A stretch of DNA of 64,000 bases from the IMG/VR virus record IMGVR_UViG_3300032007_000015; one strand, written 5' to 3'. A program made the position numbers and the translations under genes. This document shows positions 1 through 64,000 of this stretch, piece by piece. The notes under the pieces are model-generated. The model saw only the letters and a list, made by a program, of their open reading frames with translations. It searched no databases and had not been told where the DNA came from. Within the stretch, counting starts at the first letter, position 1. Every line of letters begins with the position of its first letter. This stretch comes from a virus. Lineage: Duplodnaviria > Caudoviricetes.

Positions 1-1
1 T

Positions 2-508
2 CAAGAATCCGAAGATTCAGATGGTAATAGTGACGATTCAGATTCAACAGAAAGTGAAACTGATAATGAAGATTATACTGATGATGTAGATGCTGGTGAT
101 GATGACTCAGATAATAATTCAAATGATTCTGAGAATCAAAATTCAGATAATTCATCTGATAAAGACCAAAAAGAACGATATAGAAAATATAATCTATTTA
201 AAGATTTTATAAATATGAGAGAAAATATTTCTGCTTATATAACAAGATTAGACAATACAGTTTCTGATAGTATCGAATGTAATAGATTATATAAGGATAT
301 AATAAATCGTTTTAAAAACTTAAATACTTTAGCCTATGATTATATGATTATTAAATTTAATAATGCTACATATTTTGAGTCATTTTTATTTTATCAAAGA
401 ATGAAAGCAGCAATACAATTTAATATTGATTTATTAGGTAAAATAAGAAAAAAAGAAGAAAAGTTATTTAAAAGTAAAAACAATAAAATAAAAAATAAAC
501 TTATATAA
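2..508 (+). CDS. C-terminal part of an acidic (D/E/S/N-rich) protein, 5'-truncated by the window edge
   Basis: The frame of ORF 215..508 stays open back to position 2 (QESEDSDGNSDDSDS...); lies directly upstream of the capsid gene. Confidence 0.75.
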   Translation, partial: QESEDSDGNSDDSDSTESETDNEDYTDDVDAGDDDSDNNSNDSENQNSDNSSDKDQKERYRKYNLFKDFINMRENISAYITRLDNTVSDSIECNRLYKDIINRFKNLNTLAYDYMIIKFNNATYFESFLFYQRMKAAIQFNIDLLGKIRKKEEKLFKSKNNKIKNKLI

Positions 509-549
509 ATAAGTAATTTATTAAATATCTTTTTGATAAATATTAATTT

Positions 550-561
550 AACAGATATTTA
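550..561 (+). promoter_or_regulatory. AR9-type late promoter AACA-N6-TA
   Basis: AACAgatattTA just upstream of the capsid RBS; same motif precedes many structural genes. Confidence 0.6.
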
Positions 562-581
562 AAAAATGTAATAAAGAAAGG

Positions 582-2345
582 ATGGTATATAATATGATAT
601 CGTTTTTAACAGAATCTGGCACAGATTTTAAGGAAACAACTACTGTTGGTGGATTTACCAACGGAATGAATAAAAACAACTTTGATGCTGCATTCGAATC
701 AGCTTGTGACAGTCTTAACCAGTCTGGTCAGGGCTATGATTTTATGAATGATATTAATGCATTACTTAAAAATGATGCAGCTATGGAATCATTTAAAGAT
801 TCTATTCTTTCAGATCTTCAGAGTTATTGTGAAGGAAGAACAATTGAAGATTCAGGTAATTTTGCTACATTATATGAACAGGCTTCTCAGTTATTTGATA
901 ACGTAAAGAATGACCTTGTTACAGAGTCAACAAGAGTTGGCGTTTTATTACCTATTAAGGCTATTGATTTACCATTAGTAGTTAAGAGTCAGCTTAAAGT
1001 TGTTTCAAAAGATATTGTACAGACAGAGGTTACTCAGTCACCAATTATCAAGAAACAGATTGAACAGACATATATTGTTGATCCAAAGTCAAAGAAGAGA
1101 TGGAAATATCCACAGGCATTCTTCAATGATGAGTATAAGGAAATCTTTAAAGCTGGTAAAGGTTTACCAATTAAGGATACAAAAGTTACATTACCACAGT
1201 TTGGTTATGATATTATTGATAATCTTACAGATGCTACAGTTGCATCTAGAGAAGACTTTACAATTGATCTTAGAATTGTAAAAGTATTTATTGATAAAGA
1301 CGTTGAAGTACCTCTTAAAACACCTATTAGGGTTAACCTTGCAGATGGTTCTTTAGTTGGTGGTGTTATTAATACAACAGTAGAAGTTGATGATGAAGGT
1401 GGCTCAAGCGGAAAGAAACAGCAGGAAGTTAAGGATGTTATTTCAGGAAATGTAGATTTTATTTCTAAGACTGTTTCTATTAGTTCAGCTTCAGGTCAGA
1501 TTAAGAAAGTTGTATTTGCAGGAAATCTCAGCAATGAGAAGAATGAAAGAGCCGTAACATTTGATTACGCTAGAGAAGACTTCGAATGGAAAGTAGAAGA
1601 TGGCTTCAGAGCTAATGTTCCTTTCACACTTGAAGAGCTTGAAGATGCTAAAGCATTACTTGATATGGATCTTTATAAGAAGACATATAACAACATCGGT
1701 GAATTATTAATTCAGATGGAAGATTCTCAGGTACTTGATTGGTTAGATGAAGAGTTCGTTAAGTATGATGGTATTGAACTTGATCCACTTGACTTCAACC
1801 CATTCATCGCTAAGAAGACATTTGATTGCGATTCATCAACAGTTACAGTTGCATTACCATATGAATACATCCAGAAGCAGCTTAAATTCACAATTGATAG
1901 ATTTATTACAGCTATGGCTGATAGAGCTAAACTTGAGGATTTAACATTCGTTGTATATGGTAATCCAAAATACATTGCTTTACTTGATCCAGAAGTTAAC
2001 TGGGTTGTAAAGAATGGTGATATGGTTGGTGGTGTTAAATTAAACTACAGCTATGGTATTATGACATCAGGTGATGTTAAAGTACAGGTTGTTTCTGCTT
2101 ACAAAGTAAACAGCAAGAAGCTTAGATTTATCCCATTCCCAACAAATGATACTACATTAACATTCAAGCATTATAAATATTCAACACATATCCTAACAAG
2201 TGCAAATAGTGCTTATCGTTCACCAGATCTCCCAGGTGGTTCAATGACATACATCATGGGAACATCAAGATATAAGAACGTTTCACTTCAGGGTATTCAG
2301 GGTGAGCTTAGCTTCACAAATGCTGAATTTGTAGATCTTGATTAA
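582..2345 (+). CDS. Probable major capsid protein (start possibly 594)
   Basis: 587 aa; codon choices typical of highly expressed genes (ttc, aac, cag, ctt); x-T-E-S processing-like sites near N-terminus; AACA-N6-TA promoter at 550-561; strong terminator at 2381-2420. Confidence 0.65.
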   Translation: MVYNMISFLTESGTDFKETTTVGGFTNGMNKNNFDAAFESACDSLNQSGQGYDFMNDINALLKNDAAMESFKDSILSDLQSYCEGRTIEDSGNFATLYEQASQLFDNVKNDLVTESTRVGVLLPIKAIDLPLVVKSQLKVVSKDIVQTEVTQSPIIKKQIEQTYIVDPKSKKRWKYPQAFFNDEYKEIFKAGKGLPIKDTKVTLPQFGYDIIDNLTDATVASREDFTIDLRIVKVFIDKDVEVPLKTPIRVNLADGSLVGGVINTTVEVDDEGGSSGKKQQEVKDVISGNVDFISKTVSISSASGQIKKVVFAGNLSNEKNERAVTFDYAREDFEWKVEDGFRANVPFTLEELEDAKALLDMDLYKKTYNNIGELLIQMEDSQVLDWLDEEFVKYDGIELDPLDFNPFIAKKTFDCDSSTVTVALPYEYIQKQLKFTIDRFITAMADRAKLEDLTFVVYGNPKYIALLDPEVNWVVKNGDMVGGVKLNYSYGIMTSGDVKVQVVSAYKVNSKKLRFIPFPTNDTTLTFKHYKYSTHILTSANSAYRSPDLPGGSMTYIMGTSRYKNVSLQGIQGELSFTNAEFVDLD

Positions 2346-2380
2346 TTTATAAAATAAATAAATTTAGTTATAAAATTTTA

Positions 2381-2420
2381 AAAAGTAATACGGAATATAA
2401 AATTATTCCGTATTACTTTT
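2381..2420. terminator. Intrinsic terminator (long inverted repeat)
   Basis: aaaagtaatacggaata / tattccgtattactttt. Confidence 0.8.
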
Positions 2421-2479
2421 TTATCTTATTTATTAGCTAAAAACAGTTAAATAAGATAAAAAAGCGAGGTGAAATATAA

Positions 2480-3724
2480 ATGGCTATTGTAATAACTTCA
2501 GAATATAAAAATAAACTTGAAGAGTTATTTGGATATATTCTTGAAAGTAAAGATTTTAGTAAAGTTGATGAAATATCATCAATATTATCTGAATGCTTTG
2601 ATACTAATATAAAAACAGTCATAATTGAAAATAATACAAAAGATTCTTTCTTTGTAATGTCTATTGTACCAGATGAATTTGTTGTTGACAAAATAGCAAC
2701 ATTAATTATGAATGGTTCTAATAAAGATGATTTTGTTAGTGAATTATGGAAAAATTGCGATAATTGGACATTAGAGATTGATTCTAATATATTTGACGAT
2801 AAAATAGTTAATTTGACTGCAGAAGAATTAACTGCTTTAGTTTTACATGAAATCGGACATGTTGTTAATACAAATGCTATACCAACAAAAATAAATAAAG
2901 TTCTAAAATATAAAATTGCAACATCACCTATAACTACTAAGGCAATAATGAGTAATAATAAATTTATTAAATTTTTATACTTACCAATTATAAGTGGATG
3001 TACATTTAATAAAAATAGAGCTTCATTAAAAAATGAACTTAGAGCTGATAATTTTGTTGTAAAGATGGGATATGGAAATCAATTAATTTCTGTTGTTGAT
3101 AAGATATCTAAAATAAATAATTATGAAGATAATTCTATAACTAATGAAATTTCTGATTCATATGATTTTTCTACAAATACAATATCAGATTTGCAAACCA
3201 GAAGAACACAACTTAATAGAATGAAATTTAAAAGATTAATAAATAGATTACCTAATGGTACAAAACTTAAATATAATTTAAATGCATTAGAAAGTTCTTT
3301 GTATGATGTTGCTGCAGATTCAATGCTATCAGTGAATAAAAAAATAAATATGACTTGTGAATCTGTAAATAAAGCAATAGAAGATTATGTTTGTGAAGCA
3401 TTTGGATTCAGAAATAAGAAACTAAAAGAAATTACTCGTACAGAATTAGATTATATTGATGTACAAATTTTAGATATGAAGAATAATGATGATAGAATGC
3501 TAATATTATCATATATTAATAGTAAGCTTGATTTATGTGATTATTATATTACAATTTTAAAAGATAAGAAATTATCTAAAAAATATCAAGTACCTCAATC
3601 ATTATCTTCTTTATTATCAATAAGAAAACGTCTTTTAGATAGTAAAAAGAGAGCATTTCAACAAAAGATTCCTGAGAGAATCGAAGATATACACGTATTT
3701 TATCCTGTAAATTATCAGGGTTAA
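2480..3724 (+). CDS. Putative virion protein with zincin HEXXH motif
   Basis: ALVLHEIGHV plus downstream ELRADNF (third-ligand-like E); AACA-N6-TA at 2442-2453. Confidence 0.55.
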   Translation: MAIVITSEYKNKLEELFGYILESKDFSKVDEISSILSECFDTNIKTVIIENNTKDSFFVMSIVPDEFVVDKIATLIMNGSNKDDFVSELWKNCDNWTLEIDSNIFDDKIVNLTAEELTALVLHEIGHVVNTNAIPTKINKVLKYKIATSPITTKAIMSNNKFIKFLYLPIISGCTFNKNRASLKNELRADNFVVKMGYGNQLISVVDKISKINNYEDNSITNEISDSYDFSTNTISDLQTRRTQLNRMKFKRLINRLPNGTKLKYNLNALESSLYDVAADSMLSVNKKINMTCESVNKAIEDYVCEAFGFRNKKLKEITRTELDYIDVQILDMKNNDDRMLILSYINSKLDLCDYYITILKDKKLSKKYQVPQSLSSLLSIRKRLLDSKKRAFQQKIPERIEDIHVFYPVNYQG

Positions 3725-3725
3725 A

Positions 3726-3765
3726 AAGTAGAGAATATTAGGTCAATTCCTAATATTCTCTACTT
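3726..3765. terminator. Bidirectional terminator hairpin
   Basis: aagtagagaatattagg / cctaatattctctactt between convergent genes. Confidence 0.75.
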
Positions 3766-3935
3766 ACACCTATATAGTGTATCCAACCTTTTTTATTTTC
3801 AAGATATAAAAACCCATTCTCGATTTTTATAACATGATCTCTTTCCCCTATATCCATAAAACCAATAATGAATGAATCGAATTTTGGTTCACTGTATATA
3901 TTTGATAGATATTCATCACATTTTATATTGTACAT
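3750..3935 (-). CDS. Small hypothetical protein
   Basis: 61 aa ORF with AGGAG RBS. Confidence 0.55.
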   Translation of the reverse strand: MYNIKCDEYLSNIYSEPKFDSFIIGFMDIGERDHVIKIENGFLYLENKKGWIHYIGVSREY

Positions 3936-3950
3936 ATGTGTACTCCTATA

Positions 3951-5312
3951 TTATAATTCAAGGTCAGCTTCAATTTCTTCAAAATCAGTATATAATCTAA
4001 ATCCCAAATTTCTATCTTTTTGGATTATTATGAAATGAGATGATTCATCTTCGTTAGTATTAATTGAAATACCTATAGCATCAATGAATCCTTCTAACTG
4101 GAATAACATAAATATTTCATCGTCATATTTCACAAAATATCTGTTATTTCCATCATTTGTTATTAATAGCAAATTTGGTAATTTTAATTCATATGTGATA
4201 AATGTAATATTATTATCTGATAATGTAAACGATAGATTTACATCTTTTTTAATATATTTTTTGATATAATCAGATGTATATTGATTAAATGCTTTTATTA
4301 TATCAAAAGATTCATCTTTACTTAATTTCATATTACCATATAATATAGTATGGTTATAATCTATTACATTTGTTTTCGATTCTTCATTATAGCCTGAATT
4401 AATTGTATTATCTTTATGATTAATCATATATTTAGTAAACTTTTCAAAGTTATCTGATTTTATAGATTTAAATATATCTAATATTTCTATAAAATCAATT
4501 TTCTTATTGATAAGGTCCATATATTTTGCACGTATTAATTCAGTAACTCCTTCACCGTATTTATTTTCAAATATTAAAAATATTAATTCTGGATCAGAAT
4601 GTATATTCATTTCCTGATATAAAATATACACCAATGATGCTAATATATCTATTGATTTATCAATCTCTATTACTATTTTATTTTCCATAATATATCTAAT
4701 CATATCTAATATAATGCAATGGAATGAATAATGAGATTTGTTTTCATTATCAGTTTTTTTATCTAATATAAAATCATTATATGCTTCAACTCCATTTGAT
4801 TTAAATGGAAGAATTTCAAATAATAAAAATGAACTCAATGTACTATAATAAAATGAATTATCATTTTTTATTCTATCTGATATTGATGTAATTGTCATAT
4901 CAGCATATGTAAACAAATCTACTAATTGTTCATATGTATATGCTGTTGTCAATAATATTTTTCTAATACAAGGCAATAATATATTATCATGTACACCGGT
5001 TTTAGTATTAGATATACTATTTAATGAATCAATATATATACTATATTTCTTTCTAATATTTATATTATCCAATGATGATATACATTCTATTCTTCTTTTA
5101 TTGAATCCATTTATATATTTATCAAAATTTATACCACAATTATTATTGTAATATAATTTAGTGCCATTGATATTAAAAATATTTTCAATTATAAAATCCA
5201 TATTTAATTTAATAGCAACTTTTAATGAATTTGGTAAACATTCATAATGATTTAATAAAGGTAATAAATCGTTTGTATGAGTTTTTATTATTTCACTAAA
5301 ATTATTATTCAT
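3951..5312 (-). CDS. Hypothetical protein
   Basis: 453 aa ORF, AAAGGTAGG RBS. Confidence 0.8.
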   Translation of the reverse strand: MNNNFSEIIKTHTNDLLPLLNHYECLPNSLKVAIKLNMDFIIENIFNINGTKLYYNNNCGINFDKYINGFNKRRIECISSLDNINIRKKYSIYIDSLNSISNTKTGVHDNILLPCIRKILLTTAYTYEQLVDLFTYADMTITSISDRIKNDNSFYYSTLSSFLLFEILPFKSNGVEAYNDFILDKKTDNENKSHYSFHCIILDMIRYIMENKIVIEIDKSIDILASLVYILYQEMNIHSDPELIFLIFENKYGEGVTELIRAKYMDLINKKIDFIEILDIFKSIKSDNFEKFTKYMINHKDNTINSGYNEESKTNVIDYNHTILYGNMKLSKDESFDIIKAFNQYTSDYIKKYIKKDVNLSFTLSDNNITFITYELKLPNLLLITNDGNNRYFVKYDDEIFMLFQLEGFIDAIGISINTNEDESSHFIIIQKDRNLGFRLYTDFEEIEADLEL

Positions 5313-5332
5313 TCATTCTAAACCTACCTTTC

Positions 5333-6130
5333 TTATAGCATTACAATTTTATTCGGTTTGCCATTATTATCAATATCTTGTTTCTTTGCTTCTTCTAAAT
5401 ATTTAAAGAATAAATAATGATTTTTATTAGTAATTTTCAAGTAATTAAATGTATTTGAATTAGATTTCATTACATCATCTTTTAACTTTTCTTTCATTTT
5501 ATCAACTGCTTGAATTTTTGGATGATTATTCGGATTATCTCCACCATCTTTAATCTCTATTTCTAAATTAAGTGATGGAATATATACATCAGGAAAATAA
5601 AAATGTTTTTTATTTTCATATATATAATAATACGTATGGGGTGATGGAGTAAATATATCTTCAGGATCCATATCCATTACATTATCAAGAAATTCTAAAA
5701 AACTTTTTTCGTATGAGCCAGTATAGCTAAATTCATGAACTCTATCACTCCATAAGTATGTGCCACTTATTTTTCTTTTAGCTAACATAATTCTTTGTTG
5801 TTCTGGATCATTAAGTAATGTCGTTTGCCCATATTTTCCAACCATTCTTTTCTTAAAAGTTTCAGCATATTTTTTTTTACATTCGGGTGAACCGCAAAAT
5901 CTATTATATTTATTTGTAGATGTATTCCAAGTTGTTGGTTTACCACATATAACACAATTACCGTGTTTTTTACCTGTATTTAAATAAAATATAAATTGTC
6001 GTGCAGTCATATTTGGAATCATCATATCTTTATGTTTGCTTTCCATATGAGAAGCATAATCATCTATATCATAATAAAATTTATCACAATATTTACAATT
6101 AATTCTTCGTTTTCCCATTTTATTTGTCAC
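5333..6130 (-). CDS. Zn-finger + PD-(D/E)xK (TnsA / T4 gp4 head-completion-like) endonuclease
   Basis: CKYC..H...H, CVICG..CGSPEC, SYEKSF, YFPDVYIPSLNLEIEIKDGG; AACA-N6-TA at 6151-6162 (-). Confidence 0.6.
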   Translation of the reverse strand: MTNKMGKRRINCKYCDKFYYDIDDYASHMESKHKDMMIPNMTARQFIFYLNTGKKHGNCVICGKPTTWNTSTNKYNRFCGSPECKKKYAETFKKRMVGKYGQTTLLNDPEQQRIMLAKRKISGTYLWSDRVHEFSYTGSYEKSFLEFLDNVMDMDPEDIFTPSPHTYYYIYENKKHFYFPDVYIPSLNLEIEIKDGGDNPNNHPKIQAVDKMKEKLKDDVMKSNSNTFNYLKITNKNHYLFFKYLEEAKKQDIDNNGKPNKIVML

Positions 6131-6241
6131 CTCTTTCTTTTGAAAACTTTTATTTTATTGTTTTTATATGCTTTATAATTTATTTTTATATTAAACACAT
6201 ATGATTAAGGTAAAAATACTTAAAAGGTAGGTGATTAACGA

Positions 6242-6676
6242 ATGAAATCATTTAACGAACCAATGTTTGGTGTTAATGATTTTAATGAACCAAAAATAAT
6301 AAAAGATTATGATGCAATTGCTGTTGCTGTACTTTTGATTCTTTTTGGTAAACCTGGATGCCATCCATCAATCCCGCAATTAGGTATGAATATTCAACAA
6401 TATTTATATTCTTTTTATGATGAAATTGATGTTAATAGTATTCGAGCATCATTGATATATCAATGTACATTATTATCGTCAACTATTGATAGTAATGGAA
6501 TAGCAGTGTATAAAGAAGTATCAGATGATAAACCGTTATTATTAATCCAAATACCTATAAATTATAGAAAAGATCAAAATCAATTAATCATTGGTGTTAC
6601 AACAAACGCTAATGGTTCTGTAGCTTATAATTATAAAATAATGGCTCAGAGATTTGCAGACAATTTAAATTTATAA
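6242..6676 (+). CDS. Baseplate wedge gp25/GPW-like protein
   Basis: 144 aa; ILFGKPGCHPSIPQLGMNI resembles the gp25 L.T..GE....P.FG motif. Confidence 0.55.
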   Translation: MKSFNEPMFGVNDFNEPKIIKDYDAIAVAVLLILFGKPGCHPSIPQLGMNIQQYLYSFYDEIDVNSIRASLIYQCTLLSSTIDSNGIAVYKEVSDDKPLLLIQIPINYRKDQNQLIIGVTTNANGSVAYNYKIMAQRFADNLNL

Positions 6677-6745
6677 TATCAATTACTAATTTATAACGAA
6701 ATATATAGAAAGGAAAAGTTATATTAAATTATAACAGGAAAAAAT

Positions 6746-8440
6746 ATGACAGATAATAATATTACAAAAAATGAACAAAATACTGTTGATACAGAATCAC
6801 CAGTTGTAAGTACTGATAATTCAATTGATTTAACATCATTTATGTCAGATGTAAATACTAATACTTCAGAAGAAACTTTATCACCTCTTGATAAAGCAGC
6901 AAAAGAATCTCCTAAAATTTTAGGAGAAGTTGGTAATACAGATGAAATTATTAAAGATGCAGGTCCTAAAGTTTTTAAGAATGCTGTATTTAACGAAGAA
7001 CGTGAAGCAGAGTTCAATGAAAAAAATAATGAACTTAAAGATTTGTCTGAACGTGCAAAACATGTTCATATAGTTGTAAAGCCAACCCATCAAATTGAAG
7101 ATGCTGAAATGATGGATGAATTATCAAAACTTATTAAAAATCCAGATGGTACATATAGTTTTCCAGAAGGATATGAAGGAAAGTATGTTGTTCCATATAC
7201 AAAAGAGGAACTTGAAAAGGTTAATAGTGGCGAAAAAGTTGAAGCTATTAATCCTAATATAGTTAATAAATCTACAGAAAACGAAGATTCTGATTCAGAT
7301 GAAGATGATGAAAAACGAGAAATTGTTAAAATCATTATTGATAAAACTGGATTAGGAAACAACATAACGTTTGATGATGAAGAAAATAAATATATTGAAA
7401 AATCAGAAGAAATTCATATTGTAGAAGTTGAAAGTAAAGAATTAGAGACTATTGTATATGATAGAACTGAAGATGGAGATTCATTCTTAGATAATATTGA
7501 TAAATATCAGTTATCTGTATCTAAAACTCCTATGGTATTTCCAGGTTCAGGATTCAAAGCTGATATGACAGGATTATCATATGGTGATTTTGCTGATATT
7601 ACTCTTGATGTTAGTGATGATTCTGAAGATGCATTAGACTTTGATAAAATGTATAAGAAACTCACAGTTATCTATAATAATATGATTAATATTTCTTGTG
7701 GTAAATTTGCTTCATTTACAGAATTCCTTAAGAATTTTGCGTTTATTGATTTACCACTTGCTACATTTGGTTTACTGATTTCAACACAACCAGAAACAGA
7801 TACAGTTGGATTAAAATGTAATAATGAAACTTGTGGAAAGCAGTTTAATTATAAATATAATATAAGAAGTCTTATTGACTTTAATAGTGCTTCCAATAAA
7901 TATCTTGAAGCTGTTAAACAAATAACAACTTGCCCACCAGAAGAATATGTTAATTTACACAATTCATCATTAGTAAGAAGAACAAAGAGTATAAAATTAC
8001 CACATTGTGGATATGTAATCGATTTTGGTCTCGCATCTTGCTATGATTATTTATATGGATTGATTTCAGTTCTTAATGAATATAGAGAAGCTAATATGGG
8101 TGATGATGATATTAGAAATATTCTTATTACACTTGTAACTACTGTTAGAGGAATTCGTATTCCACAAAAAGATGGTAAGTATATTAAATTTACTGATGCA
8201 AAAGATATTATTGAAATTATGGCTAGACAAATTCCGCCACAAGATATGCAAGTTATCTATAATATTCATGGTCAGTTCCTTGAAAGATATGAAATTGAAT
8301 TTAATATAAGAGATATTAAGTGCCCTCATTGTGGAGCTCAAACAAAGTCAATTCCAATGACTCCTGATGAACTGGTTTTTCTCACCCATCAACGTATGTT
8401 GAATACTCCGATAACGCTAGACAATTTTCTAGATTTCTAG
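6746..8440 (+). CDS. Tail/baseplate-hub assembly chaperone-like protein (T4 gp26/gp51-like C-terminal part)
   Basis: Acidic N-terminus; two Cys pairs (CNNETC, CPHCG), the last near the C-terminus; follows the gp25-like gene. Confidence 0.5.
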   Translation: MTDNNITKNEQNTVDTESPVVSTDNSIDLTSFMSDVNTNTSEETLSPLDKAAKESPKILGEVGNTDEIIKDAGPKVFKNAVFNEEREAEFNEKNNELKDLSERAKHVHIVVKPTHQIEDAEMMDELSKLIKNPDGTYSFPEGYEGKYVVPYTKEELEKVNSGEKVEAINPNIVNKSTENEDSDSDEDDEKREIVKIIIDKTGLGNNITFDDEENKYIEKSEEIHIVEVESKELETIVYDRTEDGDSFLDNIDKYQLSVSKTPMVFPGSGFKADMTGLSYGDFADITLDVSDDSEDALDFDKMYKKLTVIYNNMINISCGKFASFTEFLKNFAFIDLPLATFGLLISTQPETDTVGLKCNNETCGKQFNYKYNIRSLIDFNSASNKYLEAVKQITTCPPEEYVNLHNSSLVRRTKSIKLPHCGYVIDFGLASCYDYLYGLISVLNEYREANMGDDDIRNILITLVTTVRGIRIPQKDGKYIKFTDAKDIIEIMARQIPPQDMQVIYNIHGQFLERYEIEFNIRDIKCPHCGAQTKSIPMTPDELVFLTHQRMLNTPITLDNFLDF

Positions 8441-8628
8441 ACGATATATTATCTTTGTTTAAAGGTGAATTATCACTTGATGATATATTGTATAGACTTC
8501 CATATAAACGTTTATATGAATTAAAAGAGTCTAGACAAGAGAAATTGATAAAAGAAAGTAAAGAACTTGAGGCTATGGAAAAAGAGCATGAAAGCGAAAA
8601 TATACGTAATCGTATATTAGCACCTTAG
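8371..8628 (+). CDS. Unannotated -1 frame extension (GT-like) of the chaperone gene
   Basis: 85 open codons (TGFSHPSTYVEYSDNARQFSRFLDDILSLFKGELSLDDILYRLPYKRLYELKESRQEKLIKE...ILAP*), no RBS or early start, opens at slippery G GTT TTT C (8374-8381). Confidence 0.6.
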   Translation, partial: TGFSHPSTYVEYSDNARQFSRFLDDILSLFKGELSLDDILYRLPYKRLYELKESRQEKLIKESKELEAMEKEHESENIRNRILAP

Positions 8629-8671
8629 AATATTTAAATCACGAAATTTTAAATATGAAAGGGAAAATACG

Positions 8672-8980
8672 TTGATGAAAGCATCTTTAAACACATATAT
8701 ATCTAATTTATCAGATAATAAATTAGATATACTAAAAGAAATAATTTTAAATAAATATAAAAAATTCATCAAATTTTATTGGTTAATTAAACCTTATAGC
8801 GATGATATAATTAATATGAAATATAATTTTAGTGATCAAAATACATTAGATACTGAAGTTACATTTAATAAAAATATTGATACTACTATAATAGAATCAG
8901 ATTTGAATGAATCTGATTATATAGTACATTGTGAAATAGAAAAAAATAAAATGAAATTAACTATAATATATGATGAATAA
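8672..8980 (+). CDS. Hypothetical protein
   Basis: 102 aa ORF with AAAGGGA RBS. Confidence 0.65.
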   Translation: MMKASLNTYISNLSDNKLDILKEIILNKYKKFIKFYWLIKPYSDDIINMKYNFSDQNTLDTEVTFNKNIDTTIIESDLNESDYIVHCEIEKNKMKLTIIYDE

Positions 8981-8984
8981 ATAA

Positions 8985-9025
8985 AAAAATACCACACATA
9001 CTAATTTAGTATGTGTGGTATTTTT
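8985..9025. terminator. Bidirectional terminator hairpin
   Basis: aaaaataccacacatactaa / ttagtatgtgtggtattttt. Confidence 0.8.
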
Positions 9026-9030
9026 ATGTA

Positions 9031-9282
9031 TTAAGATTTAGTATTTCTTAATGTTTTGATATTTTCATAACTATTTTTAAGTTCTTCCCTCATCCTATCT
9101 TGATCAGCTCGAACTTCTTCATAAGCGTTACGAATTAGCGTAACCTCATTATCAAGGCTCTGAAATATATCACTATATTCATTTGCTGTTTCAGTTACAC
9201 CTTTATTATAACCAGTGTACTTTCCAGCAACAAATGCTGCTATTGTTCCGCCTAATCCTACTGCTAAAAATGTTTTATTCAT
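9031..9282 (-). CDS. Small membrane-anchored coiled-coil accessory protein (start MNKTFL)
   Basis: AAAGGAG RBS before ATG 9282; N-terminal hydrophobic segment then coiled coil. Confidence 0.7.
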   Translation of the reverse strand: MNKTFLAVGLGGTIAAFVAGKYTGYNKGVTETANEYSDIFQSLDNEVTLIRNAYEEVRADQDRMREELKNSYENIKTLRNTKS

Positions 9283-9300
9283 ATGAACTCCTTTCTTATT

Positions 9301-9326
9301 GCTCGGTTTAATGTCATGAGCTGGAC
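9301..9326 (-). ncRNA. Compact H-type pseudoknot motif, copy A
   Basis: GTC-CA-GCTC-AT-GAC-ATTAAAC-C-GAGC; covaries with copies at 15368, 48630, 63893. Confidence 0.65.
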
Positions 9327-9350
9327 TATTTATTATCTTATACAAGAAGA

Positions 9351-9881
9351 TTATATATCAATATTTTCTATATCTTCTTTAATTATTTTTGTTTCAACAT
9401 GATATATACCAGATATATTAGATTTTCCATCTTTGGATATCTGAACTGTTGATACTATTGGTATGTTTACAGTACATGCTACTTCTGCAATCTCTTTAAT
9501 TAAATTTGAAATATCTTTGTCATATATTGTTTCTAGCATACTAAAGACATCAATAATCATCATATCAACTTTTTTATCTTTAACAGCTAAATCTTTAATT
9601 ATTAAATATAAATCATTAGCATCTAATGATTCAAATGATCCATGATTGGCATTTAAAACCATTAAATTTAGATCATCTGAAATTGATAAATTTGATACAG
9701 TATCTTCAATCCTATTACTTACTTCATCAGTCGTATTTTCATATGTGATATATACAATATTCTGATTTGCAGATTTTGGGCTTTGACTAAAATCTGTAAT
9801 TATTTTTGTAAGAGTATTTAATCTGCTATTTTTACCAAATTGAGTCGGATAAATATACAACCCTGCTGCATATGTTTTCAT
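9351..9881 (-). CDS. Truncated/degenerate DnaB-like (SF4 helicase RecA-fold) protein
   Basis: VYITYEN, MMIIDVFSML, IAEVACTVNIPIVSTVQ resemble SF4 motifs H1a/H2/H3; Walker A degenerate; only 176 aa. Confidence 0.5.
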   Translation of the reverse strand: MKTYAAGLYIYPTQFGKNSRLNTLTKIITDFSQSPKSANQNIVYITYENTTDEVSNRIEDTVSNLSISDDLNLMVLNANHGSFESLDANDLYLIIKDLAVKDKKVDMMIIDVFSMLETIYDKDISNLIKEIAEVACTVNIPIVSTVQISKDGKSNISGIYHVETKIIKEDIENIDI

Positions 9882-10033
9882 AATATTTTTACCTCCTTTT
9901 TGATTTTAATATATATTTTATTAGAAATACTTTTTTTTATTAAGTACATCTAATATCAAAAATATAATATATAAATATTCATCTATTTTTAGTATAGAAA
10001 ACAATACCTTAAATGCTAAAGGAAGGTGATAAA

Positions 10034-13000
10034 ATGAAAATAGAAATTTTTGATACTAAGCTCTTTATAGATTTAAATAATCTAAAAGAGGTATCATCTC
10101 CCGTACTTTTTCAACGAGGAGATGTACCTGATCCTAAAGGTTTAATATCAAATGATATATTTGGTGTAAGTGTTCGTTCAAGAAAAGAAACATTTGCATA
10201 TATAAAATTAAATGGTCATTTTTTTAATCCTCACGTATATAAAGCTTTTAAACGTTTATGGAGAAATGTTGAAAGAGTTATAAATGGTGCAGAATATTAT
10301 ATAATAAATCAAGATGGTACTCTTATTAAAGATGATAATGGAGAAACTGGAATAAATTTCCTATATAAGAATTGGGAACGTATAAATTGGGAACGTTCAT
10401 TAGATCCTGCAAGTATAAGAAATGAACGTATTGATTTATTAACAAAATCAAAAAAGAATGAAGTTTTTACTGAATATCAAATAGTTATTCCTGCTTTTTA
10501 TCGTGATATTATGCAGAATCAAAAAGGTGGCGGAGAAACTGATAAGTTAAATCCAATGTATTCAAATCTGATTCGTATGGCAAAAATGTTAAAAGAAAGT
10601 GATATGTTTGATTTTAGTATGTATTCAACTGTCTATAATATGCAAAATATTATGGTTGATATATATGATTATTTTAAAGATAAGTTAGATGGTAAAAATG
10701 GATTAATAAGAAAATTCTTATTAGGTAAAAATGTTGATTATTGTACTAGAACTGTTATTACTTCTCCAATATTTCATTCTAATAGACCTAGCGATATGAA
10801 TGTATCTATGAGGTATGCTGGTGTACCTCTACCACAAGCTTTATCATTATGCTATCCATATGTTGTACAATGGCTTAGAACATTTTTTGATAATAATTTT
10901 AATGATTATAAAACAGGTATTCCTGTTTATGATAGACAAACAAAACGTATAGTTGATAGTATACCGATAAAAAATCCAGAATCATATTTTAATGAAAAAT
11001 TTATCAAAAATATGGTTGATAGATATATTGATGATCCTGAATATAGATTTGAACCAATTAAATTACCAACAGAAAGTGATAAGCAATATTATTTAACATT
11101 CACTGGTAAATATTTAACTCCCGGTGTTCCTGCTGAACATTCAAGCATTTCAAATAGATATTTAACAGTAACAGATTTACTTTATATTTGTGCTTCTGAT
11201 ATTGTAAAGGATAAACACGTATTGGTTACACGTTATCCTGTAACTGATTTATATGGTGTATTTATTGCTAGAATACATTTAATTTCGACATTAAAAACTG
11301 ACGTTGTAAAAATTAATGAAACTTTATATAAAGAATATCCTCATGTTGAAATTGGATGTGAGCCTGAAAAAATTGCAACTAGATTTATTGATAGTATGCA
11401 ATTTTCAAATGCTTATCTTGAAGGACTTGTTGGTGATTATGATGGTGACCAAATAACATCTAAGATAATTTGGTCACAAGAAGCAAATAATGAATGTGAA
11501 AAAGTTATGAATAATGTATCGTATTTTATAACTCCTCAAGGTAAAAATATAAGAGTAATTGGTGCTGAAGCAATTCAGACGTTCTATACAATGACAAAAG
11601 ATCCACTACAAAATTCAAAAACATTATTACGAGCAGATGTAGAGAAGTTTTTAAATATGAAACCCGAAGATTTAACATTTGATAAACTTGTTGATATCTT
11701 TGGCGATAAAACAAATGATAAGGTTAATGTTATAAAATCTAAATATTCACCAACTGATAAGATGATTTTAGAATCTAAAGATTATATCAATAAATCAAGA
11801 ATTGAAACAACTTTAGGTAGATTTATATTTACTAAAATACTTATAGAAGGATGTGACTTATCTGATATAATTGGATATGTTAATGAAAACTTAACAGAAG
11901 ATAAATTTAAAGCTATTGAGTCAAAGATATCTACCGCTTGCAGAGAAGGTAAATATTCTGTTGATAATATGTATAAATATATTGATACTAGAGACTGGTT
12001 AGGTTTACAATTACATTCAGTAATTACAACATCATTTACCGAAAAAGTAACAAAAATTCATCCTGAAGTAAAAAAATTAAAAGATGAATTATTTAAAAAA
12101 TATCATACTGAACTTGAAAATGGAGATTATAAAGTTGCAGAAATGATAGAAAACGAATTAGTTGCTAAAACTAAAGAATTACTAAAAGACGATCCTGGAT
12201 TGGATTTATATATTTCAGGTGCAAGAGGTTCCGTCGGTAATAATATGAAAAATATGTTATTAATGAGAGGAGCCGTTCTTAATTCAGTAACCGGAAAATA
12301 TGAAATTGTTAAATCTGCATTAAATGATGGTATGGAAAAAAGTGAAATACCAATGTCGTCTGATACAATTGTTCAAGGTGCATATTCTAAAGCTTGTGGA
12401 ACCGCTGATAGTGGATATTTAGCAAAGCAATTACTTGCTGGTATGCAGACAGAAGTTGTTGATGAAGAGGGTTCTGATTGCGGAACTAATAAAACACTTC
12501 ATATTCATTTAACGAAAAAATTGATATCTCATTTTACTTATCGAAATATCAAAGAAGGAAATAATATTAAATTATTAACACCAGAAAATATAAATGAATA
12601 TGTTGGAAAAGATATTGATGTATATTCTCCAATGTATTGCTGTGGTGATAAATTATGTAGAAAGTGTGTTGGAAAATATCCAAATAAGTTTATCGGTCTT
12701 GATGCTTCTAAGATTGCAACAACACTTACTAACTTAAATATGAAAAAATTCCATGATAACGTAATTAGAACTACATCATTTGATCCAAAACGTTTATTAA
12801 TGATTAATAAAAAAGATATATTTAAATCAGAAAAAAATGATATAATTCTCACAGATAAATATTGTGAGTTTTATATACCTAAAAATTATTTTGATGATTC
12901 AAATAAGTTTTCTGAAGATTATGGTAAAACCATTCATACTATAGGTATTTTTAATGTCGGTATTTTTAATGATGGAAAACTTTCATATATTGATACGTTG

Positions 13001-13540
13001 GAACTTCCTTCATGGATTGATATATATAGATATGAATCCGAAGAACGAAACATTAATTTACCTGGTTCTCCTAATACACCTTGTTATGTATATAAATACT
13101 TTAATGGTAATCCTGTGTTTGCTAATTCACTAATTATAGATATTTTAAATGCAGAAATTTTCTTAAGATTAGTTACAAAAGGTAAACTACCTACATCTAT
13201 ACCTTATTCTAAATCTATAGAAATGTGGTTAAAGAATATGGAAATAGCAGAAGTAAACTTTGGTGTTCCTTCAGTCGTACATGAAATGATTTTGGGAATT
13301 TCATATAGAGATAAAAATGATGTTACACGTAAATTTGCTAAAGTAATAGGTATGCCAGGTTCAAAAGTATCTGAATATGATTATGTAATGGCTAGCATCC
13401 GACAGATTTGTCAGTTTACAAATACATTTACTGCAGTAACATTTGAAGATATTGATACTATGATTACAGCAAGTATTAATAGAGAAAGAGAAAATAAACC
13501 AGAAACAAAATCTCCTGTTGAAGAGTTATTTAGAATGTAA
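10034..13540 (+). CDS. rpoC: Multisubunit RNA polymerase beta'-like subunit, unsplit (probably virion RNAP)
   Basis: GLISNDIFG, GLIRKFLLGKNVDYCTRTVI, RYP, catalytic GDYDGDQ, SGARG, TADSGYLAKQL, SDCGT, SPMYC..LCRKC, NMKKFH; GAAGGTG RBS; AACA-N6-TA at 10000-10011. Confidence 0.92.
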   Translation: MKIEIFDTKLFIDLNNLKEVSSPVLFQRGDVPDPKGLISNDIFGVSVRSRKETFAYIKLNGHFFNPHVYKAFKRLWRNVERVINGAEYYIINQDGTLIKDDNGETGINFLYKNWERINWERSLDPASIRNERIDLLTKSKKNEVFTEYQIVIPAFYRDIMQNQKGGGETDKLNPMYSNLIRMAKMLKESDMFDFSMYSTVYNMQNIMVDIYDYFKDKLDGKNGLIRKFLLGKNVDYCTRTVITSPIFHSNRPSDMNVSMRYAGVPLPQALSLCYPYVVQWLRTFFDNNFNDYKTGIPVYDRQTKRIVDSIPIKNPESYFNEKFIKNMVDRYIDDPEYRFEPIKLPTESDKQYYLTFTGKYLTPGVPAEHSSISNRYLTVTDLLYICASDIVKDKHVLVTRYPVTDLYGVFIARIHLISTLKTDVVKINETLYKEYPHVEIGCEPEKIATRFIDSMQFSNAYLEGLVGDYDGDQITSKIIWSQEANNECEKVMNNVSYFITPQGKNIRVIGAEAIQTFYTMTKDPLQNSKTLLRADVEKFLNMKPEDLTFDKLVDIFGDKTNDKVNVIKSKYSPTDKMILESKDYINKSRIETTLGRFIFTKILIEGCDLSDIIGYVNENLTEDKFKAIESKISTACREGKYSVDNMYKYIDTRDWLGLQLHSVITTSFTEKVTKIHPEVKKLKDELFKKYHTELENGDYKVAEMIENELVAKTKELLKDDPGLDLYISGARGSVGNNMKNMLLMRGAVLNSVTGKYEIVKSALNDGMEKSEIPMSSDTIVQGAYSKACGTADSGYLAKQLLAGMQTEVVDEEGSDCGTNKTLHIHLTKKLISHFTYRNIKEGNNIKLLTPENINEYVGKDIDVYSPMYCCGDKLCRKCVGKYPNKFIGLDASKIATTLTNLNMKKFHDNVIRTTSFDPKRLLMINKKDIFKSEKNDIILTDKYCEFYIPKNYFDDSNKFSEDYGKTIHTIGIFNVGIFNDGKLSYIDTLELPSWIDIYRYESEERNINLPGSPNTPCYVYKYFNGNPVFANSLIIDILNAEIFLRLVTKGKLPTSIPYSKSIEMWLKNMEIAEVNFGVPSVVHEMILGISYRDKNDVTRKFAKVIGMPGSKVSEYDYVMASIRQICQFTNTFTAVTFEDIDTMITASINRERENKPETKSPVEELFRM

Positions 13541-13560
13541 TAGAAAGGAAGTATTAAAGA

Positions 13561-14307
13561 ATGAAATTTTTTAATGAAAATACTGTAAATGATTTATTCT
13601 TCATTACAGAAAATAAATTTATTTCTTCACTATATACAAATAATGCAGTCTTTACTGAAACTTCTATTTACGATATTGGTAAAGCAATTAGTGAATATAT
13701 ACAGAAAGTAATAAATGATTTAAAAGCATTTACTAAGCATATAAAAAGTGATATCATTTCACTTGCACGTAGAAGAGAAACATTTACTAAATTAAAACAA
13801 TTAAAAAAAGAATTACAAGAGCAAAAAGACTTAGGAAAAACACAAGTATTAATATTTGATTATGAAAAATATGCTAAAGAATATAACAAAATGGTTATGA
13901 GTAGTGTAAAAGAATTATCGTCATTATTAAGAAAAAGATACACTTCTAAAGGTGATATTGAAAATGAAATGTATAAATTTGAACGTAAAATGGAAGAACG
14001 TGAAAATGATTTAGATATTATTCTTAATACAAAAGTAACAAAGAATATTAACGATGCAATCACATATGTAGAAGAAAATCTTAACGGAACCATATCTATT
14101 GAAAAAACATTACTTGATGCAATACATGAAATGGATAGATTAAAAATCGAATCAGAAAGGATTTTTAAGAACATAAGATTAAGTGAAGAAAATGAAATAC
14201 GTTCTACATACACTGGATGTATAAGAAGATCTGTTACTCGTTTAAGCAGGTCTTTTACAAGATCGTTTAAAAAGTTTGTAGTGCGTTCAATTTGTTTATT
14301 CGCTTAA
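13561..14307 (+). CDS. Putative internal head protein
   Basis: N-terminal FNE/ITE/FTE sites followed by helical segments; co-transcribed with the RNAP gene. Confidence 0.4.
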   Translation: MKFFNENTVNDLFFITENKFISSLYTNNAVFTETSIYDIGKAISEYIQKVINDLKAFTKHIKSDIISLARRRETFTKLKQLKKELQEQKDLGKTQVLIFDYEKYAKEYNKMVMSSVKELSSLLRKRYTSKGDIENEMYKFERKMEERENDLDIILNTKVTKNINDAITYVEENLNGTISIEKTLLDAIHEMDRLKIESERIFKNIRLSEENEIRSTYTGCIRRSVTRLSRSFTRSFKKFVVRSICLFA

Positions 14308-14402
14308 AAATCTTTTTTCTTTTTCCTTTTTATATATATATTATGGATATGATAGTATTCGTTAAAGAAGAGAACTAGGTTAATCCCTAGTTCTCTTCTT
14401 TA

Positions 14403-14738
14403 CTACTCTGTAGTATCTTTTGCAGTCTCTTCTGTTGAATTTGTAGTCTCTTCTGATGGAGCAATATATCTATCAGATGATAAATCAAGTTCTTTCACGA
14501 TATATATTCTACGATTATTATCTGGATCCAAATAATCTTTATGAAGTGCATAAACTTTTCCTTTTAATACTATAGAAGTTGTTCCTTTATCAAATCCAGT
14601 TGCAAAGTCTGTTGTAAATGTATAGTCTAATTCAATCCATCTGTCTTGATTTTCCATTGCAAACTTATAACCTAAATTCATACCGTTTTGAGCTTCAGCT
14701 CTAGATACTGGAACCATAATATGTTTTACATCTGCCAT
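14403..14738 (-). CDS. Hypothetical late protein
   Basis: 111 aa, AAAGGAG RBS, AACA-N6-TA at 14776-14787 (-). Confidence 0.75.
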   Translation of the reverse strand: MADVKHIMVPVSRAEAQNGMNLGYKFAMENQDRWIELDYTFTTDFATGFDKGTTSIVLKGKVYALHKDYLDPDNNRRIYIVKELDLSSDRYIAPSEETTNSTEETAKDTTE

Positions 14739-14866
14739 ACTTTTAGTTCTCCTTTCGTATTTATTTTATTCGATTTAACTATTTGTTTTTAAGTAAATTA
14801 AATAAAAAAGAACGAATATAGAAATTTTATATTCGTTCTTTTTAATTAAGTTATGAAAGAATCAGA

Positions 14867-15064
14867 TTATTCATCTGATTCCTCTTCTTCGAAGTCCTCC
14901 AATTCTTCCATAACTTTTTCTTTCACTGCTGCAGTAGTGATTTTCTTTTTTATTTTTTTTACAGGTCTATCAAGAAACCTGTATGTTTCGACTCCTGCTG
15001 TAACTCCTGCAACGACACCGACAATGATGTGTCGGATTTCAATTTTGCTTATAAGTATTCTCAT
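14867..15064 (-). CDS. Small membrane-associated accessory protein
   Basis: 65 aa, hydrophobic segment, basic then acidic tail; AAAGGGGG RBS. Confidence 0.65.
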   Translation of the reverse strand: MRILISKIEIRHIIVGVVAGVTAGVETYRFLDRPVKKIKKKITTAAVKEKVMEELEDFEEEESDE

Positions 15065-15066
15065 AA

Positions 15067-15279
15067 TTATTTACCCCCTTTCTTTTTCTTATTCCACCAA
15101 TGTTTTGGTGGTTCAGGTTCAGGAGAGACTTTGTTCTTTATACTCTTTCCTACTCTTTTGATATCTTCTTCAGCAGCTGCTGCACCACCTGCAGTTGCTT
15201 CAAATATCACCAAGCCTACTCCTAATGCTGTGGTGCCTTTTGCGAGGATTTCTAATCCTCTTTCTAATTTATTTCCCAT
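15067..15279 (-). CDS. Small membrane-associated accessory protein
   Basis: 70 aa, AAAGGAG RBS, preceded by conserved structured leader. Confidence 0.7.
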   Translation of the reverse strand: MGNKLERGLEILAKGTTALGVGLVIFEATAGGAAAAEEDIKRVGKSIKNKVSPEPEPPKHWWNKKKKGGK

Positions 15280-15351
15280 ATTAACTCCTTTCCCAACTAA
15301 TCATATGGAAATTAGTTGACGTAATTTTATTTTTTGGAAATTACGAAACCA
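15274..15351 (-). promoter_or_regulatory. Tandem-pseudoknot 5' leader RNA, copy 1
   Basis: TGG TTT CGTAAT TT CCA AAAAATAAA ATTACG T CAACTAAT TTCCATATG ATTAGTTG GGAAAGGAGTTAAT ATG. Confidence 0.7.
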
Positions 15352-15367
15352 GTAATTTTTTTCTTAT

Positions 15368-15394
15368 TCTCGGTTTATTGTCATGAGCTGGACA
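15368..15394 (-). ncRNA. Compact pseudoknot motif, copy B
   Basis: TGTC-CA-GCTC-AT-GACA-ATAAAC-C-GAGA. Confidence 0.6.
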
Positions 15395-15524
15395 GAATAA
15401 ATACTAATATATTTTTTATTTTATTCACCAAAATATTATATAATTATTATTACTATTTAATATCATTTTTAGGGTAAAAATATAGTATAGACTTATTATA
15501 GTCTATACTATATTTTCTTAATTA

Positions 15525-16694
15525 TTAATCTTTATAAATAAATGCTTTAAATGTATCAATGGCTCTTCCATATATACCAGCATAATCACTATCATCAACG
15601 ACCCATCCTAAATACTTGTCGGAACCTACTAATGATGCACTATATTTTACATGATATCCTGGCATATTAACAAGTCTACATTTAATACCATCTATCTTTC
15701 TACCAGAAATTCCAGCATAATCATTTAAATCAGTAACCCAAGGTAACCAAGATCCACCTATAGTATGAACTTGATACTGGATATGACCTGAAGATAAATG
15801 CATCTGTAATTCATCGATTGGTATATTTCTTGAACCTGCAAATCCATTTGCGTTTACATCGTTATAATTAGTTACTTCTGAATACCATTTCTTAGTATTA
15901 GCATTTCTAACACGATATATTACATTAGGCACACCATTTGATTTATTACTTGATGAAGATGGTGTCCAATTACCACGAATATCTCCATCATTACAATATG
16001 TGTTATATCCTTGTAAATGATATGGATTCTTACCTTCAACTATTTTATCAATAATAGCATTAATCCAAGGACTGCATCCCATAGCAGATGAATTTGGATC
16101 TGTAGGTCCTTTATAATGTGTTGAAACTGTTACACGTTCACCAACCTTATGAGCATGTGATGTTGTTTGTGTATTAGTTGCTTTATTTGAAGAGATCTCC
16201 GATTTGAATCTTAACCAAATTGAGTTATTGCTATTATTAGCACCCCAACCTGTCCATCCTGGACAAATCTTTCCGCAAACATCATAATGTCTAACAACAT
16301 TGCCTGCTGGAATATTATACTTTGCCATTAAGATTTTTGTAAGCTCTACAGTATTTTTGAATGTTGCTTCAGAAACAGCACCATTTGTTCCACACATTTC
16401 AATACCAATAGAATTATTATTTGTACATTTACCCCATAAAGGAGCAGTACCATGTGAATAATCTACACCACAATGTCCAGCACGGTCTGTATCTTTTACA
16501 CATTGAACAGCACCAGTTCCATCAACAAACCAATTGGCAGATGCGTTTCTATTAACATTTTCAAAATATTTACAATTATTAATAGCTGTATCTGTTCTGT
16601 TTGCTGTATAATGAATTACAATATATTCATTCTTTTTATTTGTCATTGGTGTATAGTTGACTTTAGTAAGTCTTGTACTAATATTAAGTGACAT
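15525..16694 (-). CDS. N-acetylmuramoyl-L-alanine amidase (Amidase_2) endolysin with clostridial W-type cell-wall-binding repeats
   Basis: YIVIHYTAN, ASANWFVD, NNNSIGIEMC, VVRHYDVCGKICPG; three C-terminal Y.V.....W..WV....DYAG..G..ID-type repeats. Confidence 0.9.
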   Translation of the reverse strand: MSLNISTRLTKVNYTPMTNKKNEYIVIHYTANRTDTAINNCKYFENVNRNASANWFVDGTGAVQCVKDTDRAGHCGVDYSHGTAPLWGKCTNNNSIGIEMCGTNGAVSEATFKNTVELTKILMAKYNIPAGNVVRHYDVCGKICPGWTGWGANNSNNSIWLRFKSEISSNKATNTQTTSHAHKVGERVTVSTHYKGPTDPNSSAMGCSPWINAIIDKIVEGKNPYHLQGYNTYCNDGDIRGNWTPSSSSNKSNGVPNVIYRVRNANTKKWYSEVTNYNDVNANGFAGSRNIPIDELQMHLSSGHIQYQVHTIGGSWLPWVTDLNDYAGISGRKIDGIKCRLVNMPGYHVKYSASLVGSDKYLGWVVDDSDYAGIYGRAIDTFKAFIYKD

Positions 16695-16790
16695 AATAAT
16701 TACCACCTTTCTTTATTATTTTAAAGTATAGTTAAAATAATAAAGAAAAAAAAGATGGATAAATTAAAATAACTTATCCATCTTTTGTAA

Positions 16791-17213
16791 TTATTCAAGT
16801 TCTAATTCTGAATATAGAATTAGTTCTTGCTCATATAATATCTTACAATATTCTCGTATATTTATATAATCTTTCTTTCTCTTTAGAATATCAATTTCAT
16901 TATGAATATTATTACTTCGCTGAAGATGAGAAGTTTCATTATCATAATATTTAGATATTCTCTTTAAAATATCAAGATAATTTTTATTAATTGTATTATT
17001 TTCATACATATATTTTAAATCACTATATATCGGTGTATCTATAAATATATCTATTAATTTATCATATGTCTTTTTAATGAGATTATCTAACATTTCATCT
17101 TTTTTACTTGATGAAGAATATTCTATTGTAGTTGCAAGTTTATATAAATTAGATGTTGATTTATGAATATCTGATTGATATTTATTATATTCTTCAGATT
17201 TTTTATACTTCAT
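16791..17213 (-). CDS. Hypothetical protein
   Basis: 140 aa ORF in minus-strand accessory cluster. Confidence 0.7.
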   Translation of the reverse strand: MKYKKSEEYNKYQSDIHKSTSNLYKLATTIEYSSSSKKDEMLDNLIKKTYDKLIDIFIDTPIYSDLKYMYENNTINKNYLDILKRISKYYDNETSHLQRSNNIHNEIDILKRKKDYINIREYCKILYEQELILYSELELE

Positions 17214-17231
17214 ATTCGTTGCACTCCATTT

Positions 17232-17675
17232 TTATTTTAGAAATGAATCAAAACTGTTATCTCTAAATCTATATTTATTTATATAATGACCTTTCCGATT
17301 AAAGGTGTGAATTTTCTCAGGTAATAACACATCTTCAGTCGTCATAAGTCTTTTAGAATATGAACCAAGATATTTCCTTCTCTCGTCAATCTTCCCTAAT
17401 ATTTCACTTGCTGTTTCACCATCTAGATATAATCTTTCAAATATTAATTGTAACGCATCAACTAATTTATCGGTATCAACAACTTCGCCAACAAGTGCTT
17501 GGTTTATATTAAACTTTATAGAGGCATTTAATTTATGCCTCCATTGATATTCACCTGTTTCTTTTTTAGATTTGACTTTAGAAACTGCATATCCTATATC
17601 ATATCCTAATTTTTCACATTCTTCAACTATGTTATCTCTAACAAGTTGATTCTTAGGCATTACATATTGTTCCAT
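17232..17675 (-). CDS. Degenerate MazG/PRA-PH-like NTP pyrophosphohydrolase
   Basis: QLVRDNI (cf. KLVRDKI), KLVDAL, ERRKYLGSYSKRL (cf. K..ERGGF..RI); acidic metal-binding residues absent. Confidence 0.45.
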   Translation of the reverse strand: MEQYVMPKNQLVRDNIVEECEKLGYDIGYAVSKVKSKKETGEYQWRHKLNASIKFNINQALVGEVVDTDKLVDALQLIFERLYLDGETASEILGKIDERRKYLGSYSKRLMTTEDVLLPEKIHTFNRKGHYINKYRFRDNSFDSFLK

Positions 17676-18578
17676 TTATTCGTTTCCTTCTTTTTCAATA
17701 ATTTTAAAATTTCTAGAGCTGATTGCTATAGCATCTTTATATTTCTTTGTTTTAGAATCATATAATAATTTAATACAATCTTCATCATTTACTGGAATAA
17801 CAATCTTATCCAATTCATCATTCTTAAAGATTTCAGATTTATTAGAATCAGATATTTCTTTAAGCATTCCAATATGTTTATTTGATGTATATTCTATTAT
17901 AAATATACGTTTACCATTTTTTATATTTTGTAGACATTCATTATATAATTCATCTGAAAAGTCTAACAATCTGCATTTAATATGACGAATTTCTGCATAT
18001 GTTATATCATCAGATATACCATCATTTTCATCATGCATCTGATTTACAGATTCTATACTACCTACTTCCGGAAATTCATCATCATCTTCTTTATCTTCAA
18101 TCACCTCATATTTTCTAGGTGATTCAAAAACTACATCAGACAATGCATTATTATGCTTTATAAAATCTGAAATATTAAGACATCTAAACATATTTTTATT
18201 TCTTAATACTAAATTGAATAATCCCATTAACTCATCAAAAACATCGTCATGAGTTGGATCACCAATTATTTTCTCTAAATCTGATTTCTTATTATATACC
18301 ATTAAAATATTTTTTATTTTTTCTTCAGTTCTATTTTTTAATCTTTTTGATGAATCTTTATATTTGAATCTGCTTACATAGTAATCTGCTTCAATCTGTA
18401 ATTTATTCATCATATCATTGAATTCAGCATTTATTTTCTTTATACTAAATCCTCTTCTATCTGATTTGGTAAGAGGTATTAAAAGCACCTGTGTATTTTC
18501 ATAATATGCTTCATAACCTTCTAATTCATTTACGAGTTTTTCTAATTCAAGTTCTTTTGCGTCAATAATATTTATCAT
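17676..18578 (-). CDS. Hypothetical protein
   Basis: 300 aa ORF, AAGGAG RBS. Confidence 0.75.
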   Translation of the reverse strand: MINIIDAKELELEKLVNELEGYEAYYENTQVLLIPLTKSDRRGFSIKKINAEFNDMMNKLQIEADYYVSRFKYKDSSKRLKNRTEEKIKNILMVYNKKSDLEKIIGDPTHDDVFDELMGLFNLVLRNKNMFRCLNISDFIKHNNALSDVVFESPRKYEVIEDKEDDDEFPEVGSIESVNQMHDENDGISDDITYAEIRHIKCRLLDFSDELYNECLQNIKNGKRIFIIEYTSNKHIGMLKEISDSNKSEIFKNDELDKIVIPVNDEDCIKLLYDSKTKKYKDAIAISSRNFKIIEKEGNE

Positions 18579-18595
18579 AATATTTTTCTCCTTTT

Positions 18596-19228
18596 CTATT
18601 TATTATTATATGGTGATAAGTTTGTATCTCTTTTTAAAATATATGAATTATTTTTATAATTTCGTATTATATAATAAAATGCATTATTATTAAAATAATA
18701 TTCTGAATTATCAACGAAATCTTTTATTTTTTCATATGTGCCTTCATTATTTTTTATATGTGAAAACTTATGTGATAAATTATCATTAAAATTTTCATCA
18801 TATACTGTAATTGGAATAAATTCCAAATTATTATACATCCATAATAATTTATTATAATCATTTAGTTTCATAAATTCAGAAGGATCATATCCTTCATAAA
18901 ATGATTCATCATAAATCATGTGTGGATATATCATTTTAATCTTTTCCAGTCTCATATCAAAACCTAATACAAATGATAAATCATCAATATCTTCATACAT
19001 TATCAAACGATTAATATTGTCTTTTAAAAAGATATATGAATCAATATCCATAAAATATTTATTATCATTTATAATATTTGATATAATATCATAGTTATAT
19101 TTTTCTTTGTACAACTTAATCTTTTTATTTATTTTTTCAATAAGATTTTTTTCTTGGTCTTCCCAAGTAGTATTTTTGGGAAGACCATTAAACAATCTAT
19201 GTGAAAAAGGTATTTCAATTTTATTCAT
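18596..19228 (-). CDS. Hypothetical protein
   Basis: 210 aa ORF, AAGGAG RBS. Confidence 0.75.
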   Translation of the reverse strand: MNKIEIPFSHRLFNGLPKNTTWEDQEKNLIEKINKKIKLYKEKYNYDIISNIINDNKYFMDIDSYIFLKDNINRLIMYEDIDDLSFVLGFDMRLEKIKMIYPHMIYDESFYEGYDPSEFMKLNDYNKLLWMYNNLEFIPITVYDENFNDNLSHKFSHIKNNEGTYEKIKDFVDNSEYYFNNNAFYYIIRNYKNNSYILKRDTNLSPYNNK

Positions 19229-19244
19229 ATGTGTTTCTCCTTCA

Positions 19245-19697
19245 CTAATTGTATATTATATCATCATTGTCATCATTTGAAATAATTTCTTTAATGCCAG
19301 TAACTATTACATTATCTGAATTAATCATATTTCCAAGATTTTCTGCATATTTTGTAACATAGAAATAATCTTTTGAACTTACAGGTATTATTATATTAAT
19401 ACCATTTATCATTGCATAAATATGATACTTCTTATTTTTGTTACTTATAAATTTTTTAGATGATAAACTAGTGAATTTTATATACACTTTATTACCATCT
19501 AAATTACCTTTAAACATCAATAAATTGTTTTTATATGCAACATCTCTGAATACTAATAAATCATATTCATCTTTGTTTTCAAGTAAGTATCTAAAGTTTC
19601 TTTGCTGCTCCTCATTATATTTTAAATATATTGATATTATCTCAAATATCTTAGATACTGATTTTTCATATATTTCGTCATTTAAATTATTTTTCAT
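19245..19697 (-). CDS. Hypothetical protein
   Basis: 150 aa ORF, AAGGAGG RBS. Confidence 0.75.
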   Translation of the reverse strand: MKNNLNDEIYEKSVSKIFEIISIYLKYNEEQQRNFRYLLENKDEYDLLVFRDVAYKNNLLMFKGNLDGNKVYIKFTSLSSKKFISNKNKKYHIYAMINGINIIIPVSSKDYFYVTKYAENLGNMINSDNVIVTGIKEIISNDDNDDIIYN

Positions 19698-19717
19698 TGG
19701 TTTTCCTCCTTTATTCT

Positions 19718-20404
19718 TTACAAGTTGAAGAAATGATTATATTCAAGTATTTTTTCAACTTCTTCAATAGTTATATTTTCGCATATGCTATTTGCTTTTT
19801 CAAATTCATTATGATTATATACTACTTTTGCATCGTAATGACTATTTTTGATTTTATTGACAATTAATGGAATAATCTCATTATAGTCTTTACCTTTAAA
19901 ATAGTAGTCTCTTGAATAATATATTCTTCCTATATATTTATTAATATCCAATCTATATGATTTATCACTATCCTTTAATATTGCAGAATATAGTGACGAT
20001 ACACTATCTTTATTATGTTCAATAATTACTTCTTGCATCATTGCAATAGTAAAATAATCATAATTTTTTGGATGTACTATAATTGAATTATGTTCTAACA
20101 TTACTGCAGAATTTTCAGCATGGTTTTTAATACCCATTATTCTTCCCAAATCATGATATGCTAAAATAATTGCTAATTTTTGTGAATCCAAATCGGTATC
20201 AGGTTCAGCTTCTTTAATTTTACAAAATGTTTTATATCCATAAATCAGAACATCTGAAAAATGTATATATGAATGTGCATAATCTAATGTAGTATACATT
20301 GATCCAATTGTTTTTAATGTTTCCTTAATATAACAATCATTACACATCTTATCTAAAACATAATCAACTGTAATTTTATCCTCTTTGTTTTTTTCGGTGT
20401 CCAT
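19718..20404 (-). CDS. HD-domain phosphohydrolase
   Basis: HSYIH, LAYHDLGR, NHAENSA, IIEH, LKDSDK. Confidence 0.8.
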   Translation of the reverse strand: MDTEKNKEDKITVDYVLDKMCNDCYIKETLKTIGSMYTTLDYAHSYIHFSDVLIYGYKTFCKIKEAEPDTDLDSQKLAIILAYHDLGRIMGIKNHAENSAVMLEHNSIIVHPKNYDYFTIAMMQEVIIEHNKDSVSSLYSAILKDSDKSYRLDINKYIGRIYYSRDYYFKGKDYNEIIPLIVNKIKNSHYDAKVVYNHNEFEKANSICENITIEEVEKILEYNHFFNL

Positions 20405-20422
20405 AATATTACCTCATTTTTC

Positions 20423-20725
20423 TTATTTTATTGCACGCGTTGGACGATTCATTTTTGATAAACCTGAGAAAATGTAATCAAGACTTTCTTTAGCTTTATT
20501 ATTAATCTCTTCAAGTTTTCTGATGTCAATAACATCAATTTCCAATTTAGAATTAATTTCGTCAATATATTTAAATAATTCCGTAATATCTTTAATATAA
20601 TTACCTCGTTCACAAGAGTTTGCAAAGCATCTATCTTCACATTCTATAACTCTTAAACCATTTATAATATTTATTAATTCCTCCTTAGATTTGTTCTTAT
20701 ATTCTTTATTAATTTTTTCCATCAT
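20423..20725 (-). CDS. Hypothetical protein
   Basis: 100 aa ORF with RBS. Confidence 0.65.
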   Translation of the reverse strand: MMEKINKEYKNKSKEELINIINGLRVIECEDRCFANSCERGNYIKDITELFKYIDEINSKLEIDVIDIRKLEEINNKAKESLDYIFSGLSKMNRPTRAIK

Positions 20726-20739
20726 AATATTTTTCCTCT

Positions 20740-21009
20740 CTATTCTATATCATTAATTCTTATATGACCCATATTCAATAAATATGACATATATATATTA
20801 TCATTTAAAGCTGCTATATATGATTCAAGTAAATCTCTATTCATATCTTTTAAATATGATATGTTATTTTTCATAATACTAAGTTCATCGCCTTGTTTAA
20901 TATTATTTCTCTTATCTTGAATCTTTAGAAAAACGTAGTAAGAATCATCAGGTTCTTCAAAATGATCTTTGGGATTTCCCAGAATTCTTTCTGGTCTGAT
21001 TTGTGCCAT
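20740..21009 (-). CDS. Hypothetical protein (overlaps upstream ORF by 85 nt)
   Basis: 89 aa ORF, no clear RBS. Confidence 0.5.
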   Translation of the reverse strand: MAQIRPERILGNPKDHFEEPDDSYYVFLKIQDKRNNIKQGDELSIMKNNISYLKDMNRDLLESYIAALNDNIYMSYLLNMGHIRINDIE

Positions 21010-21431
21010 TTGTATAAATCGTCTATAAATGAACTATACCTAAAATCATCCCAAGGAATTCTTTTTTCTACGGTAAATCTTGGTTTAGATTTAAATACAC
21101 TAGAATAATCATCAACATTATATTCATTATTCAAATCATATATAATATTATATTTAAAATCAGTATATTCTGCAGTACTACTGATATTATAATTTATTGA
21201 TGAATAATTTGAAACTAAATAACTATTCAATTCATTAAAAATGTTCATCTGCATACTATTATATAAGCTAGTAGGATGCAAATTACGTCTATCTAGTTGT
21301 ATAAAATTATCATAATAATTATTTTGGTTTGTTGGAATTTGCCACGGTATTTTGTTATTTGAGTTTTCTTTAGATTTCCGTATATTACGGAAATCTAAAT
21401 TTTCTGTTAAACCAATATCTCCAGGTATCAT
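20925..21431 (-). CDS. Hypothetical protein
   Basis: 168 aa ORF, two IPW motifs. Confidence 0.6.
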   Translation of the reverse strand: MIPGDIGLTENLDFRNIRKSKENSNNKIPWQIPTNQNNYYDNFIQLDRRNLHPTSLYNSMQMNIFNELNSYLVSNYSSINYNISSTAEYTDFKYNIIYDLNNEYNVDDYSSVFKSKPRFTVEKRIPWDDFRYSSFIDDLYKWHKSDQKEFWEIPKIILKNLMILTTFF

Positions 21432-21437
21432 ATTTCA

Positions 21438-22148
21438 TCAGTCCTTTTCAGGTTTTTCAATTGTTTTGAAATACTCTCTGACATCATCTAATGATTTTGG
21501 CATTTCTATCTTATGAGTTAATTCGCTATCAGTAACATTAGCATTATATTCTTTTACCATTTCATCTAATGTTAGTTCGCAATACTCATCAATCCAGTCA
21601 CCAATATAGAAAAATCTCTCTTCAGGTATTTTATAAGAATCTGAACTTAAAAATGTTCCAAATAATATTGGATCTTTTTCCCTTCTTTCTTTAGCAATTT
21701 TTTTATATTTAGTAAATACCACATAATACTGATCGAATAATTTATTTTCTTTTGCTATTAGCAATTTTTCTATAACAGAATCATCAATCTCTCTTTTATA
21801 TTTAGATAATTCTATTATTTTTACAGTATGATGTGAAACATCTTTTATATATTTTTCAATATCTGATTTATATACAACTATATCAAATCCATATTTAGAT
21901 GCTTCCAATTCTCTCATCATTAAACTGTATTTTTCAAATAATCTTTCAGCCATAGCTTCTTGACCTGTTAAAACAGCTTTGTTGAATAGGGTTAAACAGT
22001 TGTCAATAACAACGTTTAAGTTTTCATCCTTAATATTCTTTTTCATATCTTTTACATATTCAAAATATGTGCTTGGTGATACATCGGATTTTAAAAATTC
22101 TTTATCACCGATTTTAACATATTCTGCAATAATTTCTTTCTCGTTCAT
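21438..22148 (-). CDS. Phage hypothetical protein
   Basis: 236 aa, AAGGAGG RBS, REKDPILFG and IGDWIDEYCELTL motifs. Confidence 0.75.
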   Translation of the reverse strand: MNEKEIIAEYVKIGDKEFLKSDVSPSTYFEYVKDMKKNIKDENLNVVIDNCLTLFNKAVLTGQEAMAERLFEKYSLMMRELEASKYGFDIVVYKSDIEKYIKDVSHHTVKIIELSKYKREIDDSVIEKLLIAKENKLFDQYYVVFTKYKKIAKERREKDPILFGTFLSSDSYKIPEERFFYIGDWIDEYCELTLDEMVKEYNANVTDSELTHKIEMPKSLDDVREYFKTIEKPEKD

Positions 22149-22165
22149 AATAAATAATCCTCCTT

Positions 22166-22618
22166 TTAATATACTAAATAATAAATACCGGTTACTGGAT
22201 ATTCATCTACTTTAAAATCGTTTAATTCTCTTAAAACGGTATAAGATTTATCATTAAATGTATTTATATCATAAACATCACATTCATGAAATCCACATTT
22301 AGTATCTTCAATAGAATTATGAAAAATCATTGTTGGAAATGCTTTTATTAAAGATTCAATTACTGGTCTAGGAACAAAGTATTTATCACGTATTAAAAAT
22401 CCAATATTTGTAGTTACTTTTCTAAAATTAAAATCATATGTCGATACTTCAAAAGATATTTCAACTAATTTAAAATCATCCTTCTTCAAAATTTCTATAT
22501 GATTTTTTTTATGCAATTTTTGTATACAGTCACTACACATTGGTTTACTATTAAGGGATCTAAAAACAAGTTCACCTTTACGTTTGCAATAATAACATTC
22601 ATTAATATTATTATTCAT
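22166..22618 (-). CDS. Hypothetical protein with N-terminal CxxC..CxxC zinc ribbon
   Basis: AGGAGG RBS before MNNNINECYYC; MCSDC. Confidence 0.7.
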   Translation of the reverse strand: MNNNINECYYCKRKGELVFRSLNSKPMCSDCIQKLHKKNHIEILKKDDFKLVEISFEVSTYDFNFRKVTTNIGFLIRDKYFVPRPVIESLIKAFPTMIFHNSIEDTKCGFHECDVYDINTFNDKSYTVLRELNDFKVDEYPVTGIYYLVY

Positions 22619-23390
22619 ACTGCAATTCCTCCTGTTCATCTTCGCATGTTGCCCACATATCTTGTAATCTATCATCATATATATAAACCTTAACGGGTGA
22701 ATCACTTATAAGTGTCGTGTAAGTTCTCAAATCATCTATATAATTTTTATATTCGTCGATAATTTTTTCGTCCAAATCACTATTGAGTATATTTCTAATG
22801 ATATTATTATATGCGTCATCTTCGCTATTAAAACCAAAGTTCGTTGCACCTTCTTTAGCTATAAATTTATTATTTCTGTATAAGACATCAATATATCTTA
22901 AGTCATTCAAATAATTATGATATTCAGCATTTGTAGTTTCATCATGTGTTGAATGATGAAATTCTATAAAACTAATATGATTATTCTTTGCCTGTTCAAT
23001 CATATTATTCGTCCCTGAATTTGGTGCAGAATTAACATTCTTAAATGCAACAAGAAGATTTATAGCATTTGCATCTTCTTTTACGATACTAATAATCTCA
23101 GCATTTCTATCAACTCCAGCACTATGATTATTTATCCATACTGCAGAATGTGTTTGTTTAATCCATTTTGCAGGTACTCTCATACATTTAAGTCTTTCAA
23201 ATGCAGCATATTCTTCTGCATATGTATCAACTCCTAAACTACCACCTGTGATTATACAAACATCATATTTCTTAGGGTCTCCATTAGTTATACAGTCTAT
23301 TACTTTTCTTAGACATTCATATACATATATTCGTTCTTTAAAACGTCTATTACCAGATACAATAATATTTACTTTAGTAATATCTTCCAT
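22611..23390 (-). CDS. SLOG-superfamily (YspA/DUF2493-like) nucleotide-binding protein
   Basis: IIVSGNRRF, ITGGSLGVDTYAEEYA, PAKW, AGVDRN, SGTNNMIEQA. Confidence 0.8.
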   Translation of the reverse strand: MEDITKVNIIVSGNRRFKERIYVYECLRKVIDCITNGDPKKYDVCIITGGSLGVDTYAEEYAAFERLKCMRVPAKWIKQTHSAVWINNHSAGVDRNAEIISIVKEDANAINLLVAFKNVNSAPNSGTNNMIEQAKNNHISFIEFHHSTHDETTNAEYHNYLNDLRYIDVLYRNNKFIAKEGATNFGFNSEDDAYNNIIRNILNSDLDEKIIDEYKNYIDDLRTYTTLISDSPVKVYIYDDRLQDMWATCEDEQEELQYE

Positions 23391-23407
23391 AATCTTTTTC
23401 TCCTTTT

Positions 23408-23554
23408 CTATTTATTTCTCATCATTTGCTCATATTTGTATTTATAATATTCTTTTTTATACTTTGGTAATTTCTCTCCTTTCACTTTCGTATTTTTAAT
23501 CCATCTTCTCATTTTCATTTTTTCTTTTATCTTTTTAAGTATTATTTTAAACAC
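23408..23554 (-). CDS. Small basic peptide (48 aa, below ORF-track cutoff)
   Basis: GTG start, MFKIILKKIKEKMKMRRWIKNTKV...RNK*; fills the gap downstream of an early-type promoter motif. Confidence 0.4.
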   Translation of the reverse strand: MFKIILKKIKEKMKMRRWIKNTKVKGEKLPKYKKEYYKYKYEQMMRNK

Positions 23555-23667
23555 CTTCTTTCTTATATTTTTAAAATTATTATTTTTTAAAGAATATTAT
23601 ATGTAATAGAATTTTATTATATTTTTTAAAATTCTATTACATATAAATATTATATTAACATTTTCAT

Positions 23668-23871
23668 TTATTCATCTTCATTATCATCATCTACATTAAT
23701 TGTTGCAAAGTAATATAAATCAATTAATTGACCTTTTTCTAATGCAAATAATTCATTAAGAAGACCACTATCTCTAGAAATAATCATTCTTTCAATAGGA
23801 TTAAATTTTCTAAATATTTTCATTACTTCTTTATTAAATATAGCAATAATATTTAGGATGTCTCCATCGAA
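23668..23871 (-). CDS. rpoC: Exon 2 of RNAP beta'-N subunit
   Basis: Reads FDGDILNIIAIFNKEVMKIFRKFNPIERMIISRDSG...EDE*, completing exon-1 GLNAD into NADFDGD. Confidence 0.92.
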   Translation of the reverse strand, partial: FDGDILNIIAIFNKEVMKIFRKFNPIERMIISRDSGLLNELFALEKGQLIDLYYFATINVDDDNEDE

Positions 23872-25167
23872 CAGGGATATCTTTAATATTATTTATTTAT
23901 CTTTATTGATAAACTTAATTTAAAAATATTTATTATATTACTATAATAAAATCGGACTATCTCTTCATCCCCAATATAGACGATTTATATTGGGGAGATG
24001 TGCACTTCCAGCCTAACCCGCAAACTAAGCCGTACCTATTTTTAGATTAATTTATCTATCAAGTAAATTCTTTAGATAATCAATATCTATTTTCTCTAAA
24101 AATAGTTCACCATTAACATTAGTATTTTCGTATTTTAATACATAAATACCATCATATAATTCGTTAATTTTTGAATATATAGTCTCTACACTTTCATTTT
24201 TACACCAATCTAAAAATTCGACCAAATCAATATAATCTTTATTTCTAATAGACCTTTTTGTGAACATCTTTCCATATATAACATGACGTTTTTCATAATC
24301 CATATAGAAAAGACTGTAATCACAAACTCGTGATGGTTGTCTAAGACAATTTTTAATATAGTCTTTGCTTTTACCAACATAATCACCAAATAATTTTCCA
24401 CTATCAGAAATAATAAATTTACCATTTCCTATAGCAATAATATAATTCGACTTCTTTCTTTTTGTAGCAGCTGATTGTTTTAGTCCCATATGAGATAAAC
24501 TCTTATTCAAACGAACTTGAACTGGGTCTGCTTTATTTTGAATACCAAATCGACAATTATATCCATTACCTTCTACATATGATTTAAAAGTTCTTATATA
24601 GAATTCTTCTCTTTCATTTAAATCTTTTTCATCACATTGTTCAATAAGTTCAATAATAAAATTATCTTGTCCATATTCTCTAATGGCAATATCAATAATT
24701 CTTGTTGAATTTTCATCTTTATCGGCAGTATTATAATCACTTAAACGATTTCTAAAGTTAACCGTTTGACCTATGTATATTTCATTTGTCAATAAATTAG
24801 TGATTTGATAAATTCCTGATATCGGGATGCCCATATCCCACATTTTTTGGGCTTTCTTGTTTAATGCTATTAACTTCACATTTTGTTCCTCCTTTCTTTT
24901 TCCTTTTGTAGTCAATTTTAGATTTGGATTTGGTTTTGATGTAAAAATGCTTAGCACGGTATTACTTGCTATCCATTACTGGACCGTAAGCTCTCTTACG
25001 AAGTGTATTCGCGACTGCTCCTAGTACTGGTCAGGTACCATCCTTATTTAACTTCTACCGTTAGCAAGTCTTTAAACTCACACCGCTTGTTAGGCGTTCA
25101 CACATTCCTTAAGTATAGATTGCTCTACCTTCGGACCTCGATTCATAATATCCATAAATATTATCGC
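23872..25167 (-). mobile_element. Group I self-splicing intron (1296 nt)
   Basis: Exon 1 ends in U, intron ends in G; IGS AUCGAG-GUCCG (25132-25142) pairs with both exons; P (25065-25075), Q AAUACCGUGCUAAGC (24949-24963), R GUAGAGACUA (~24180-24189), S AAGAGAUAGUCC (23954-23965). Confidence 0.92.
24052..24879 (-). CDS. Intron-encoded GIY-YIG homing endonuclease
   Basis: SGIYQITNLLTNEIYIGQT..R, LNEREEFYI, GYN; NUMOD3-like HMGLKQSAATKRKKS; GTG start at 24879 after AAGGAGG. Confidence 0.9.
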   Translation of the reverse strand: MKLIALNKKAQKMWDMGIPISGIYQITNLLTNEIYIGQTVNFRNRLSDYNTADKDENSTRIIDIAIREYGQDNFIIELIEQCDEKDLNEREEFYIRTFKSYVEGNGYNCRFGIQNKADPVQVRLNKSLSHMGLKQSAATKRKKSNYIIAIGNGKFIISDSGKLFGDYVGKSKDYIKNCLRQPSRVCDYSLFYMDYEKRHVIYGKMFTKRSIRNKDYIDLVEFLDWCKNESVETIYSKINELYDGIYVLKYENTNVNGELFLEKIDIDYLKNLLDR

Positions 25168-26397
25168 ATCCGCATTTAGACCTGGTAATATTGACAGTGG
25201 AACAGATAAACAATAATCTGTTGCATCTCGTTTTACATTTCTAATATTCATTAATAACATTGAATAATAATTCAAAGTTGGATTTCGGTTTATTAATATC
25301 TTTGGAGATTCTTTTTTAAGTATATATTGCATTACATTATATACTTGAGGGTCAAATTCAAATGAAGCTCTCCATTTATTATATGCTGATGATAAGTACA
25401 TATCATTTAATTTCATAAGATAATAAATTATCTTATACTTGAAAAGTATTCTAAATGTTTGATATGATAAATCAACCTCATTATCTTTCAAACTTGGGTC
25501 TGGAATAATTACATTTCTTGATGTATTATTACAAGGACCTCCAAGCATCTTATCTCTAATAAATCCTTCTTTTTGTGAAATTAAGTCAAAATTATAATCC
25601 CACATCTTATTTACTCTTTTCTGTATACGATAAAGAATAAATGGTTTTTCAATCGGGTTACACTCTTTAACACTTTCAGATAATTTATATAATGTATTAA
25701 TATGTCTATCTATACTATTAAAGTAAAATGTATCTGATGTGAAAGATTGTGGTCTAAGGATTGTTGAATATATAGGTATATGCGATGTAAAAACTTTATC
25801 CTGTTCATCTAATAATTCAAGAAGTTCTTTTGCCTTATTTTTCTTAACATTAGCAAAATAAGTAATTATGTTTTTAAAGTCCTCCATAAACTTTTCAGTA
25901 CCTATACCCATATAAGGAGATGAAGGAGTTGTTTCTGCTTCATTTGGATCTGCTATACTAGTATTACCATCAATATCAACTTTTTGTCTACAATTGATAA
26001 TATCTGGAAATACCTTCTTTCCTATCAATTTAACTAGTAATTGATAATAATACGGATTAATACATTTAGAATCATTTCCTAATGAAATCCAACCAGTTAC
26101 TTTTACATTATTACCACGATATTCAACTGGTTCATGACATATAGGGCACACCTCACCTTCAAAAAGTTTTCCTTTAAATTCACCACATTTACATCTATAT
26201 CTTTCTATAAATGCTTGGTCATCTTCATATGATGTACCATAAAGTGGTGACTGGGCTCCATACATTGATTTTACTTTCGAGCCATCAAGTGAAACAATCG
26301 CTGGTTCTGTAATAATAAATCCATCACCAGACAGAATGTCATTATAAAAATCAATGTCCCAATTTCTTCTTACTACGTGAACTATTTCTTTTCCCAT
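25168..26397 (-). CDS. rpoC: Exon 1 of RNAP beta' N-terminal subunit (probably non-virion RNAP); spliced product 477 aa
   Basis: YRCKCG..CPIC zinc site, PIYSTILRP, KEGFIRDKMLGG, SRNVIIPDP, INRNPTL, LPGLNAD. Confidence 0.92.
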
Positions 26398-26577
26398 CTT
26401 GCACGTATCTCCTTTCTTTAATCTAGTAAGTATTCACTTGCATTTAAATAATATATAAATTAAATGAAGTAAAGAAAATCTAGATTATTTTTATGTGAAA
26501 TATAATATTATAAAGAATATCACTTAATAAAGGTTAATAAAAGATAGAGTATGAAAAACATACTCTATCTTTTATTT

Positions 26578-28935
26578 TTATTGAAAATCTGAATCGTTCA
26601 AATCATCATCATTATCATCGGTAGCATTTGCAGGATCAAGTTTTTCTTTTTGCATATCTACTTTTATTTCTTTAATGAAATCTTCAATTTCACTATAATT
26701 AAACATTGGTAAAAATTTCGCAGCCAATTTTCGTTTAAGTAATAATTTTTCTTTATTAGCATCATCATCATTATTACTATCAGAATAATATAATCCAAGA
26801 ACGAAATTATAAATTGTCTCAAAATTATTTATCAATTCCTGTTTTGCACCATTAACTGAGCTTTTTGGTGGAGTTAATGAAAATTCAAATTTGTCAATAA
26901 TATCTTCATCTATATTAGTACTCCATACCATAAGTTTTTTATATAATTCTGTGATAGAAGGATTAAAGTCTAATTGATAGTTTACAATTCTTCCATTCAT
27001 TTTACTATTGGCAACTTCAATAGATTTTGCAAAATCTGCTTCATTTAAGTAATTCATAATTGCACTAGGAACACCTGTACCTAAGATATATGAATTTCTT
27101 AGTAATTCCATTAAATCATTATTAAGCTGCACATCTTGACCTTGAAGAATCTCTGTTTCAATTGGTCTTTCTCCTCCTTTACCGAGAGGCATATATAATT
27201 CAGTACCATTACCAATTTTATTTATTAAAGTTGTATATGAAAATAAGTCCATTAAATTAATATTACGACTTTGTTTTTGCCTAGCAATTTCTTGAACTTT
27301 ATTTATCAGGTTCTTATCTAATCCAGACTGTCTTAAATAATTTACTTTTTGATCATTGCTGTATAATATAATACTCATTATTTTAAATAATAAAAGCATT
27401 AAATATAACTTAGCATAGAATAATGATGGTTCCAACATACTTGTACCATCTCCATGTTCGTTTTTATTTATTTTAAATTCTACTACATATTCTTTTGGAA
27501 TAAATTGAAATCTAACTCTTTTTTCTGTTAAGTTATAATAATCTATAGCTTCTGCTATTAACTTTTTAAATTTATTATTCTTTGTTAAAAATTTCTTGTC
27601 AAATTTATCAACTATACGTGAAGCTATACTTGAAATTATATTCTCTTCTCGTCTATTAATATTAAAACGATCTGTATACAAAGATGATGATAAAATACTA
27701 GAAATAGGTGTTACGTCTTCTTCCATAATAAGATAATATCCGATTGTCTCTTCCATAATTTTTAAAGGAAGCATTTTTGTAGGTTCCACAAGTTTAAAAT
27801 AACAATCTTTTATATTTTCAAACTCATTCCTGTTTCTTTTTGAACCTTTATCATTTACAAGTTGAATACCATCAGAACTATCACTATGATGAACCCTTTT
27901 GAATAAATCTTTTGTCTCAGCTAAATTTTTACCTCTTTTAAATGCTTCTGAAACATACTCATCACCTGATTCATTCACATATTTATTTCTGAATTCTTCT
28001 ATTGATTCAAATCCTTCTTCTAAAACTGGAATTGGAATTGGATCATTACAAACGACAATATTTTCTGTTATTGTATTGAGTTCTTTCATGAATTCATCTT
28101 TATATTTTTTTCTATTACCATCCGGTGTAAATGAATTATAATCATCATCTGTTAAATACTTTTCAAAGTTACTATATGTACTTTCACAAAATGTATTAAA
28201 GTCTTTTCCTTCATTTAATTTATGTGCTGATAAATTAAATGTATCAGTATTAGAACTTTCACTATACATATTTCTCTTTGTTAACTTATCATCCATAAAA
28301 TCTGAAAATATTTTTTTATATGGCATTACTACAGCATAAAACTCACCATATTCCAATGTCCTTGGTACAATAAAGTTTTTAATCTTTTCTTGTAATTCAA
28401 ACTTTGACTCTATATTTTCTATAATCGGTTTATAATTCTCTACTACACTATCATTTTGTCCTTTAAAATTTAATATACGATTAATTCTTCCATCAACAAC
28501 ATCTGCACTTATAATTGCATCCCTCATTGTATTTATGGCTTCTCTTAATTCTATTAATTGAGAAGATATTTCGTGAATATCACTTTGCTTTAATAATCTA
28601 TTTCTATATGCTTCAGATATGAAACTTGAAATAGTTGCTTCATCATCATTTATATTTAAATTATTAAATTGCTTTTTGAGTAATTGGTCAATTGAATCAC
28701 TTTTTTTATCCATTTTATATAATTGACCAAGAAACGAAGTAATATCTTCATTATCACCACTATTTAATTCTCTTATTTCATTATGCATTATATTATTAAA
28801 TTTATCATTAATATCTTCTATTGAAGTATCGTCACTTTGACCATATAATGATATATTTAAAATATCCATTAATCCATTAGCAGTATTAATGGATTTATTT
28901 ATACTTCTATCACTTGAAATTTTTTTATCACTCAA
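26578..28935 (-). CDS. Portal vertex protein (T4 gp20-like)
   Basis: GTSMLEPSLFYAKLY, ELYMPLGKGGERPIETEILQG, GTGVPSAIM parallel T4 portal motifs; AACA-N6-TA at 28970-28981. Confidence 0.7.
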   Translation of the reverse strand: MSDKKISSDRSINKSINTANGLMDILNISLYGQSDDTSIEDINDKFNNIMHNEIRELNSGDNEDITSFLGQLYKMDKKSDSIDQLLKKQFNNLNINDDEATISSFISEAYRNRLLKQSDIHEISSQLIELREAINTMRDAIISADVVDGRINRILNFKGQNDSVVENYKPIIENIESKFELQEKIKNFIVPRTLEYGEFYAVVMPYKKIFSDFMDDKLTKRNMYSESSNTDTFNLSAHKLNEGKDFNTFCESTYSNFEKYLTDDDYNSFTPDGNRKKYKDEFMKELNTITENIVVCNDPIPIPVLEEGFESIEEFRNKYVNESGDEYVSEAFKRGKNLAETKDLFKRVHHSDSSDGIQLVNDKGSKRNRNEFENIKDCYFKLVEPTKMLPLKIMEETIGYYLIMEEDVTPISSILSSSLYTDRFNINRREENIISSIASRIVDKFDKKFLTKNNKFKKLIAEAIDYYNLTEKRVRFQFIPKEYVVEFKINKNEHGDGTSMLEPSLFYAKLYLMLLLFKIMSIILYSNDQKVNYLRQSGLDKNLINKVQEIARQKQSRNINLMDLFSYTTLINKIGNGTELYMPLGKGGERPIETEILQGQDVQLNNDLMELLRNSYILGTGVPSAIMNYLNEADFAKSIEVANSKMNGRIVNYQLDFNPSITELYKKLMVWSTNIDEDIIDKFEFSLTPPKSSVNGAKQELINNFETIYNFVLGLYYSDSNNDDDANKEKLLLKRKLAAKFLPMFNYSEIEDFIKEIKVDMQKEKLDPANATDDNDDDLNDSDFQ

Positions 28936-29047
28936 TTATTTCACGTCCTTTCTTGTTATTTAAGTAGCTTAAAAAAATGTTTTTAAGTAGGTTTTTAAGA
29001 ATAATATAAGATAACTTTAATTATCTTATATTATTCCTTTATATTTT

Positions 29048-29569
29048 TTATTTATCATTTAATTTCTTTATTTCATCTAGTGAGTGCGTAATTAAATTAA
29101 ATGAACAAAAATTAATGTTATATTCATATTTATCATTTTCAATATTATATACTTTGAATATATATAAATCATCCGTACGTGGTATACCGATTTCAATTTT
29201 ATATTTATAATATATAAAATAAATACAATATAATTTTGTATATTTATTAGGCTTAGTTGTTTTGTATACTACAATATCTTCATTATCTTTTAATATTTTT
29301 AATATAATATTTGCATTATTATAATATCTATTATTATCTATTGAGTTTTTTATCCATTTTTCAGATTTTTTTATTAATTTTTTACTCTTATTAATAGAAT
29401 TTACTACAGTATTTAATTCTGATATCATATTATATAAATTTAATAAATAAGTATTAATAAATAAATCGTATATATCAGATACAACTTCTCTAAATAAATA
29501 CATTACAACTATAAACATACATGTTGTAGTTAATATCATTAACATAATTCGCCTCCTAATCCTATTCAT
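29048..29569 (-). CDS. Hypothetical protein with N-terminal hydrophobic segment (start likely 29545)
   Basis: AGGAGG before MLMILTTT. Confidence 0.6.
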   Translation of the reverse strand: MNRIRRRIMLMILTTTCMFIVVMYLFREVVSDIYDLFINTYLLNLYNMISELNTVVNSINKSKKLIKKSEKWIKNSIDNNRYYNNANIILKILKDNEDIVVYKTTKPNKYTKLYCIYFIYYKYKIEIGIPRTDDLYIFKVYNIENDKYEYNINFCSFNLITHSLDEIKKLNDK

Positions 29570-30200
29570 TTAATGGTATAGAATAATATCTACATATCAT
29601 TTGAAAATAATCCCATCTAAAATCAAAATATGTCATATATAAATCAATATCTTCGATATATTTTGATGTGAAGAATAATAAGTCTATATTTTTTTCACTG
29701 ATATGTGGAAATAATTCTTTTCCAATTGTGATAGTATCTTTCTTTTTTCTTTCATAATCATAAATAGGTAATTCATAACTTGCTTTATCAGAAAAAAATA
29801 TTTTTATGATATCTTTATTATCTGATAATTTATTCCATACTATATCAGGTTTTGATACATCATCAAGAACTGTCTTTATTAATGCATCATCATCATATGA
29901 ATATGGTAATTTAAATTCTGAATCAGAAATTTCATTATAATAATCTGAAACATTTTCATTTTCTATATTATTTTTTAATAAATCTATTGATTCTATATTA
30001 TAAGATTTTTTTTCATTAAATATTAATGATAATTCCTCTCGGTATTTATCATTTACGATTAGTAATACTAACCCGTCTAATTTTTCCGAACTTTCAATAC
30101 CGGGTATTATATAATAATTATGATATATCATAAAATCTTTTGAGAATACCTTTTTAACTTTATTTAAAAAATCCAATAATTTTTTTTGACTTTTATCCAT
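29562..30200 (-). CDS. Hypothetical protein downstream of DNA polymerase N-half
   Basis: 212 aa ORF. Confidence 0.75.
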   Translation of the reverse strand: MDKSQKKLLDFLNKVKKVFSKDFMIYHNYYIIPGIESSEKLDGLVLLIVNDKYREELSLIFNEKKSYNIESIDLLKNNIENENVSDYYNEISDSEFKLPYSYDDDALIKTVLDDVSKPDIVWNKLSDNKDIIKIFFSDKASYELPIYDYERKKKDTITIGKELFPHISEKNIDLLFFTSKYIEDIDLYMTYFDFRWDYFQMICRYYSIPLNE

Positions 30201-30206
30201 ATTTTT

Positions 30207-32087
30207 TTATCCTAGCCTTTTCTTTAATTTAGAATACATTTTTTTGACATTTGGTAAATTCATAAATTTATATGCAGTAGTTATATAATTACCGGTTTGA
30301 AAATTATCTATAACTTCACCGGCAATATCATCTGTAAAACTATCAGAATTTTCAGGTACAATTTGTACATCTGTTATACCGTGATATGGTATATTTCCTC
30401 CTCTAACATCATATTGAGCACTATCTAATATCATTTTAAATATTAAAGTAGAATCATCAATATTAAGAACACGAATTGTTGAAGGATAGAAAGCTGACAT
30501 ATCCATATCTATTGAAAATAAAAAAACTTTATTTGTTTTCTTATTATACATTATAATACCAAACGGTGTAATTAATAATGGATTCCCAACTAATGCTCCT
30601 TCATATAAAGAATCATCACTATCAGAATCTTCATCATTTTCCATTGCTTTTTCTTGTATTCTATCATATGCTAAAATACCGTTTATATTAGCACCCGGAA
30701 CGATATTTTGCTTCATAAAATATTTATATTCTACGTTTCTAAGTACAACTGTTTGTTTAAATACATTTTCATACTGAGTGATATTTTGATATGATTTAAA
30801 GTATAATGTATCTATATCATTGGTATTATCTTCAATTCCATATTGAAGCAAAACGTCCTTTATATTATAAATAAAATAATTACGGTAATTTGTATAGCCA
30901 ATTGTTTTGATGTCTCCATCTTCACTATAATCTAATTTTTCATCACCAATTTCTCTTTTAGCAATATAATTTAATTTATTAGAACGTAATTCAGAACGTC
31001 CTTTTCTTATTGCTGCGTACAATATCATTTGATCGTAAAATATAGTATATGATGAGCAATGAAAAAAATCTGCTTTATTTTTTACTTCAAAATTTCTTGT
31101 ATCTTTTTTAAAATAACATTCTTTAGTAGGAAAATCTGGATGGCACATAACTTCTTTCGGGTCTATCCCTAATGCAACTAGCCTATCATAAATATAAGGG
31201 ATATCGAATGATGCGGTCCAAATCATCATAAAATCTCTCTTTAATGTATTAATAAGTGAAAATAATCTAATTAACATAGTTGCTTCATCAGTATAAAAAT
31301 AAAAATTATAATCAAATTTTCCATAAGTTTCATCAAATAATGAATGTAACTCCTCTTGTAACCCATCCAAATCATTCATTAATGCTTTTTCTTGTTCAAG
31401 ACGTGACTGATACATTTCTCGTCGTTTCATTTCTTCTTTTATTTTTTTATCTCTTGCTGGTCCGTGAAACATAGATATATCTTTCTCAACACATTCTCTA
31501 CCAACTAATGCAAATGTATACGATTTCTTTTCAAATCCATCAATAACTGTAACTAAGTCTATTGGACAAGATGACGCAGATGCAAAACCTTTAACTTCAA
31601 ATGAATCAGCTTCTATATCCATAAATGCCTTAGTTAATGTAACCGATTTTGGAGATTTAACATCACGCTGCCAAGCATATCTATACCAAACCCTTACATC
31701 ATAATCACTACCAAATACATATGGGTATGTATGTATTTTATTTATGTCTTTGTAATTATGGGTATCGAATATATTATTTAAGAATCTTTTTCCACTTTCT
31801 CCTGATTTTTCTGCTATTACATACGGTATATCAGAATATTTACACGTTACTTTTTCTAATTTTTCTAATTCTCTATATTTTAAATTATAAGTATGATCTC
31901 TAAATTCTTCTTTTTCAAAATATATGTCCATTAAAGGTTCTGGAATTATATTCATATATTTCTCATTTGTTAATGAATCTTTCCATATGACATATATATA
32001 GTCTGGCTTTTTTTCTTTTTTATTTCCTCGAACATACTGAACATCTATCAATATTCCGTGTTCAGTATCAATTTTTTTACTTGCCAT
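30207..32087 (-). CDS. polB: Family B DNA polymerase, N-terminal subunit (3'-5' exonuclease + motif A)
   Basis: MDIEAD (ExoI), SFDIPYIYDR (ExoII), YNIKDV (ExoIII), YEGALV, DMSAFYPS (motif A); no motif B/C. Confidence 0.9.
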   Translation of the reverse strand: MASKKIDTEHGILIDVQYVRGNKKEKKPDYIYVIWKDSLTNEKYMNIIPEPLMDIYFEKEEFRDHTYNLKYRELEKLEKVTCKYSDIPYVIAEKSGESGKRFLNNIFDTHNYKDINKIHTYPYVFGSDYDVRVWYRYAWQRDVKSPKSVTLTKAFMDIEADSFEVKGFASASSCPIDLVTVIDGFEKKSYTFALVGRECVEKDISMFHGPARDKKIKEEMKRREMYQSRLEQEKALMNDLDGLQEELHSLFDETYGKFDYNFYFYTDEATMLIRLFSLINTLKRDFMMIWTASFDIPYIYDRLVALGIDPKEVMCHPDFPTKECYFKKDTRNFEVKNKADFFHCSSYTIFYDQMILYAAIRKGRSELRSNKLNYIAKREIGDEKLDYSEDGDIKTIGYTNYRNYFIYNIKDVLLQYGIEDNTNDIDTLYFKSYQNITQYENVFKQTVVLRNVEYKYFMKQNIVPGANINGILAYDRIQEKAMENDEDSDSDDSLYEGALVGNPLLITPFGIIMYNKKTNKVFLFSIDMDMSAFYPSTIRVLNIDDSTLIFKMILDSAQYDVRGGNIPYHGITDVQIVPENSDSFTDDIAGEVIDNFQTGNYITTAYKFMNLPNVKKMYSKLKKRLG

Positions 32088-32133
32088 TTTTATTCTTCCT
32101 TTCTATTTTTATCTTAATTTTATGTATAATACA

Positions 32134-32166
32134 TCATAGAATCTGATATATTTAACAAAAAAATAA
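32134..32166 (+). repeat. 33-bp direct repeat, left copy
   Basis: tcatagaatctgatatatttaacaaaaaaataa; 32/33 identical to 32697-32729. Confidence 0.9.
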
Positions 32167-32201
32167 GTAGGCTTCTTAAAATCTAAGAAGCCTACTTATT
32201 T
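32161..32201. terminator. Terminator hairpin of the accessory cassette
   Basis: aaataagtaggcttctta / taagaagcctacttattt. Confidence 0.8.
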
Positions 32202-32204
32202 GAT

Positions 32205-32540
32205 TTAGATAAGAAGAACAACATGAATGCTTCTCTTATCTAAATCGAACCCATCTCTGACATCGTACCCATATGTACTATGGGTACTGTCAACATGACA
32301 AATATGTTCATATTTGTCAATCTCTTTATACTGGTCTTCAGTGCAGACCAGTACGTTTGCATGATTGTCCGTGATTGGGACAATCTCAACACTTGGTAAA
32401 TAGCCAGGGTTGCCGATCGTAATACGGTAACCAATCTCTGGCTCGTATCCAGTAAGACACTCTTCGAGTGCCTTATCATAATTTTTATTCGTATTGCAGA
32501 CGGATTTTACACCGTCTATAAAATATTTATTATTTTCCAT
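32205..32540 (-). CDS. Accessory hypothetical protein (start MENNKY)
   Basis: AAAGGAG RBS; visibly higher GC than flanks; structured leader. Confidence 0.75.
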   Translation of the reverse strand: MENNKYFIDGVKSVCNTNKNYDKALEECLTGYEPEIGYRITIGNPGYLPSVEIVPITDNHANVLVCTEDQYKEIDKYEHICHVDSTHSTYGYDVRDGFDLDKRSIHVVLLI

Positions 32541-32611
32541 ATTAACTCCTTTCCCTACTAGCATATGGAACTAGTAGACGTAGTTTTTCAAAGGATGACT
32601 ACGGAACCTTT
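32535..32611 (-). promoter_or_regulatory. Tandem-pseudoknot 5' leader RNA, copy 2
   Basis: AAAGG TTC CGTAGT CAT CCTTT GAAAA ACTACG T CTACTAG TTCCATATG CTAGTAG GGAAAGGAGTTAAT ATGGAA. Confidence 0.75.
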
Positions 32612-32621
32612 ATATTTTTAC

Positions 32622-32665
32622 TTTATTCACAAAAATATTATATCAATATATATATAGAGTTTACG
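32622..32665 (-). promoter_or_regulatory. Early-type promoter of cassette
   Basis: CGTAAACTCTATATATATATTGATATAATATTTTTGTG, nearly identical to 49091-49134; contains TGnTATAAT. Confidence 0.65.
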
Positions 32666-32696
32666 ATTGTAATTTCTATATAATACATATATTCAT

Positions 32697-32729
32697 TCAT
32701 AGAATCTGATACATTTAACAAAAAAATAA
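32697..32729 (+). repeat. 33-bp direct repeat, right copy (contains AACA-N6-TA promoter)
   Basis: tcatagaatctgatacatttaacaaaaaaataa. Confidence 0.9.
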
Positions 32730-32766
32730 TGCCTAATAAAATAATATAGAAAGGTGTGAATATACA

Positions 32767-33744
32767 ATGGGGAAAAAGATTAAAGAAGAAATAATAATGG
32801 ATTTTGAACCATTTATGGAAAGCAGATGTAAAAAAATCATTGATGATTTAGATGAATTGGATAATGATATGCCGTTAATTTCATCATTTCGCCCTCAAAA
32901 AAAAGAGGAAGAAAAAATGGAAGATGAATATATTCCTGAAGAAGATGAGTGGTTAGCAACATTAACTAATTTTAAATCAGAACCTATTAAAAGAAGAAAA
33001 AGTTCTCATAATTTATTCGACGATTTAGGTAATGAAAAAAAGAAGAAGAAAAAGAAGAAGAAAAAAGGTGAATTAACAGATTATAATAGTGAATTTGATA
33101 AAGAAATGACATTATTAAAAAATTTATTAGTTGACCAGAATAATTTTACAGATTCTTTACAAAAGAAATATAATTTATTAGAAAATTCTAAATCTTCTCA
33201 AAGAGGTATTGGTAAATTTACAACAGATTTAATTGAATCTATTAATCAAGCTAGAAAACTATCAATGGATTTAGTTGATAAAACTGTTAGTATTAAAAAG
33301 ACTATTGCTGATTTAACGTTAAAAGAGAAAAAAGAATTTGGTTCTAAAAGTGATGAAAGTACTGATATGGGAATGTATGCTTCTAATTATTTAAAAGAAA
33401 TGATGAATATGGGTAGAAGTAATATTAATAGTATTGGTTATTCTGGAGAAGATTATAATACAGAAGGAACAGAAGATGATTTATTTGATTCAATATCAGA
33501 TGAATTAGCAGACGAAGAAAGATCTGATGAAACATATAAATATTTAAAATATGAAGATAGAGATGTTGTTGTTCATGCATGTATTAATGGAGATCGATTA
33601 ATATGTTTTAAAGCATATGATAAAGATGGAATAGAAATACCAGATTATCCATTACCTGATCCAGATACAAAGTTAAACATAAATAGAAGCACAGAAATAG
33701 CAACAGATAGATATAGTAACAAATATCCAATTGATTGGGTCTAA
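32767..33744 (+). CDS. Hypothetical protein with poly-Lys tract and coiled coil
   Basis: 325 aa, K10 run, AAAGGTG RBS. Confidence 0.8.
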   Translation: MGKKIKEEIIMDFEPFMESRCKKIIDDLDELDNDMPLISSFRPQKKEEEKMEDEYIPEEDEWLATLTNFKSEPIKRRKSSHNLFDDLGNEKKKKKKKKKKGELTDYNSEFDKEMTLLKNLLVDQNNFTDSLQKKYNLLENSKSSQRGIGKFTTDLIESINQARKLSMDLVDKTVSIKKTIADLTLKEKKEFGSKSDESTDMGMYASNYLKEMMNMGRSNINSIGYSGEDYNTEGTEDDLFDSISDELADEERSDETYKYLKYEDRDVVVHACINGDRLICFKAYDKDGIEIPDYPLPDPDTKLNINRSTEIATDRYSNKYPIDWV

Positions 33745-33783
33745 AAATATAGAGTAGTGATTAATTTCACTACTCTATATTTT

Positions 33784-34872
33784 TTATACATAAAATACAG
33801 ATAAATTATATCCATCATTATTATCAGTTGCATTATCTAATGGATGATGATTAAACCAATATTGTCCATCTTCAATTTTAAACATATAATTACTACATTG
33901 TTCTGATGTAACTGTATCACTATAAATATATGTTACCACACTTGTTCCTGGGAAATGTACCCATATTTGAAAACTATCAATATACGCGGAAGGCTTACTA
34001 CCATCACCAGCACCACTATTTTTTGTGTACGGTCTACTTAATATAAACATTACAAACTGATTTTTATCATAATTTAAATATTTATTATTATATGTCAAAA
34101 TTTTATCTTGTAATGATCCCCACACTTGATAATGACCATATGAATTTAAATTAATTTCATTATCTTTCAATACATATGTTGCATATTTTAAACATTTTGT
34201 AAGTGATAAAATATTAATGCCTTCATCTGTTCTTTCACATTCTGCAGATGTCGATGATTTATCACTATACTTAACCTTAGAAATTCTGTCAGTAAGTTTG
34301 TAATATGTTGAAGATATATTATTTCCATCAGAATCATTTGTAGCACTAGTTGCATAAGTTGATGTTTTTGCATTTGTAACTTTTGTTGATAAAGAATATA
34401 ATGAACTAAATTTTTTATATAATTCCTGATATAAATCATACGCACCATTTCTTGTAAATACTACTGAATTAGAACCTGATGATGTTGATTTATATATATT
34501 TCCATATTTAGCTGTTGTTAAATATACATTTGATATATTTGCACCATTACTATCAAAAGTTGTCTTTCCTGCAGATGTTGCACTATTTGCTGTTGCAGAA
34601 TATGTTGACATTTTTGCGTTTTTAGCAAATACAGATGTAGATGCATATGTTGCACTTGTTGTTTTACTAACTTGAGAACTCTTCAAATAATAATTTGAAA
34701 ATAATGAATTTATTCCATTTAAAGCTGTATCAAGTGTTGCTGTTGTCGTATTGCCATAAGCATTTTTTGAAACAATAGTATCATTTTCTCTATTAAAAGG
34801 AAACATAGGGTGTTGATTACCAAGTGAATCAACAAGTTTCATTTGTACTTGATATGTTGGCATTTCATTCAT
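33784..34872 (-). CDS. Tail fibre-like protein, paralogue 1
   Basis: N-terminal YQVQM..MFPFNR..DT; S/T/A-rich ATSATYA-type repeats; divergent C-terminus. Confidence 0.55.
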   Translation of the reverse strand: MNEMPTYQVQMKLVDSLGNQHPMFPFNRENDTIVSKNAYGNTTTATLDTALNGINSLFSNYYLKSSQVSKTTSATYASTSVFAKNAKMSTYSATANSATSAGKTTFDSNGANISNVYLTTAKYGNIYKSTSSGSNSVVFTRNGAYDLYQELYKKFSSLYSLSTKVTNAKTSTYATSATNDSDGNNISSTYYKLTDRISKVKYSDKSSTSAECERTDEGINILSLTKCLKYATYVLKDNEINLNSYGHYQVWGSLQDKILTYNNKYLNYDKNQFVMFILSRPYTKNSGAGDGSKPSAYIDSFQIWVHFPGTSVVTYIYSDTVTSEQCSNYMFKIEDGQYWFNHHPLDNATDNNDGYNLSVFYV

Positions 34873-34887
34873 CTCCTTCCTTTATAA

Positions 34888-35904
34888 TTATATTTTAAAA
34901 ATAGCATATTGAACAGTTGTTCTATATAATGCTGAGGTGTTAACTTCAATATATACACCATTTGACGAACTATGTTTTATCGAATAGTGATTACTGTTAT
35001 TACGCGATTTTAAATCAATTGAACTAGCATCTTCGTCGTGATATTTTGGAATTAAAAATATTCCACAAGCATTTGAATTAAACTTTGATGGTGAAGATGA
35101 TGGTACACCTAATATTATTAAAAATCCGTCATCTAAATCTAAAGGTGTATTTGGTATCTTTACTTTATGAGCATATTGATCATCAACATAAACAGAGCCA
35201 GTTGCTATAAGTTCTACTTGATTTAATAAAGATTGATTATTATTATCATATGTTGCATTATCAGCACTAAAAGATCTTTGTGAATGTGTTGCGGTATTTG
35301 AATATAAAGCAAATGATGCACTTGAACCTTTATCGCCTTGTTTTAAATAATATGTCTGTAATACTCTATTTGCAGCATCTTTATATGTTTTATCAGCAAG
35401 GTCTGCAGATGTAGCCTTATTAACAGTATCAGCAGTTGTATAATAATTAGCAAATTTATTATTAATTTCAGTATATGCTTTATTTGCAAATGTCTCATTT
35501 ACTACTACACGCCCATTTTGATTTGATGAATTTATATCAGTTGATAAATCTGCAGTTGATAAGTATGAAGTAATTGGTTTCATATTTATATCATATTTAG
35601 CTTTTGATGCTGAGTCTGCATTTTCAGCTAATGTTGCATAGGTTGAAGATGTAACTTTTTCAGCAACATCACTAAAACTCGTAGCATATGTTGCAGATGT
35701 AGCCTTATTAACAGTATCAGCAGTTGTATAATAATTAGAAAATTTATTATATAATGTATTCAAGGCTGTATATAATGATGCCGTGGTTTTATTGCCATAT
35801 ACATTTGCCGAAATAATTGTATCATAATCTCTGTTTTTCGGATACATATTATTTTGACTACCATCAGCACCTATTTGTGCCATTTGTATCTGATAGGTTG
35901 ACAT
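34888..35904 (-). CDS. Tail fibre-like protein, paralogue 2
   Basis: YQIQMA..MYPKNR..DT; internal repeat NKFxNYYTTADTVNKATSA; AACA-N6-TA at 35936-35947. Confidence 0.55.
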   Translation of the reverse strand: MSTYQIQMAQIGADGSQNNMYPKNRDYDTIISANVYGNKTTASLYTALNTLYNKFSNYYTTADTVNKATSATYATSFSDVAEKVTSSTYATLAENADSASKAKYDINMKPITSYLSTADLSTDINSSNQNGRVVVNETFANKAYTEINNKFANYYTTADTVNKATSADLADKTYKDAANRVLQTYYLKQGDKGSSASFALYSNTATHSQRSFSADNATYDNNNQSLLNQVELIATGSVYVDDQYAHKVKIPNTPLDLDDGFLIILGVPSSSPSKFNSNACGIFLIPKYHDEDASSIDLKSRNNSNHYSIKHSSSNGVYIEVNTSALYRTTVQYAIFKI

Positions 35905-35994
35905 TTATATCATTCCTTTCTTTTTAGTATTATATTAAATGATTGTTTTTTAATAAAAAGTAGAGATAATCTCAAAGGATTATCTCTACTTTAT

Positions 35995-37224
35995 TTATTT
36001 TAAATTATGAATTTGTTTAATCATATCATTTATATATGAAATATTTACACATATTAATATATTAAATGTATAAAAAGCAAAATTCTTCGTATGGAAATTA
36101 ATTTTATAATTATCAATATCAATATCATATTCATCTCCATATGGAATTACTTCACCTTGTTTTCTAACTCTAAACGATATTAAATCAACTAATGATATTC
36201 CATTTGTTTTATGATAATTAATAACATCTAAGATTGTTTGATTTAATAGAGGTTTTAAATCTATACTATCATCTGGTCCATCTAATCTGCAAGTTGCGTG
36301 ATTAAATAACTGCCATCCAGGTGTTAAATTTAAATCTTCATATTCGACTACATCCGTAAATACTGGTATAATTGAAGCGTCATCTGGAATTTCTGGTTTA
36401 GGTATATCGTGAATTTTATCACTAAATATATAATAAAATCCAGTTGCCCAAAATTCCATTTTTACACTAAAACTAATTTGATAGCTATTCATAATACTAC
36501 CAATTCTTTCACCGTCATCTGTACTAATATCAGATATTGTAGTTATTATTTTTGCTGGATAATATCTATAATATTCTTCATCATTTGTACTTCCTTGTAA
36601 TTTATATGTTATTGGATAATATGAGTTACCATTCATATAATCTATAAATTTTTTAGAACTACCAAGATTATCTTTTAATGGAATATTAGCTAATTTACTT
36701 ATCATATTCATAGAGCTCTTAGATAAGAAACTTTCAAGATATGTGTCAATATCAAATGGTATATTAATTCTAACTGCATTTTTTAAATAATGTACATAAT
36801 TAATTTGTTGCATAAGTGTATTAAAAACCATAACAACATCACAATACATAACATATCTATTATAAGTATATTTCATTTCAATACCATTATTTTGGTCTAT
36901 AAAGAATGGTTGTAAATCACTATACCCTCTAGCTGTATATATATCACCCAATTTTTCAGATATTAATGTATGATTTAAAAATCTGTCATCATCATATGAA
37001 ATTCTAGGTCTAAAAACTATAATAGGTTTTGTCTTTTTTAAAAATTCATGGGGAGTACTTGTTATTTGTCTATGAGCTATTTTTGAATTCATATGGATTG
37101 TTTTAAATGTATTTTGAGGAAACAAATCTAATATCCATTTTTGAATAGTTGCAAGAGCATTACCATACGTATGCGATGCACTTCCCATTACTGTTATATA
37201 TTTAACTTCATGAGGTTTATTCAT
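35995..37224 (-). CDS. Putative virion structural protein
   Basis: ~409 aa in structural cluster; GACA-N6-TA at 37253-37264. Confidence 0.5.
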   Translation of the reverse strand: MNKPHEVKYITVMGSASHTYGNALATIQKWILDLFPQNTFKTIHMNSKIAHRQITSTPHEFLKKTKPIIVFRPRISYDDDRFLNHTLISEKLGDIYTARGYSDLQPFFIDQNNGIEMKYTYNRYVMYCDVVMVFNTLMQQINYVHYLKNAVRINIPFDIDTYLESFLSKSSMNMISKLANIPLKDNLGSSKKFIDYMNGNSYYPITYKLQGSTNDEEYYRYYPAKIITTISDISTDDGERIGSIMNSYQISFSVKMEFWATGFYYIFSDKIHDIPKPEIPDDASIIPVFTDVVEYEDLNLTPGWQLFNHATCRLDGPDDSIDLKPLLNQTILDVINYHKTNGISLVDLISFRVRKQGEVIPYGDEYDIDIDNYKINFHTKNFAFYTFNILICVNISYINDMIKQIHNLK

Positions 37225-37317
37225 TTCTTTTTTCACCTTCTTCATTATTCTTTATAGTAATGTCAATTTAAGAATAATAAAAACCTTAACTAATTATAAT
37301 TAGTTAAGGTTTTTATC

Positions 37318-38283
37318 TTATGAAAATCTAAATAGTATAAAGCTTCCGGTATATCCCGGTGTCACATAATTATTAAAATATACAATATTTCCACTTAAAA
37401 TAAAGTTAGATATTGCACTACTTGTTTTAGGTGTTCTTAATGAACGTACTGTTTTACCATTAAATATAATATATACTTCATTAAAGACTTGATCAAAAAT
37501 TAATAAATTTTCTTTAGATAAATCTGATGACTCATATATTTTATTTTTTGCAAATTTAGCAATATTAACAATACCAACATAACGTAATACTGTACAAGAA
37601 GAATTATTATTACTATCATGTCGCCCAGTAGTTGCATATGTTGCATTTCCAGAATTATATTCCGATTTTGGTGAGAAATCTGCAACAGAAGCTTCTGTTG
37701 CTTTAGCTGTTTTCGGTAAATATGTTGTTGAAATTACATTACCGTCTTCATCACATTTTGCAGTATTTGTTTCTTGTGTTCTTTTTGCAGTATTTGCTGT
37801 ACCACTTTTTAATAAATAATTATTAAATTTACTATTAAGCACATTCTTCATGTTTGTTAATCCAGTAATACTAAAAGGATATTGAGTTGAAGATGATGAT
37901 GTATATATAGTTGTTAATAATCCAGTACTTATATAAGTATTAACGATATTTCTACCTAAACTATCATATGTTGCTTTATCTGCAGTATATGCATATGTCG
38001 ATTGCTTACTATTAGTACTAGATGATGATTTATTTGCAAAGTTACAACTTGTTGAATATACACAACTTGTTGCTTTTGAAACACCTTCTGTTTTACCAAC
38101 ATAATTATCAAATTTTTTATATAAGAATCTCAAGGCATCATCAGCTGTACCATTATATTTTGACGCATCATTACCGAAAAAACTAGATGATACTTTTGTA
38201 TCAAAACCTCTATTTTTCGGATACACATCTATTTCAGTTCCATCCGATGCAATTTCAGCCATTTGAATTTGATATTCTGCCAT
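37318..38283 (-). CDS. Tail fibre-like protein, paralogue 3
   Basis: YQIQMA..VYPKNR..DT; same S/T/A repeats and D..GN.I..TY motifs. Confidence 0.55.
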   Translation of the reverse strand: MAEYQIQMAEIASDGTEIDVYPKNRGFDTKVSSSFFGNDASKYNGTADDALRFLYKKFDNYVGKTEGVSKATSCVYSTSCNFANKSSSSTNSKQSTYAYTADKATYDSLGRNIVNTYISTGLLTTIYTSSSSTQYPFSITGLTNMKNVLNSKFNNYLLKSGTANTAKRTQETNTAKCDEDGNVISTTYLPKTAKATEASVADFSPKSEYNSGNATYATTGRHDSNNNSSCTVLRYVGIVNIAKFAKNKIYESSDLSKENLLIFDQVFNEVYIIFNGKTVRSLRTPKTSSAISNFILSGNIVYFNNYVTPGYTGSFILFRFS

Positions 38284-38305
38284 AAATATTCATCTCCTTT
38301 CTTTT

Positions 38306-39025
38306 TTATTTTTCCCACTTACCATTTATCTTCACATTAATAAATACATTAGCTGATGTAAATACATTCTGAAGTAATGGTAATAAAGTTGTTTTAGTTG
38401 CACTATCTAAGTTAGTTATATTATCTTTAGTTAATAGACCAATTAAATATAACTTGTAACAATTTTCTTTACATCTTTCAATATCTACATAACGTTCATC
38501 AGAACTTCCAAAGTAATCAGTTAATAAATTGATTTTATACATAGATAATTGATCATAACTTTCTGATAAATTATCTGTTATCTTACTATATTCAGTTGTA
38601 GCAACATTTAAAGGAAATACTGATGAAAGATTAATAACCTTTTTATTATCTTTATATACAACCTGTGCATCTATAATATCACAAGTAGATTTTTCATTTA
38701 GTCCATAAGGTAATGAAATACTAAATATACCAGTAGATGTAGAAGGTTTATCTGTAATTAATGCATCAATTTCATATAAACCATTTTTATATAATTTAAC
38801 TTTCATATAGTCATAAGTTGATAATGTTGAGCTTACGATATAAGTTGTACAATCTTGTGTATCACTAAGAAGTATGATACTAAAATTTGAATTTGTTTTT
38901 AATAATACTGAACTTGGGACTGTACTATTTGATACTATATCAGTATCTCTAACATGAATAAAAAACGGTACATTCTTTTTTGTATCAGGGTCTTTACTAA
39001 AAATCCAACCTTTTTGTATTAACAT
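38306..39025 (-). CDS. Hypothetical (fibre-associated?) protein
   Basis: 239 aa, ends INGKWEK; in fibre operon. Confidence 0.6.
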   Translation of the reverse strand: MLIQKGWIFSKDPDTKKNVPFFIHVRDTDIVSNSTVPSSVLLKTNSNFSIILLSDTQDCTTYIVSSTLSTYDYMKVKLYKNGLYEIDALITDKPSTSTGIFSISLPYGLNEKSTCDIIDAQVVYKDNKKVINLSSVFPLNVATTEYSKITDNLSESYDQLSMYKINLLTDYFGSSDERYVDIERCKENCYKLYLIGLLTKDNITNLDSATKTTLLPLLQNVFTSANVFINVKINGKWEK

Positions 39026-39043
39026 TTATTTCACCTTCTATCT

Positions 39044-40003
39044 TTATAAAATTTTTGCTAATTCTGGATAATATAAGTTTATTCCTTTTACATTTTTTAC
39101 CAATTCAGATAATGTTGCAACATTAATCAAGAATCCACCTAATAATACGTTATTAATAATATAAATCATATATGGGAATGCATCTAATCCTAAAAAAGCA
39201 CCATTACCAAATGTTGATATCCATCTTTCAAAGAAATATCTGAATGTAAGGTTTTCCATTTTAGGACTTAATTTAGATATGAACTTAATTAAGTCTGAAA
39301 CATTTTGAATTTGTGCATCCATATAAAGATTATCTACAATATCTATTTCTCTTCTTGAAGGAGCAACACAAGTCTTTAATGCATATGCATTAATAATTTC
39401 CATATTAGTTAATTCACAAACTTTATTTAAATAAAATTTGGATATACAATAATTCACATTATCATATAAAGTTTTATCTATAGACAATGCATATTCTTTA
39501 TTTAATATTCTCATCATCATAGCAGAATATATAGTTGATACATTCTTAAGTAATGATGGTGAACGTTGGAATTTCCAAGGTTCTGAATAATACTCTTTAG
39601 CTATATATGCACTTTCCATCAATACATATAATTTTTTCATATCTATTGTAATAGAAGAACCATCTTTTGAAATTGGTGAGAAATCAGCAATAAATATAAA
39701 TGCTACAGATTTGTTACCTTGTTTCATACATATAAATGGAACTGATTTACCAACTAAAACAGATTTATTATATAATAAAATAACTTCTTTTCTATCAAAT
39801 GCTTCCAATACATTATCTACTATAGGAGATATTCTTGAACGCTTAATCTGTATATATTGCTCTTCAATATATGATTTATCAAGTTGAACACCACCGTTAA
39901 TAGCAGCCATTATCTTTTTTGATGTTGCTGCTGATCTATTTATTTCATTAAACATATATGAATCACTAATACTAGCTTCTGTAAATATCATTATTTTATT
40001 CAC
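39044..40003 (-). CDS. Hypothetical late protein
   Basis: 319 aa, N-terminal IFTEAS; AACA-N6-TA at 40026-40037. Confidence 0.7.
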   Translation of the reverse strand: MNKIMIFTEASISDSYMFNEINRSAATSKKIMAAINGGVQLDKSYIEEQYIQIKRSRISPIVDNVLEAFDRKEVILLYNKSVLVGKSVPFICMKQGNKSVAFIFIADFSPISKDGSSITIDMKKLYVLMESAYIAKEYYSEPWKFQRSPSLLKNVSTIYSAMMMRILNKEYALSIDKTLYDNVNYCISKFYLNKVCELTNMEIINAYALKTCVAPSRREIDIVDNLYMDAQIQNVSDLIKFISKLSPKMENLTFRYFFERWISTFGNGAFLGLDAFPYMIYIINNVLLGGFLINVATLSELVKNVKGINLYYPELAKIL

Positions 40004-40140
40004 CGTCTTTCTTTAAAAAATTCTTTATAGAATTGTTTTTGGTAAGGCTTTTTAGGTGAAAATATAAATTATTAATCCCTTTTTCAACCCAAAAACAATA
40101 AATTAATATTATATTTAAGTATAGAAAGGAGGACTTTACA

Positions 40141-43100
40141 TTGATTAAACCAAGCAAGTCAGTACTGGAAACAGCATTGACAAATAATACTTTTGATGTA
40201 GATATGACTGATAAAATTTTGAGAATGGCTCAAGATAATTCATTTGGCTATCTATATAGATTACAAAGAAATATAGTTGGTTATGAAGAATATTTCTATA
40301 CTACATTTAATAATGAAAATATACCAGATTATGGTGATTTGTATTTAGATAGTAAATCTAGAGTTTGTATAAATTTTCCTGTTGACTTAATAGTACCAAC
40401 AAAAAGAGAAAAATATAGATATTCTAAATTTCATAGACAAGAAGTTAATTTAAATGATATTAGAAATGAAGTAAATATATTTCAAAAATTACCAATAATT
40501 ACAATAGATAATCATATATTAAAAGAATATAGTGTTAAAATATATGATGGATATTTCGTAGCAATTCTTCCATTCGGAAGAGATTTTTTATTTGAAAAAT
40601 TTATGAACGAAGAAAAAGGACATTATGAATATATTATTCATGATATCAAACTTCAAATAATAAATAATACGAAGATATATGATATATCTATAAATAAATA
40701 TATGATGCAATTACAGTCAGAAACAAAAAAAGATTATAATAGATTGCAACTTGATTATATATCAAATAGTCTTGGTGTAAATATTGATAATCGTTCTGAT
40801 GGAATATATTTTGCTTCTATATATAGTGGTAACGATGTATTAGGAACACAATTACAAGAAATCACTATTGATAGTAAATATGTTTACTTATCATTAGACC
40901 AAGAAGCAGTTGACTTTATTGAAAAATCTAATTCAGATTTAATGATACGATTTATATTCTTCAGATATCTTCATAAACATACACCATATAACAAATCATA
41001 TGTTAAGTCAAGATTATTCAATGGATTACCAACATCTGAATTATTTCTTATTCAAAAAGAAGAAGGAATTCAGCATGATATGCCAGTTCCTACAGAAAAT
41101 TTATTTATTTATAAATTTAATAGTAAGAATATTGTAGATGGTAAACCACAATCTAAAGAATTAATGCCAAATTCTAATGTTGATATTAGATATCCTAATA
41201 TTTATAATATAAATAATATAGAAGCTAATGATGGATTTAATGTATATTATTTCTATCAAAAAGGATATGATTTACATTATAACTATATGTATGGATTCTT
41301 TATGAGATACCTTTATTATAAATGGGGTGAAAATAAAAATCGTACATTAGAACAAATCATAAATGAGTTATACTTTGGCGATATTGATATTGAAGGTCCA
41401 GAAGGAATTATAATTGATTATGATGATTTAGTTGATTATGTTGTTTCAAGACACGTAATACTTATGGTAAATGATGGAACTTTATCAGAAGATAAAGCTG
41501 GTTCATATTACCAATATATACTGGATAATGTTTCATTAAAAGAGAAGCTTGATTCTTCTGTTTATGATGCATATTTAAATTCAGCATATTTAGAAAATGA
41601 ACAACAGTTACCAGTTGCAATTTCGCAATTTAATGAAATATTTGATTTTATAATTAATCATGGATTTATTGAGTATACTTATGATGAAAAAGATTATAAA
41701 ACTTCTTATAGTGGTTCATTAGCTCCAATAGAATATAAGATTATGAAATTAAAAAGTTTTATAAAAGATGATTTTAATATACTTCACAATTATGTTAAAA
41801 ATCAAAATCAGGTTAGTATAAAATACAGTTTCTATATAAAAGATATGGATATGACTAAACGTTATAGAACTAAACCTGATAAATCAACATCATCATTAAT
41901 ATTTTCAGAACCAATGTATTTATTTACATTTGATAATTCTAATAAAAAGAATTCGTTAATATGTAGAATTTATATTGATGGGTTATTATGTACAGATGTT
42001 CATATAGAATCATTTAATTTTATGAATTATGTATATATTCCAGTTAGAAAATTTACTGATGCAAAATTTGTAGAAATAGAAGTATACCCTAGTTATTATG
42101 CAGATAGAGTTATTAAATTTGATAATAAGGATGAATACATTGATTTAAGTTTTGACCCTGATGAACAAATTATTCCTACAATTTCTGATTTATATTTTGA
42201 AACTGAAAACGGTGATGCTATAGATATTTCACAATTTAAAATTCAATTAATATCAGATAATTATAGTTATAATTATAATAAAGATACTCCAGCATATAGA
42301 GCAACTGACCATAGTGGGTATTATGTATTAGATTCTGATGTTTATAAATTTTATGATGAAAATGGAATAAATGATATAAATAAAGATATAAACAAATATG
42401 AATTGCAATCATTACAAATTTCAGGAAAAATTGAATATTCTCCTATTACTATAACTATATGGAATAATGAGTTAGATATTAATAGAGATGATGAGTACGT
42501 TACATTTTCTCAAGTTTGTGATGGAGAATCCATTATAAATACAAATAACACTGGTGTGTATTCAACTAAAATAACTAGACCAAAAGATTTTAGTAAAAAA
42601 TCGACAGTTTATTTTATCAATGATGAATCGGGTAATTATTATACTATTAATGGTATTTATCATAAATCAAATGGTGAAATTGAAAGTGGATTAAATATTT
42701 TAACTTCAGAATTAAAAGAAAAAATCAAAAATGGTGATGTTAAAAAAGGTGAAATTCTTAATAATTTAAGAATTAGAATTAGATTAACAACCGATAGATA
42801 TTATGGGGTTAATATTCATGCTAAGATAAGTAAAGAATCCATATTCAAATATCAAACACTTGAATATGCAAATTATCCATCTGTAGACTTACCACTTGAT
42901 AATGTTAACTGTGATTGGGAATATATACGTGCATTCAGAGATGGTAGATTAATATCTAAAAATCAGTATCAACCTATTACAATAGATGATGAAAACATTA
43001 TTCAATATTTTCAAAGAATTGAAGCTGGACATGAAATTGCAGTAGATTTAACTCCATATAGAAATAGATTAGTCTATTATAAAGAAGAGTTAAGTAGTGA

Positions 43101-43704
43101 TATTGTTGACTTAAAAGGATATATTAATAAGCCATTTGATAATCAGTATTATGATGTATATTTAAATGGACGAAGATTAAGTCGAAATAATATATTCCCA
43201 TTTTCTCCTTATAGTTTTAAACTTGCAGGAACACATTCAATTTATAACTTAGAAGTTTATGAAAAAGATAGAGATTGGGAATATTATGGTTGTGATTTTG
43301 ATGATTACTTTACATTATCAGACTTAATTAAAAAATCATTTATTGAATCTAGTATATCAGAAAAGTTAATTCATGATATAACTGGTGACTTAGATTCAAA
43401 TGATAATACAGAGGAAAAAGAACATTATGAAAGAGAATTAACAATTGAAACACTTTATTTTGAGATATTCTATTATAATGAATTACTTCCATTAGGATTG
43501 GCTGACCCAGATAAAGTTCAATTTAATTCTAATATGGTTAAAAAAAGGTATCCTATAGTATGGGATATGTATAATACTATTAATAATAAAAATGAAACTG
43601 TATTATTTTTAAATCCAGATATTATTCATGAAGGTGAAGATTTTACTAGAGATAGAGTTTATACTATGTGGAATAGTGATGAATTTATGGAAAATTTAGA
43701 ATAA
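40141..43704 (+). CDS. Large virion structural protein (baseplate/tail-associated?)
   Basis: 1187 aa; recurring IYIDGLL/AFRDGRL/VYLNGRRL motifs; AAAGGAGG RBS; AACA-N6-TA at 40094-40105. Confidence 0.55.
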   Translation: MIKPSKSVLETALTNNTFDVDMTDKILRMAQDNSFGYLYRLQRNIVGYEEYFYTTFNNENIPDYGDLYLDSKSRVCINFPVDLIVPTKREKYRYSKFHRQEVNLNDIRNEVNIFQKLPIITIDNHILKEYSVKIYDGYFVAILPFGRDFLFEKFMNEEKGHYEYIIHDIKLQIINNTKIYDISINKYMMQLQSETKKDYNRLQLDYISNSLGVNIDNRSDGIYFASIYSGNDVLGTQLQEITIDSKYVYLSLDQEAVDFIEKSNSDLMIRFIFFRYLHKHTPYNKSYVKSRLFNGLPTSELFLIQKEEGIQHDMPVPTENLFIYKFNSKNIVDGKPQSKELMPNSNVDIRYPNIYNINNIEANDGFNVYYFYQKGYDLHYNYMYGFFMRYLYYKWGENKNRTLEQIINELYFGDIDIEGPEGIIIDYDDLVDYVVSRHVILMVNDGTLSEDKAGSYYQYILDNVSLKEKLDSSVYDAYLNSAYLENEQQLPVAISQFNEIFDFIINHGFIEYTYDEKDYKTSYSGSLAPIEYKIMKLKSFIKDDFNILHNYVKNQNQVSIKYSFYIKDMDMTKRYRTKPDKSTSSLIFSEPMYLFTFDNSNKKNSLICRIYIDGLLCTDVHIESFNFMNYVYIPVRKFTDAKFVEIEVYPSYYADRVIKFDNKDEYIDLSFDPDEQIIPTISDLYFETENGDAIDISQFKIQLISDNYSYNYNKDTPAYRATDHSGYYVLDSDVYKFYDENGINDINKDINKYELQSLQISGKIEYSPITITIWNNELDINRDDEYVTFSQVCDGESIINTNNTGVYSTKITRPKDFSKKSTVYFINDESGNYYTINGIYHKSNGEIESGLNILTSELKEKIKNGDVKKGEILNNLRIRIRLTTDRYYGVNIHAKISKESIFKYQTLEYANYPSVDLPLDNVNCDWEYIRAFRDGRLISKNQYQPITIDDENIIQYFQRIEAGHEIAVDLTPYRNRLVYYKEELSSDIVDLKGYINKPFDNQYYDVYLNGRRLSRNNIFPFSPYSFKLAGTHSIYNLEVYEKDRDWEYYGCDFDDYFTLSDLIKKSFIESSISEKLIHDITGDLDSNDNTEEKEHYERELTIETLYFEIFYYNELLPLGLADPDKVQFNSNMVKKRYPIVWDMYNTINNKNETVLFLNPDIIHEGEDFTRDRVYTMWNSDEFMENLE

Positions 43705-43714
43705 ATGAAAGGAT

Positions 43715-44947
43715 GTGAATAAAATGTCTTTAACATCTAAAGATCCTAACATTAGATATGCAAATGGATTTCTTAATTTAAAATATAAAGATAAAGCAAT
43801 AACAGATGAATCAATGCTTGATAAAACAAGTGGTGAATTATTTTATAAAAGAAAAAGTGATAATAAGATAATATCATTTACTAGAGATAATAAAGACGTT
43901 GCAGATATACTTGAGACAACTAAATCGTTAATTGATACTAATATTCAGTTTAAAAAGCCTAGTAAATATAATGCTCCAGAATATTATAGCGATACATATT
44001 TTATGTCATTGAATTATGATGTTAGTGAATATGAATCATCTACAACAAATAGGTCATTATTGTCTGGTGCTATTTATTTGAATAATGAATCAGAAAACAT
44101 AAATGTTAGTCTTGAAACAAATGGTTTCTTTATTGGTTTATATACAGGACCAAGAAATAAACCATCTATTGATTATTTAACAGGATTATATGATAATTAC
44201 GTTAAGAATTATAATAGTGATGATACATTAAATGATAGAAAATCAAAATATGATGATCCAACATATGATATGTCTAATATAGTAATTGAATATAGATATA
44301 CGTTATGGAAAGAAAATACTGTTGTTATAAAATATGATAATGTTGGTAATGTACGTTTAAATGAAATATCATATGTACAAATATTTGATGATATTCCTGA
44401 TAATATTCATGATATTGCAACACACGCAACAATTGAAATAGATAGAATATATTCAGATAAATTATCATATGCATATAAGAATTTACTTTCTGAATCAGAA
44501 TTAAATATAGTAAATTCACTTATTGATATAACAGATTTTGAAATAAATTATGGTACAATGTCATTCTTTACTTGTACTAGTGAATCTCCAAAATCTGGTT
44601 ATGTAATTCCTAGTAGTAAATTGATATCTAATATATCATTATTTATGCCTCTTAATGTGTTTGAACAATGGATCACGCAAATTGGTAATATAGGAAATAA
44701 TAGTGGTATAATTGTTTCAATTAATCAACCTAATGAAGAAGAATGGGCTAAAGTAACTATATGGGCTGAACAAATTAGAAAAGTTTATTCTAAATCAGAA
44801 GTTATTGATACTGGTGCATCTACAAGTTTTGATGAATTAGATAAATTCTTCGGTGCTTCAGATATTATAATAGCTCCATTAACATTAGATTCTAATGTAT
44901 ATGGTTACTATGTTAACTTATTAAAAGAATCTAAAATAACAGTATAA
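43715..44947 (+). CDS. Putative virion structural protein
   Basis: 410 aa, co-transcribed with previous gene. Confidence 0.5.
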   Translation: MNKMSLTSKDPNIRYANGFLNLKYKDKAITDESMLDKTSGELFYKRKSDNKIISFTRDNKDVADILETTKSLIDTNIQFKKPSKYNAPEYYSDTYFMSLNYDVSEYESSTTNRSLLSGAIYLNNESENINVSLETNGFFIGLYTGPRNKPSIDYLTGLYDNYVKNYNSDDTLNDRKSKYDDPTYDMSNIVIEYRYTLWKENTVVIKYDNVGNVRLNEISYVQIFDDIPDNIHDIATHATIEIDRIYSDKLSYAYKNLLSESELNIVNSLIDITDFEINYGTMSFFTCTSESPKSGYVIPSSKLISNISLFMPLNVFEQWITQIGNIGNNSGIIVSINQPNEEEWAKVTIWAEQIRKVYSKSEVIDTGASTSFDELDKFFGASDIIIAPLTLDSNVYGYYVNLLKESKITV

Positions 44948-44963
44948 AAAGGAAGGTGATATT

Positions 44964-45146
44964 ATGGCTTCAGTATCTGTTTTTGATAAAACATATCAGA
45001 TTTCAAATTTGAACTGTGTAACGGATATTAAAAATGCAGGAAAAACTGATTTTGTTGCAAAGATAGATTCGGCAACGAAATTAAACCCAAAAAGAATAAG
45101 TCTTAGATCATCTAAGGTTGCAAAAATTTATATACAAAAAATTTGA
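44964..45146 (+). CDS. Small hypothetical protein
   Basis: 60 aa, GGAAGGTG RBS. Confidence 0.65.
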   Translation: MASVSVFDKTYQISNLNCVTDIKNAGKTDFVAKIDSATKLNPKRISLRSSKVAKIYIQKI

Positions 45147-45157
45147 GGTGATAAAAT

Positions 45158-45397
45158 ATGGCTAATTTATCAAATATTGAATACTCAGATGTTGTTCTTC
45201 ATAGTAAAACTATTGAAGATGAAACAACGACAAATGGAATAATATTTCCGATAACAAGATATGCAAATATTTTAAACTCACCAAAAGTTGTATCAGATCC
45301 ATCATCAGCTAATAATCCAGATTTTTTATTATTAAAAACTGGAACAGAAACTATTGCTGATAATGAAATATACAGTATGATTGGTGTAGAATGGTAA
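45158..45397 (+). CDS. Small protein with FPITR fibre-joint-like motif
   Basis: 79 aa, GAGGTG RBS. Confidence 0.65.
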   Translation: MANLSNIEYSDVVLHSKTIEDETTTNGIIFPITRYANILNSPKVVSDPSSANNPDFLLLKTGTETIADNEIYSMIGVEW

Positions 45398-45427
45398 AAG
45401 AAAAGAAAGAAAGGAAAGTGATTATTT

Positions 45428-45706
45428 ATGTCAAATGTTGTTAATTCGCGTTTATATCTACCATTAGAAGATGGTGAAAATACAGATGATAGAAAAGTAA
45501 TGCATCCAGAAACTAATACAAGTCAGATTATTATCGATCCTGAAGCATTACCAAATTATGGTGGACAAAATATCACACAATATGTTGATGATACAGTTCA
45601 TCTTGTAAAAACAGGTGTAACAGATGCAAACTTAAATATTAAACCTTCAATTGAAACAACTGGTAGACCATATACAGCATTTATTGTTACAGGTGTAATT
45701 AACTAA
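45428..45706 (+). CDS. Small protein with HPET fibre-joint-like motif
   Basis: 92 aa, AAAGGA RBS; terminator at 45710-45745. Confidence 0.65.
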   Translation: MSNVVNSRLYLPLEDGENTDDRKVMHPETNTSQIIIDPEALPNYGGQNITQYVDDTVHLVKTGVTDANLNIKPSIETTGRPYTAFIVTGVIN

Positions 45707-45787
45707 ATAAAAAGATAGAGTAAGGTTGAACCTTACTCTATCTTTATAAACTTTAATTTAATATATACTTTGTTGGAGGTGGTAAAT

Positions 45788-46216
45788 ATGAAAAAAATAT
45801 TAAAATATTTATTTAAAGAATTAATATTATTTCTAATTGGTGGTGCCGCATATTATATGACAGAAATATTATATAGAGGATATAGCCACTATTCAATGTT
45901 TATACTTGGTGGGTTATGTTTCATCATAATAGGTGAATTAAATGAAGTATATTCTTGGGATATGGCATTCATCTCTCAAATGTTTCTATCATCAATAATA
46001 GTAACTACACTTGAATTTATAGCTGGCTGTATTGTAAATTTATGGTTAAATTTACACGTATGGGATTATTCACATATGCCTTATAATTTGTTGGGGCAAA
46101 TATGTTTACCTTTTACAGTAATATGGTTTTTCTTTTCAATCATTCCTATAGTGCTAGATGATTGGATAAGATATTTATTCTTTAATGAACAAAAACCAAA
46201 ATACAAAATATTTTAA
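45788..46216 (+). CDS. Multi-TM membrane protein, CmpB-like putative ABC-transporter permease family
   Basis: TEILYRG..H.SMFILGG, LEFIAG, WDYS..PYNLLGQICLPF; GGAGGT RBS before ATG 45788. Confidence 0.75.
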   Translation: MKKILKYLFKELILFLIGGAAYYMTEILYRGYSHYSMFILGGLCFIIIGELNEVYSWDMAFISQMFLSSIIVTTLEFIAGCIVNLWLNLHVWDYSHMPYNLLGQICLPFTVIWFFFSIIPIVLDDWIRYLFFNEQKPKYKIF

Positions 46217-46264
46217 ATAAAAAAGACAACTCTGAAAAAATCAGAGTTGTCTTTTTTATTATTC

Positions 46265-47053
46265 TTATGAATTTATATCCGAATAATGTTTTACAGATAA
46301 ATCTAACGTTGGTCGATATATAATTTCTACATATCGTCCATTTTTTAACTTATAAAAGTCAGATATTTTTCCTAATTTATCAACAGCTCCCTCAGCATAT
46401 TTAATTTGATTACCTTGAAAATTAGTTATCGCATCTAGACAATTTACAATACTTTTTTTCTCATCATCTTCAAAAGTCATATGATTAATTGTGTTAATAA
46501 TATCATCTTTATTATCAGCAACAAACGAGCTTAATATATAATTTTTTTCCTCATTATATAATTTTATATTAAAAACAAAAAAATATTCAAAGCTATTCAT
46601 AATCACATCTTTTAATTGACCTGTTATATTAAATCTTTCCATATTTATTTCTAGTGATTTTAAAAAATCACCATCCTTAGTTCTCAATGAGGATGCTTTC
46701 CAATCTGATAACATTTCTATTATATTTACAATATTCATTCCACTTACACCATTAGAAAAATGCTCTGGATGATGTTCATTAAATTTATAATGATGTTCAA
46801 GCCCTTCACCCATTTCTTTTAGTTGTTCTTTGTACTCGGGACTACCATATTGCAAGTTTTTTAATTTCGTTGTTACTTTTGTAAATACACTTAATTCAGG
46901 TTTACTAAGTTTAGAATTATCATGGCGTGATGCAACTTGATTTAATTCTGCATTTATACACCCAATCACTTGTTTAACTGCAAGTTTATGTGTCATAATA
47001 TCAGTCATAGTATCATTTGTATCTTTTTTATTTGAATTTATATTATCATTCAT
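46265..47053 (-). CDS. DUF5662-like HD-type hydrolase
   Basis: THK, RHDNSKLSKPE, LEHHYKFNEHHPEHF, IEMLSDW. Confidence 0.65.
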   Translation of the reverse strand: MNDNINSNKKDTNDTMTDIMTHKLAVKQVIGCINAELNQVASRHDNSKLSKPELSVFTKVTTKLKNLQYGSPEYKEQLKEMGEGLEHHYKFNEHHPEHFSNGVSGMNIVNIIEMLSDWKASSLRTKDGDFLKSLEINMERFNITGQLKDVIMNSFEYFFVFNIKLYNEEKNYILSSFVADNKDDIINTINHMTFEDDEKKSIVNCLDAITNFQGNQIKYAEGAVDKLGKISDFYKLKNGRYVEIIYRPTLDLSVKHYSDINS

Positions 47054-47058
47054 TTCTT

Positions 47059-47604
47059 TTAATCCTCCTTTACCATAACTTTCTTTAAAGTTCCAAATTC
47101 TGTATCTATGAATTCTACAATGCTTTTAGCAAAATCTTCTATTGTATCATTGTTTTTTAATATATAATCATATTTAAAGTTATTAACATTTGCGTCAGAA
47201 TAATTTGATACAATTTGTTCAATTGAATCTCTTACTATCAATATAGTAAAAATATCAATCTTTGATTTATCAACAGATTCTATCAATTTAGTTATTTCTG
47301 ATGGTTCTCGTATATCAATAATTAATATTTCATATTTATCATTAGTTAAAAATTCATTAATTTGTTTAAGTAATGAGTTATTTGGAAAATCATTAAAATC
47401 TGTTAGTATTTTTTTCAAATCACTTAAGAACTTTCTTGATTTTTCATCTTTAGTACCATCCCATCCACATTCTGTTGCAATTTTCTTAACATCATCAATA
47501 GATGAAATCTTTAATGTTGGAATATACTTACTTAATATTTCTGCAAATGTATCTTTTCCAGAACAAGCCATTCCATTTGTAATAAATACAGTTTTCTTTT
47601 TCAT
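47059..47604 (-). CDS. Deoxynucleoside monophosphate kinase-like P-loop protein
   Basis: GMACSGKDT, SRKFL, IIDIREPSE, DYILKNN; adjacent to thyA. Confidence 0.7.
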   Translation of the reverse strand: MKKKTVFITNGMACSGKDTFAEILSKYIPTLKISSIDDVKKIATECGWDGTKDEKSRKFLSDLKKILTDFNDFPNNSLLKQINEFLTNDKYEILIIDIREPSEITKLIESVDKSKIDIFTILIVRDSIEQIVSNYSDANVNNFKYDYILKNNDTIEDFAKSIVEFIDTEFGTLKKVMVKED

Positions 47605-47625
47605 TTAATACTTATCTCCTTTAAT

Positions 47626-48522
47626 TTATTCAGCAACAGGAATATTCTTTATCTGATCACCATGATAATAATCTTCAACAATAAGGTCTTTTGTTGTAAA
47701 ATCATAAAAATTAGTAATTTCTTTATTAAGACTAACCCTTGGTGCTTTAAATTCAGTTCTTTCAATTAATCCTTTTATGATATCAATATGTCTATCATAT
47801 ATATGAGCATTTGCAATCATATGAATTAATTTTCCTGGTTTTTTATTTGTAACTTGTGCAATCATCATTAAAAGAATTGCATACTGTGCAACATTCCAAT
47901 TATTTGCAACTAATACATCATTACTTCTCTGATTTAATAATAAATTTAACGTATCATTTGTAACATCGAATGTTATTGAATAACAGCAAGGATGAAGATT
48001 CATTGAATCTAAGTCTTCTATATTATATAAATTTCCAATAATTCTTCTAGAATTAGGATTAAACATAATTTCATGAATTATATAATCAATTTGATTAACT
48101 TTTGCTGTTTCATCAATTACTTCATAATTATTATTAGGATGAACTTTTTCTAATTTTTCTTTAGTTGTACGAATAGTTTGAAATTTATTTCCAACTTGCC
48201 ATCCATAAGCTTTTCCAATGAGTCCGTGTTCATCTGCCCATTGGTCCCATATGTGGGAATTTAACTCATGAATATTATTTGAACATTTTTGCCATATCCA
48301 AAGAATTTCATCCATAGCAGTTTTTAATGCAGTAGGTCTTAATGTAATAGCTGGAAATTCTTCAGATAAATCATATTCATTTACGATTCCAAATTTTTTA
48401 ATAGTATGTGCATCAGACCCATCTTCCCATTTAGGTCTAATCTTTGAATCAGGTAAATCATAAACACCATAATTCAAAATTTCTTTACAGGTTTCTTTAA
48501 AAATTTTATCTGCTTTACTCAT
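47626..48522 (-). CDS. thyA: Thymidylate synthase
   Basis: DEILWIW, IWDQWAD, IGKAYG, PNSRRII, LHPCC (catalytic Cys), QRSND....NWN, NAHIYDRH. Confidence 0.95.
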   Translation of the reverse strand: MSKADKIFKETCKEILNYGVYDLPDSKIRPKWEDGSDAHTIKKFGIVNEYDLSEEFPAITLRPTALKTAMDEILWIWQKCSNNIHELNSHIWDQWADEHGLIGKAYGWQVGNKFQTIRTTKEKLEKVHPNNNYEVIDETAKVNQIDYIIHEIMFNPNSRRIIGNLYNIEDLDSMNLHPCCYSITFDVTNDTLNLLLNQRSNDVLVANNWNVAQYAILLMMIAQVTNKKPGKLIHMIANAHIYDRHIDIIKGLIERTEFKAPRVSLNKEITNFYDFTTKDLIVEDYYHGDQIKNIPVAE

Positions 48523-48629
48523 AATTTTTCCTTTCTTATACAATATGATTTTTAAATAATTTAAACTTTAATGAAATGTACCAAATACTATAAAAAATAA
48601 AAAAAAAATAAATTTCAGGGATAACCCTA

Positions 48630-48656
48630 GAGCAGTTTATAGACTTGCTCAGGTCT
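48630..48656 (-). ncRNA. Compact pseudoknot motif, copy C (followed by hairpin and T-run)
   Basis: AGAC-CT-GAGC-AA-GTCT-ATAAAC-T-GCTC then AGGGttatCCCT and T-rich tail. Confidence 0.7.
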
Positions 48657-48662
48657 TGAAGA

Positions 48663-49004
48663 CTACTGTGGGATGTAGTCTTCTTTAATAATGTCAATTT
48701 TAAGTAGACGTTCCCACTTTACAAAGTGGAAATCTACTTTATCTTCACCTCCTTCTGGCTGTGGTATTAATACACGGTCATTTACAGCCATAATGACCGG
48801 TTTATTTCCTGCAATCTTCAGGAACTGAGCCTGAAGATTTATTGGTGCGACTATCGCAATGATGTCGCACTCATTAATTTCGTCTGCGATTTCATATGCT
48901 GATGAGATTGTCTTGTTGATGTTGACAATTTCAACGTTATTGCCGAGAGCAGCAAGCTGCTCTTCAGTCATCTCGTGTCTTGAAAACCATAATATTTTTT
49001 TCAT
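48663..49004 (-). CDS. Small Rossmann-like protein resembling Csx16/Csx20 ring-nuclease family
   Basis: KILWFSRHEMTEEQL, DIIAIVAPINLQAQFL; AAAGGAG RBS; higher GC cassette. Confidence 0.45.
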   Translation of the reverse strand: MKKILWFSRHEMTEEQLAALGNNVEIVNINKTISSAYEIADEINECDIIAIVAPINLQAQFLKIAGNKPVIMAVNDRVLIPQPEGGEDKVDFHFVKWERLLKIDIIKEDYIPQ

Positions 49005-49075
49005 GTTAACTCCTTTCCCAGTTAGACACATGAATTCTAACTGACGTGGTTTTATTTAGGATTACCACGGAACCT
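49000..49075 (-). promoter_or_regulatory. Tandem-pseudoknot 5' leader RNA, copy 3
   Basis: AGG TTC CGTGGT AAT CCT AAATAAA ACCACG T CAGTTAGA ATTCATGTG TCTAACTG GGAAAGGAGTTAAC ATGAA. Confidence 0.75.
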
Positions 49076-49090
49076 TTATAATTTTTATTT

Positions 49091-49134
49091 TTTATTAACA
49101 AAAATATTATATCAATATACACATAGAGTTTACG
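49091..49134 (-). promoter_or_regulatory. Early-type promoter of cassette
   Basis: CGTAAACTCTATGTGTATATTGATATAATATTTTTGTT, nearly identical to 32622-32665. Confidence 0.65.
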
Positions 49135-49138
49135 GATT

Positions 49139-49631
49139 TTATTTATAATATTTATCCTTTAAATCATTATATATTTCTGTTACTTCTTTATCTGGATTTT
49201 CAATAAACATATATGCATATGGATTTTCTCTAACTGCCTTAATACAAAGTGCATTTGTTGGATTTTTAATATATGCTATAGTAAAGGGATTAATATATAT
49301 TGCTTCTTCTGCCATAGTTCTTGTTAGTTTCTTAACATATTTAATAGCAGAAGGATTTTGCCTAATTGCAGTTAAACATATTTCTTCACTCTGGTCATTA
49401 ACATAACGAAGTGTTAAACCATCTTGTGAAACTGCTACACAACATATTTCTTCCGTTTGATTTTTGATATATTGAAGCACTTCAGGATCATTAAGTACAG
49501 CATATAATTTCATTTTTTTCAGTAGGATTCTCAATATATCTAATTATTTCAGGTTGACTTTGAATTAAATAAATATATTCATCTTCAGATATATTTTTAT
49601 TATCTATTGGCAGGTTCTTTTTATTTTTCAT
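49139..49631 (-). pseudogene. DUF4116-type repeat protein interrupted by an extra base in an A7 tract
   Basis: RBS+ATG at 49631 reads ...IIRYIENPTEK; the repeat continues MKLYAVLNDPEVLQYIKNQTEEIC in another frame; removing one A (49513-49519) gives 163 aa. Confidence 0.7.
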
Positions 49632-49708
49632 TTTTCATTCTCCTTTTATTAAAAAATTTATGTAATAGTAGAAATTATTTCTACTATTACATATTTTAAT
49701 TACTATAA

Positions 49709-50350
49709 TTATGACATAAGAGTATAATAATTATTTCTAATAACCATTGCATCATATAAAGAATTATGTTTTCCTAATATTTTAGTTATATCGTCAGATA
49801 CTTTTATTGTTGATATTTTTTCTCTACACATGTCAAAAGCATTGTATTCAGTTGTTCCGTATTCTCTAGCTATTAACGGATTTATATCTGTTACAACGGG
49901 TGATATAATTTTTGGTAAATCTAATGCTGATCCGCCATTTGTTAATAAATCAAACAGTAATACGGTATCATAATGTGATACATCTGATATAAATTGTATT
50001 TGCTCTATATAGGATTTAATATCATATTTTTTATAAAGTCTATTAATCCAATTTAATAATTTTTTTGATATATCCTTCTTAGTACCTACATAAAATTCTG
50101 GATATTTATAACCATATTTTTGAAATAGATTCATCAGATATATACCTCTATCCAATTTATTATAGCGTGCATCTATAAATACTAAGTTTGATATTACGTT
50201 ATCATATATCCATTTATTGACTTTATCTATATCAAAATCTGTAAGTTCAGCGTAAAAGATATCTTCGTTATTTTCAGATACAATACCTATTGATATTAAA
50301 TCTGTATTTTTAACTAATCCTGTAAATTCAGTGTCAAAAAATAGTTTCAT
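49709..50350 (-). CDS. DEDDh 3'-5' exoribonuclease (Rv2179c/DUF5051-like)
   Basis: FFDTEFTGL, LISIGIV, SHYD, KHNSLYDA. Confidence 0.8.
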   Translation of the reverse strand: MKLFFDTEFTGLVKNTDLISIGIVSENNEDIFYAELTDFDIDKVNKWIYDNVISNLVFIDARYNKLDRGIYLMNLFQKYGYKYPEFYVGTKKDISKKLLNWINRLYKKYDIKSYIEQIQFISDVSHYDTVLLFDLLTNGGSALDLPKIISPVVTDINPLIAREYGTTEYNAFDMCREKISTIKVSDDITKILGKHNSLYDAMVIRNNYYTLMS

Positions 50351-50353
50351 TTT

Positions 50354-52075
50354 TTAGTCCTCCTTCTGTTTACCTTCACACATTAATATATATCTATTAT
50401 TGACGAAAATTCCAATAATACCATCATTTTTATTAAGATATTCTAGCACTTTCATAATTATATCATAACTACTAAACAAATTGCAAATTGTATTACTTCC
50501 ATTTTCAAAAATTATTTTTGATATATAAGGGTCTGATATATAGTAGCTCGCAACAGTGACTACGCTTATAATAATTTTATTATTTTCACATATCGCTTTA
50601 TTATATTTCAAATAAATATTTTTAATTATATTATAATATACATCATATTTATCATCAATTTTTTCAGTTTTCTTATTTTTAATATTATTAATATTTTCAT
50701 ATTTTGTTAAATTATCACAATATTTTATAAAATCACTGAAACTATAATCTTGTGGGTTATGCAATAATTTATATGAATTGTATGGATACTTATCAGGTCT
50801 TTGACGTGTCATCATATAATTCAATGCATTATTTTTCACATCAATATCAATAATTTTGATCTTATAAATAGAATACGAACCAAGATTAACTTTAGTTTCG
50901 ATAAAGTTTAAAATTGATGGGTTTTGACTTAAAAACAACGTTATTGACGATAAATCACCTAAATCTAATCTTTTATATAAACCTTCTCGATTGCATCTAA
51001 ATATTTTTTCTTCAGTTGATATTTCCTCTACAAGGTATTCAATCAATTTAGCAATTTCATATTTATATTCATTCAATACTCGAATCTCGATTATGAAATA
51101 AGGTGATAATGCATAATATGAAATATCACGTATTTGTACTATATCACCATTATTTGTTATATAGTATTTTTTCTTGAGTATAGCCTTTAATTCTTTTAAT
51201 ATCTTTCTATCACTAAAATAAAGACGGTGTTCATTTTTCGTAAAATTTGACAGCACATCAATTCGAGTATCATTTAAATTTAATTTCGATACACTTATTG
51301 CATCCATAATATTATTCTTGTATTTACTTATTAAACAAGTACGGTTATTTTTATAAATAGTAAAAAATATTGCAGATATATAAACACAATTATTAGATGT
51401 ATGTGCATAAACAGTTATATGTTTATCACAAGGATTGATATCAACAAAATGAAGTTTAAAATAGTTCAAATATCTACTTTCAATTTTCAAAGTACCATTT
51501 ATTATATATAAACTATAAGGTAAATCTCGACTATTAAACTTATAAACTCGATTACCGTATATAGTTGTCAAATTACAGTCTGTCAACATTTCTGATGAAT
51601 GATAAATGATATACATAATTATTTTATGCTTCATTTCATCTAATGTTTCTTCACTAATCTGTCTATAATCACAATTGTTAATCATTTTTGTAGTTAATAC
51701 TAGTCCATTTTCATTATCTTTATTTCCTATCTTTTTTGTATTTTTAATCATATAAAAAAGCCTTGAAACATTCATTTCATATTCATTTAATGAAACTGTA
51801 ATTATACAAGGATTAAAATATTTATTCTTTTCATTTACATCAGAGTCAACTGACTTTATATCAATAATTTTATCGTCATTATTAATATTGAAAAATGGGA
51901 AAGTTACTTGTAAGTTTAAATTCATATTACAAGAATCTAAATAAATACAAAATTTCTCATAAGTATCAGAATCAAAACTTAACTGTAATGATCTCTCACG
52001 TCTTTTTATATTTGCGTTCCATCTAGTAACTAATTTTGCATTGAATAATTTAAATTTCATTCTTCGTTCCTCCAT
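50354..52075 (-). CDS. Hypothetical protein
   Basis: 573 aa ORF. Confidence 0.75.
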   Translation of the reverse strand: MEERRMKFKLFNAKLVTRWNANIKRRERSLQLSFDSDTYEKFCIYLDSCNMNLNLQVTFPFFNINNDDKIIDIKSVDSDVNEKNKYFNPCIITVSLNEYEMNVSRLFYMIKNTKKIGNKDNENGLVLTTKMINNCDYRQISEETLDEMKHKIIMYIIYHSSEMLTDCNLTTIYGNRVYKFNSRDLPYSLYIINGTLKIESRYLNYFKLHFVDINPCDKHITVYAHTSNNCVYISAIFFTIYKNNRTCLISKYKNNIMDAISVSKLNLNDTRIDVLSNFTKNEHRLYFSDRKILKELKAILKKKYYITNNGDIVQIRDISYYALSPYFIIEIRVLNEYKYEIAKLIEYLVEEISTEEKIFRCNREGLYKRLDLGDLSSITLFLSQNPSILNFIETKVNLGSYSIYKIKIIDIDVKNNALNYMMTRQRPDKYPYNSYKLLHNPQDYSFSDFIKYCDNLTKYENINNIKNKKTEKIDDKYDVYYNIIKNIYLKYNKAICENNKIIISVVTVASYYISDPYISKIIFENGSNTICNLFSSYDIIMKVLEYLNKNDGIIGIFVNNRYILMCEGKQKED

Positions 52076-53279
52076 TTAATATAATTTTCATTTTTTCCTT
52101 TAATACTCTACTCTGTAAATATGCTGGATTAAGGTTTAATGTACCATCCTCATTATAGATAATGCTATAATCAGTGTCCATCATATCACAATATTTTTTT
52201 GCTAATTCTTCAGTAAAATCACCTATTTCTATTTTTAAATCAAATCGCCCTTCTCTAATTAATGCAGAATCTAATTCATTAATTTTATTAGTGGTCGCAA
52301 TAAAAATGAAACTATAATCTTTAAAGTTTGGTGAATTTAATCCATCAATAAAATTCATTATAATATTAATCTTTTCTCTTTCTTTTTGATTACTAACATT
52401 TTCTCTATTTCTAAACATGTAATCAATATCTTCAAATGTTATTATAAAACGATTAAACGTAAAACCCCTTGATAAATTTTCATAAAAAGAATTTATTTGA
52501 GTTTTAATATCACCGCCAACACTAAAATTCACTAATAATGATTTAGTTTCTGTGGCAATTGCTTTTATAATACTAGTTTTACCTGTTCCTGGTTTACCAT
52601 ATAATAAAATTCCAATTTTATGAATTAATTCATGTTCACTATAATATTTTTCCATTGAATAAAATGATTTAATAATTGTATTTATCTCATTATATATTTC
52701 ATCTGAGATAATAATTGATTTGAATGCCTTAGTATCTAAGTCATAATTGGTGTAACCTTTGTCATTATAATCAATTGAACGTATATGTTTTGCAGTCATA
52801 TTATTGAAATAGTAATATCGTTTCATTTTAAATTTTTTATATCTTTCATCTATTTTATCAGCATTTTTTCCAAAAATATATAGTTCAAATATGTATGGAT
52901 AATTTTTATCTTCACCATGCATATTAACATAGGCATATGTTAATATATCTAGTTTAATAAAATACATAATATGATCATTATTTTTATCGATAGCTCTTCT
53001 AATTTGAGTATATGGAAGTCTTTTATTTGTTTTTATATATTTTCGTAAATCTTTAATATCATAATTTATTATATTAGAAAATATGGTGGGATCTAATAAA
53101 TATATAAAATCAATTAATATTTCAGTATCTCTATCGGCATATCCACAAGTTAATTCATCCACAAGGATACTATAATTCTTATAAAAACTACAATTATATT
53201 TATTATTAATAAGAGTAATTATACTTTTACAATAATTATCAAAAAGTTCACTAGTAATTCTATTTATGTTGGTTTCCAT
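52050..53279 (-). CDS. AAA+ ATPase (BCS1-like)
   Basis: GILLYGKPGTGKTS, ITFEDID, ATTN, LDSALIREGRFD. Confidence 0.88.
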   Translation of the reverse strand: METNINRITSELFDNYCKSIITLINNKYNCSFYKNYSILVDELTCGYADRDTEILIDFIYLLDPTIFSNIINYDIKDLRKYIKTNKRLPYTQIRRAIDKNNDHIMYFIKLDILTYAYVNMHGEDKNYPYIFELYIFGKNADKIDERYKKFKMKRYYYFNNMTAKHIRSIDYNDKGYTNYDLDTKAFKSIIISDEIYNEINTIIKSFYSMEKYYSEHELIHKIGILLYGKPGTGKTSIIKAIATETKSLLVNFSVGGDIKTQINSFYENLSRGFTFNRFIITFEDIDYMFRNRENVSNQKEREKINIIMNFIDGLNSPNFKDYSFIFIATTNKINELDSALIREGRFDLKIEIGDFTEELAKKYCDMMDTDYSIIYNEDGTLNLNPAYLQSRVLKEKMKIILNGGTKNEI

Positions 53280-53357
53280 TGTATTTCTCCTTCTATATTT
53301 ATTTAATTTTCAATAATAAGAATGATACATAATATATTATGTATCATTCTTATATTT

Positions 53358-54947
53358 TTATATTTGGTTGAAAAAGGATAATATTTCATCTGATAATACA
53401 TCTTCATCATATTCAATTTCTTTTCCAAGTAAATCAGGGTTTTCATATACAACATATGTAAATCTTGTATTCAAGATTGTACTTATCATTTGCATAATGT
53501 ATTTTTGTTTAATCTGTTCAACTATAGTATACTTTTCATTTATTAATTTATCATATATACTATTTTCATTTATTTTCTTACACTTCTTCGTATTTCTTAT
53601 GATTCTTGTATTAACCCTCTCTTCTAAATTACCAGATATTATATATGGTAAAAATGTATCATTATAATATCCACTTTCTTTATCATATCCAGCATTTAGA
53701 ATTAATATCTTTTTAAGAATTAACATAAGTGTTATATATTCACGTCGTGTTACCAAACTTAATTCTCTACAAGAATCGAAATATTTTGCATAATAATTTT
53801 TTACTAGATTTATTTGTAATTCACTTGGTTTATGATTTTTGACATAATAATCTATCTCTTCTTCGCTTATTGGTATATCGTTTTCTTTTTTAAGAGTTTC
53901 AATGGTTTGATTAATATTTATATCAATCAATGTTGTTCTTCCCTCATCTATTTTAGATAAGTTCATTTCCATTTTATCTGCACCAGATAATCCTTCAGCA
54001 TTCTTAGTATTACTTACTTCAGTAAGTGTTTTTGAATACTGTACTCTTAAAAAGTAAGACAATTGAAACTTAATTATTGTCTTATTAAACCCAACTATAT
54101 TTTCTTTGTATTTATGAAGTTTTGAATCATAATGCTCATTAAATTTATATTTAACCATATTTTCAGATATTATGACTTTCTTTACAAATTCATCAATAAC
54201 TGAGAAAATATCTACACCAAATATCTCTCTTTGCTCAAATATTGTGCTATTATGAGAAAAACTATCAAGAACTTTAGTTTTTACATATACATATAATTTG
54301 TTATATATATTACATTCTCCGCTAAATAGTGGAAATAGCCTTTTATAAAACAAATACATTCTGTCATCGTTTTTCTCTAATTTTATGACATTTAAAGCAA
54401 AGTAGTGAAATAAAATTGGTGAGATTACTTTCATACCAAATGATATTTTAAGTAATATCTTTATATGCTCATTTGTAAACTCCAATGATTCGAGATATTG
54501 TTTATTTGCCTTTTTATATGACTGCTTATCATCTCCTGATTCAATATCATCGAGGTAGTTCTCCTCCACCATATTATTAATTTTTTCACACATTTTAGGT
54601 GTAAAAATCAACTCATAAACTTCGTCAATTAATGCTTCGAAGTCATCTTTACCAAAAAGTTTTCTATTATCTAAATCAAACTTAATGCGTAAATAAGCTG
54701 TTGCCAATTCATTATCTGTATCATAAATTGACATAAAGAAGTATATATACTTGCTAATTATATCAAGCTGATTTTCATAGCTTGTTTTTTTAATCATAAA
54801 TGTATTATATACTTTTAAATTTGGTTGATAAAATATCTTATCAAAATGAATTATAAAAAGTTTTCCATCATTTTCAACAAGATTCTCATTCTTCTTCGGC
54901 TTCCATGTGTTAATTAAAGATTTTCTATTTTTCTTGTTATCATCCAT
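53358..54947 (-). CDS. Putative sigma-like promoter-specificity subunit of non-virion RNAP (AR9 gp226 / phiKZ gp68-like)
   Basis: 529 aa, helical-looking; two genes from the chaperonin as in AR9 gp226-gp228; early-type ATATATTATTT motif upstream. Confidence 0.45.
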   Translation of the reverse strand: MDDNKKNRKSLINTWKPKKNENLVENDGKLFIIHFDKIFYQPNLKVYNTFMIKKTSYENQLDIISKYIYFFMSIYDTDNELATAYLRIKFDLDNRKLFGKDDFEALIDEVYELIFTPKMCEKINNMVEENYLDDIESGDDKQSYKKANKQYLESLEFTNEHIKILLKISFGMKVISPILFHYFALNVIKLEKNDDRMYLFYKRLFPLFSGECNIYNKLYVYVKTKVLDSFSHNSTIFEQREIFGVDIFSVIDEFVKKVIISENMVKYKFNEHYDSKLHKYKENIVGFNKTIIKFQLSYFLRVQYSKTLTEVSNTKNAEGLSGADKMEMNLSKIDEGRTTLIDININQTIETLKKENDIPISEEEIDYYVKNHKPSELQINLVKNYYAKYFDSCRELSLVTRREYITLMLILKKILILNAGYDKESGYYNDTFLPYIISGNLEERVNTRIIRNTKKCKKINENSIYDKLINEKYTIVEQIKQKYIMQMISTILNTRFTYVVYENPDLLGKEIEYDEDVLSDEILSFFNQI

Positions 54948-55009
54948 TTATATTAGTACCTCCTTATATTTTTATTATCTTTATGGTAGCACATAAAAAT
55001 AATATATAA

Positions 55010-55792
55010 TTACTTTTTGATTGTGGATTTTGTTGATACAACCTTACTTTTTTTCCCACCACCAGTTTTCTTTTTAACAATACTAATATTTTTGTTAGAT
55101 GCTGTAGTTAAACCTGCTCTTTTAACATTAGATGAATTGTGTTTTCTATTATTTTTATTTTCATTTTTCTTTTTAGCTAATTCTCTATTTATTCCTTTAT
55201 CAAGTTCTTTTAATTCATTACCAAATTTAATATTTTCAAAGGAACTTATATCTTTCACAAATTTATCAATATTTTTTTTATGTTGAGTTATAATACCTAA
55301 TTTATTCATTAATGTAAATGAATTATCTTGTATCAATCTACAAGCACAGTATATTGACTTATCATAATACATATCAAATGTTGCATTAGATTTTTCAGGC
55401 ATCTTATCTATATAATCATTATCAAGTTTATCATATAATACATCAATTAAAAATCCATATTTTTTATATAATGATGCATATTTATATATAAAACCCGGAC
55501 TATTAGAAAAAAATTTAACATAATAATTTTTAAGTGTCATTCCATTCTTTACTGAATTATCATCAGTAAAGAATAAAATAACAACATCATAATATTGATT
55601 TTGATGTGAATCTGATGGAATCTTTATATGAATTAGAGCATCATCATCTACTTGTGAATATCCAATTACTCGTATTTGCTTTTTGATTTTGGTGTATTCT
55701 TGCTCTAAAGATAAACGTTTATCATCTTTACCATTACCAAATGGATTTAATATAAATTCATTTAAAGTTTGAAAACCATATTCTTTTTCCAT
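55010..55792 (-). CDS. Hypothetical protein with basic tail
   Basis: 260 aa; YYDVVILF, FFSNSPGFIYKY. Confidence 0.75.
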   Translation of the reverse strand: MEKEYGFQTLNEFILNPFGNGKDDKRLSLEQEYTKIKKQIRVIGYSQVDDDALIHIKIPSDSHQNQYYDVVILFFTDDNSVKNGMTLKNYYVKFFSNSPGFIYKYASLYKKYGFLIDVLYDKLDNDYIDKMPEKSNATFDMYYDKSIYCACRLIQDNSFTLMNKLGIITQHKKNIDKFVKDISSFENIKFGNELKELDKGINRELAKKKNENKNNRKHNSSNVKRAGLTTASNKNISIVKKKTGGGKKSKVVSTKSTIKK

Positions 55793-55806
55793 CTCACATT
55801 ACCTTT

Positions 55807-57894
55807 CTAAAACATATGTTTACCAGTAAGTACCATCTGATTTCCTGTTATAAGAATACCCATTAAATCAGTTACAGCTTTTAATACTTCAATATCTGTT
55901 TTGGTACTATTAATAATATCTTGTGTGAATTCTTTTGTTTCCAAATTAAATACAACACCATTATATATTGAATACTTAATGATTATTTCATGGAATGAAA
56001 ATTCAATATAAGGAATATTACTTCCACCCAATGTTTCTAAATACTTATTATATATTTCTTCTCGACTTTTACATAAAGATGTATACTGCATCACATTTTC
56101 AAGTACAAATGTAAGTTTCTCATCATCAAAAATATTTTTGCCGAATATCTTTTCAGAATATTTAACAATAGTTTTCTTAAAGAAATTTATATCAGTACCT
56201 ATTACAAACATTTTATCTTCAAAAGCATTTGATAATACTTTATCATATACTTTAATAAATCCATCACGTAATATACCAATAAGTCGATGATTTAACTCAT
56301 CTTCTTTTGTATTAGTTTGTGCAAATAAATTAGTTAATACCTGTAATAATGTAACATTACATCCAAGTATATATCCATTTTTATAAGCAGATTCTGCAGC
56401 TCTAACAGCATCATCAACTGCATCTTTAGATAACTTCTGGCTTAACTCAGTATCGGCACCAACATATATTGTACCCATTTTTAATTTAAGGGAAATAACT
56501 CTTTTCTGTGCCTCTGAAACTTCAAAGTTAAATGTTCCCATCTTAGAGTATTTATTGATAGCGGTCTTTAAATCTTCTTCTGCTTCAGCAATATGCTTCT
56601 TATATAAGAAAACATTATAATCAAATCCTTTAAATATTGCTCTATTATCAAGACCAATTGACAGTTCTTTAATATGTCCAACTCTTATATTTGGACCTTC
56701 TGTTGCTGGAATAAGATAAGTTGTTTTTTCTGGGTCGAATGTTTCTTTATTATATCTAATTAATCCAATATTACCACCTTCTACAACAACAATATTTGAA
56801 TTCTCGATTTCTCTATCATCCATTCTAAAAACAACATCAACGCTATTAGCATCAATAACTGCCTGACGTAATTCATCTTCATAAGCTTTATCAATAATAG
56901 TTGTATTTAATAACATTGCTAAATCTGATAATGCACGTTTTGTTACAGTACCATGTGATCTACTAACTGTAAGAATTAAATTAACGTCATTTGTTGCTTT
57001 ATATTCCTGATTTAATTCTCTTGAAATAAGAGTTGAAATAGCAACTTCATCATAAAATGGTGCAACAACAAGTAAATGTCTTCCACGTTGCTTAGATGAA
57101 TTGCTTAATGGTTTTAATATATCCTTATATGTGTTAGCTGTAATTTTATGGCCAAATATTAATACATCAACATTTTCATGTTTTGCTATATTTTCATCAG
57201 TATTCACATATAATTTATCAGTGAGTGTTAAATCAAACTGGTAACCTTCAACTAATTCTGCTTTAGTAACTCCGTCTTTAGCAAGTTCACAAGTAATTGA
57301 TGGATAACCAATTTTTTCATATAAATCAGATATCATATCTGTTATTTCAACATCAGCATTTGAAGAGATATAAACTACCTTCTTTATTGCTTCTCTCATT
57401 TCTTCAGGATCAGTTGGAATATATGTTGCAACACTTTCTAACTGTTTAATTATAGTATTCTTTAATTCTGAATATCTATTAATAATATCACGAGGTAAAA
57501 TCATATTCTTTTCAAACCAAGCTTTATTCTTACTATAAGCCTGATAAATATTATTTACTGCCATTATAGCAGTAGTTGTTCCGTCACCAACAGCAAAATT
57601 TAATCTGTCACAGGCTGTTTGTGCAATATTTGAAATAACACAATCTACAAGTCCATGTTGCGTGTCAAATGTAATATTTTTCATTATAGTATATCCGTCT
57701 TTTGTTACGTGAGTATATGGATAATTACTAATGATTGTAGGTGCACCATAAGGACCAAATGATTTTCCTAATGATTCACCAAGTATTTCGAATACTTTTA
57801 CTACACGTTTTTGAAATTCATCTTTTTCAATTACATTTAAATATGGTTCTTTTTTTAGCCAACCATAAGCATCTTTTTTATTTTTTTTACTCAT
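55807..57894 (-). CDS. groEL: Phage GroEL-like chaperonin
   Basis: SFGPYGA, VTKDGYTI, VGDGTTTA, EGYQFD, DAVDDAVRAAESA..GYILG. Confidence 0.92.
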   Translation of the reverse strand: MSKKNKKDAYGWLKKEPYLNVIEKDEFQKRVVKVFEILGESLGKSFGPYGAPTIISNYPYTHVTKDGYTIMKNITFDTQHGLVDCVISNIAQTACDRLNFAVGDGTTTAIMAVNNIYQAYSKNKAWFEKNMILPRDIINRYSELKNTIIKQLESVATYIPTDPEEMREAIKKVVYISSNADVEITDMISDLYEKIGYPSITCELAKDGVTKAELVEGYQFDLTLTDKLYVNTDENIAKHENVDVLIFGHKITANTYKDILKPLSNSSKQRGRHLLVVAPFYDEVAISTLISRELNQEYKATNDVNLILTVSRSHGTVTKRALSDLAMLLNTTIIDKAYEDELRQAVIDANSVDVVFRMDDREIENSNIVVVEGGNIGLIRYNKETFDPEKTTYLIPATEGPNIRVGHIKELSIGLDNRAIFKGFDYNVFLYKKHIAEAEEDLKTAINKYSKMGTFNFEVSEAQKRVISLKLKMGTIYVGADTELSQKLSKDAVDDAVRAAESAYKNGYILGCNVTLLQVLTNLFAQTNTKEDELNHRLIGILRDGFIKVYDKVLSNAFEDKMFVIGTDINFFKKTIVKYSEKIFGKNIFDDEKLTFVLENVMQYTSLCKSREEIYNKYLETLGGSNIPYIEFSFHEIIIKYSIYNGVVFNLETKEFTQDIINSTKTDIEVLKAVTDLMGILITGNQMVLTGKHMF

Positions 57895-57971
57895 TACTTT
57901 TTTCCTTTCTTTCCAAAATTTTAATATATAGTTTTTTTCGCTATAAAATGCTATATATTAAAGAATAATTA

Positions 57972-58718
57972 CTAATCTGCTATTGCATAAAAATAATCAA
58001 ACTTCATCGAATGTTCTGATGATAGTTTAGCTATATCTACTTTTGGTTCATTATTCTTAAAATTATAATCATATTCTTTTGGAATAACAAAAGAAGCCAT
58101 AGATACTCTGTTCATATTATTAATATCATTAATATGAGTTATATCAGAAAATATATATGTTGCATCTTTTGACTCATCTTTTAAAACATCAGTTAAATTT
58201 CCTGCTTTATATATTACTGATGAACCAAATAAATTATCAATATCATTTTTATATATATCATGATAAACTGGAGTCCATATGATACATTTTTTAAACATTC
58301 GTGGGTTTTTATTTATTGCAGTCCTAAGCACATTTACAAAATTCAATTCAAATGTATTTGAGAGAATTTCATCATATGCTGAATCGAAGAAATTAAAATA
58401 TAATGTATATAATTTTTCATCACTAATATCTTTATATTCATCTAATAAAAATTCCCTAAAAATATTAGGAAATTTTCTATGAATATAGAATTCATATAAT
58501 GCCTCAATTCCATATCCTTCAATCAAACTCATATCACAAATTTTACTTATTATTTCAGGACATTGTGATATGTAAGATAATACAGTAAACGGAATTGATT
58601 TTATAATATCATCATATTCAATGAATAATAATGAAGAATTATAAAACATTTCATCTCTGTTAACAAATGCAAATTTTTCTCCTTCGTGTCCTTCAAATTG
58701 AAACACTGGTTGAGACAT
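57972..58718 (-). CDS. Hypothetical protein (possibly degenerate HAD fold)
   Basis: LLFIEYDDII, YIFSD, YDYN; AAAGGAGG RBS. Confidence 0.6.
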   Translation of the reverse strand: MSQPVFQFEGHEGEKFAFVNRDEMFYNSSLLFIEYDDIIKSIPFTVLSYISQCPEIISKICDMSLIEGYGIEALYEFYIHRKFPNIFREFLLDEYKDISDEKLYTLYFNFFDSAYDEILSNTFELNFVNVLRTAINKNPRMFKKCIIWTPVYHDIYKNDIDNLFGSSVIYKAGNLTDVLKDESKDATYIFSDITHINDINNMNRVSMASFVIPKEYDYNFKNNEPKVDIAKLSSEHSMKFDYFYAIAD

Positions 58719-58785
58719 AATTTACCTCCTTTCAAACTTAAAAAAGATAAGGAAATTAATTTATAATTTCCTTATCTTGAATATA

Positions 58786-59475
58786 TTAATTAAATGGTAA
58801 GTAATCTCCATTTACTGGCTGTTCATAAAATGCGTTATTTCCAGCACTTTGATTCTGATTATTAGATGAATATGCTTTACCAATAGCATCTGAATATCTC
58901 ATACCGTGAGCACTAACTGGTAATAAATCACCAATATTTTTGATACGATCAATGAAATTCAAAAATTCTGCATTTGTAGTATGCATAACACCTGAACCAT
59001 CTACTGGATTATAATCTTCTAAATAATTTGTTTTATTGAATGTAAATACTGTTGTTTTATCATCTGAAGCAATACCTTCTGGACTTACACTCTGAACAAG
59101 CTGTAATGAAAACGTTGGTTCATTATTTTCATCTTTATCATAAATAATTGATAAGATATTTTTAGCATCAGATTTTCCCATACTAACTGATACTGATTTA
59201 TGGTCGGCAGTACCTATAACTGGTTCAATGACATTTTTATATGCTTCATATAATGCTTTTGCATTACTCTGTGATAATGACGTATTACACTTAGCATCAG
59301 CATTATACTGATTTAGTCCATTCTCATCTTTACCTACTGATGGTTGCATTCTAATTGACAACATATTATTCCATCCACCATAAGTTAAACTAGCTGTATC
59401 AGAATATAATGTTTCAAATCTTGTGTTAATATTAACACCTCCATTATTCTGATTTTTGTTACTTCCGAAAAACAT
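58786..59475 (-). CDS. Putative single-stranded DNA-binding protein
   Basis: 229 aa, low-complexity N/Q linker, SSB-like DYLPFN tail; TACA-N6-TA at 59508-59519. Confidence 0.4.
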   Translation of the reverse strand: MFFGSNKNQNNGGVNINTRFETLYSDTASLTYGGWNNMLSIRMQPSVGKDENGLNQYNADAKCNTSLSQSNAKALYEAYKNVIEPVIGTADHKSVSVSMGKSDAKNILSIIYDKDENNEPTFSLQLVQSVSPEGIASDDKTTVFTFNKTNYLEDYNPVDGSGVMHTTNAEFLNFIDRIKNIGDLLPVSAHGMRYSDAIGKAYSSNNQNQSAGNNAFYEQPVNGDYLPFN

Positions 59476-59536
59476 ATTTTCGTCCTCCTTTATTTTTTTA
59501 ATTTTATTAGTAATTTGTATTTATTATCATACAAAA

Positions 59537-60169
59537 TTATCTCATTGTGTATTCTATGATAAATGGTCTTTTCTCAGCATATGAACTTGATTCATATGTA
59601 TTATTATATCCATTAAATGTTAATACAGCACCATCTACTAACGTGTTTACAATTCCTTTACGTATTACATATGATGCTTCATTTCTATCTATATTAATCC
59701 ATTCATTTCCAATATTACCAGTATAAATACCAAGATAATAATTGATGTCATATGACTGTAATGCCATTTTCAATACACAATATTCTTCTTCATTTGATAT
59801 TGATGCTAACCTACAATTATGTTCATTAGCAAATCTCATTGCATCAAACCAATTCAATTGATTTTCTACTGATGATATAAAAAATATCTTATCTTCAACA
59901 ACTTTAATAGATTCTGCATTAAATCCATCATTAGTTAATTCCAATAATTTAGAATTAACGATTTTATTTATTTCTTCTCCATAACCAAAATAATTTGATA
60001 CTGTACTTGCTTCAATAGTAATAGGATTCGATTTCTCTTTACTACTATTAATTTTTGATTTATCTGATAATGCATTTTGTAATGCATTATCAGATACTAA
60101 TACAATAATAGCAGCTGTTGCAGCTATTGCTGATACTTTTAATGTGTTTTTTAAATTCTTTTTCTTCAT
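59537..60169 (-). CDS. Membrane-anchored/secreted C-type lectin-domain protein
   Basis: Basic-hydrophobic N-terminus; LNWFDAMRFANEHNCRLASISNEEE, YYLGI, EWIN, RPFIIEY. Confidence 0.65.
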   Translation of the reverse strand: MKKKNLKNTLKVSAIAATAAIIVLVSDNALQNALSDKSKINSSKEKSNPITIEASTVSNYFGYGEEINKIVNSKLLELTNDGFNAESIKVVEDKIFFISSVENQLNWFDAMRFANEHNCRLASISNEEEYCVLKMALQSYDINYYLGIYTGNIGNEWINIDRNEASYVIRKGIVNTLVDGAVLTFNGYNNTYESSSYAEKRPFIIEYTMR

Positions 60170-60241
60170 GTTTATTTTCTCCTTTTCATATAAATATAAT
60201 ATTAATAATGCATAAAAATATTATATAATCATATGAAATAT

Positions 60242-60991
60242 CTACTTTTTATATTTTTTAAGAATTTTATTTCTAACACGACATTCAATATTAACTTTAA
60301 AATCTTCATCTATCATATCACAATATTTTTCTGTAAAATCACCAGTAATATCAAATGAATCATAATGTTCGTTAATATATTCTGCTTCAAGATTTGATTC
60401 TCCAAATTCACACATAGATAAGAATGTTTCAACATCATGAATTGTCGGGTCGTTAAAAATATTTTTTATTACTTCTGGTAAATTGGATATTATTGTGATA
60501 TCATCAATATCAGTAACGACTTTCTTTAAAGAAAGAACTGTTACATCTTTTTTCTTTGGAAGATTTTCACAAATATATTCTTTATTTTCTTCAATATAAT
60601 TCAATATTAAATTAACGAAATTTCTCTTTATATTAATAATAAAGAATCTATAAATATAATGAATTAATTCTTGTTGTTGCTCTTCAGACATATCTTCTAT
60701 AGTTGGAAGACCTATACCTAAATATGTACTAAACATTTCACACATAAATGAAATGAATTTAGCGTTTATATTTTCAACATCGTATTCATCATCTTCTGTC
60801 ATTGTATTTTTTGTATATATAAAATTATTCAAAAATGTTTGAACTAGATCATTTTTCCTATGTTCTAATGGTTCTTGAAATTGTAATTTAATATTTTCCT
60901 CCATTAATTGTAATGGAACATCTGATAAAAAGATTTCATTTTCAATTTCGTTTGGTTCATAATCGAACCCTTTAAATACATCTAAACTCAT
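60242..60991 (-). CDS. Acidic hypothetical protein
   Basis: 249 aa ORF. Confidence 0.75.
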   Translation of the reverse strand: MSLDVFKGFDYEPNEIENEIFLSDVPLQLMEENIKLQFQEPLEHRKNDLVQTFLNNFIYTKNTMTEDDEYDVENINAKFISFMCEMFSTYLGIGLPTIEDMSEEQQQELIHYIYRFFIINIKRNFVNLILNYIEENKEYICENLPKKKDVTVLSLKKVVTDIDDITIISNLPEVIKNIFNDPTIHDVETFLSMCEFGESNLEAEYINEHYDSFDITGDFTEKYCDMIDEDFKVNIECRVRNKILKKYKK

Positions 60992-60995
60992 ATTA

Positions 60996-61355
60996 TTATA
61001 TTTTCCTTTCTATATTATCTTTATAAACTGATTTTACATTATCAGTTTTTACTGGTATTTGTTGATGTTTTATAACTGGTGGTTCTTTTTTATTTTCATT
61101 AAACTGGCAATTAGTATTTGTACAGTTACTACCTTTGCCACAATATGCACCATATATTTTATAATTATTCATTAATGTAGGTTGTATCATTGAATCATTC
61201 TCAACAAAAGTTGCCACATTGCCGCATCCACAACACACTAAATGCTTACAAACTTTCTTATCCATATTATTAATACATACGACAACTTTTTTATCTCTTG
61301 AACCACAAAAATAACATTTTATTTTAGATATTCTATCTTTGTTCATATCTAACAT
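60996..61355 (-). CDS. Cys-rich zinc-ribbon protein
   Basis: CYFC, CCGCG, CGKGSNC....C. Confidence 0.7.
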   Translation of the reverse strand: MLDMNKDRISKIKCYFCGSRDKKVVVCINNMDKKVCKHLVCCGCGNVATFVENDSMIQPTLMNNYKIYGAYCGKGSNCTNTNCQFNENKKEPPVIKHQQIPVKTDNVKSVYKDNIERKI

Positions 61356-61413
61356 ATTTTATCACACCTTTCCAAAAATAGTTTTTATTAATTTGTATAT
61401 TTTGGTTTAATAT

Positions 61414-63513
61414 TTAAAACTTAATTATATTTGAAATTGTTTTTGTTTTTCTACCAGTTTTACCTTCTTGTAAATCTGGTAAATCAAATATTTCCATAAC
61501 AGATTTAAATGGTGCTAAAATTGTATTTATCATTGTAGTATAATCAATATAATCCATAGCCCATTCAGGAATCTTATCATTACTAGGAATTGCTAATACT
61601 TGTAATCCAGTAATCTTTACTTCACCTTTTTTATTACGTTTTATAAATATTCCGCTTCTATCATTAAATATACCTTCCATTATAATATTATATATATCAG
61701 GATATTTATCTTTCATAGGTTCAATATCTTCTGGAGTATTTATATTCATTTTTACCAAACTAACTTTAGCTGGGAACGAAATTTGATTATTTGGATTTGT
61801 CATATTCCAAGATAAAACTCCACGTACTGATTGATTTGTACTTGGGTCTTTATAAGCTTCTAATTCTTTAGCATTACCGTTAGGTAAATATTTTTTATCA
61901 CCATTTAATATAGATTCTTTTATTTCTTCTCTAAACTTCTTAAGTTCTAATGTAAGTTTCTTAAGATCTATTCCATCACCTACTAACAAAATATCATTAA
62001 TAAGTTTCATATAACGTTTTTCTGCAAATTCAGATGTCGTTGCTTTCTTGAAATCAAAACCTTTAACATCTGATTTACCATTCTTAATAAGGTTTCCTTC
62101 TCTAAGCATTACCTTACTTATATAACGTTTTTTGGTTTTACCAATTATTAATTTAGAAAAAAAGAATTCGTTTTTCATATTAAAACGTGGTCTCCATTTT
62201 TCCTCTACATTTGAACATTTTCCATAGTAAAGAAGAATATCTGTAACAACGTTTGTTATTACATAAGTTATTGAATTAACAGCTATAAATACATTATTAA
62301 TATGATCTCTATTATATTGACTTTCATCACCTAAAACTTCATCAAATAAGAAATTAATCCAAGTATCAAGCGATAAAATATTACTATCAGTATCAATAAC
62401 TGTAACTACTTTACGTTTAAAGTTTTTAAGTCTGTAAATCCTATCTATACTTAAATATCTAACATAAACATATTTAAGATATATATCACACATCTCTTTT
62501 ATATAACCCAATATACTCTCAGGAACATCATTAGGATCATAAAAATATTCCTTATCAACAAACTTATTCCAATCTTTCTTTTTATTTTTAGATAAAGTAA
62601 ATTTTTGTCTTAATTCTTTTGGTATAACAGAATCATCATCTTCCATATACTGATAATTATTTACATTTTTGAATATCTTTCTATGAAGTTGTTTTACTTT
62701 TTCATGTCGTCTTGTAAACTCGATAAGATTATTTTTATAAAATATTTTTGTTAATTCATCATCTGTTAAATGATGAAGATAATCATTTAATCCTTCTTCA
62801 TATGAATAATCCCAATCAAGAACCATATGTTTTATTCTATCATAAACTTCATCAAATGTTGCTGGAATAACCCAATCATCTATTGTATTATCTGATTCAT
62901 TTAATATACATTCCATCCAATGATAACATTCATTAATATCTATAAATACATAATTATCAGATAAAAATGCTTCAAATGTTTGTTCAGTTGTAGAAATAAC
63001 TGATTGTGCACTCAATGTAGTTGATGTTGCTGTCCAAAGATTAAAGAAAGCAGATGTCTGAGCTCCAGATGAACCATAATATGAATTCATTAATACTTTT
63101 TGATTTCCTTGGTCTAAATCTAAATGTGCATATTCCTTACTATATATGTCATCTATATTAAACATTTCTTTTTTTATAGCTTTTCTACCATAAAACCAAT
63201 CATCTAACATATCAGCAATTGGATTTTTAGAATCTTCATGTCGTTTAAAAAATGTTCCATTACCTGCAATTATTGGTTTACTATCAATAGCCCAATCAAG
63301 TACAGATAATAAACTACTATTTGTATGTTCTTTTGTATAGTTATTATCTAATTCCACTTCTGGAATCATTATATCTTTTTTTATTATTTTTTTCATTTCA
63401 TCCTGAACATCATCTTCATTCCATTCAGGATTCATTTTTATCATTATATTTGTCATTTCATCCATATATGATTGTAAAAAGCTACTAGCTTCTATATTTA
63501 ATTCTTTATTCAT
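61414..63513 (-). CDS. polB: Family B DNA polymerase, C-terminal subunit (motifs B and C, thumb)
   Basis: GNGTFF, RKAIKKEM, QKVLMNSYYG, VIDTDS, KKRY, VKGFDF. Confidence 0.9.
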   Translation of the reverse strand: MNKELNIEASSFLQSYMDEMTNIMIKMNPEWNEDDVQDEMKKIIKKDIMIPEVELDNNYTKEHTNSSLLSVLDWAIDSKPIIAGNGTFFKRHEDSKNPIADMLDDWFYGRKAIKKEMFNIDDIYSKEYAHLDLDQGNQKVLMNSYYGSSGAQTSAFFNLWTATSTTLSAQSVISTTEQTFEAFLSDNYVFIDINECYHWMECILNESDNTIDDWVIPATFDEVYDRIKHMVLDWDYSYEEGLNDYLHHLTDDELTKIFYKNNLIEFTRRHEKVKQLHRKIFKNVNNYQYMEDDDSVIPKELRQKFTLSKNKKKDWNKFVDKEYFYDPNDVPESILGYIKEMCDIYLKYVYVRYLSIDRIYRLKNFKRKVVTVIDTDSNILSLDTWINFLFDEVLGDESQYNRDHINNVFIAVNSITYVITNVVTDILLYYGKCSNVEEKWRPRFNMKNEFFFSKLIIGKTKKRYISKVMLREGNLIKNGKSDVKGFDFKKATTSEFAEKRYMKLINDILLVGDGIDLKKLTLELKKFREEIKESILNGDKKYLPNGNAKELEAYKDPSTNQSVRGVLSWNMTNPNNQISFPAKVSLVKMNINTPEDIEPMKDKYPDIYNIIMEGIFNDRSGIFIKRNKKGEVKITGLQVLAIPSNDKIPEWAMDYIDYTTMINTILAPFKSVMEIFDLPDLQEGKTGRKTKTISNIIKF

Positions 63514-63540
63514 ATAAATTATTTTCCTTTCATTTTCATA

Positions 63541-63612
63541 TTAAAGTATGTAAAACATTATAATTCCTATAATAATTATAATGCATAAAAAAATAATTTC
63601 ATATGGTAACAT
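63541..63612 (-). CDS. 23-aa hydrophobic micropeptide
   Basis: AAAGGA RBS; MLPYEIIFLCIIIIIGIIMFYIL*. Confidence 0.45.
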   Translation of the reverse strand: MLPYEIIFLCIIIIIGIIMFYIL

Positions 63613-63628
63613 AATATCATTTCCTTTA

Positions 63629-63808
63629 TTATTTTCTTATTCTAGATGCATCTGATCTAGTCATTGTTGTAAGTTTTGATTCTTTTAATAGTTGAATCGT
63701 TTTTGATTTATTTCTATTTGCTTTTAAAAAAGCATTAGTAACTAATGTAACAGAATACCCTGTTTCATTTGCAATTTGTCTTATTACAGATTTTTCTAAT
63801 TCGGTCAT
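63629..63808 (-). CDS. 59-aa UBA / EF-Ts N-terminal-like mini-protein
   Basis: AAGGAG RBS; MTELEKSVIRQIANETGYSVTLVTNAFLKANRNKSKTIQLLKES... Confidence 0.55.
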   Translation of the reverse strand: MTELEKSVIRQIANETGYSVTLVTNAFLKANRNKSKTIQLLKESKLTTMTRSDASRIRK

Positions 63809-63892
63809 TATTAATTCTCCTTTAAGTTAATTTTAAAAAAATGTGAAAATGAATATAAAAAAGAAAAAAATATTTTTAGGGGTTTACCCTGT

Positions 63893-63920
63893 GAGCAGTT
63901 TATAGACGTTGCTCAGGTCT
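63893..63920 (-). ncRNA. Compact pseudoknot motif, copy D (followed by hairpin)
   Basis: AGAC-CT-GAGC-AAC-GTCT-ATAAAC-T-GCTC then AGGGtaaacCCCT. Confidence 0.7.
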
Positions 63921-64000
63921 GCAATTTTTTAAGTAGCTGTCGACTACTTTTTGATTGCCTTTGAGATGGTCAGCAAGGCACTGCCCACTGACCATGCCAC

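Follow-up and report, generated by a model that had tools for sequence, protein, structure and literature searches.

A recurrent tandem-pseudoknot leader RNA, predicted to pair with its own start codon, in an uncultured giant phage of animal guts

Leader-bearing gene cassettes and their distribution

The window, a 64-kb stretch of DNA from an uncultured giant phage of cattle and pig guts, carries at positions 32134–32729 a compact gene cassette bounded at both ends by a ~33-bp direct repeat (32134–32166 and 32697–32729). Read along the minus strand, the cassette consists of an AT-rich promoter-like box, CGTAAACTCTAT...TATAATAT-N6-GAATAAA (32622–32665), with a putative transcription start at a G near 32628; a folded leader RNA (32535–32611); a 111-aa orphan ORF (32205–32540); and a strong intrinsic terminator, a 19-bp stem followed by a T run, that closes the cassette (32161–32201). 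The 111-aa ORF belongs to no Pfam or PHROG family, and only itself was matched among 5.8 billion proteins. Two relatives (L062 and L063) are without the cassette; their empty site comprises 116 nt and a single copy of the repeat between the two flanking genes. The promoter-like box recurs before the leader copy at 49.1 kb, before those at 28.2 kb and 158.3 kb of the genome, and before copies in relatives. Its shape is similar to that of the AR9 early promoter, AAATATATATTAT-N6-G+1 (PMC5312081), and we regard the leader as sitting behind a putative AR9-like early promoter.

The same folded leader, ~75 bases long, heads at least six unrelated small genes in this phage. Three copies lie in the window on the minus strand, at 15274–15351 (copy A), 32535–32611 (the middle copy) and 49000–49075 (copy C), with the coordinates and helices that a preliminary description had given, as re-reading of the sequence confirmed. 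Their shared tail, GGAAAGGAGTTAAYATG, occurs exactly three times in the window against an expectation of 0.02. Copy A (ATG 15279–15277) is followed on the same strand by a 70-aa ORF (15067–15279), a 65-aa ORF (14867–15064) and a terminator (14805–14843); it is kept in the orthologues L081 and L082, and a more distant orthologue, L070, retains only the hairpin and the start pairing described below. Copy C (ATG 49004–49002) precedes a 113-aa ORF (48663–49004) and then a thymidylate-synthase gene block, also on the minus strand. In its orthologues L052, L053 and L059, the 131 nt upstream of the ATG, which hold the promoter and the leader, are 95–99% identical; the coding sequence is 81–83% identical in L052 and L059, and computes to 71% in L053, where it is called shorter.

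The 158-kb record of the phage, which covers about two-thirds of its genome, has six copies, each before an unrelated ORF, and at least nine further copies lie on related gut-metagenome contigs. A covariance-model search of this genome and of related jumbo phages had been proposed in the preliminary description. Such a model matched copies on the related contigs with E values of 1e-14 to 1e-24; in 11 whole jumbo-phage records (RNA polymerase beta 45–50% identical) it returned noise only, at E ≥0.03. Exact-pattern scans for the whole leader gave no match in IMG/VR and 12 in JGI metagenomes, all of them fortuitous and in unrelated GC-rich DNA. Scanning for GGGAAAGGAGTTAAYATG returned five chance matches, none with a leader, and megablast of 6 kb against cultured phages found no match. 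The family is known only from one narrow clade of uncultured phages. As a repeat, the leader causes breaks in metagenome contigs. One RNA library contains fragments of the phage.

The phage is a jumbo phage that encodes a multisubunit RNA polymerase. The ORFs behind the leaders are orphans or a LysM protein, with no metabolic theme, and protein comparison found them mutually unrelated; the earlier view of the leader as shared by unrelated accessory genes of a jumbo phage is borne out. Separate terminators close the cassettes. By sequence comparison, the leader lies in self-contained accessory-gene cassettes that relatives gain and lose, and these cassettes are probably early genes. The endolysin homologues come from Peptostreptococcaceae, which suggests a Clostridia-type host. 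Just upstream of copy A, at 15368–15394 on the minus strand, we read a separate compact pseudoknot module (GTC CA GCTC AT GAC A-rich GAGC) that is distinct from the tandem leader proper; it recurs at ~9301–9326, directly before a Shine-Dalgarno (SD) sequence, and in the relative L066.

Predicted fold and covariation

From its 5′ end, the leader RNA is predicted to fold into two H-type pseudoknots, PK1 and PK2, one nucleotide apart. PK1 would comprise a short GG/CC helix (P1), a 6–7-bp stem a and an A-rich third loop. In the middle copy, sequence reading and pair counts place it at 32579–32611, with P1 joining AAAGG (32611–32607) to CCTTT (32594–32590), stem a joining CGTAGT (32603–32598) to ACTACG (32584–32579), and the loops L1, L2 and L3 reading TTC, CAT and GAAAA. 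The corresponding 5′ helices are TGG/CCA in copy A and AGG/CCT in copy C; the corresponding versions of stem a are CGTAAT/ATTACG, extendable to CGTAAT(T)/(A)ATTACG, and CGTGGT/ACCACG. The GG-UU(C/U) element of PK1 is invariant; L2 (CAU, AAU or U) and L3 (5–9 nt; GAAAA, AAAUAAA or AAAAAUAAA) vary in length and sequence among the copies of a single genome.

PK2 is built on the stem b hairpin, read at 32555–32577 in the middle copy as CTACTAG/CTAGTAG around the 9-nt loop TTCCATATG (32570–32562). Copy A has CAACTAAT/ATTAGTTG with the same loop, TTCCATATG, and copy C has CAGTTAGA/TCTAACTG with the loop ATTCATGTG. The CAU-containing loop, of 9–10 nt, would pair over 6–9 bp with the leader's own start codon and its flanks. 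In the middle copy, TTCCATAT faces the start region ATATGGAA (32535–32542; ATG 32540–32538) in eight Watson-Crick pairs; the partners are TTCCATAT/ATATGGGA, with one G-U, in copy A and TTCATGT/ACATGAA in copy C. Between stem b and the start region lies the linker GGAAAGGAGTTA (32543–32554), the third loop of the second pseudoknot, which is invariant except that one copy has an inserted base and L066 has another spacer. It is predicted to be single-stranded, such that a very strong SD would stand unpaired in the 12–13-nt connecting loop of PK2.

Pair counts on the 11 distinct leader sequences support this arrangement: 92% of cells are paired across all helices, as against 30–45% with slid partners, and 13 pairs are altered on both sides. 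Stem a (6–7 bp) is 100% paired with two compensatory pairs, and stem b (7–8 bp) is 98% paired, with six of its eight pairs altered on both sides in five stem versions; the two stems together are 98–100% paired and have eight pairs altered on both sides. The loop–start helix is 93% paired and three of its pairs covary. For the 5′ GG/CC helix the figure is 73%, with only 3 bp solid and the GG/CC invariant, and this helix is weakly supported. The earlier statement that every helix covaries holds strongly for stems a and b, and holds for the loop–start helix, but is weak for the 5′ helix.

We consider the pairing of the loop with the start region to be the best-supported new point. The run of eight Watson-Crick pairs in the middle copy was equalled in 46 of 20000 shuffled-loop trials, and across the copies the observed run was equalled in 0.1–2.4% of such trials. 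When the equivalent window was examined in 148 other genes, the start codon was covered by seven or more Watson-Crick pairs in only one. Cognate combinations of loop and start region score above non-cognate ones, and as isolated duplexes the helices amount to −7.6 to −9.2 kcal/mol. Two versions, UUCCAUAU/AUAUGGAA and UUCAUGU/ACAUGAA, are kept; in L066 the spacer, start context and loop are altered together to give UUUUCAUAG/CUAUGAAAA; a one-U insertion lengthens the helix in L080 and L081; and the L070 leader, which lacks PK1, has UUCCCA/UGGGAA. Loop and start region co-vary in v1, v2, v3 and L070, and the original proposal that the stem b loop pairs with its own start codon is upheld.

Loose complementarity to start regions (runs of at least 8 nt, G-U allowed, anywhere within 46 nt) is found for 18 of 154 genes in this AT-rich genome. 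Because it is so common, the case for the loop–start helix rests on position and covariation; the loose statistic is unremarkable, but the position-specific statistic and the covariation are remarkable, and chance complementarity was rejected on these grounds. Independent versions are few, about five for stem b and four or five for the loop–start helix, and several of them may have moved as blocks via recombination between copies (cf. the chimeric leader in metagenome run X4, below).

RNAfold returned a competing nested fold in some copies, at −21 to −23 kcal/mol, in which the PK1 pyrimidines pair with the SD and the AUG. This long-range alternative has the lowest nested energy in three copies and is unconserved in the copy-C type and in copy A; we keep it as a possible second state. 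Two other roles were ruled out: an upstream ORF starting at the loop AUG, since its frame varies among copies and the L066 loop has no AUG, and an attenuator or terminator, since no U run follows stem a or stem b.

Proposed start-codon masking and alternative roles

The best explanation for the leader, one on which our confidence is evenly divided, is that of a cis-acting translational operator on the mRNAs of accessory-gene cassettes, which would mask the start codon while keeping the SD in a pseudoknot loop, as in E. coli rpsO. A 30S subunit would dock on the exposed SD, and the AUG would be kept from the P site until the loop–start helix opens; because the AUG could not enter the P site before then, initiation would be throttled. 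A putative trans-acting factor, recognizing the invariant unpaired bases of PK1 and stem b, would clamp or release the leader, and the operator would thereby co-regulate the whole gene set, by analogy with rpsO, on whose pseudoknot S15 traps the ribosome. A protein, of the phage or of the host, is a likelier candidate for this factor than a small molecule. Searches of the 158-kb record for CsrA (PF02599) and RegA (PF01818) gave no match, and RegA was matched in none of the control genomes either. With a strong SD set against a weak A-U helix, the repression may be very slight.

Operators of the rpsO type form a class by mechanism, without a common sequence. In rpsO, a hairpin loop pairs with mRNA downstream of it, around the start codon, to make an H-type pseudoknot. 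The SD occupies a long loop of this knot, such that the 30S subunit binds but waits for the knot to open, and S15 blocks the unfolding in what is called entrapment (PMC3985624). The phage leader has a comparable predicted fold, in which covarying pairs join the stem b loop to the start region and the SD stands free in the connecting loop. The two share no sequence relation. The rpsO operator serves one gene, autoregulated through a known protein ligand, whereas the phage leader is common to at least six unrelated genes and has a further pseudoknot abutting the start-codon one. Among phages, the T4 gene 32 leader pseudoknot and the RegA regulon offer parallels in 5′ leader pseudoknots and in post-transcriptional control of many early mRNAs at their ribosome-binding regions, a control that is putative for the present leader. 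The pseudoknot of gene 32 serves a single gene, far upstream of which it acts as a nucleation site, and RegA binds unstructured sites.

If this reading is true, the leader constitutes an uncatalogued RNA family in which one portable element sets many unrelated accessory genes under common post-transcriptional control, with the unusual feature that the leader's own loop reads the start codon, anticodon-like. It would provide a compact model of pseudoknot start-codon masking outside ribosomal-protein operators, would represent a regulatory RNA carried along by gene cassettes of AR9-like jumbo phages in animal guts, and would single out the small orphan genes that form one regulon for the phage. 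The reach is limited, the family having been found in one narrow clade only.

Alternatively, the leader could be a 5′ module that stabilizes mRNA with little or no switching, a reading that we hold to be unlikely. The mechanically robust pseudoknot, the hairpin and a very strong, 30S-holding SD would block the 5′-to-3′ exonuclease RNase J1 and cleavage by RNase Y in a Firmicute-type host, and the early cassette mRNAs would be long-lived, with the loop–start pairing as a secondary tuning. The SD, GGAAAGGAG, belongs to the STAB-SD type, and 30S subunits bound on the cry3A and hbs mRNAs of Bacillus block RNase J1 (PMC4113751, PMC5737220); a structured leader with a strong GAAAGGAG-type SD could retain a 30S subunit in the same manner. 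The endolysin-based suggestion of a Clostridia-type host, the occurrence of the compact pseudoknot module before other SDs in the same genome, and the dispensability of PK1 in the L070 orthologue are likewise consistent with stabilization. However, it leaves unexplained that the loop follows changes in the start context across four or five versions, and, if the putative start is right, PK1 would be preceded by ~20 nt of unstructured A/U-rich RNA, whereas known stabilizers act near the 5′ end. Moreover, a STAB-SD is not a start site and needs no start-codon pairing, unlike the phage SD, which is functional and whose adjacent AUG is predicted to be masked.

Very unlikely, in our estimate, is a recombination module acting at the DNA level, like the PeSL cassettes of T4-type phages, in which the promoter and leader would be a homology patch that shuffles accessory genes and the RNA folds would be by-products. 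PeSLs are a ready precedent (PMC2839356): they too are repeated modules of early promoter and structure flanking small orphan genes amid core genes, gained and lost between close relatives (PMC2839356, PMC4122927). The phage module likewise recurs six times, and the middle cassette is an insertion within its direct repeat, missing in L062 and L063. Assemblies break at the leader, as expected of a repeat, and a metagenome from another animal (run X4) holds a chimeric leader that unites a copy-B-type PK1 with the stem b of the copies at ~11.9 and ~28.3 kb of the genome. A pure homology patch should nevertheless stay identical, and here helix strands compensate each other and the loop follows the start context of each gene, which together require selection on the RNA. 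The direct repeat around the middle cassette also differs from the leader. PeSL stem-loops are transcription terminators as well as DNA homology patches, whereas the phage structure makes up a 5′ leader, extends into the start codon, covaries at the RNA level and has no terminator-like U run. A role in recombination would, in any case, be compatible with an RNA function such as start-codon masking.

Relation to preQ1-I riboswitches

As the preliminary description had stated, the leader is a recurrent structured RNA outside any characterized Rfam family: scanning the 64-kb window against Rfam 15 at the gathering threshold gave zero matches, and the best sub-threshold hits at the locus (E 0.9 to 7.6) were to unrelated families. 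The description had also likened the first half to a preQ1-I aptamer. RF00522 (preQ1) is the only Rfam model to touch PK1, with a score of 12.9 bits (cut-off, 39 bits) that was reached by two copies alone, those at ~28.2 kb and ~12.0 kb of the genome; the copies in the window gave no match to it even at E up to 10. By secondary-structure prediction, PK1 resembles preQ1-I (types I–III) in being a small H-type pseudoknot whose short P1 (weakly supported here) ends in GG and is topped by UU, in having an A-rich L3 that lies along P1 and ends AAAACUA, and in making its second helix from the loop and the 3′ tail. It departs from the class in several respects. Its P2 has 6–7 Watson-Crick pairs instead of 3–4, L2 is variable at 1–3 nt, and L3 varies as well; where preQ1-I has a short P2 whose 3′ strand overlaps the SD or a terminator and thereby lets the ligand gate expression, the SD of the leader lies ~35 nt downstream, outside the aptamer-like part and past another hairpin; and many copies occur per genome. 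The specificity of preQ1-I resides in a cytosine just before the 3′ strand of P1, as UC or AC (PMC11625349), and all leader copies have AU-CC or UU-CC, that is, U for C, in agreement with the earlier remark that the loop ends in U. The same remark held that the downstream genes are not queuosine genes, and we find no link to queuosine or 7-deazaguanine synthesis or transport: QueC, TGT and PurZ gave no match within the 158-kb record, and no queuosine or diaminopurine genes were found there. From these comparisons the resemblance appears real but shallow, and the leader does not appear to be a true preQ1 riboswitch. Of the translational switch that had been proposed, the recurrent, predicted start-masking anatomy stands, and from it we infer the switch; given the departures from preQ1-I, control by a ligand is unsupported.

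A small-molecule riboswitch is likewise a very unlikely account of the leader. PK1 would be derived from preQ1-I and, with its specificity C changed to U in every copy, would recognize a base resembling adenine or 2,6-diaminopurine, or else a signalling nucleotide; ligand-stabilized PK1 would lock its anti-SD pyrimidines, stack on stem b and shift the balance of the start-codon pseudoknot. Still less probable is the fullest form of this idea, a true ligand-gated switch that, via stacking on the hairpin, controls the anticodon-like CAU loop locking the start codon and governs a metabolite-switched accessory regulon, possibly for anti-defence. Besides the preQ1-I-like features of PK1, the UCCU of P1 speaks for such sensing, in that it is an anti-SD for which the 5′ AGG and the real SD are alternative partners, a typical switch layout. 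Yet the RF00522 score is a third of its cut-off and leaves copies A and C unmatched, and with 6–7 Watson-Crick pairs in P2, PK1 should need no ligand to fold. The variation in L2 and L3 that is seen within one genome would be incompatible with a precise ligand pocket, the copies stand before genes that share no metabolic theme, QueC, TGT and PurZ gave no match in the 158-kb record, and the L070 orthologue does without PK1 while keeping its hairpin and start pairing.

Architecture and covariation of the leader

Three minus-strand sites of the window (copy A, 15274–15351; the middle copy, 32535–32611; copy C, 49000–49075) share one leader layout, in which an NGG/CCN helix around UU(C/U), the 5′ half of stem a (CGURRU) and 1–3 bases ending in U is followed by an A-rich stretch, the 3′ half of that stem (AYYACG) and a single U, and then by the stem b hairpin (7–8 bp, 9-nt loop), GGGAAAGGAGUUAAY and AUG. 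The helices quoted for the three leaders in the preliminary description were all located by reading the minus strand, and the limits of 32611–32535 coincide exactly with the outer ends of the 5′ helix and of the start-region strand. The common tail, GGAAAGGAGTTAAYATG, has three exact matches in the window against 0.02 expected. The reported recurrence was verified for these three copies and extends to six in the 158-kb IMG/VR record to which the window belongs (estimated completeness 66%). The six ORFs behind the leaders (47, 61, 70, 111, 113 and 130 aa) are unrelated to one another, and a search for family assignments gave none except one LysM domain.

In an alignment of 11 distinct leader sequences, the written structure, pseudoknots included, is paired in 92% of cells, compared with 30–45% when partners are slid by 1–3 columns; 13 pairs are changed on both sides, and no shuffle reached the observed covariation score. 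That every helix covaries, as had been claimed, is true of stem a (100% of cells paired; two pairs changed on both sides and one G-U variant), stem b (98%; six of eight pairs changed on both sides, in five sequence versions) and the loop–start helix (93%; three pairs changed on both sides), but the 5′ GG/CC helix, paired in 73% of cells, is on these sequences the weak helix of the structure: 3 bp are solid, GG/CC is invariant and copy A carries an A-U to U-A swap. Its 3′ strand, UCC(U), is also able to pair with the real Shine–Dalgarno sequence (SD). A competing nested fold, pairing pyrimidines of the first pseudoknot (PK1) with the SD and AUG, has the lowest nested energy in three copies and is not conserved.

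Pairing of the stem b loop with the start region

The most unusual claim on the leader, that the loop of stem b pairs with the start region of its own gene and changes with it, held up in the sequence comparisons. The first version joins UUCCAUAU to AUAUGGAA, with one G-U in copy A, and the second joins UUCAUGU to ACAUGAA. The relative L066 has, in its orthologue of the sixth copy, a different stem b and the spacer GGAAAAGCU in place of GGAGUUAAC, and the loop, now UUUUCAUAG, is paired with CUAUGAAAA along nine bases; an additional loop U gives a nine-pair helix in L080 and L081. A more distant relative, L070 (endolysin 77% identical, orthologue of the 70-aa ORF 51%), has a leader without PK1, in which the hairpin still stands directly 5′ of the SD and its loop UUCCCA faces UGGGAA of the start.

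Counted loosely, with G-U allowed anywhere within 46 nt, such complementarity is unimpressive in an AT-rich genome, 18 of 154 genes reaching 8 nt. At least seven Watson–Crick pairs over the start codon, in the equivalent 11-nt window, occur in 1 of 148 other genes; shuffled loops attain the observed run in 0.1–2.4% of trials, cognate loop–start combinations outdo non-cognate ones, and the isolated duplexes have energies of −7.6 to −9.2 kcal/mol. The AUG found in some loops was rejected as a conserved upstream start, its frame being variable and the L066 loop having none. In the relative L082 (4735–4775), 15 nt of the SD linker between stem b and ATG are duplicated in tandem (GTTGGGAAAGGAGTT twice), with two SDs and a long loop in the pseudoknot as the result; natural variation and faulty assembly are both possible causes.

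A putative start-codon-masking operator

In the rpsO operator, the SD to which the 30S subunit binds is carried on a loop of the pseudoknot, whose unfolding is prevented by S15 (PMC3985624). Because the leader anatomy has this same arrangement, we read it as a start-codon-masking operator common to a regulon of cassettes. In order of synthesis, PK1 would fold first and stem b second, and the stem b loop would then capture the emerging start region; the geometry would be that of classical H-type knots, with ~1 base across the deep groove of a 7-bp helix and a loop of 12–13 nt crossing stem b, in which the SD would stay unpaired. This SD would be complementary over 8–9 nt to a host 16S 3′ end of the Bacillus type. 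A putative factor would likely recognise the surface formed by PK1 and those unpaired bases that are invariant (GGUU, ACGUC, loop UUC).

It is plausible that the leader is an mRNA stabiliser, its pseudoknot, hairpin and STAB-SD-type SD blocking RNase J1 (PMC4113751, PMC5737220), and this role may exist alongside that of operator; it leaves unexplained why the loop tracks the start codon. A PeSL-like function at the level of DNA alone (PMC2839356) is consistent with the mobility of the cassettes and at odds with the compensating changes.

The first half had also been likened to a preQ1-I variant. No Rfam family matches at its own threshold; RF00522, the only model touching PK1, scores 12.9 bits against a 39-bit cut-off, in two copies only, on a short stem and the tail UAAAAAACUA. 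The leader does share the UU on top of P1 seen in preQ1-I types I and III (PMC11625349). In preQ1-I, however, the P1 3′ strand is always preceded by UC or AC, the C reading the ligand (PMC11625349), whereas every leader copy has U there, as the preliminary description stated; P2 measures 6–7 bp instead of 3–4, L2 and L3 differ from copy to copy within one genome, and the SD is far away. Queuosine, TGT and PurZ genes were not found in the 158-kb record, at 66% completeness. Because of these differences and this gene content, and with RF00522 below threshold, we reject preQ1-I membership; an aptamer derived from preQ1-I with a new specificity has no positive support and is improbable. Of the translational switch first proposed, the structure and start-codon pairing stand; repression and its control we infer. 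The leader represents a new RNA family that follows known principles, with a narrow distribution and a function read from its anatomy.

Distribution and cassette context

The proposed covariance-model search, built on the six copies, recovered orthologues of the leader from close relatives (ENA contigs; E 1e-14 to 1e-24) and no convincing leader in 11 jumbo-phage records with RNA polymerase 45–50% identical; pattern scans of IMG/VR and JGI metagenomes found no family member. The leader family is real and restricted to a narrow clade. Every leader is preceded by a conserved AT-rich box ending TATAATAT-N6-GAAUAAA, with the same shape as the AR9 early promoter, AAATATATATTAT-N6-G+1, read by the virion RNA polymerase (PMC5312081), and we infer that the leaders are early and begin ~20 nt before PK1. 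A similar box, GTAAACCTCTAT...TATAATAT-N6-GAATC, is present in G006, an IMG/VR relative and more distant jumbo phage, and in G008. Two near-identical leaders of G006 (L019 and L028, G006:198236–198655) have a hairpin, ATGTAAT / loop ATCTATATG / ATTACAT, directly 5′ of AGTAAAGGAGG, its loop without complementarity to the start region.

The units are self-contained. The middle cassette (32134–32729), consisting of promoter box, leader, orphan ORF and 19-bp terminator, is an insertion with a ~33-bp direct repeat on either side, and the relatives L062 and L063 lack it, with one repeat copy at the empty site (L062:17226–17341). The repeat includes an AACA-N6-TA-like motif of the neighbouring plus-strand gene. 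In the pig-gut metagenome run X4, the leader of the 111-aa ORF homologue joins a PK1 of the middle-copy type to the stem b otherwise present in the leaders at genome 11.9 and 28.3 kb (ACTTAAC...GTTAAGT, versus window 32555–32577), an indication that leader copies recombine. The 131 nt 5′ of ATG are 95–99% identical from relative to relative, against 81–83% for the coding sequence behind. As a repeat, the leader is a point at which assemblies break.

Proteins encoded in the 158-kb record include a beta-like protein of a multisubunit RNA polymerase, an apparently split family-B DNA polymerase and a chaperonin resembling GroEL. Its closest cultured relatives are Fusobacterium JD-Fnp phages and the AR9/PBS1/S6 jumbo-phage group, at just ~28–33% RNA polymerase identity, and near-identical DNA occurs in cattle and pig gut metagenomes from ~15 studies. 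The 393-aa ORF at 15525–16706 (minus strand) is an Amidase_2 endolysin whose nearest cellular homologues, in Paraclostridium/Paeniclostridium sordellii and other Peptostreptococcaceae, hint at a Clostridia-type host. Two separate minus-strand ORFs, 30207–32087 (626 aa) and 61414–63513 (699 aa), match family-B DNA polymerase families, suggesting a split or duplicated polymerase; the middle cassette directly adjoins one of them.

In L080 (15580–18182), a Tad8-family (anti-Thoeris-type) gene and a tubulin (PhuZ-like) gene lie at most 8 kb from a leader-headed cassette. The 113-aa protein has a homologue, 76% identical, in an unrelated element (L054:9838–10000) with UvrD-like helicase, YodL, ThiF and RdRP-like genes, behind a different, GC-richer leader with evident hairpins. 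A second compact pseudoknot (GUC CA GCUC AU GAC, A-rich loop, GAGC) recurs on the minus strand, alone and directly 5′ of an SD at 9301–9326, upstream of copy A at 15368–15394, and as a G-U variant (GUUC) in L066 (169–257, minus strand).

Follow-up and report, generated by a model that had tools for sequence, protein, structure and literature searches.

A compact RNA pseudoknot family of DNA phages that resembles the coremin motif and may protect mRNA ends

The ends of bacterial and phage mRNAs can be stabilised by several kinds of element, among them Bacillus 5' stabilisers that act against RNase J1, REP and terminator hairpins, and the RNase III sites of phage T7. Blockage of RNase J1 at a 5' region has been described (PMC5737220). 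Exoribonuclease-resistant RNAs have so far been a feature of eukaryotic RNA viruses, and our literature search returned no exoribonuclease-resistant RNA in a DNA phage or bacterium and no description of a phage pseudoknot like the one presented here. One such viral RNA is coremin (xrRNA_C), which is carried by RNA3 of BNYVV, by cucumoviruses and by many other eukaryotic RNA viruses (PMC6546385, PMC10520033). Coremin begins with a hairpin of three to four base pairs closed by a C-G pair, whose loop has C in the first and a non-C base in the last position; the element still works with loops as long as eight bases (PMC6546385, PMC10520033, PMC10321173). A spacer, GUUAAACUAC, follows, in which AAA and C are unchangeable, and after it a second hairpin, hp2 (PMC6546385, PMC10520033, PMC10321173). 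Written as (G)UUAAACUAC, the spacer has A15–A17, C18, U19 and A20 as its essential positions (PMC6546385, PMC10520033). When Xrn1 reaches the base of the first hairpin it stalls, and hp2 is needed for this (PMC6546385, PMC10520033, PMC10321173). Coremin also acts on ribosomes: it halts those that are scanning and promotes frameshifting into the -1 frame, including in an E. coli screen (PMC10520033, PMC10321173).

A Watson-Crick form of coremin, xrRNA_WCC, is represented by laboratory-selected variants and by Sanxia picorna-like virus 5. It stimulates frameshifting without hp2, whereas its Xrn1 resistance still needs the second hairpin (PMC10321173). Frameshift pseudoknots of similar size, including that of BWYV, do not stall Xrn1, so that the fold alone is no guarantee of resistance (PMC10321173).

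We studied a pseudoknot motif in a stretch of phage DNA of 64,000 nucleotides (the window), which corresponds to positions 94098–158097 of a virus record of 158,316 bp with about 25% G+C. CheckV puts the completeness of the record at about 66%, and its genes include those for a divergent family B DNA polymerase, an Rpb1-like RNA polymerase subunit, a chaperonin, thymidylate synthase and an endolysin. A megablast comparison of 20 kb of the window with cultured phages gave no match, and the phage is therefore without a close cultured relative. Positions given below are those of the window unless the record is named.

The motif is an H-type pseudoknot of 27–28 nucleotides. Stem 1 consists of three to four base pairs with C-G as the closing pair, and a conserved C makes up loop 1. 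Stem 2, of four to six base pairs, joins the hairpin loop to the bases that directly follow a conserved (W)UAAAC linker, and this linker probably lies in the minor groove of stem 1. AAAC never varies within the linker; it is followed by U or C, depending on the subtype, and then by a G that belongs to stem 2. The hairpin loop is eight nucleotides long and base-paired, with an invariant C as its first base and mostly A or U as its last. Two subtypes can be distinguished. In T1, stem 2 is GCUC/GAGC, the second loop base is A, AAAC is followed by C, and the motif is found in 5' leaders, directly ahead of a Shine-Dalgarno (SD) sequence. In T2, stem 2 is UGAGCA/UGCUCA, the second loop base and the base after AAAC are both U, and the motif lies at least 5 nt after stop codons, as well as before T-runs or tRNAs.

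The earlier note, written from the letters alone, had reported four minus-strand copies in the window (A to D), and all four were found exactly at the positions it gave. Copy A, of the T1 type (9301–9326, or 9301–9327 with the fourth position of stem 1; 30.5 bits, E = 2.4e-5 with a covariance model built from the motif family), reads (A)GUC-CA-GCUC-AU-GAC(A)-UUAAACC-GAGC, or, without the bracketed bases, GUC-CA-GCUC-AU-GAC-AUUAAACC-GAGC; position 9327 forms an A·A mismatch at the fourth position of stem 1. Copy B (15368–15394), with the sequence UGUC-CA-GCUC-AU-GACA-AUAAACC-GAGA, is a degenerate T1 copy and the weakest match to the model (26.2 bits, E = 2.7e-4). The remaining two are of the T2 type: copy C (48630–48656; 38.6 bits, E = 2.5e-7), AGAC-C-UGAGCA-A-GUCU-AUAAAC-UGCUC, and copy D (63893–63920, or 63892–63920 with a final A; 34.8 bits, E = 2.2e-6), AGAC-C-UGAGCA-AC-GUCU-AUAAAC-UGCUCA, which differs from C by AC before GUCU. 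Between A/B and C/D, stem 1 changes from GTC/GAC to GAC/GTC and stem 2 from GCTC/GAGC to GAGC/GCTC, just as had been described. One point needs correcting: in copy B only three pairs of stem 2 can form (GCTC against GAGA).

The genome-wide covariance search that the note had called for yields nine copies in the whole record at E ≤ 2.7e-4, and the next best match has E = 1.3. Five of the nine are outside the window. The T1 copies number five (A, B and those at record positions 11424, 5562 and 25750) and the T2 copies four (C, D, copy F at record position 11545 and copy G at 11025). Every copy is intergenic and co-oriented with its genes: eight share the minus strand with the genes around them, and the ninth is on the plus strand ahead of a plus-strand gene. 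A structural scan of the record gave 10 matches, compared with a mean of 0.17 over 30 dinucleotide shuffles. Together with the nine model matches, this excess over shuffles indicates that the motif is real and not a product of chance.

The fold is carried by covariation. When 98 distinct copies are aligned, pairing is seen in 93% of cells, a figure that is biased upwards since the rows had been selected for pairing, and 190 cells are changed on both sides where 56 would be expected. The pairing of this alignment was matched by none of 500 shuffles, and no slid register came near it. An unbiased test is provided by 45 distinct T2 copies that were defined by search patterns, with the three variable positions of stem 1 lying outside the patterns. 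Thirty of these strings form all three unconstrained stem 1 pairs (about 5% expected) and another 13 form two, with 24 different stem 1 sequence types represented among the 45. The C-G closing pair is found in 96 of the 98 aligned copies and in 4/4 copies of the window, and the other three pairs of stem 1 covary. Each of the six pairs of stem 2 is changed on both strands in some copies, and 99–100% of all copies form the four core pairs; compensatory variants include UGGGUA/UACCCA, UGGACA/UGUCUA, GGGCA/UGCCC, GGUGG/CCACC and GUUC/GAAC. Nested folding of the motif yields only non-significant energies (-2.3 to -5.3 kcal/mol; z -0.7 to -1.9), and the fold is thus supported by covariation rather than by thermodynamics.

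A conserved 27-mer that is repeated in intergenic DNA, and that in its T1 form is part of a repeated promoter cassette, could also be a site acting at the level of DNA, such as a phage promoter, a recombination site or a protein-binding site. We consider this highly unlikely. The compensatory changes preserve complementarity rather than sequence, there are many G-U and U-G pairs (12 at columns 6–22 and 11 at columns 12–34), the orientation always matches the gene strand, and the motif is present in the genomes of RNA viruses. Covariation in both stems, G-U pairs included, argues for an RNA structure and not a DNA site. That the repeats represent an RNA pseudoknot fold under selection, as the earlier note had suggested, is strongly supported by this covariation in hundreds of copies.

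The motif extends well beyond this phage, and exact-pattern scans located it in more than 140 other viral contigs. The T2 pattern is present in at least 120 IMG/VR contigs among the matches listed; for the T1 pattern the count is 26 contigs, rising to 81 with a broader T1 pattern that also picks up some chance matches. Among cultured phages, carriers are the group of Arthrobacter phage Amigo, temperate phages of Clostridium and Lactobacillus, the crAss-like phage cr7_1 and Synechococcus phage S-CRM01. Overall, carriers span phages of Firmicutes, Actinobacteria, Cyanobacteria and Saccharibacteria, crAss-like phages that infect Bacteroidota, and others. A pattern scan of contigs from bacterial genomes gave 108 matches, many of them chance occurrences inside genes without stem 1 pairing. 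We conclude that the motif is a real and strongly supported RNA pseudoknot family in DNA phages. The T1-pattern matches include, in addition, short contigs of eukaryote-type RNA viruses. In a dicistro-like genome the motif lies 12 nt into the 3' UTR, and in tombus-like genomes it lies between the replicase and coat ORFs; all RNA-virus copies retrieved are T1 or T1-like. The presence of such viruses among the matches is what led to the comparison with the plant-virus literature.

This distribution bears on two of the functions that had been proposed for the motif. Type III antitoxins such as ToxI and CptI are small H-type pseudoknots, and a decoy mimicking them might counter the abortive-infection toxins of the host. 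That general likeness is all that speaks for the idea, which we regard as the most improbable of those considered here. The copies are single and dispersed over 158 kb, and do not form tandem arrays of 34–36 nt units; a sequence conserved across RNA viruses and the phages of many phyla does not suit a toxin-specific decoy. A search of the record for ToxN (PF13958) gave no match, which is weak evidence because the control search was equally silent. Rfam 15 likewise gave no antitoxin match: nothing reached the gathering threshold over the window, and neither ToxI, CptI and TenpI, which had been suggested as candidates, nor any other family appeared over two motif regions even at E ≤ 10. A protein-binding tag, another of the suggestions, is conceivable but hard to reconcile with a motif found across phages of many phyla and eukaryotic RNA viruses. 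None of the ribozyme cores hammerhead, twister, pistol and HDV-like appears to fit the motif, and Rfam reports none either.

In this phage, the two subtypes occupy different positions, and the rule that connects subtype and context is followed by 9/9 copies. All five T1 copies belong to one conserved promoter-leader cassette; A and B do lie in 5' leaders, as first noted. The cassette consists of an extended -10-like ATATAAT, the leader ATTTTTNTGAATAAAATAAAAA, the pseudoknot and (A)UAAGAAAGGA, with ATG 15–22 nt past the knot. Ahead of copy A, a promoter-like element, TTGATA-18-GATAAT (9332–9361, minus strand), matches at 10/12 positions and is part of the cassette. We infer a promoter function for this element; scans for sigma-70 promoters in this 25% GC DNA gave no more matches than shuffles. 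Four of the five T1 copies directly precede an SD sequence, with identical spacing between the pseudoknot and GAAAGGA. Behind copy A, the SD sequence AAAGGAG starts 7 nt past the pseudoknot and is followed by the ATG (9282–9280) of a small ORF (SD and start, 9280–9294, minus strand). The exception is copy B, where the adjoining SD has become GAAAAAA by mutation and one has to go about 85 nt downstream to reach the next start; copy B is a decayed version of the cassette.

The four T2 copies of this phage are all at gene ends. Copy C begins 6 nt after the TAG (48663–48665) of an ORF at 48663–49031 and precedes the thymidylate synthase gene. Right after it follows a small hairpin, UAGGG-UUAU-CCCUG (48616–48629, minus strand), and then AAAUUUA and T10; this region is positive in a scan for terminator-like structures. 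Past copy D, after 2 nt, there is a hairpin AGGG-UAAAC-CCCU (63878–63890, minus strand) with a T-run 7 nt later, which the same scan of the window does not score as a terminator. Copies C, D and F share this arrangement: a hairpin of four to five base pairs (of the type AGGG-UUAU-CCCU) after 0–2 nt, then 7–8 A/U bases and then a T-run. C and D had been placed just before terminator hairpins; a hairpin does follow each of them, but the T-run lies 7–8 nt beyond it and only the hairpin after C is terminator-like. That hairpin may be either a weak terminator or the equivalent of hp2 of coremin. Copy G leads straight into the U-rich tract UAUUUUAUUUCUUUUUUU without another hairpin. Directly upstream of copy D, a two-stem structure (63921–63958, minus strand) has an inner hairpin with the loop (U)CGACA(G). 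The loop is shared with copy F, outside the window, and the stem covaries between them (GUAG/CUAC and UUGG/CCAA); the region 63865–63960 around copy D has a fold z of -3.0.

The same division is apparent in the family as a whole. On DNA-phage contigs (T1, n = 46; T2, n = 231), an SD sequence and start codon follow within 35 nt in 46% of T1 copies versus 25% of T2 copies (Fisher p 0.007), and a stop codon lies 4–15 nt upstream of 13% versus 50% (Fisher p 3e-6); these p values are descriptive only, as the copies are phylogenetically non-independent and the contigs related. A T-run of at least five T within 14 nt downstream is present in 0/46 T1 copies (0%) and in 32/231 T2 copies (14%). In a group of phage contigs of 60–290 kb the two subtypes occur in tandem, six times in the order T2 to T1 and never in the reverse. 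The layout is a stop codon, T2, an AU-rich spacer of 10–14 nt, T1, GGAGG and ATG. Because the contexts of T1 and T2 differ, the exchange of stem 2 is more than covariation within a family: the swapped stem marks a leader form (T1) and a gene-end form (T2).

Some of these contexts recall elements that end transcription. A pseudoknot whose stem 2 closes shortly ahead of a U-run could replace the hairpin of an intrinsic terminator, with the closing of transcription units, and not resistance to nucleases, as its main task. The T2 copies with a T-run, the passage of copy G into its U-rich tract, the terminator-like score of copy C with its hairpin, and the TGnTATAAT-like promoters that follow some copies are all compatible with such a 3'-end element. 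However, most copies have no T-run, and T1 copies never have one and lie inside leaders before an SD sequence. After many T2 copies, the next gene or tRNA begins within 10–30 nt on the same transcript. The distance of 7–8 nt between hairpin and T-run in C, D and F is non-canonical, and the motif also occurs in eukaryotic RNA viruses. We therefore judge a role in transcription termination unlikely. Blocking of Rho was set aside as a general role, as the motif is carried by cyanophages; to our knowledge, cyanobacteria do not have Rho.

A long ORF ends within 60 nt upstream of 164 of the 248 non-identical copies, and the distance between its stop codon and the motif is sharply bounded. Only two copies are at 4 nt, and at 5 to 10 nt there are 24, 27, 12, 16, 11 and 9, which gives a floor of 5 nt and a mode of 5–6 nt. 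From the spacers of frameshift signals, a ribosome with a stop codon in its A site needs 5–6 nt to leave a downstream structure unmelted. The observed spacing equals this need, which implies that the knot stays folded while the upstream gene is being translated.

The spacing also raises the question of whether the motif is directed at ribosomes. It could block scanning after termination and so uncouple neighbouring cistrons, and T1 could be a translational operator or enhancer beside the SD sequence, perhaps bound by a protein. A distance of 5–6 nt is that of frameshift stimulators, T1 stands at a fixed short distance from GAAAGGA or GGAGG, and coremin itself acts on ribosomes in both of the ways described above (PMC10520033, PMC10321173). 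We doubt this explanation, since the stop codons are not preceded by slippery sequences, the reading frame through the motif varies, some copies precede tRNAs, T-runs or promoters with no downstream cistron, and no common neighbouring protein gene was seen. As for a -1 frameshift stimulator in particular, a stop codon occupies the 5–9 nt upstream, no slippery pattern was found and the copies are intergenic. The luteoviral -1 frameshift pseudoknots of the BWYV P1-P2 type are about 28 nt long; their loop 1 is short and includes a C, and an A-rich loop crosses stem 1. In contrast to these, the phage motif is outside overlapping ORFs and has no slippery heptamer upstream.

The genes that flank the motif, among them thymidylate synthase, small ORFs and tRNAs, are unrelated to each other. 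This is of consequence for a small-ligand riboswitch of the preQ1-I kind. PreQ1-I riboswitches are H-type pseudoknots that measure about 30 nt, end in an A-rich 3' tail and in some cases precede an SD sequence or a terminator. They are thus alike in topology and size to the motif, which in some copies is followed by an SD sequence or by a hairpin and T-run. In contrast, the motif shows no Rfam match at E ≤ 10, to the preQ1-I model (RF00522) or any other, and has neither the ligand-pocket C in loop 2 nor an association with queuosine genes. It lies mostly behind genes; the downstream genes are unrelated and many copies have none, the 3' arm has no alternative pairing to an expression platform, and the motif is found in 3' UTRs of eukaryotic RNA viruses. 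A riboswitch is accordingly very improbable.

At nine loci a tRNA gene starts 3–13 nt downstream of the motif, and a tRNA gene is never found just upstream of it. In Arthrobacter phage Amigo the order is the stop codon of the SSB gene, 8 nt, the motif, 2 nt and tRNA-Gly. Cleavage by RNase P at this tRNA would leave an SSB message whose very 3' terminus is the motif.

The reading that we favour, with a probability of about one half, is that the motif is a mechanical roadblock which protects the 3' ends (T2) and the 5' ends (T1) of mRNAs; it draws on the precedent of coremin and on the genomic context. The roadblock would be independent of proteins and would mark and protect RNA ends in two forms. 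T2 would be placed as close behind the stop codon as the terminating ribosome permits and would become the protected 3' end of the upstream message. Such an end would be made when transcription stops at a U-run, when RNase P processes a tRNA that follows, or when an endonuclease cuts the AU-rich spacer. T1, in the 5' leader and a few nucleotides before the ribosome-binding site, would block 5'-to-3' decay into the coding region. Decay that starts on the A-rich leader of 25–35 nt would halt at the knot and leave the SD sequence intact, and the activity stopped in this way could be the exonuclease RNase J or the 5'-end-dependent scanning of RNase E.

An exonuclease roadblock was one of three functions suggested in the earlier note, and it is the best fit of the three in view of the features shared with coremin; RNase J, one of the targets named there, does not hold up as a general one. 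We searched for RNase J (TIGR00649) in genomes with bona fide copies of the motif, limiting the test to such loci. The enzyme is present in a Lacticaseibacillus isolate and in a Saccharibacteria genome, and gave no match in a complete chromosome of Ignavibacteriota with three bona fide copies and in three MAGs with copies. As RNase J is missing from some genomes with bona fide copies, a roadblock that acts only on this enzyme cannot be general. In such hosts the knot would have to act on another machine, be it the ribosome, a 3' exonuclease or 5'-end-dependent RNase E.

An element of 27 nt that is near-identical across many phyla and in RNA viruses must either work by itself or have a universal target. 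More tentatively, we propose that a self-sufficient 27-nt pseudoknot, as a 3' cap in its T2 form and a 5' cap in its T1 form, divides polycistronic phage transcripts into messages that are each stable in their own right. This RNA, which eukaryotic RNA viruses also have, would be the first translocase- or exonuclease-resistant class known from DNA phages and from prokaryotes. It would act against unrelated nucleases (RNase J, RNase E during scanning, PNPase and Xrn1) purely by its topology. If the motif is a roadblock, it would explain the segmental stability of phage mRNAs, provide a compact and portable means of stabilising synthetic mRNAs in bacteria and supply many natural variants for the unsolved structure of coremin. 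The split between T1 and T2 makes a testable prediction, namely that two flavours of one fold protect different ends.

The role proposed here, structured punctuation between cistrons that sets the segmental stability of mRNAs, is the same as that of the known bacterial and phage mRNA end-stabilisers. Those elements are simple hairpins, bound ribosomes or processed stems without a conserved sequence, however, whereas the motif is one conserved pseudoknot that phages of different phyla have in common with RNA viruses.

The resemblance to coremin is closer. Both RNAs have a hairpin of three to four base pairs with C-G closure, a loop that begins with C and whose last base is usually not C, and AAAC in the linker ((G)UUAAACU in coremin, (W)UAAAC in the phage motif, where AAAC is invariant). 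Both are placed at the start of 3' UTRs or between genes and occur in tandem copies, and T1 is found in dicistro-like and tombus-like viruses. The two differ in that the YGAD or YGNNAD loop signature of coremin is absent from the phage motif, whose second loop base is U or A and not G and whose loop forms four to six Watson-Crick pairs with the bases after AAAC(Y); in that spacer position A20 is G; in that hp2, required for Xrn1 resistance in coremin, is usually absent, a GC-containing second hairpin within 3 nt being found in only about 20 of 248 copies (it is present after C and D and absent after A and B); and in that the phage motif is carried by DNA phages, whose bacterial hosts have no Xrn1. 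With xrRNA_WCC the motif shares an antiparallel pseudoknot between loop and linker, an unchangeable one-base loop 1 and adenines of an A-rich loop that are proposed to lie in the groove of stem 1 (PMC10321173). In xrRNA_WCC, however, stem 2 has three base pairs on linker positions 18–20, so that the C of AAAC is paired, and loop 1 is G, whereas in the phage motif the four to six pairs of stem 2 follow AAAC(Y) and loop 1 is C or CA. On the strength of sequence and of published mutagenesis, coremin with its Watson-Crick form is the closest known RNA, and the motif can be regarded as a Watson-Crick-paired relative of it. With the shared features and the differences taken together, the motif appears to be a new variant of the coremin kind that belongs to neither of the described classes.

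All five T1 copies of the phage record, the pseudoknots with a GCUC/GAGC second stem that lie in 5' leaders, share an upstream cassette of approximately 60 nucleotides with the sequence ATATAAT-ATTTTTNTGAATAAAATAAAAA. In the window the cassette is found on the minus strand at 9332-9361 and 15400-15450, and elsewhere in the record it occupies genome positions 11430-11480, 5570-5620, and 25690-25745. The cassette is probably a repeated phage promoter and leader that drives small ORFs. Several of the small ORFs behind it begin with MNK, and these look membrane-associated. A perfect, AT-rich inverted repeat of 17 base pairs (window 15477-15516, AAAATATAGTATAGACT...AGTCTATACTATATTTT), which lies between the endolysin gene and T1 copy B, has the appearance of a bidirectional terminator.

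The T2 copies, which carry a UGAGCA/UGCUCA second stem, are located at gene ends. Directly upstream of copies D and F is a hairpin (window 63931-63949, minus strand, and genome 11560-11580 or L001:1561-1581, respectively) whose UCGACAG loop is conserved in both and whose stem covaries (GUAG/CUAC versus UUGG/CCAA). Some T2 copies may thus be accompanied by another small RNA structure, of which this hairpin would be an example. Copy C is preceded by an ORF of 122 amino acids (window 48663-49031, minus strand) whose stop codon lies 6 nucleotides before the pseudoknot, and comparison of this ORF with PHROG gave no match.

The stretch between copies G and E, both outside the window (L001:1117-1320, genome about 11116-11319), contains two identical copies of a 55-nucleotide hairpin-forming repeat spaced by 84 nucleotides (L001:1120-1174 and 1204-1258), as well as a perfect palindrome of 15 base pairs, AGAAAGAAGGAAACA...UGUUUCCUUCUUUCU (L001:1285-1319). 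Rfam matches to these elements were judged spurious.

An exact scan of bacterial genome contigs with a 19-base pattern yielded the matches L149-L228. Approximately half of these lack stem 1 pairing and lie inside coding sequence, as in Acinetobacter, Psychrobacter, and Flavobacterium. A host range drawn from pattern matches alone would be wrong. Bona fide copies, which also form stem 1, occur in dense arrays within a few kilobases and with differing stem 1 sequences: seven in a 7-kb contig of a Selenomonadaceae MAG (L162) and four in a Saccharibacteria contig (L155). Both arrays would lend themselves to end-mapping.

In four tombus-like RNA-virus contigs from IMG/VR, the intergenic region between replicase and coat genes matches the Rfam model of the GIR1 lariat-capping (branching) ribozyme (L131:831-1151, L136:387-622, L139:2203-2438, and L144:1030-1295, minus strand). 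E-values range from 1e-11 to 6e-7 at 43-61 bits, and none reaches the gathering score of 100 bits. A literature search found no report of lariat-capping ribozymes in RNA viruses. The GIR1 core blocks AUGGGGU, CCAAAACGG, UUCCGUACUAAG, GAGAGACUACACGG, and AUCCCAUA are retained, and the P2 pairing encloses a T1 pseudoknot, which occupies the expected place of the ribozyme's P2.1 arm. If the match is true, the subgenomic RNA for the coat protein would carry a lariat cap, which would be a remarkable feature.
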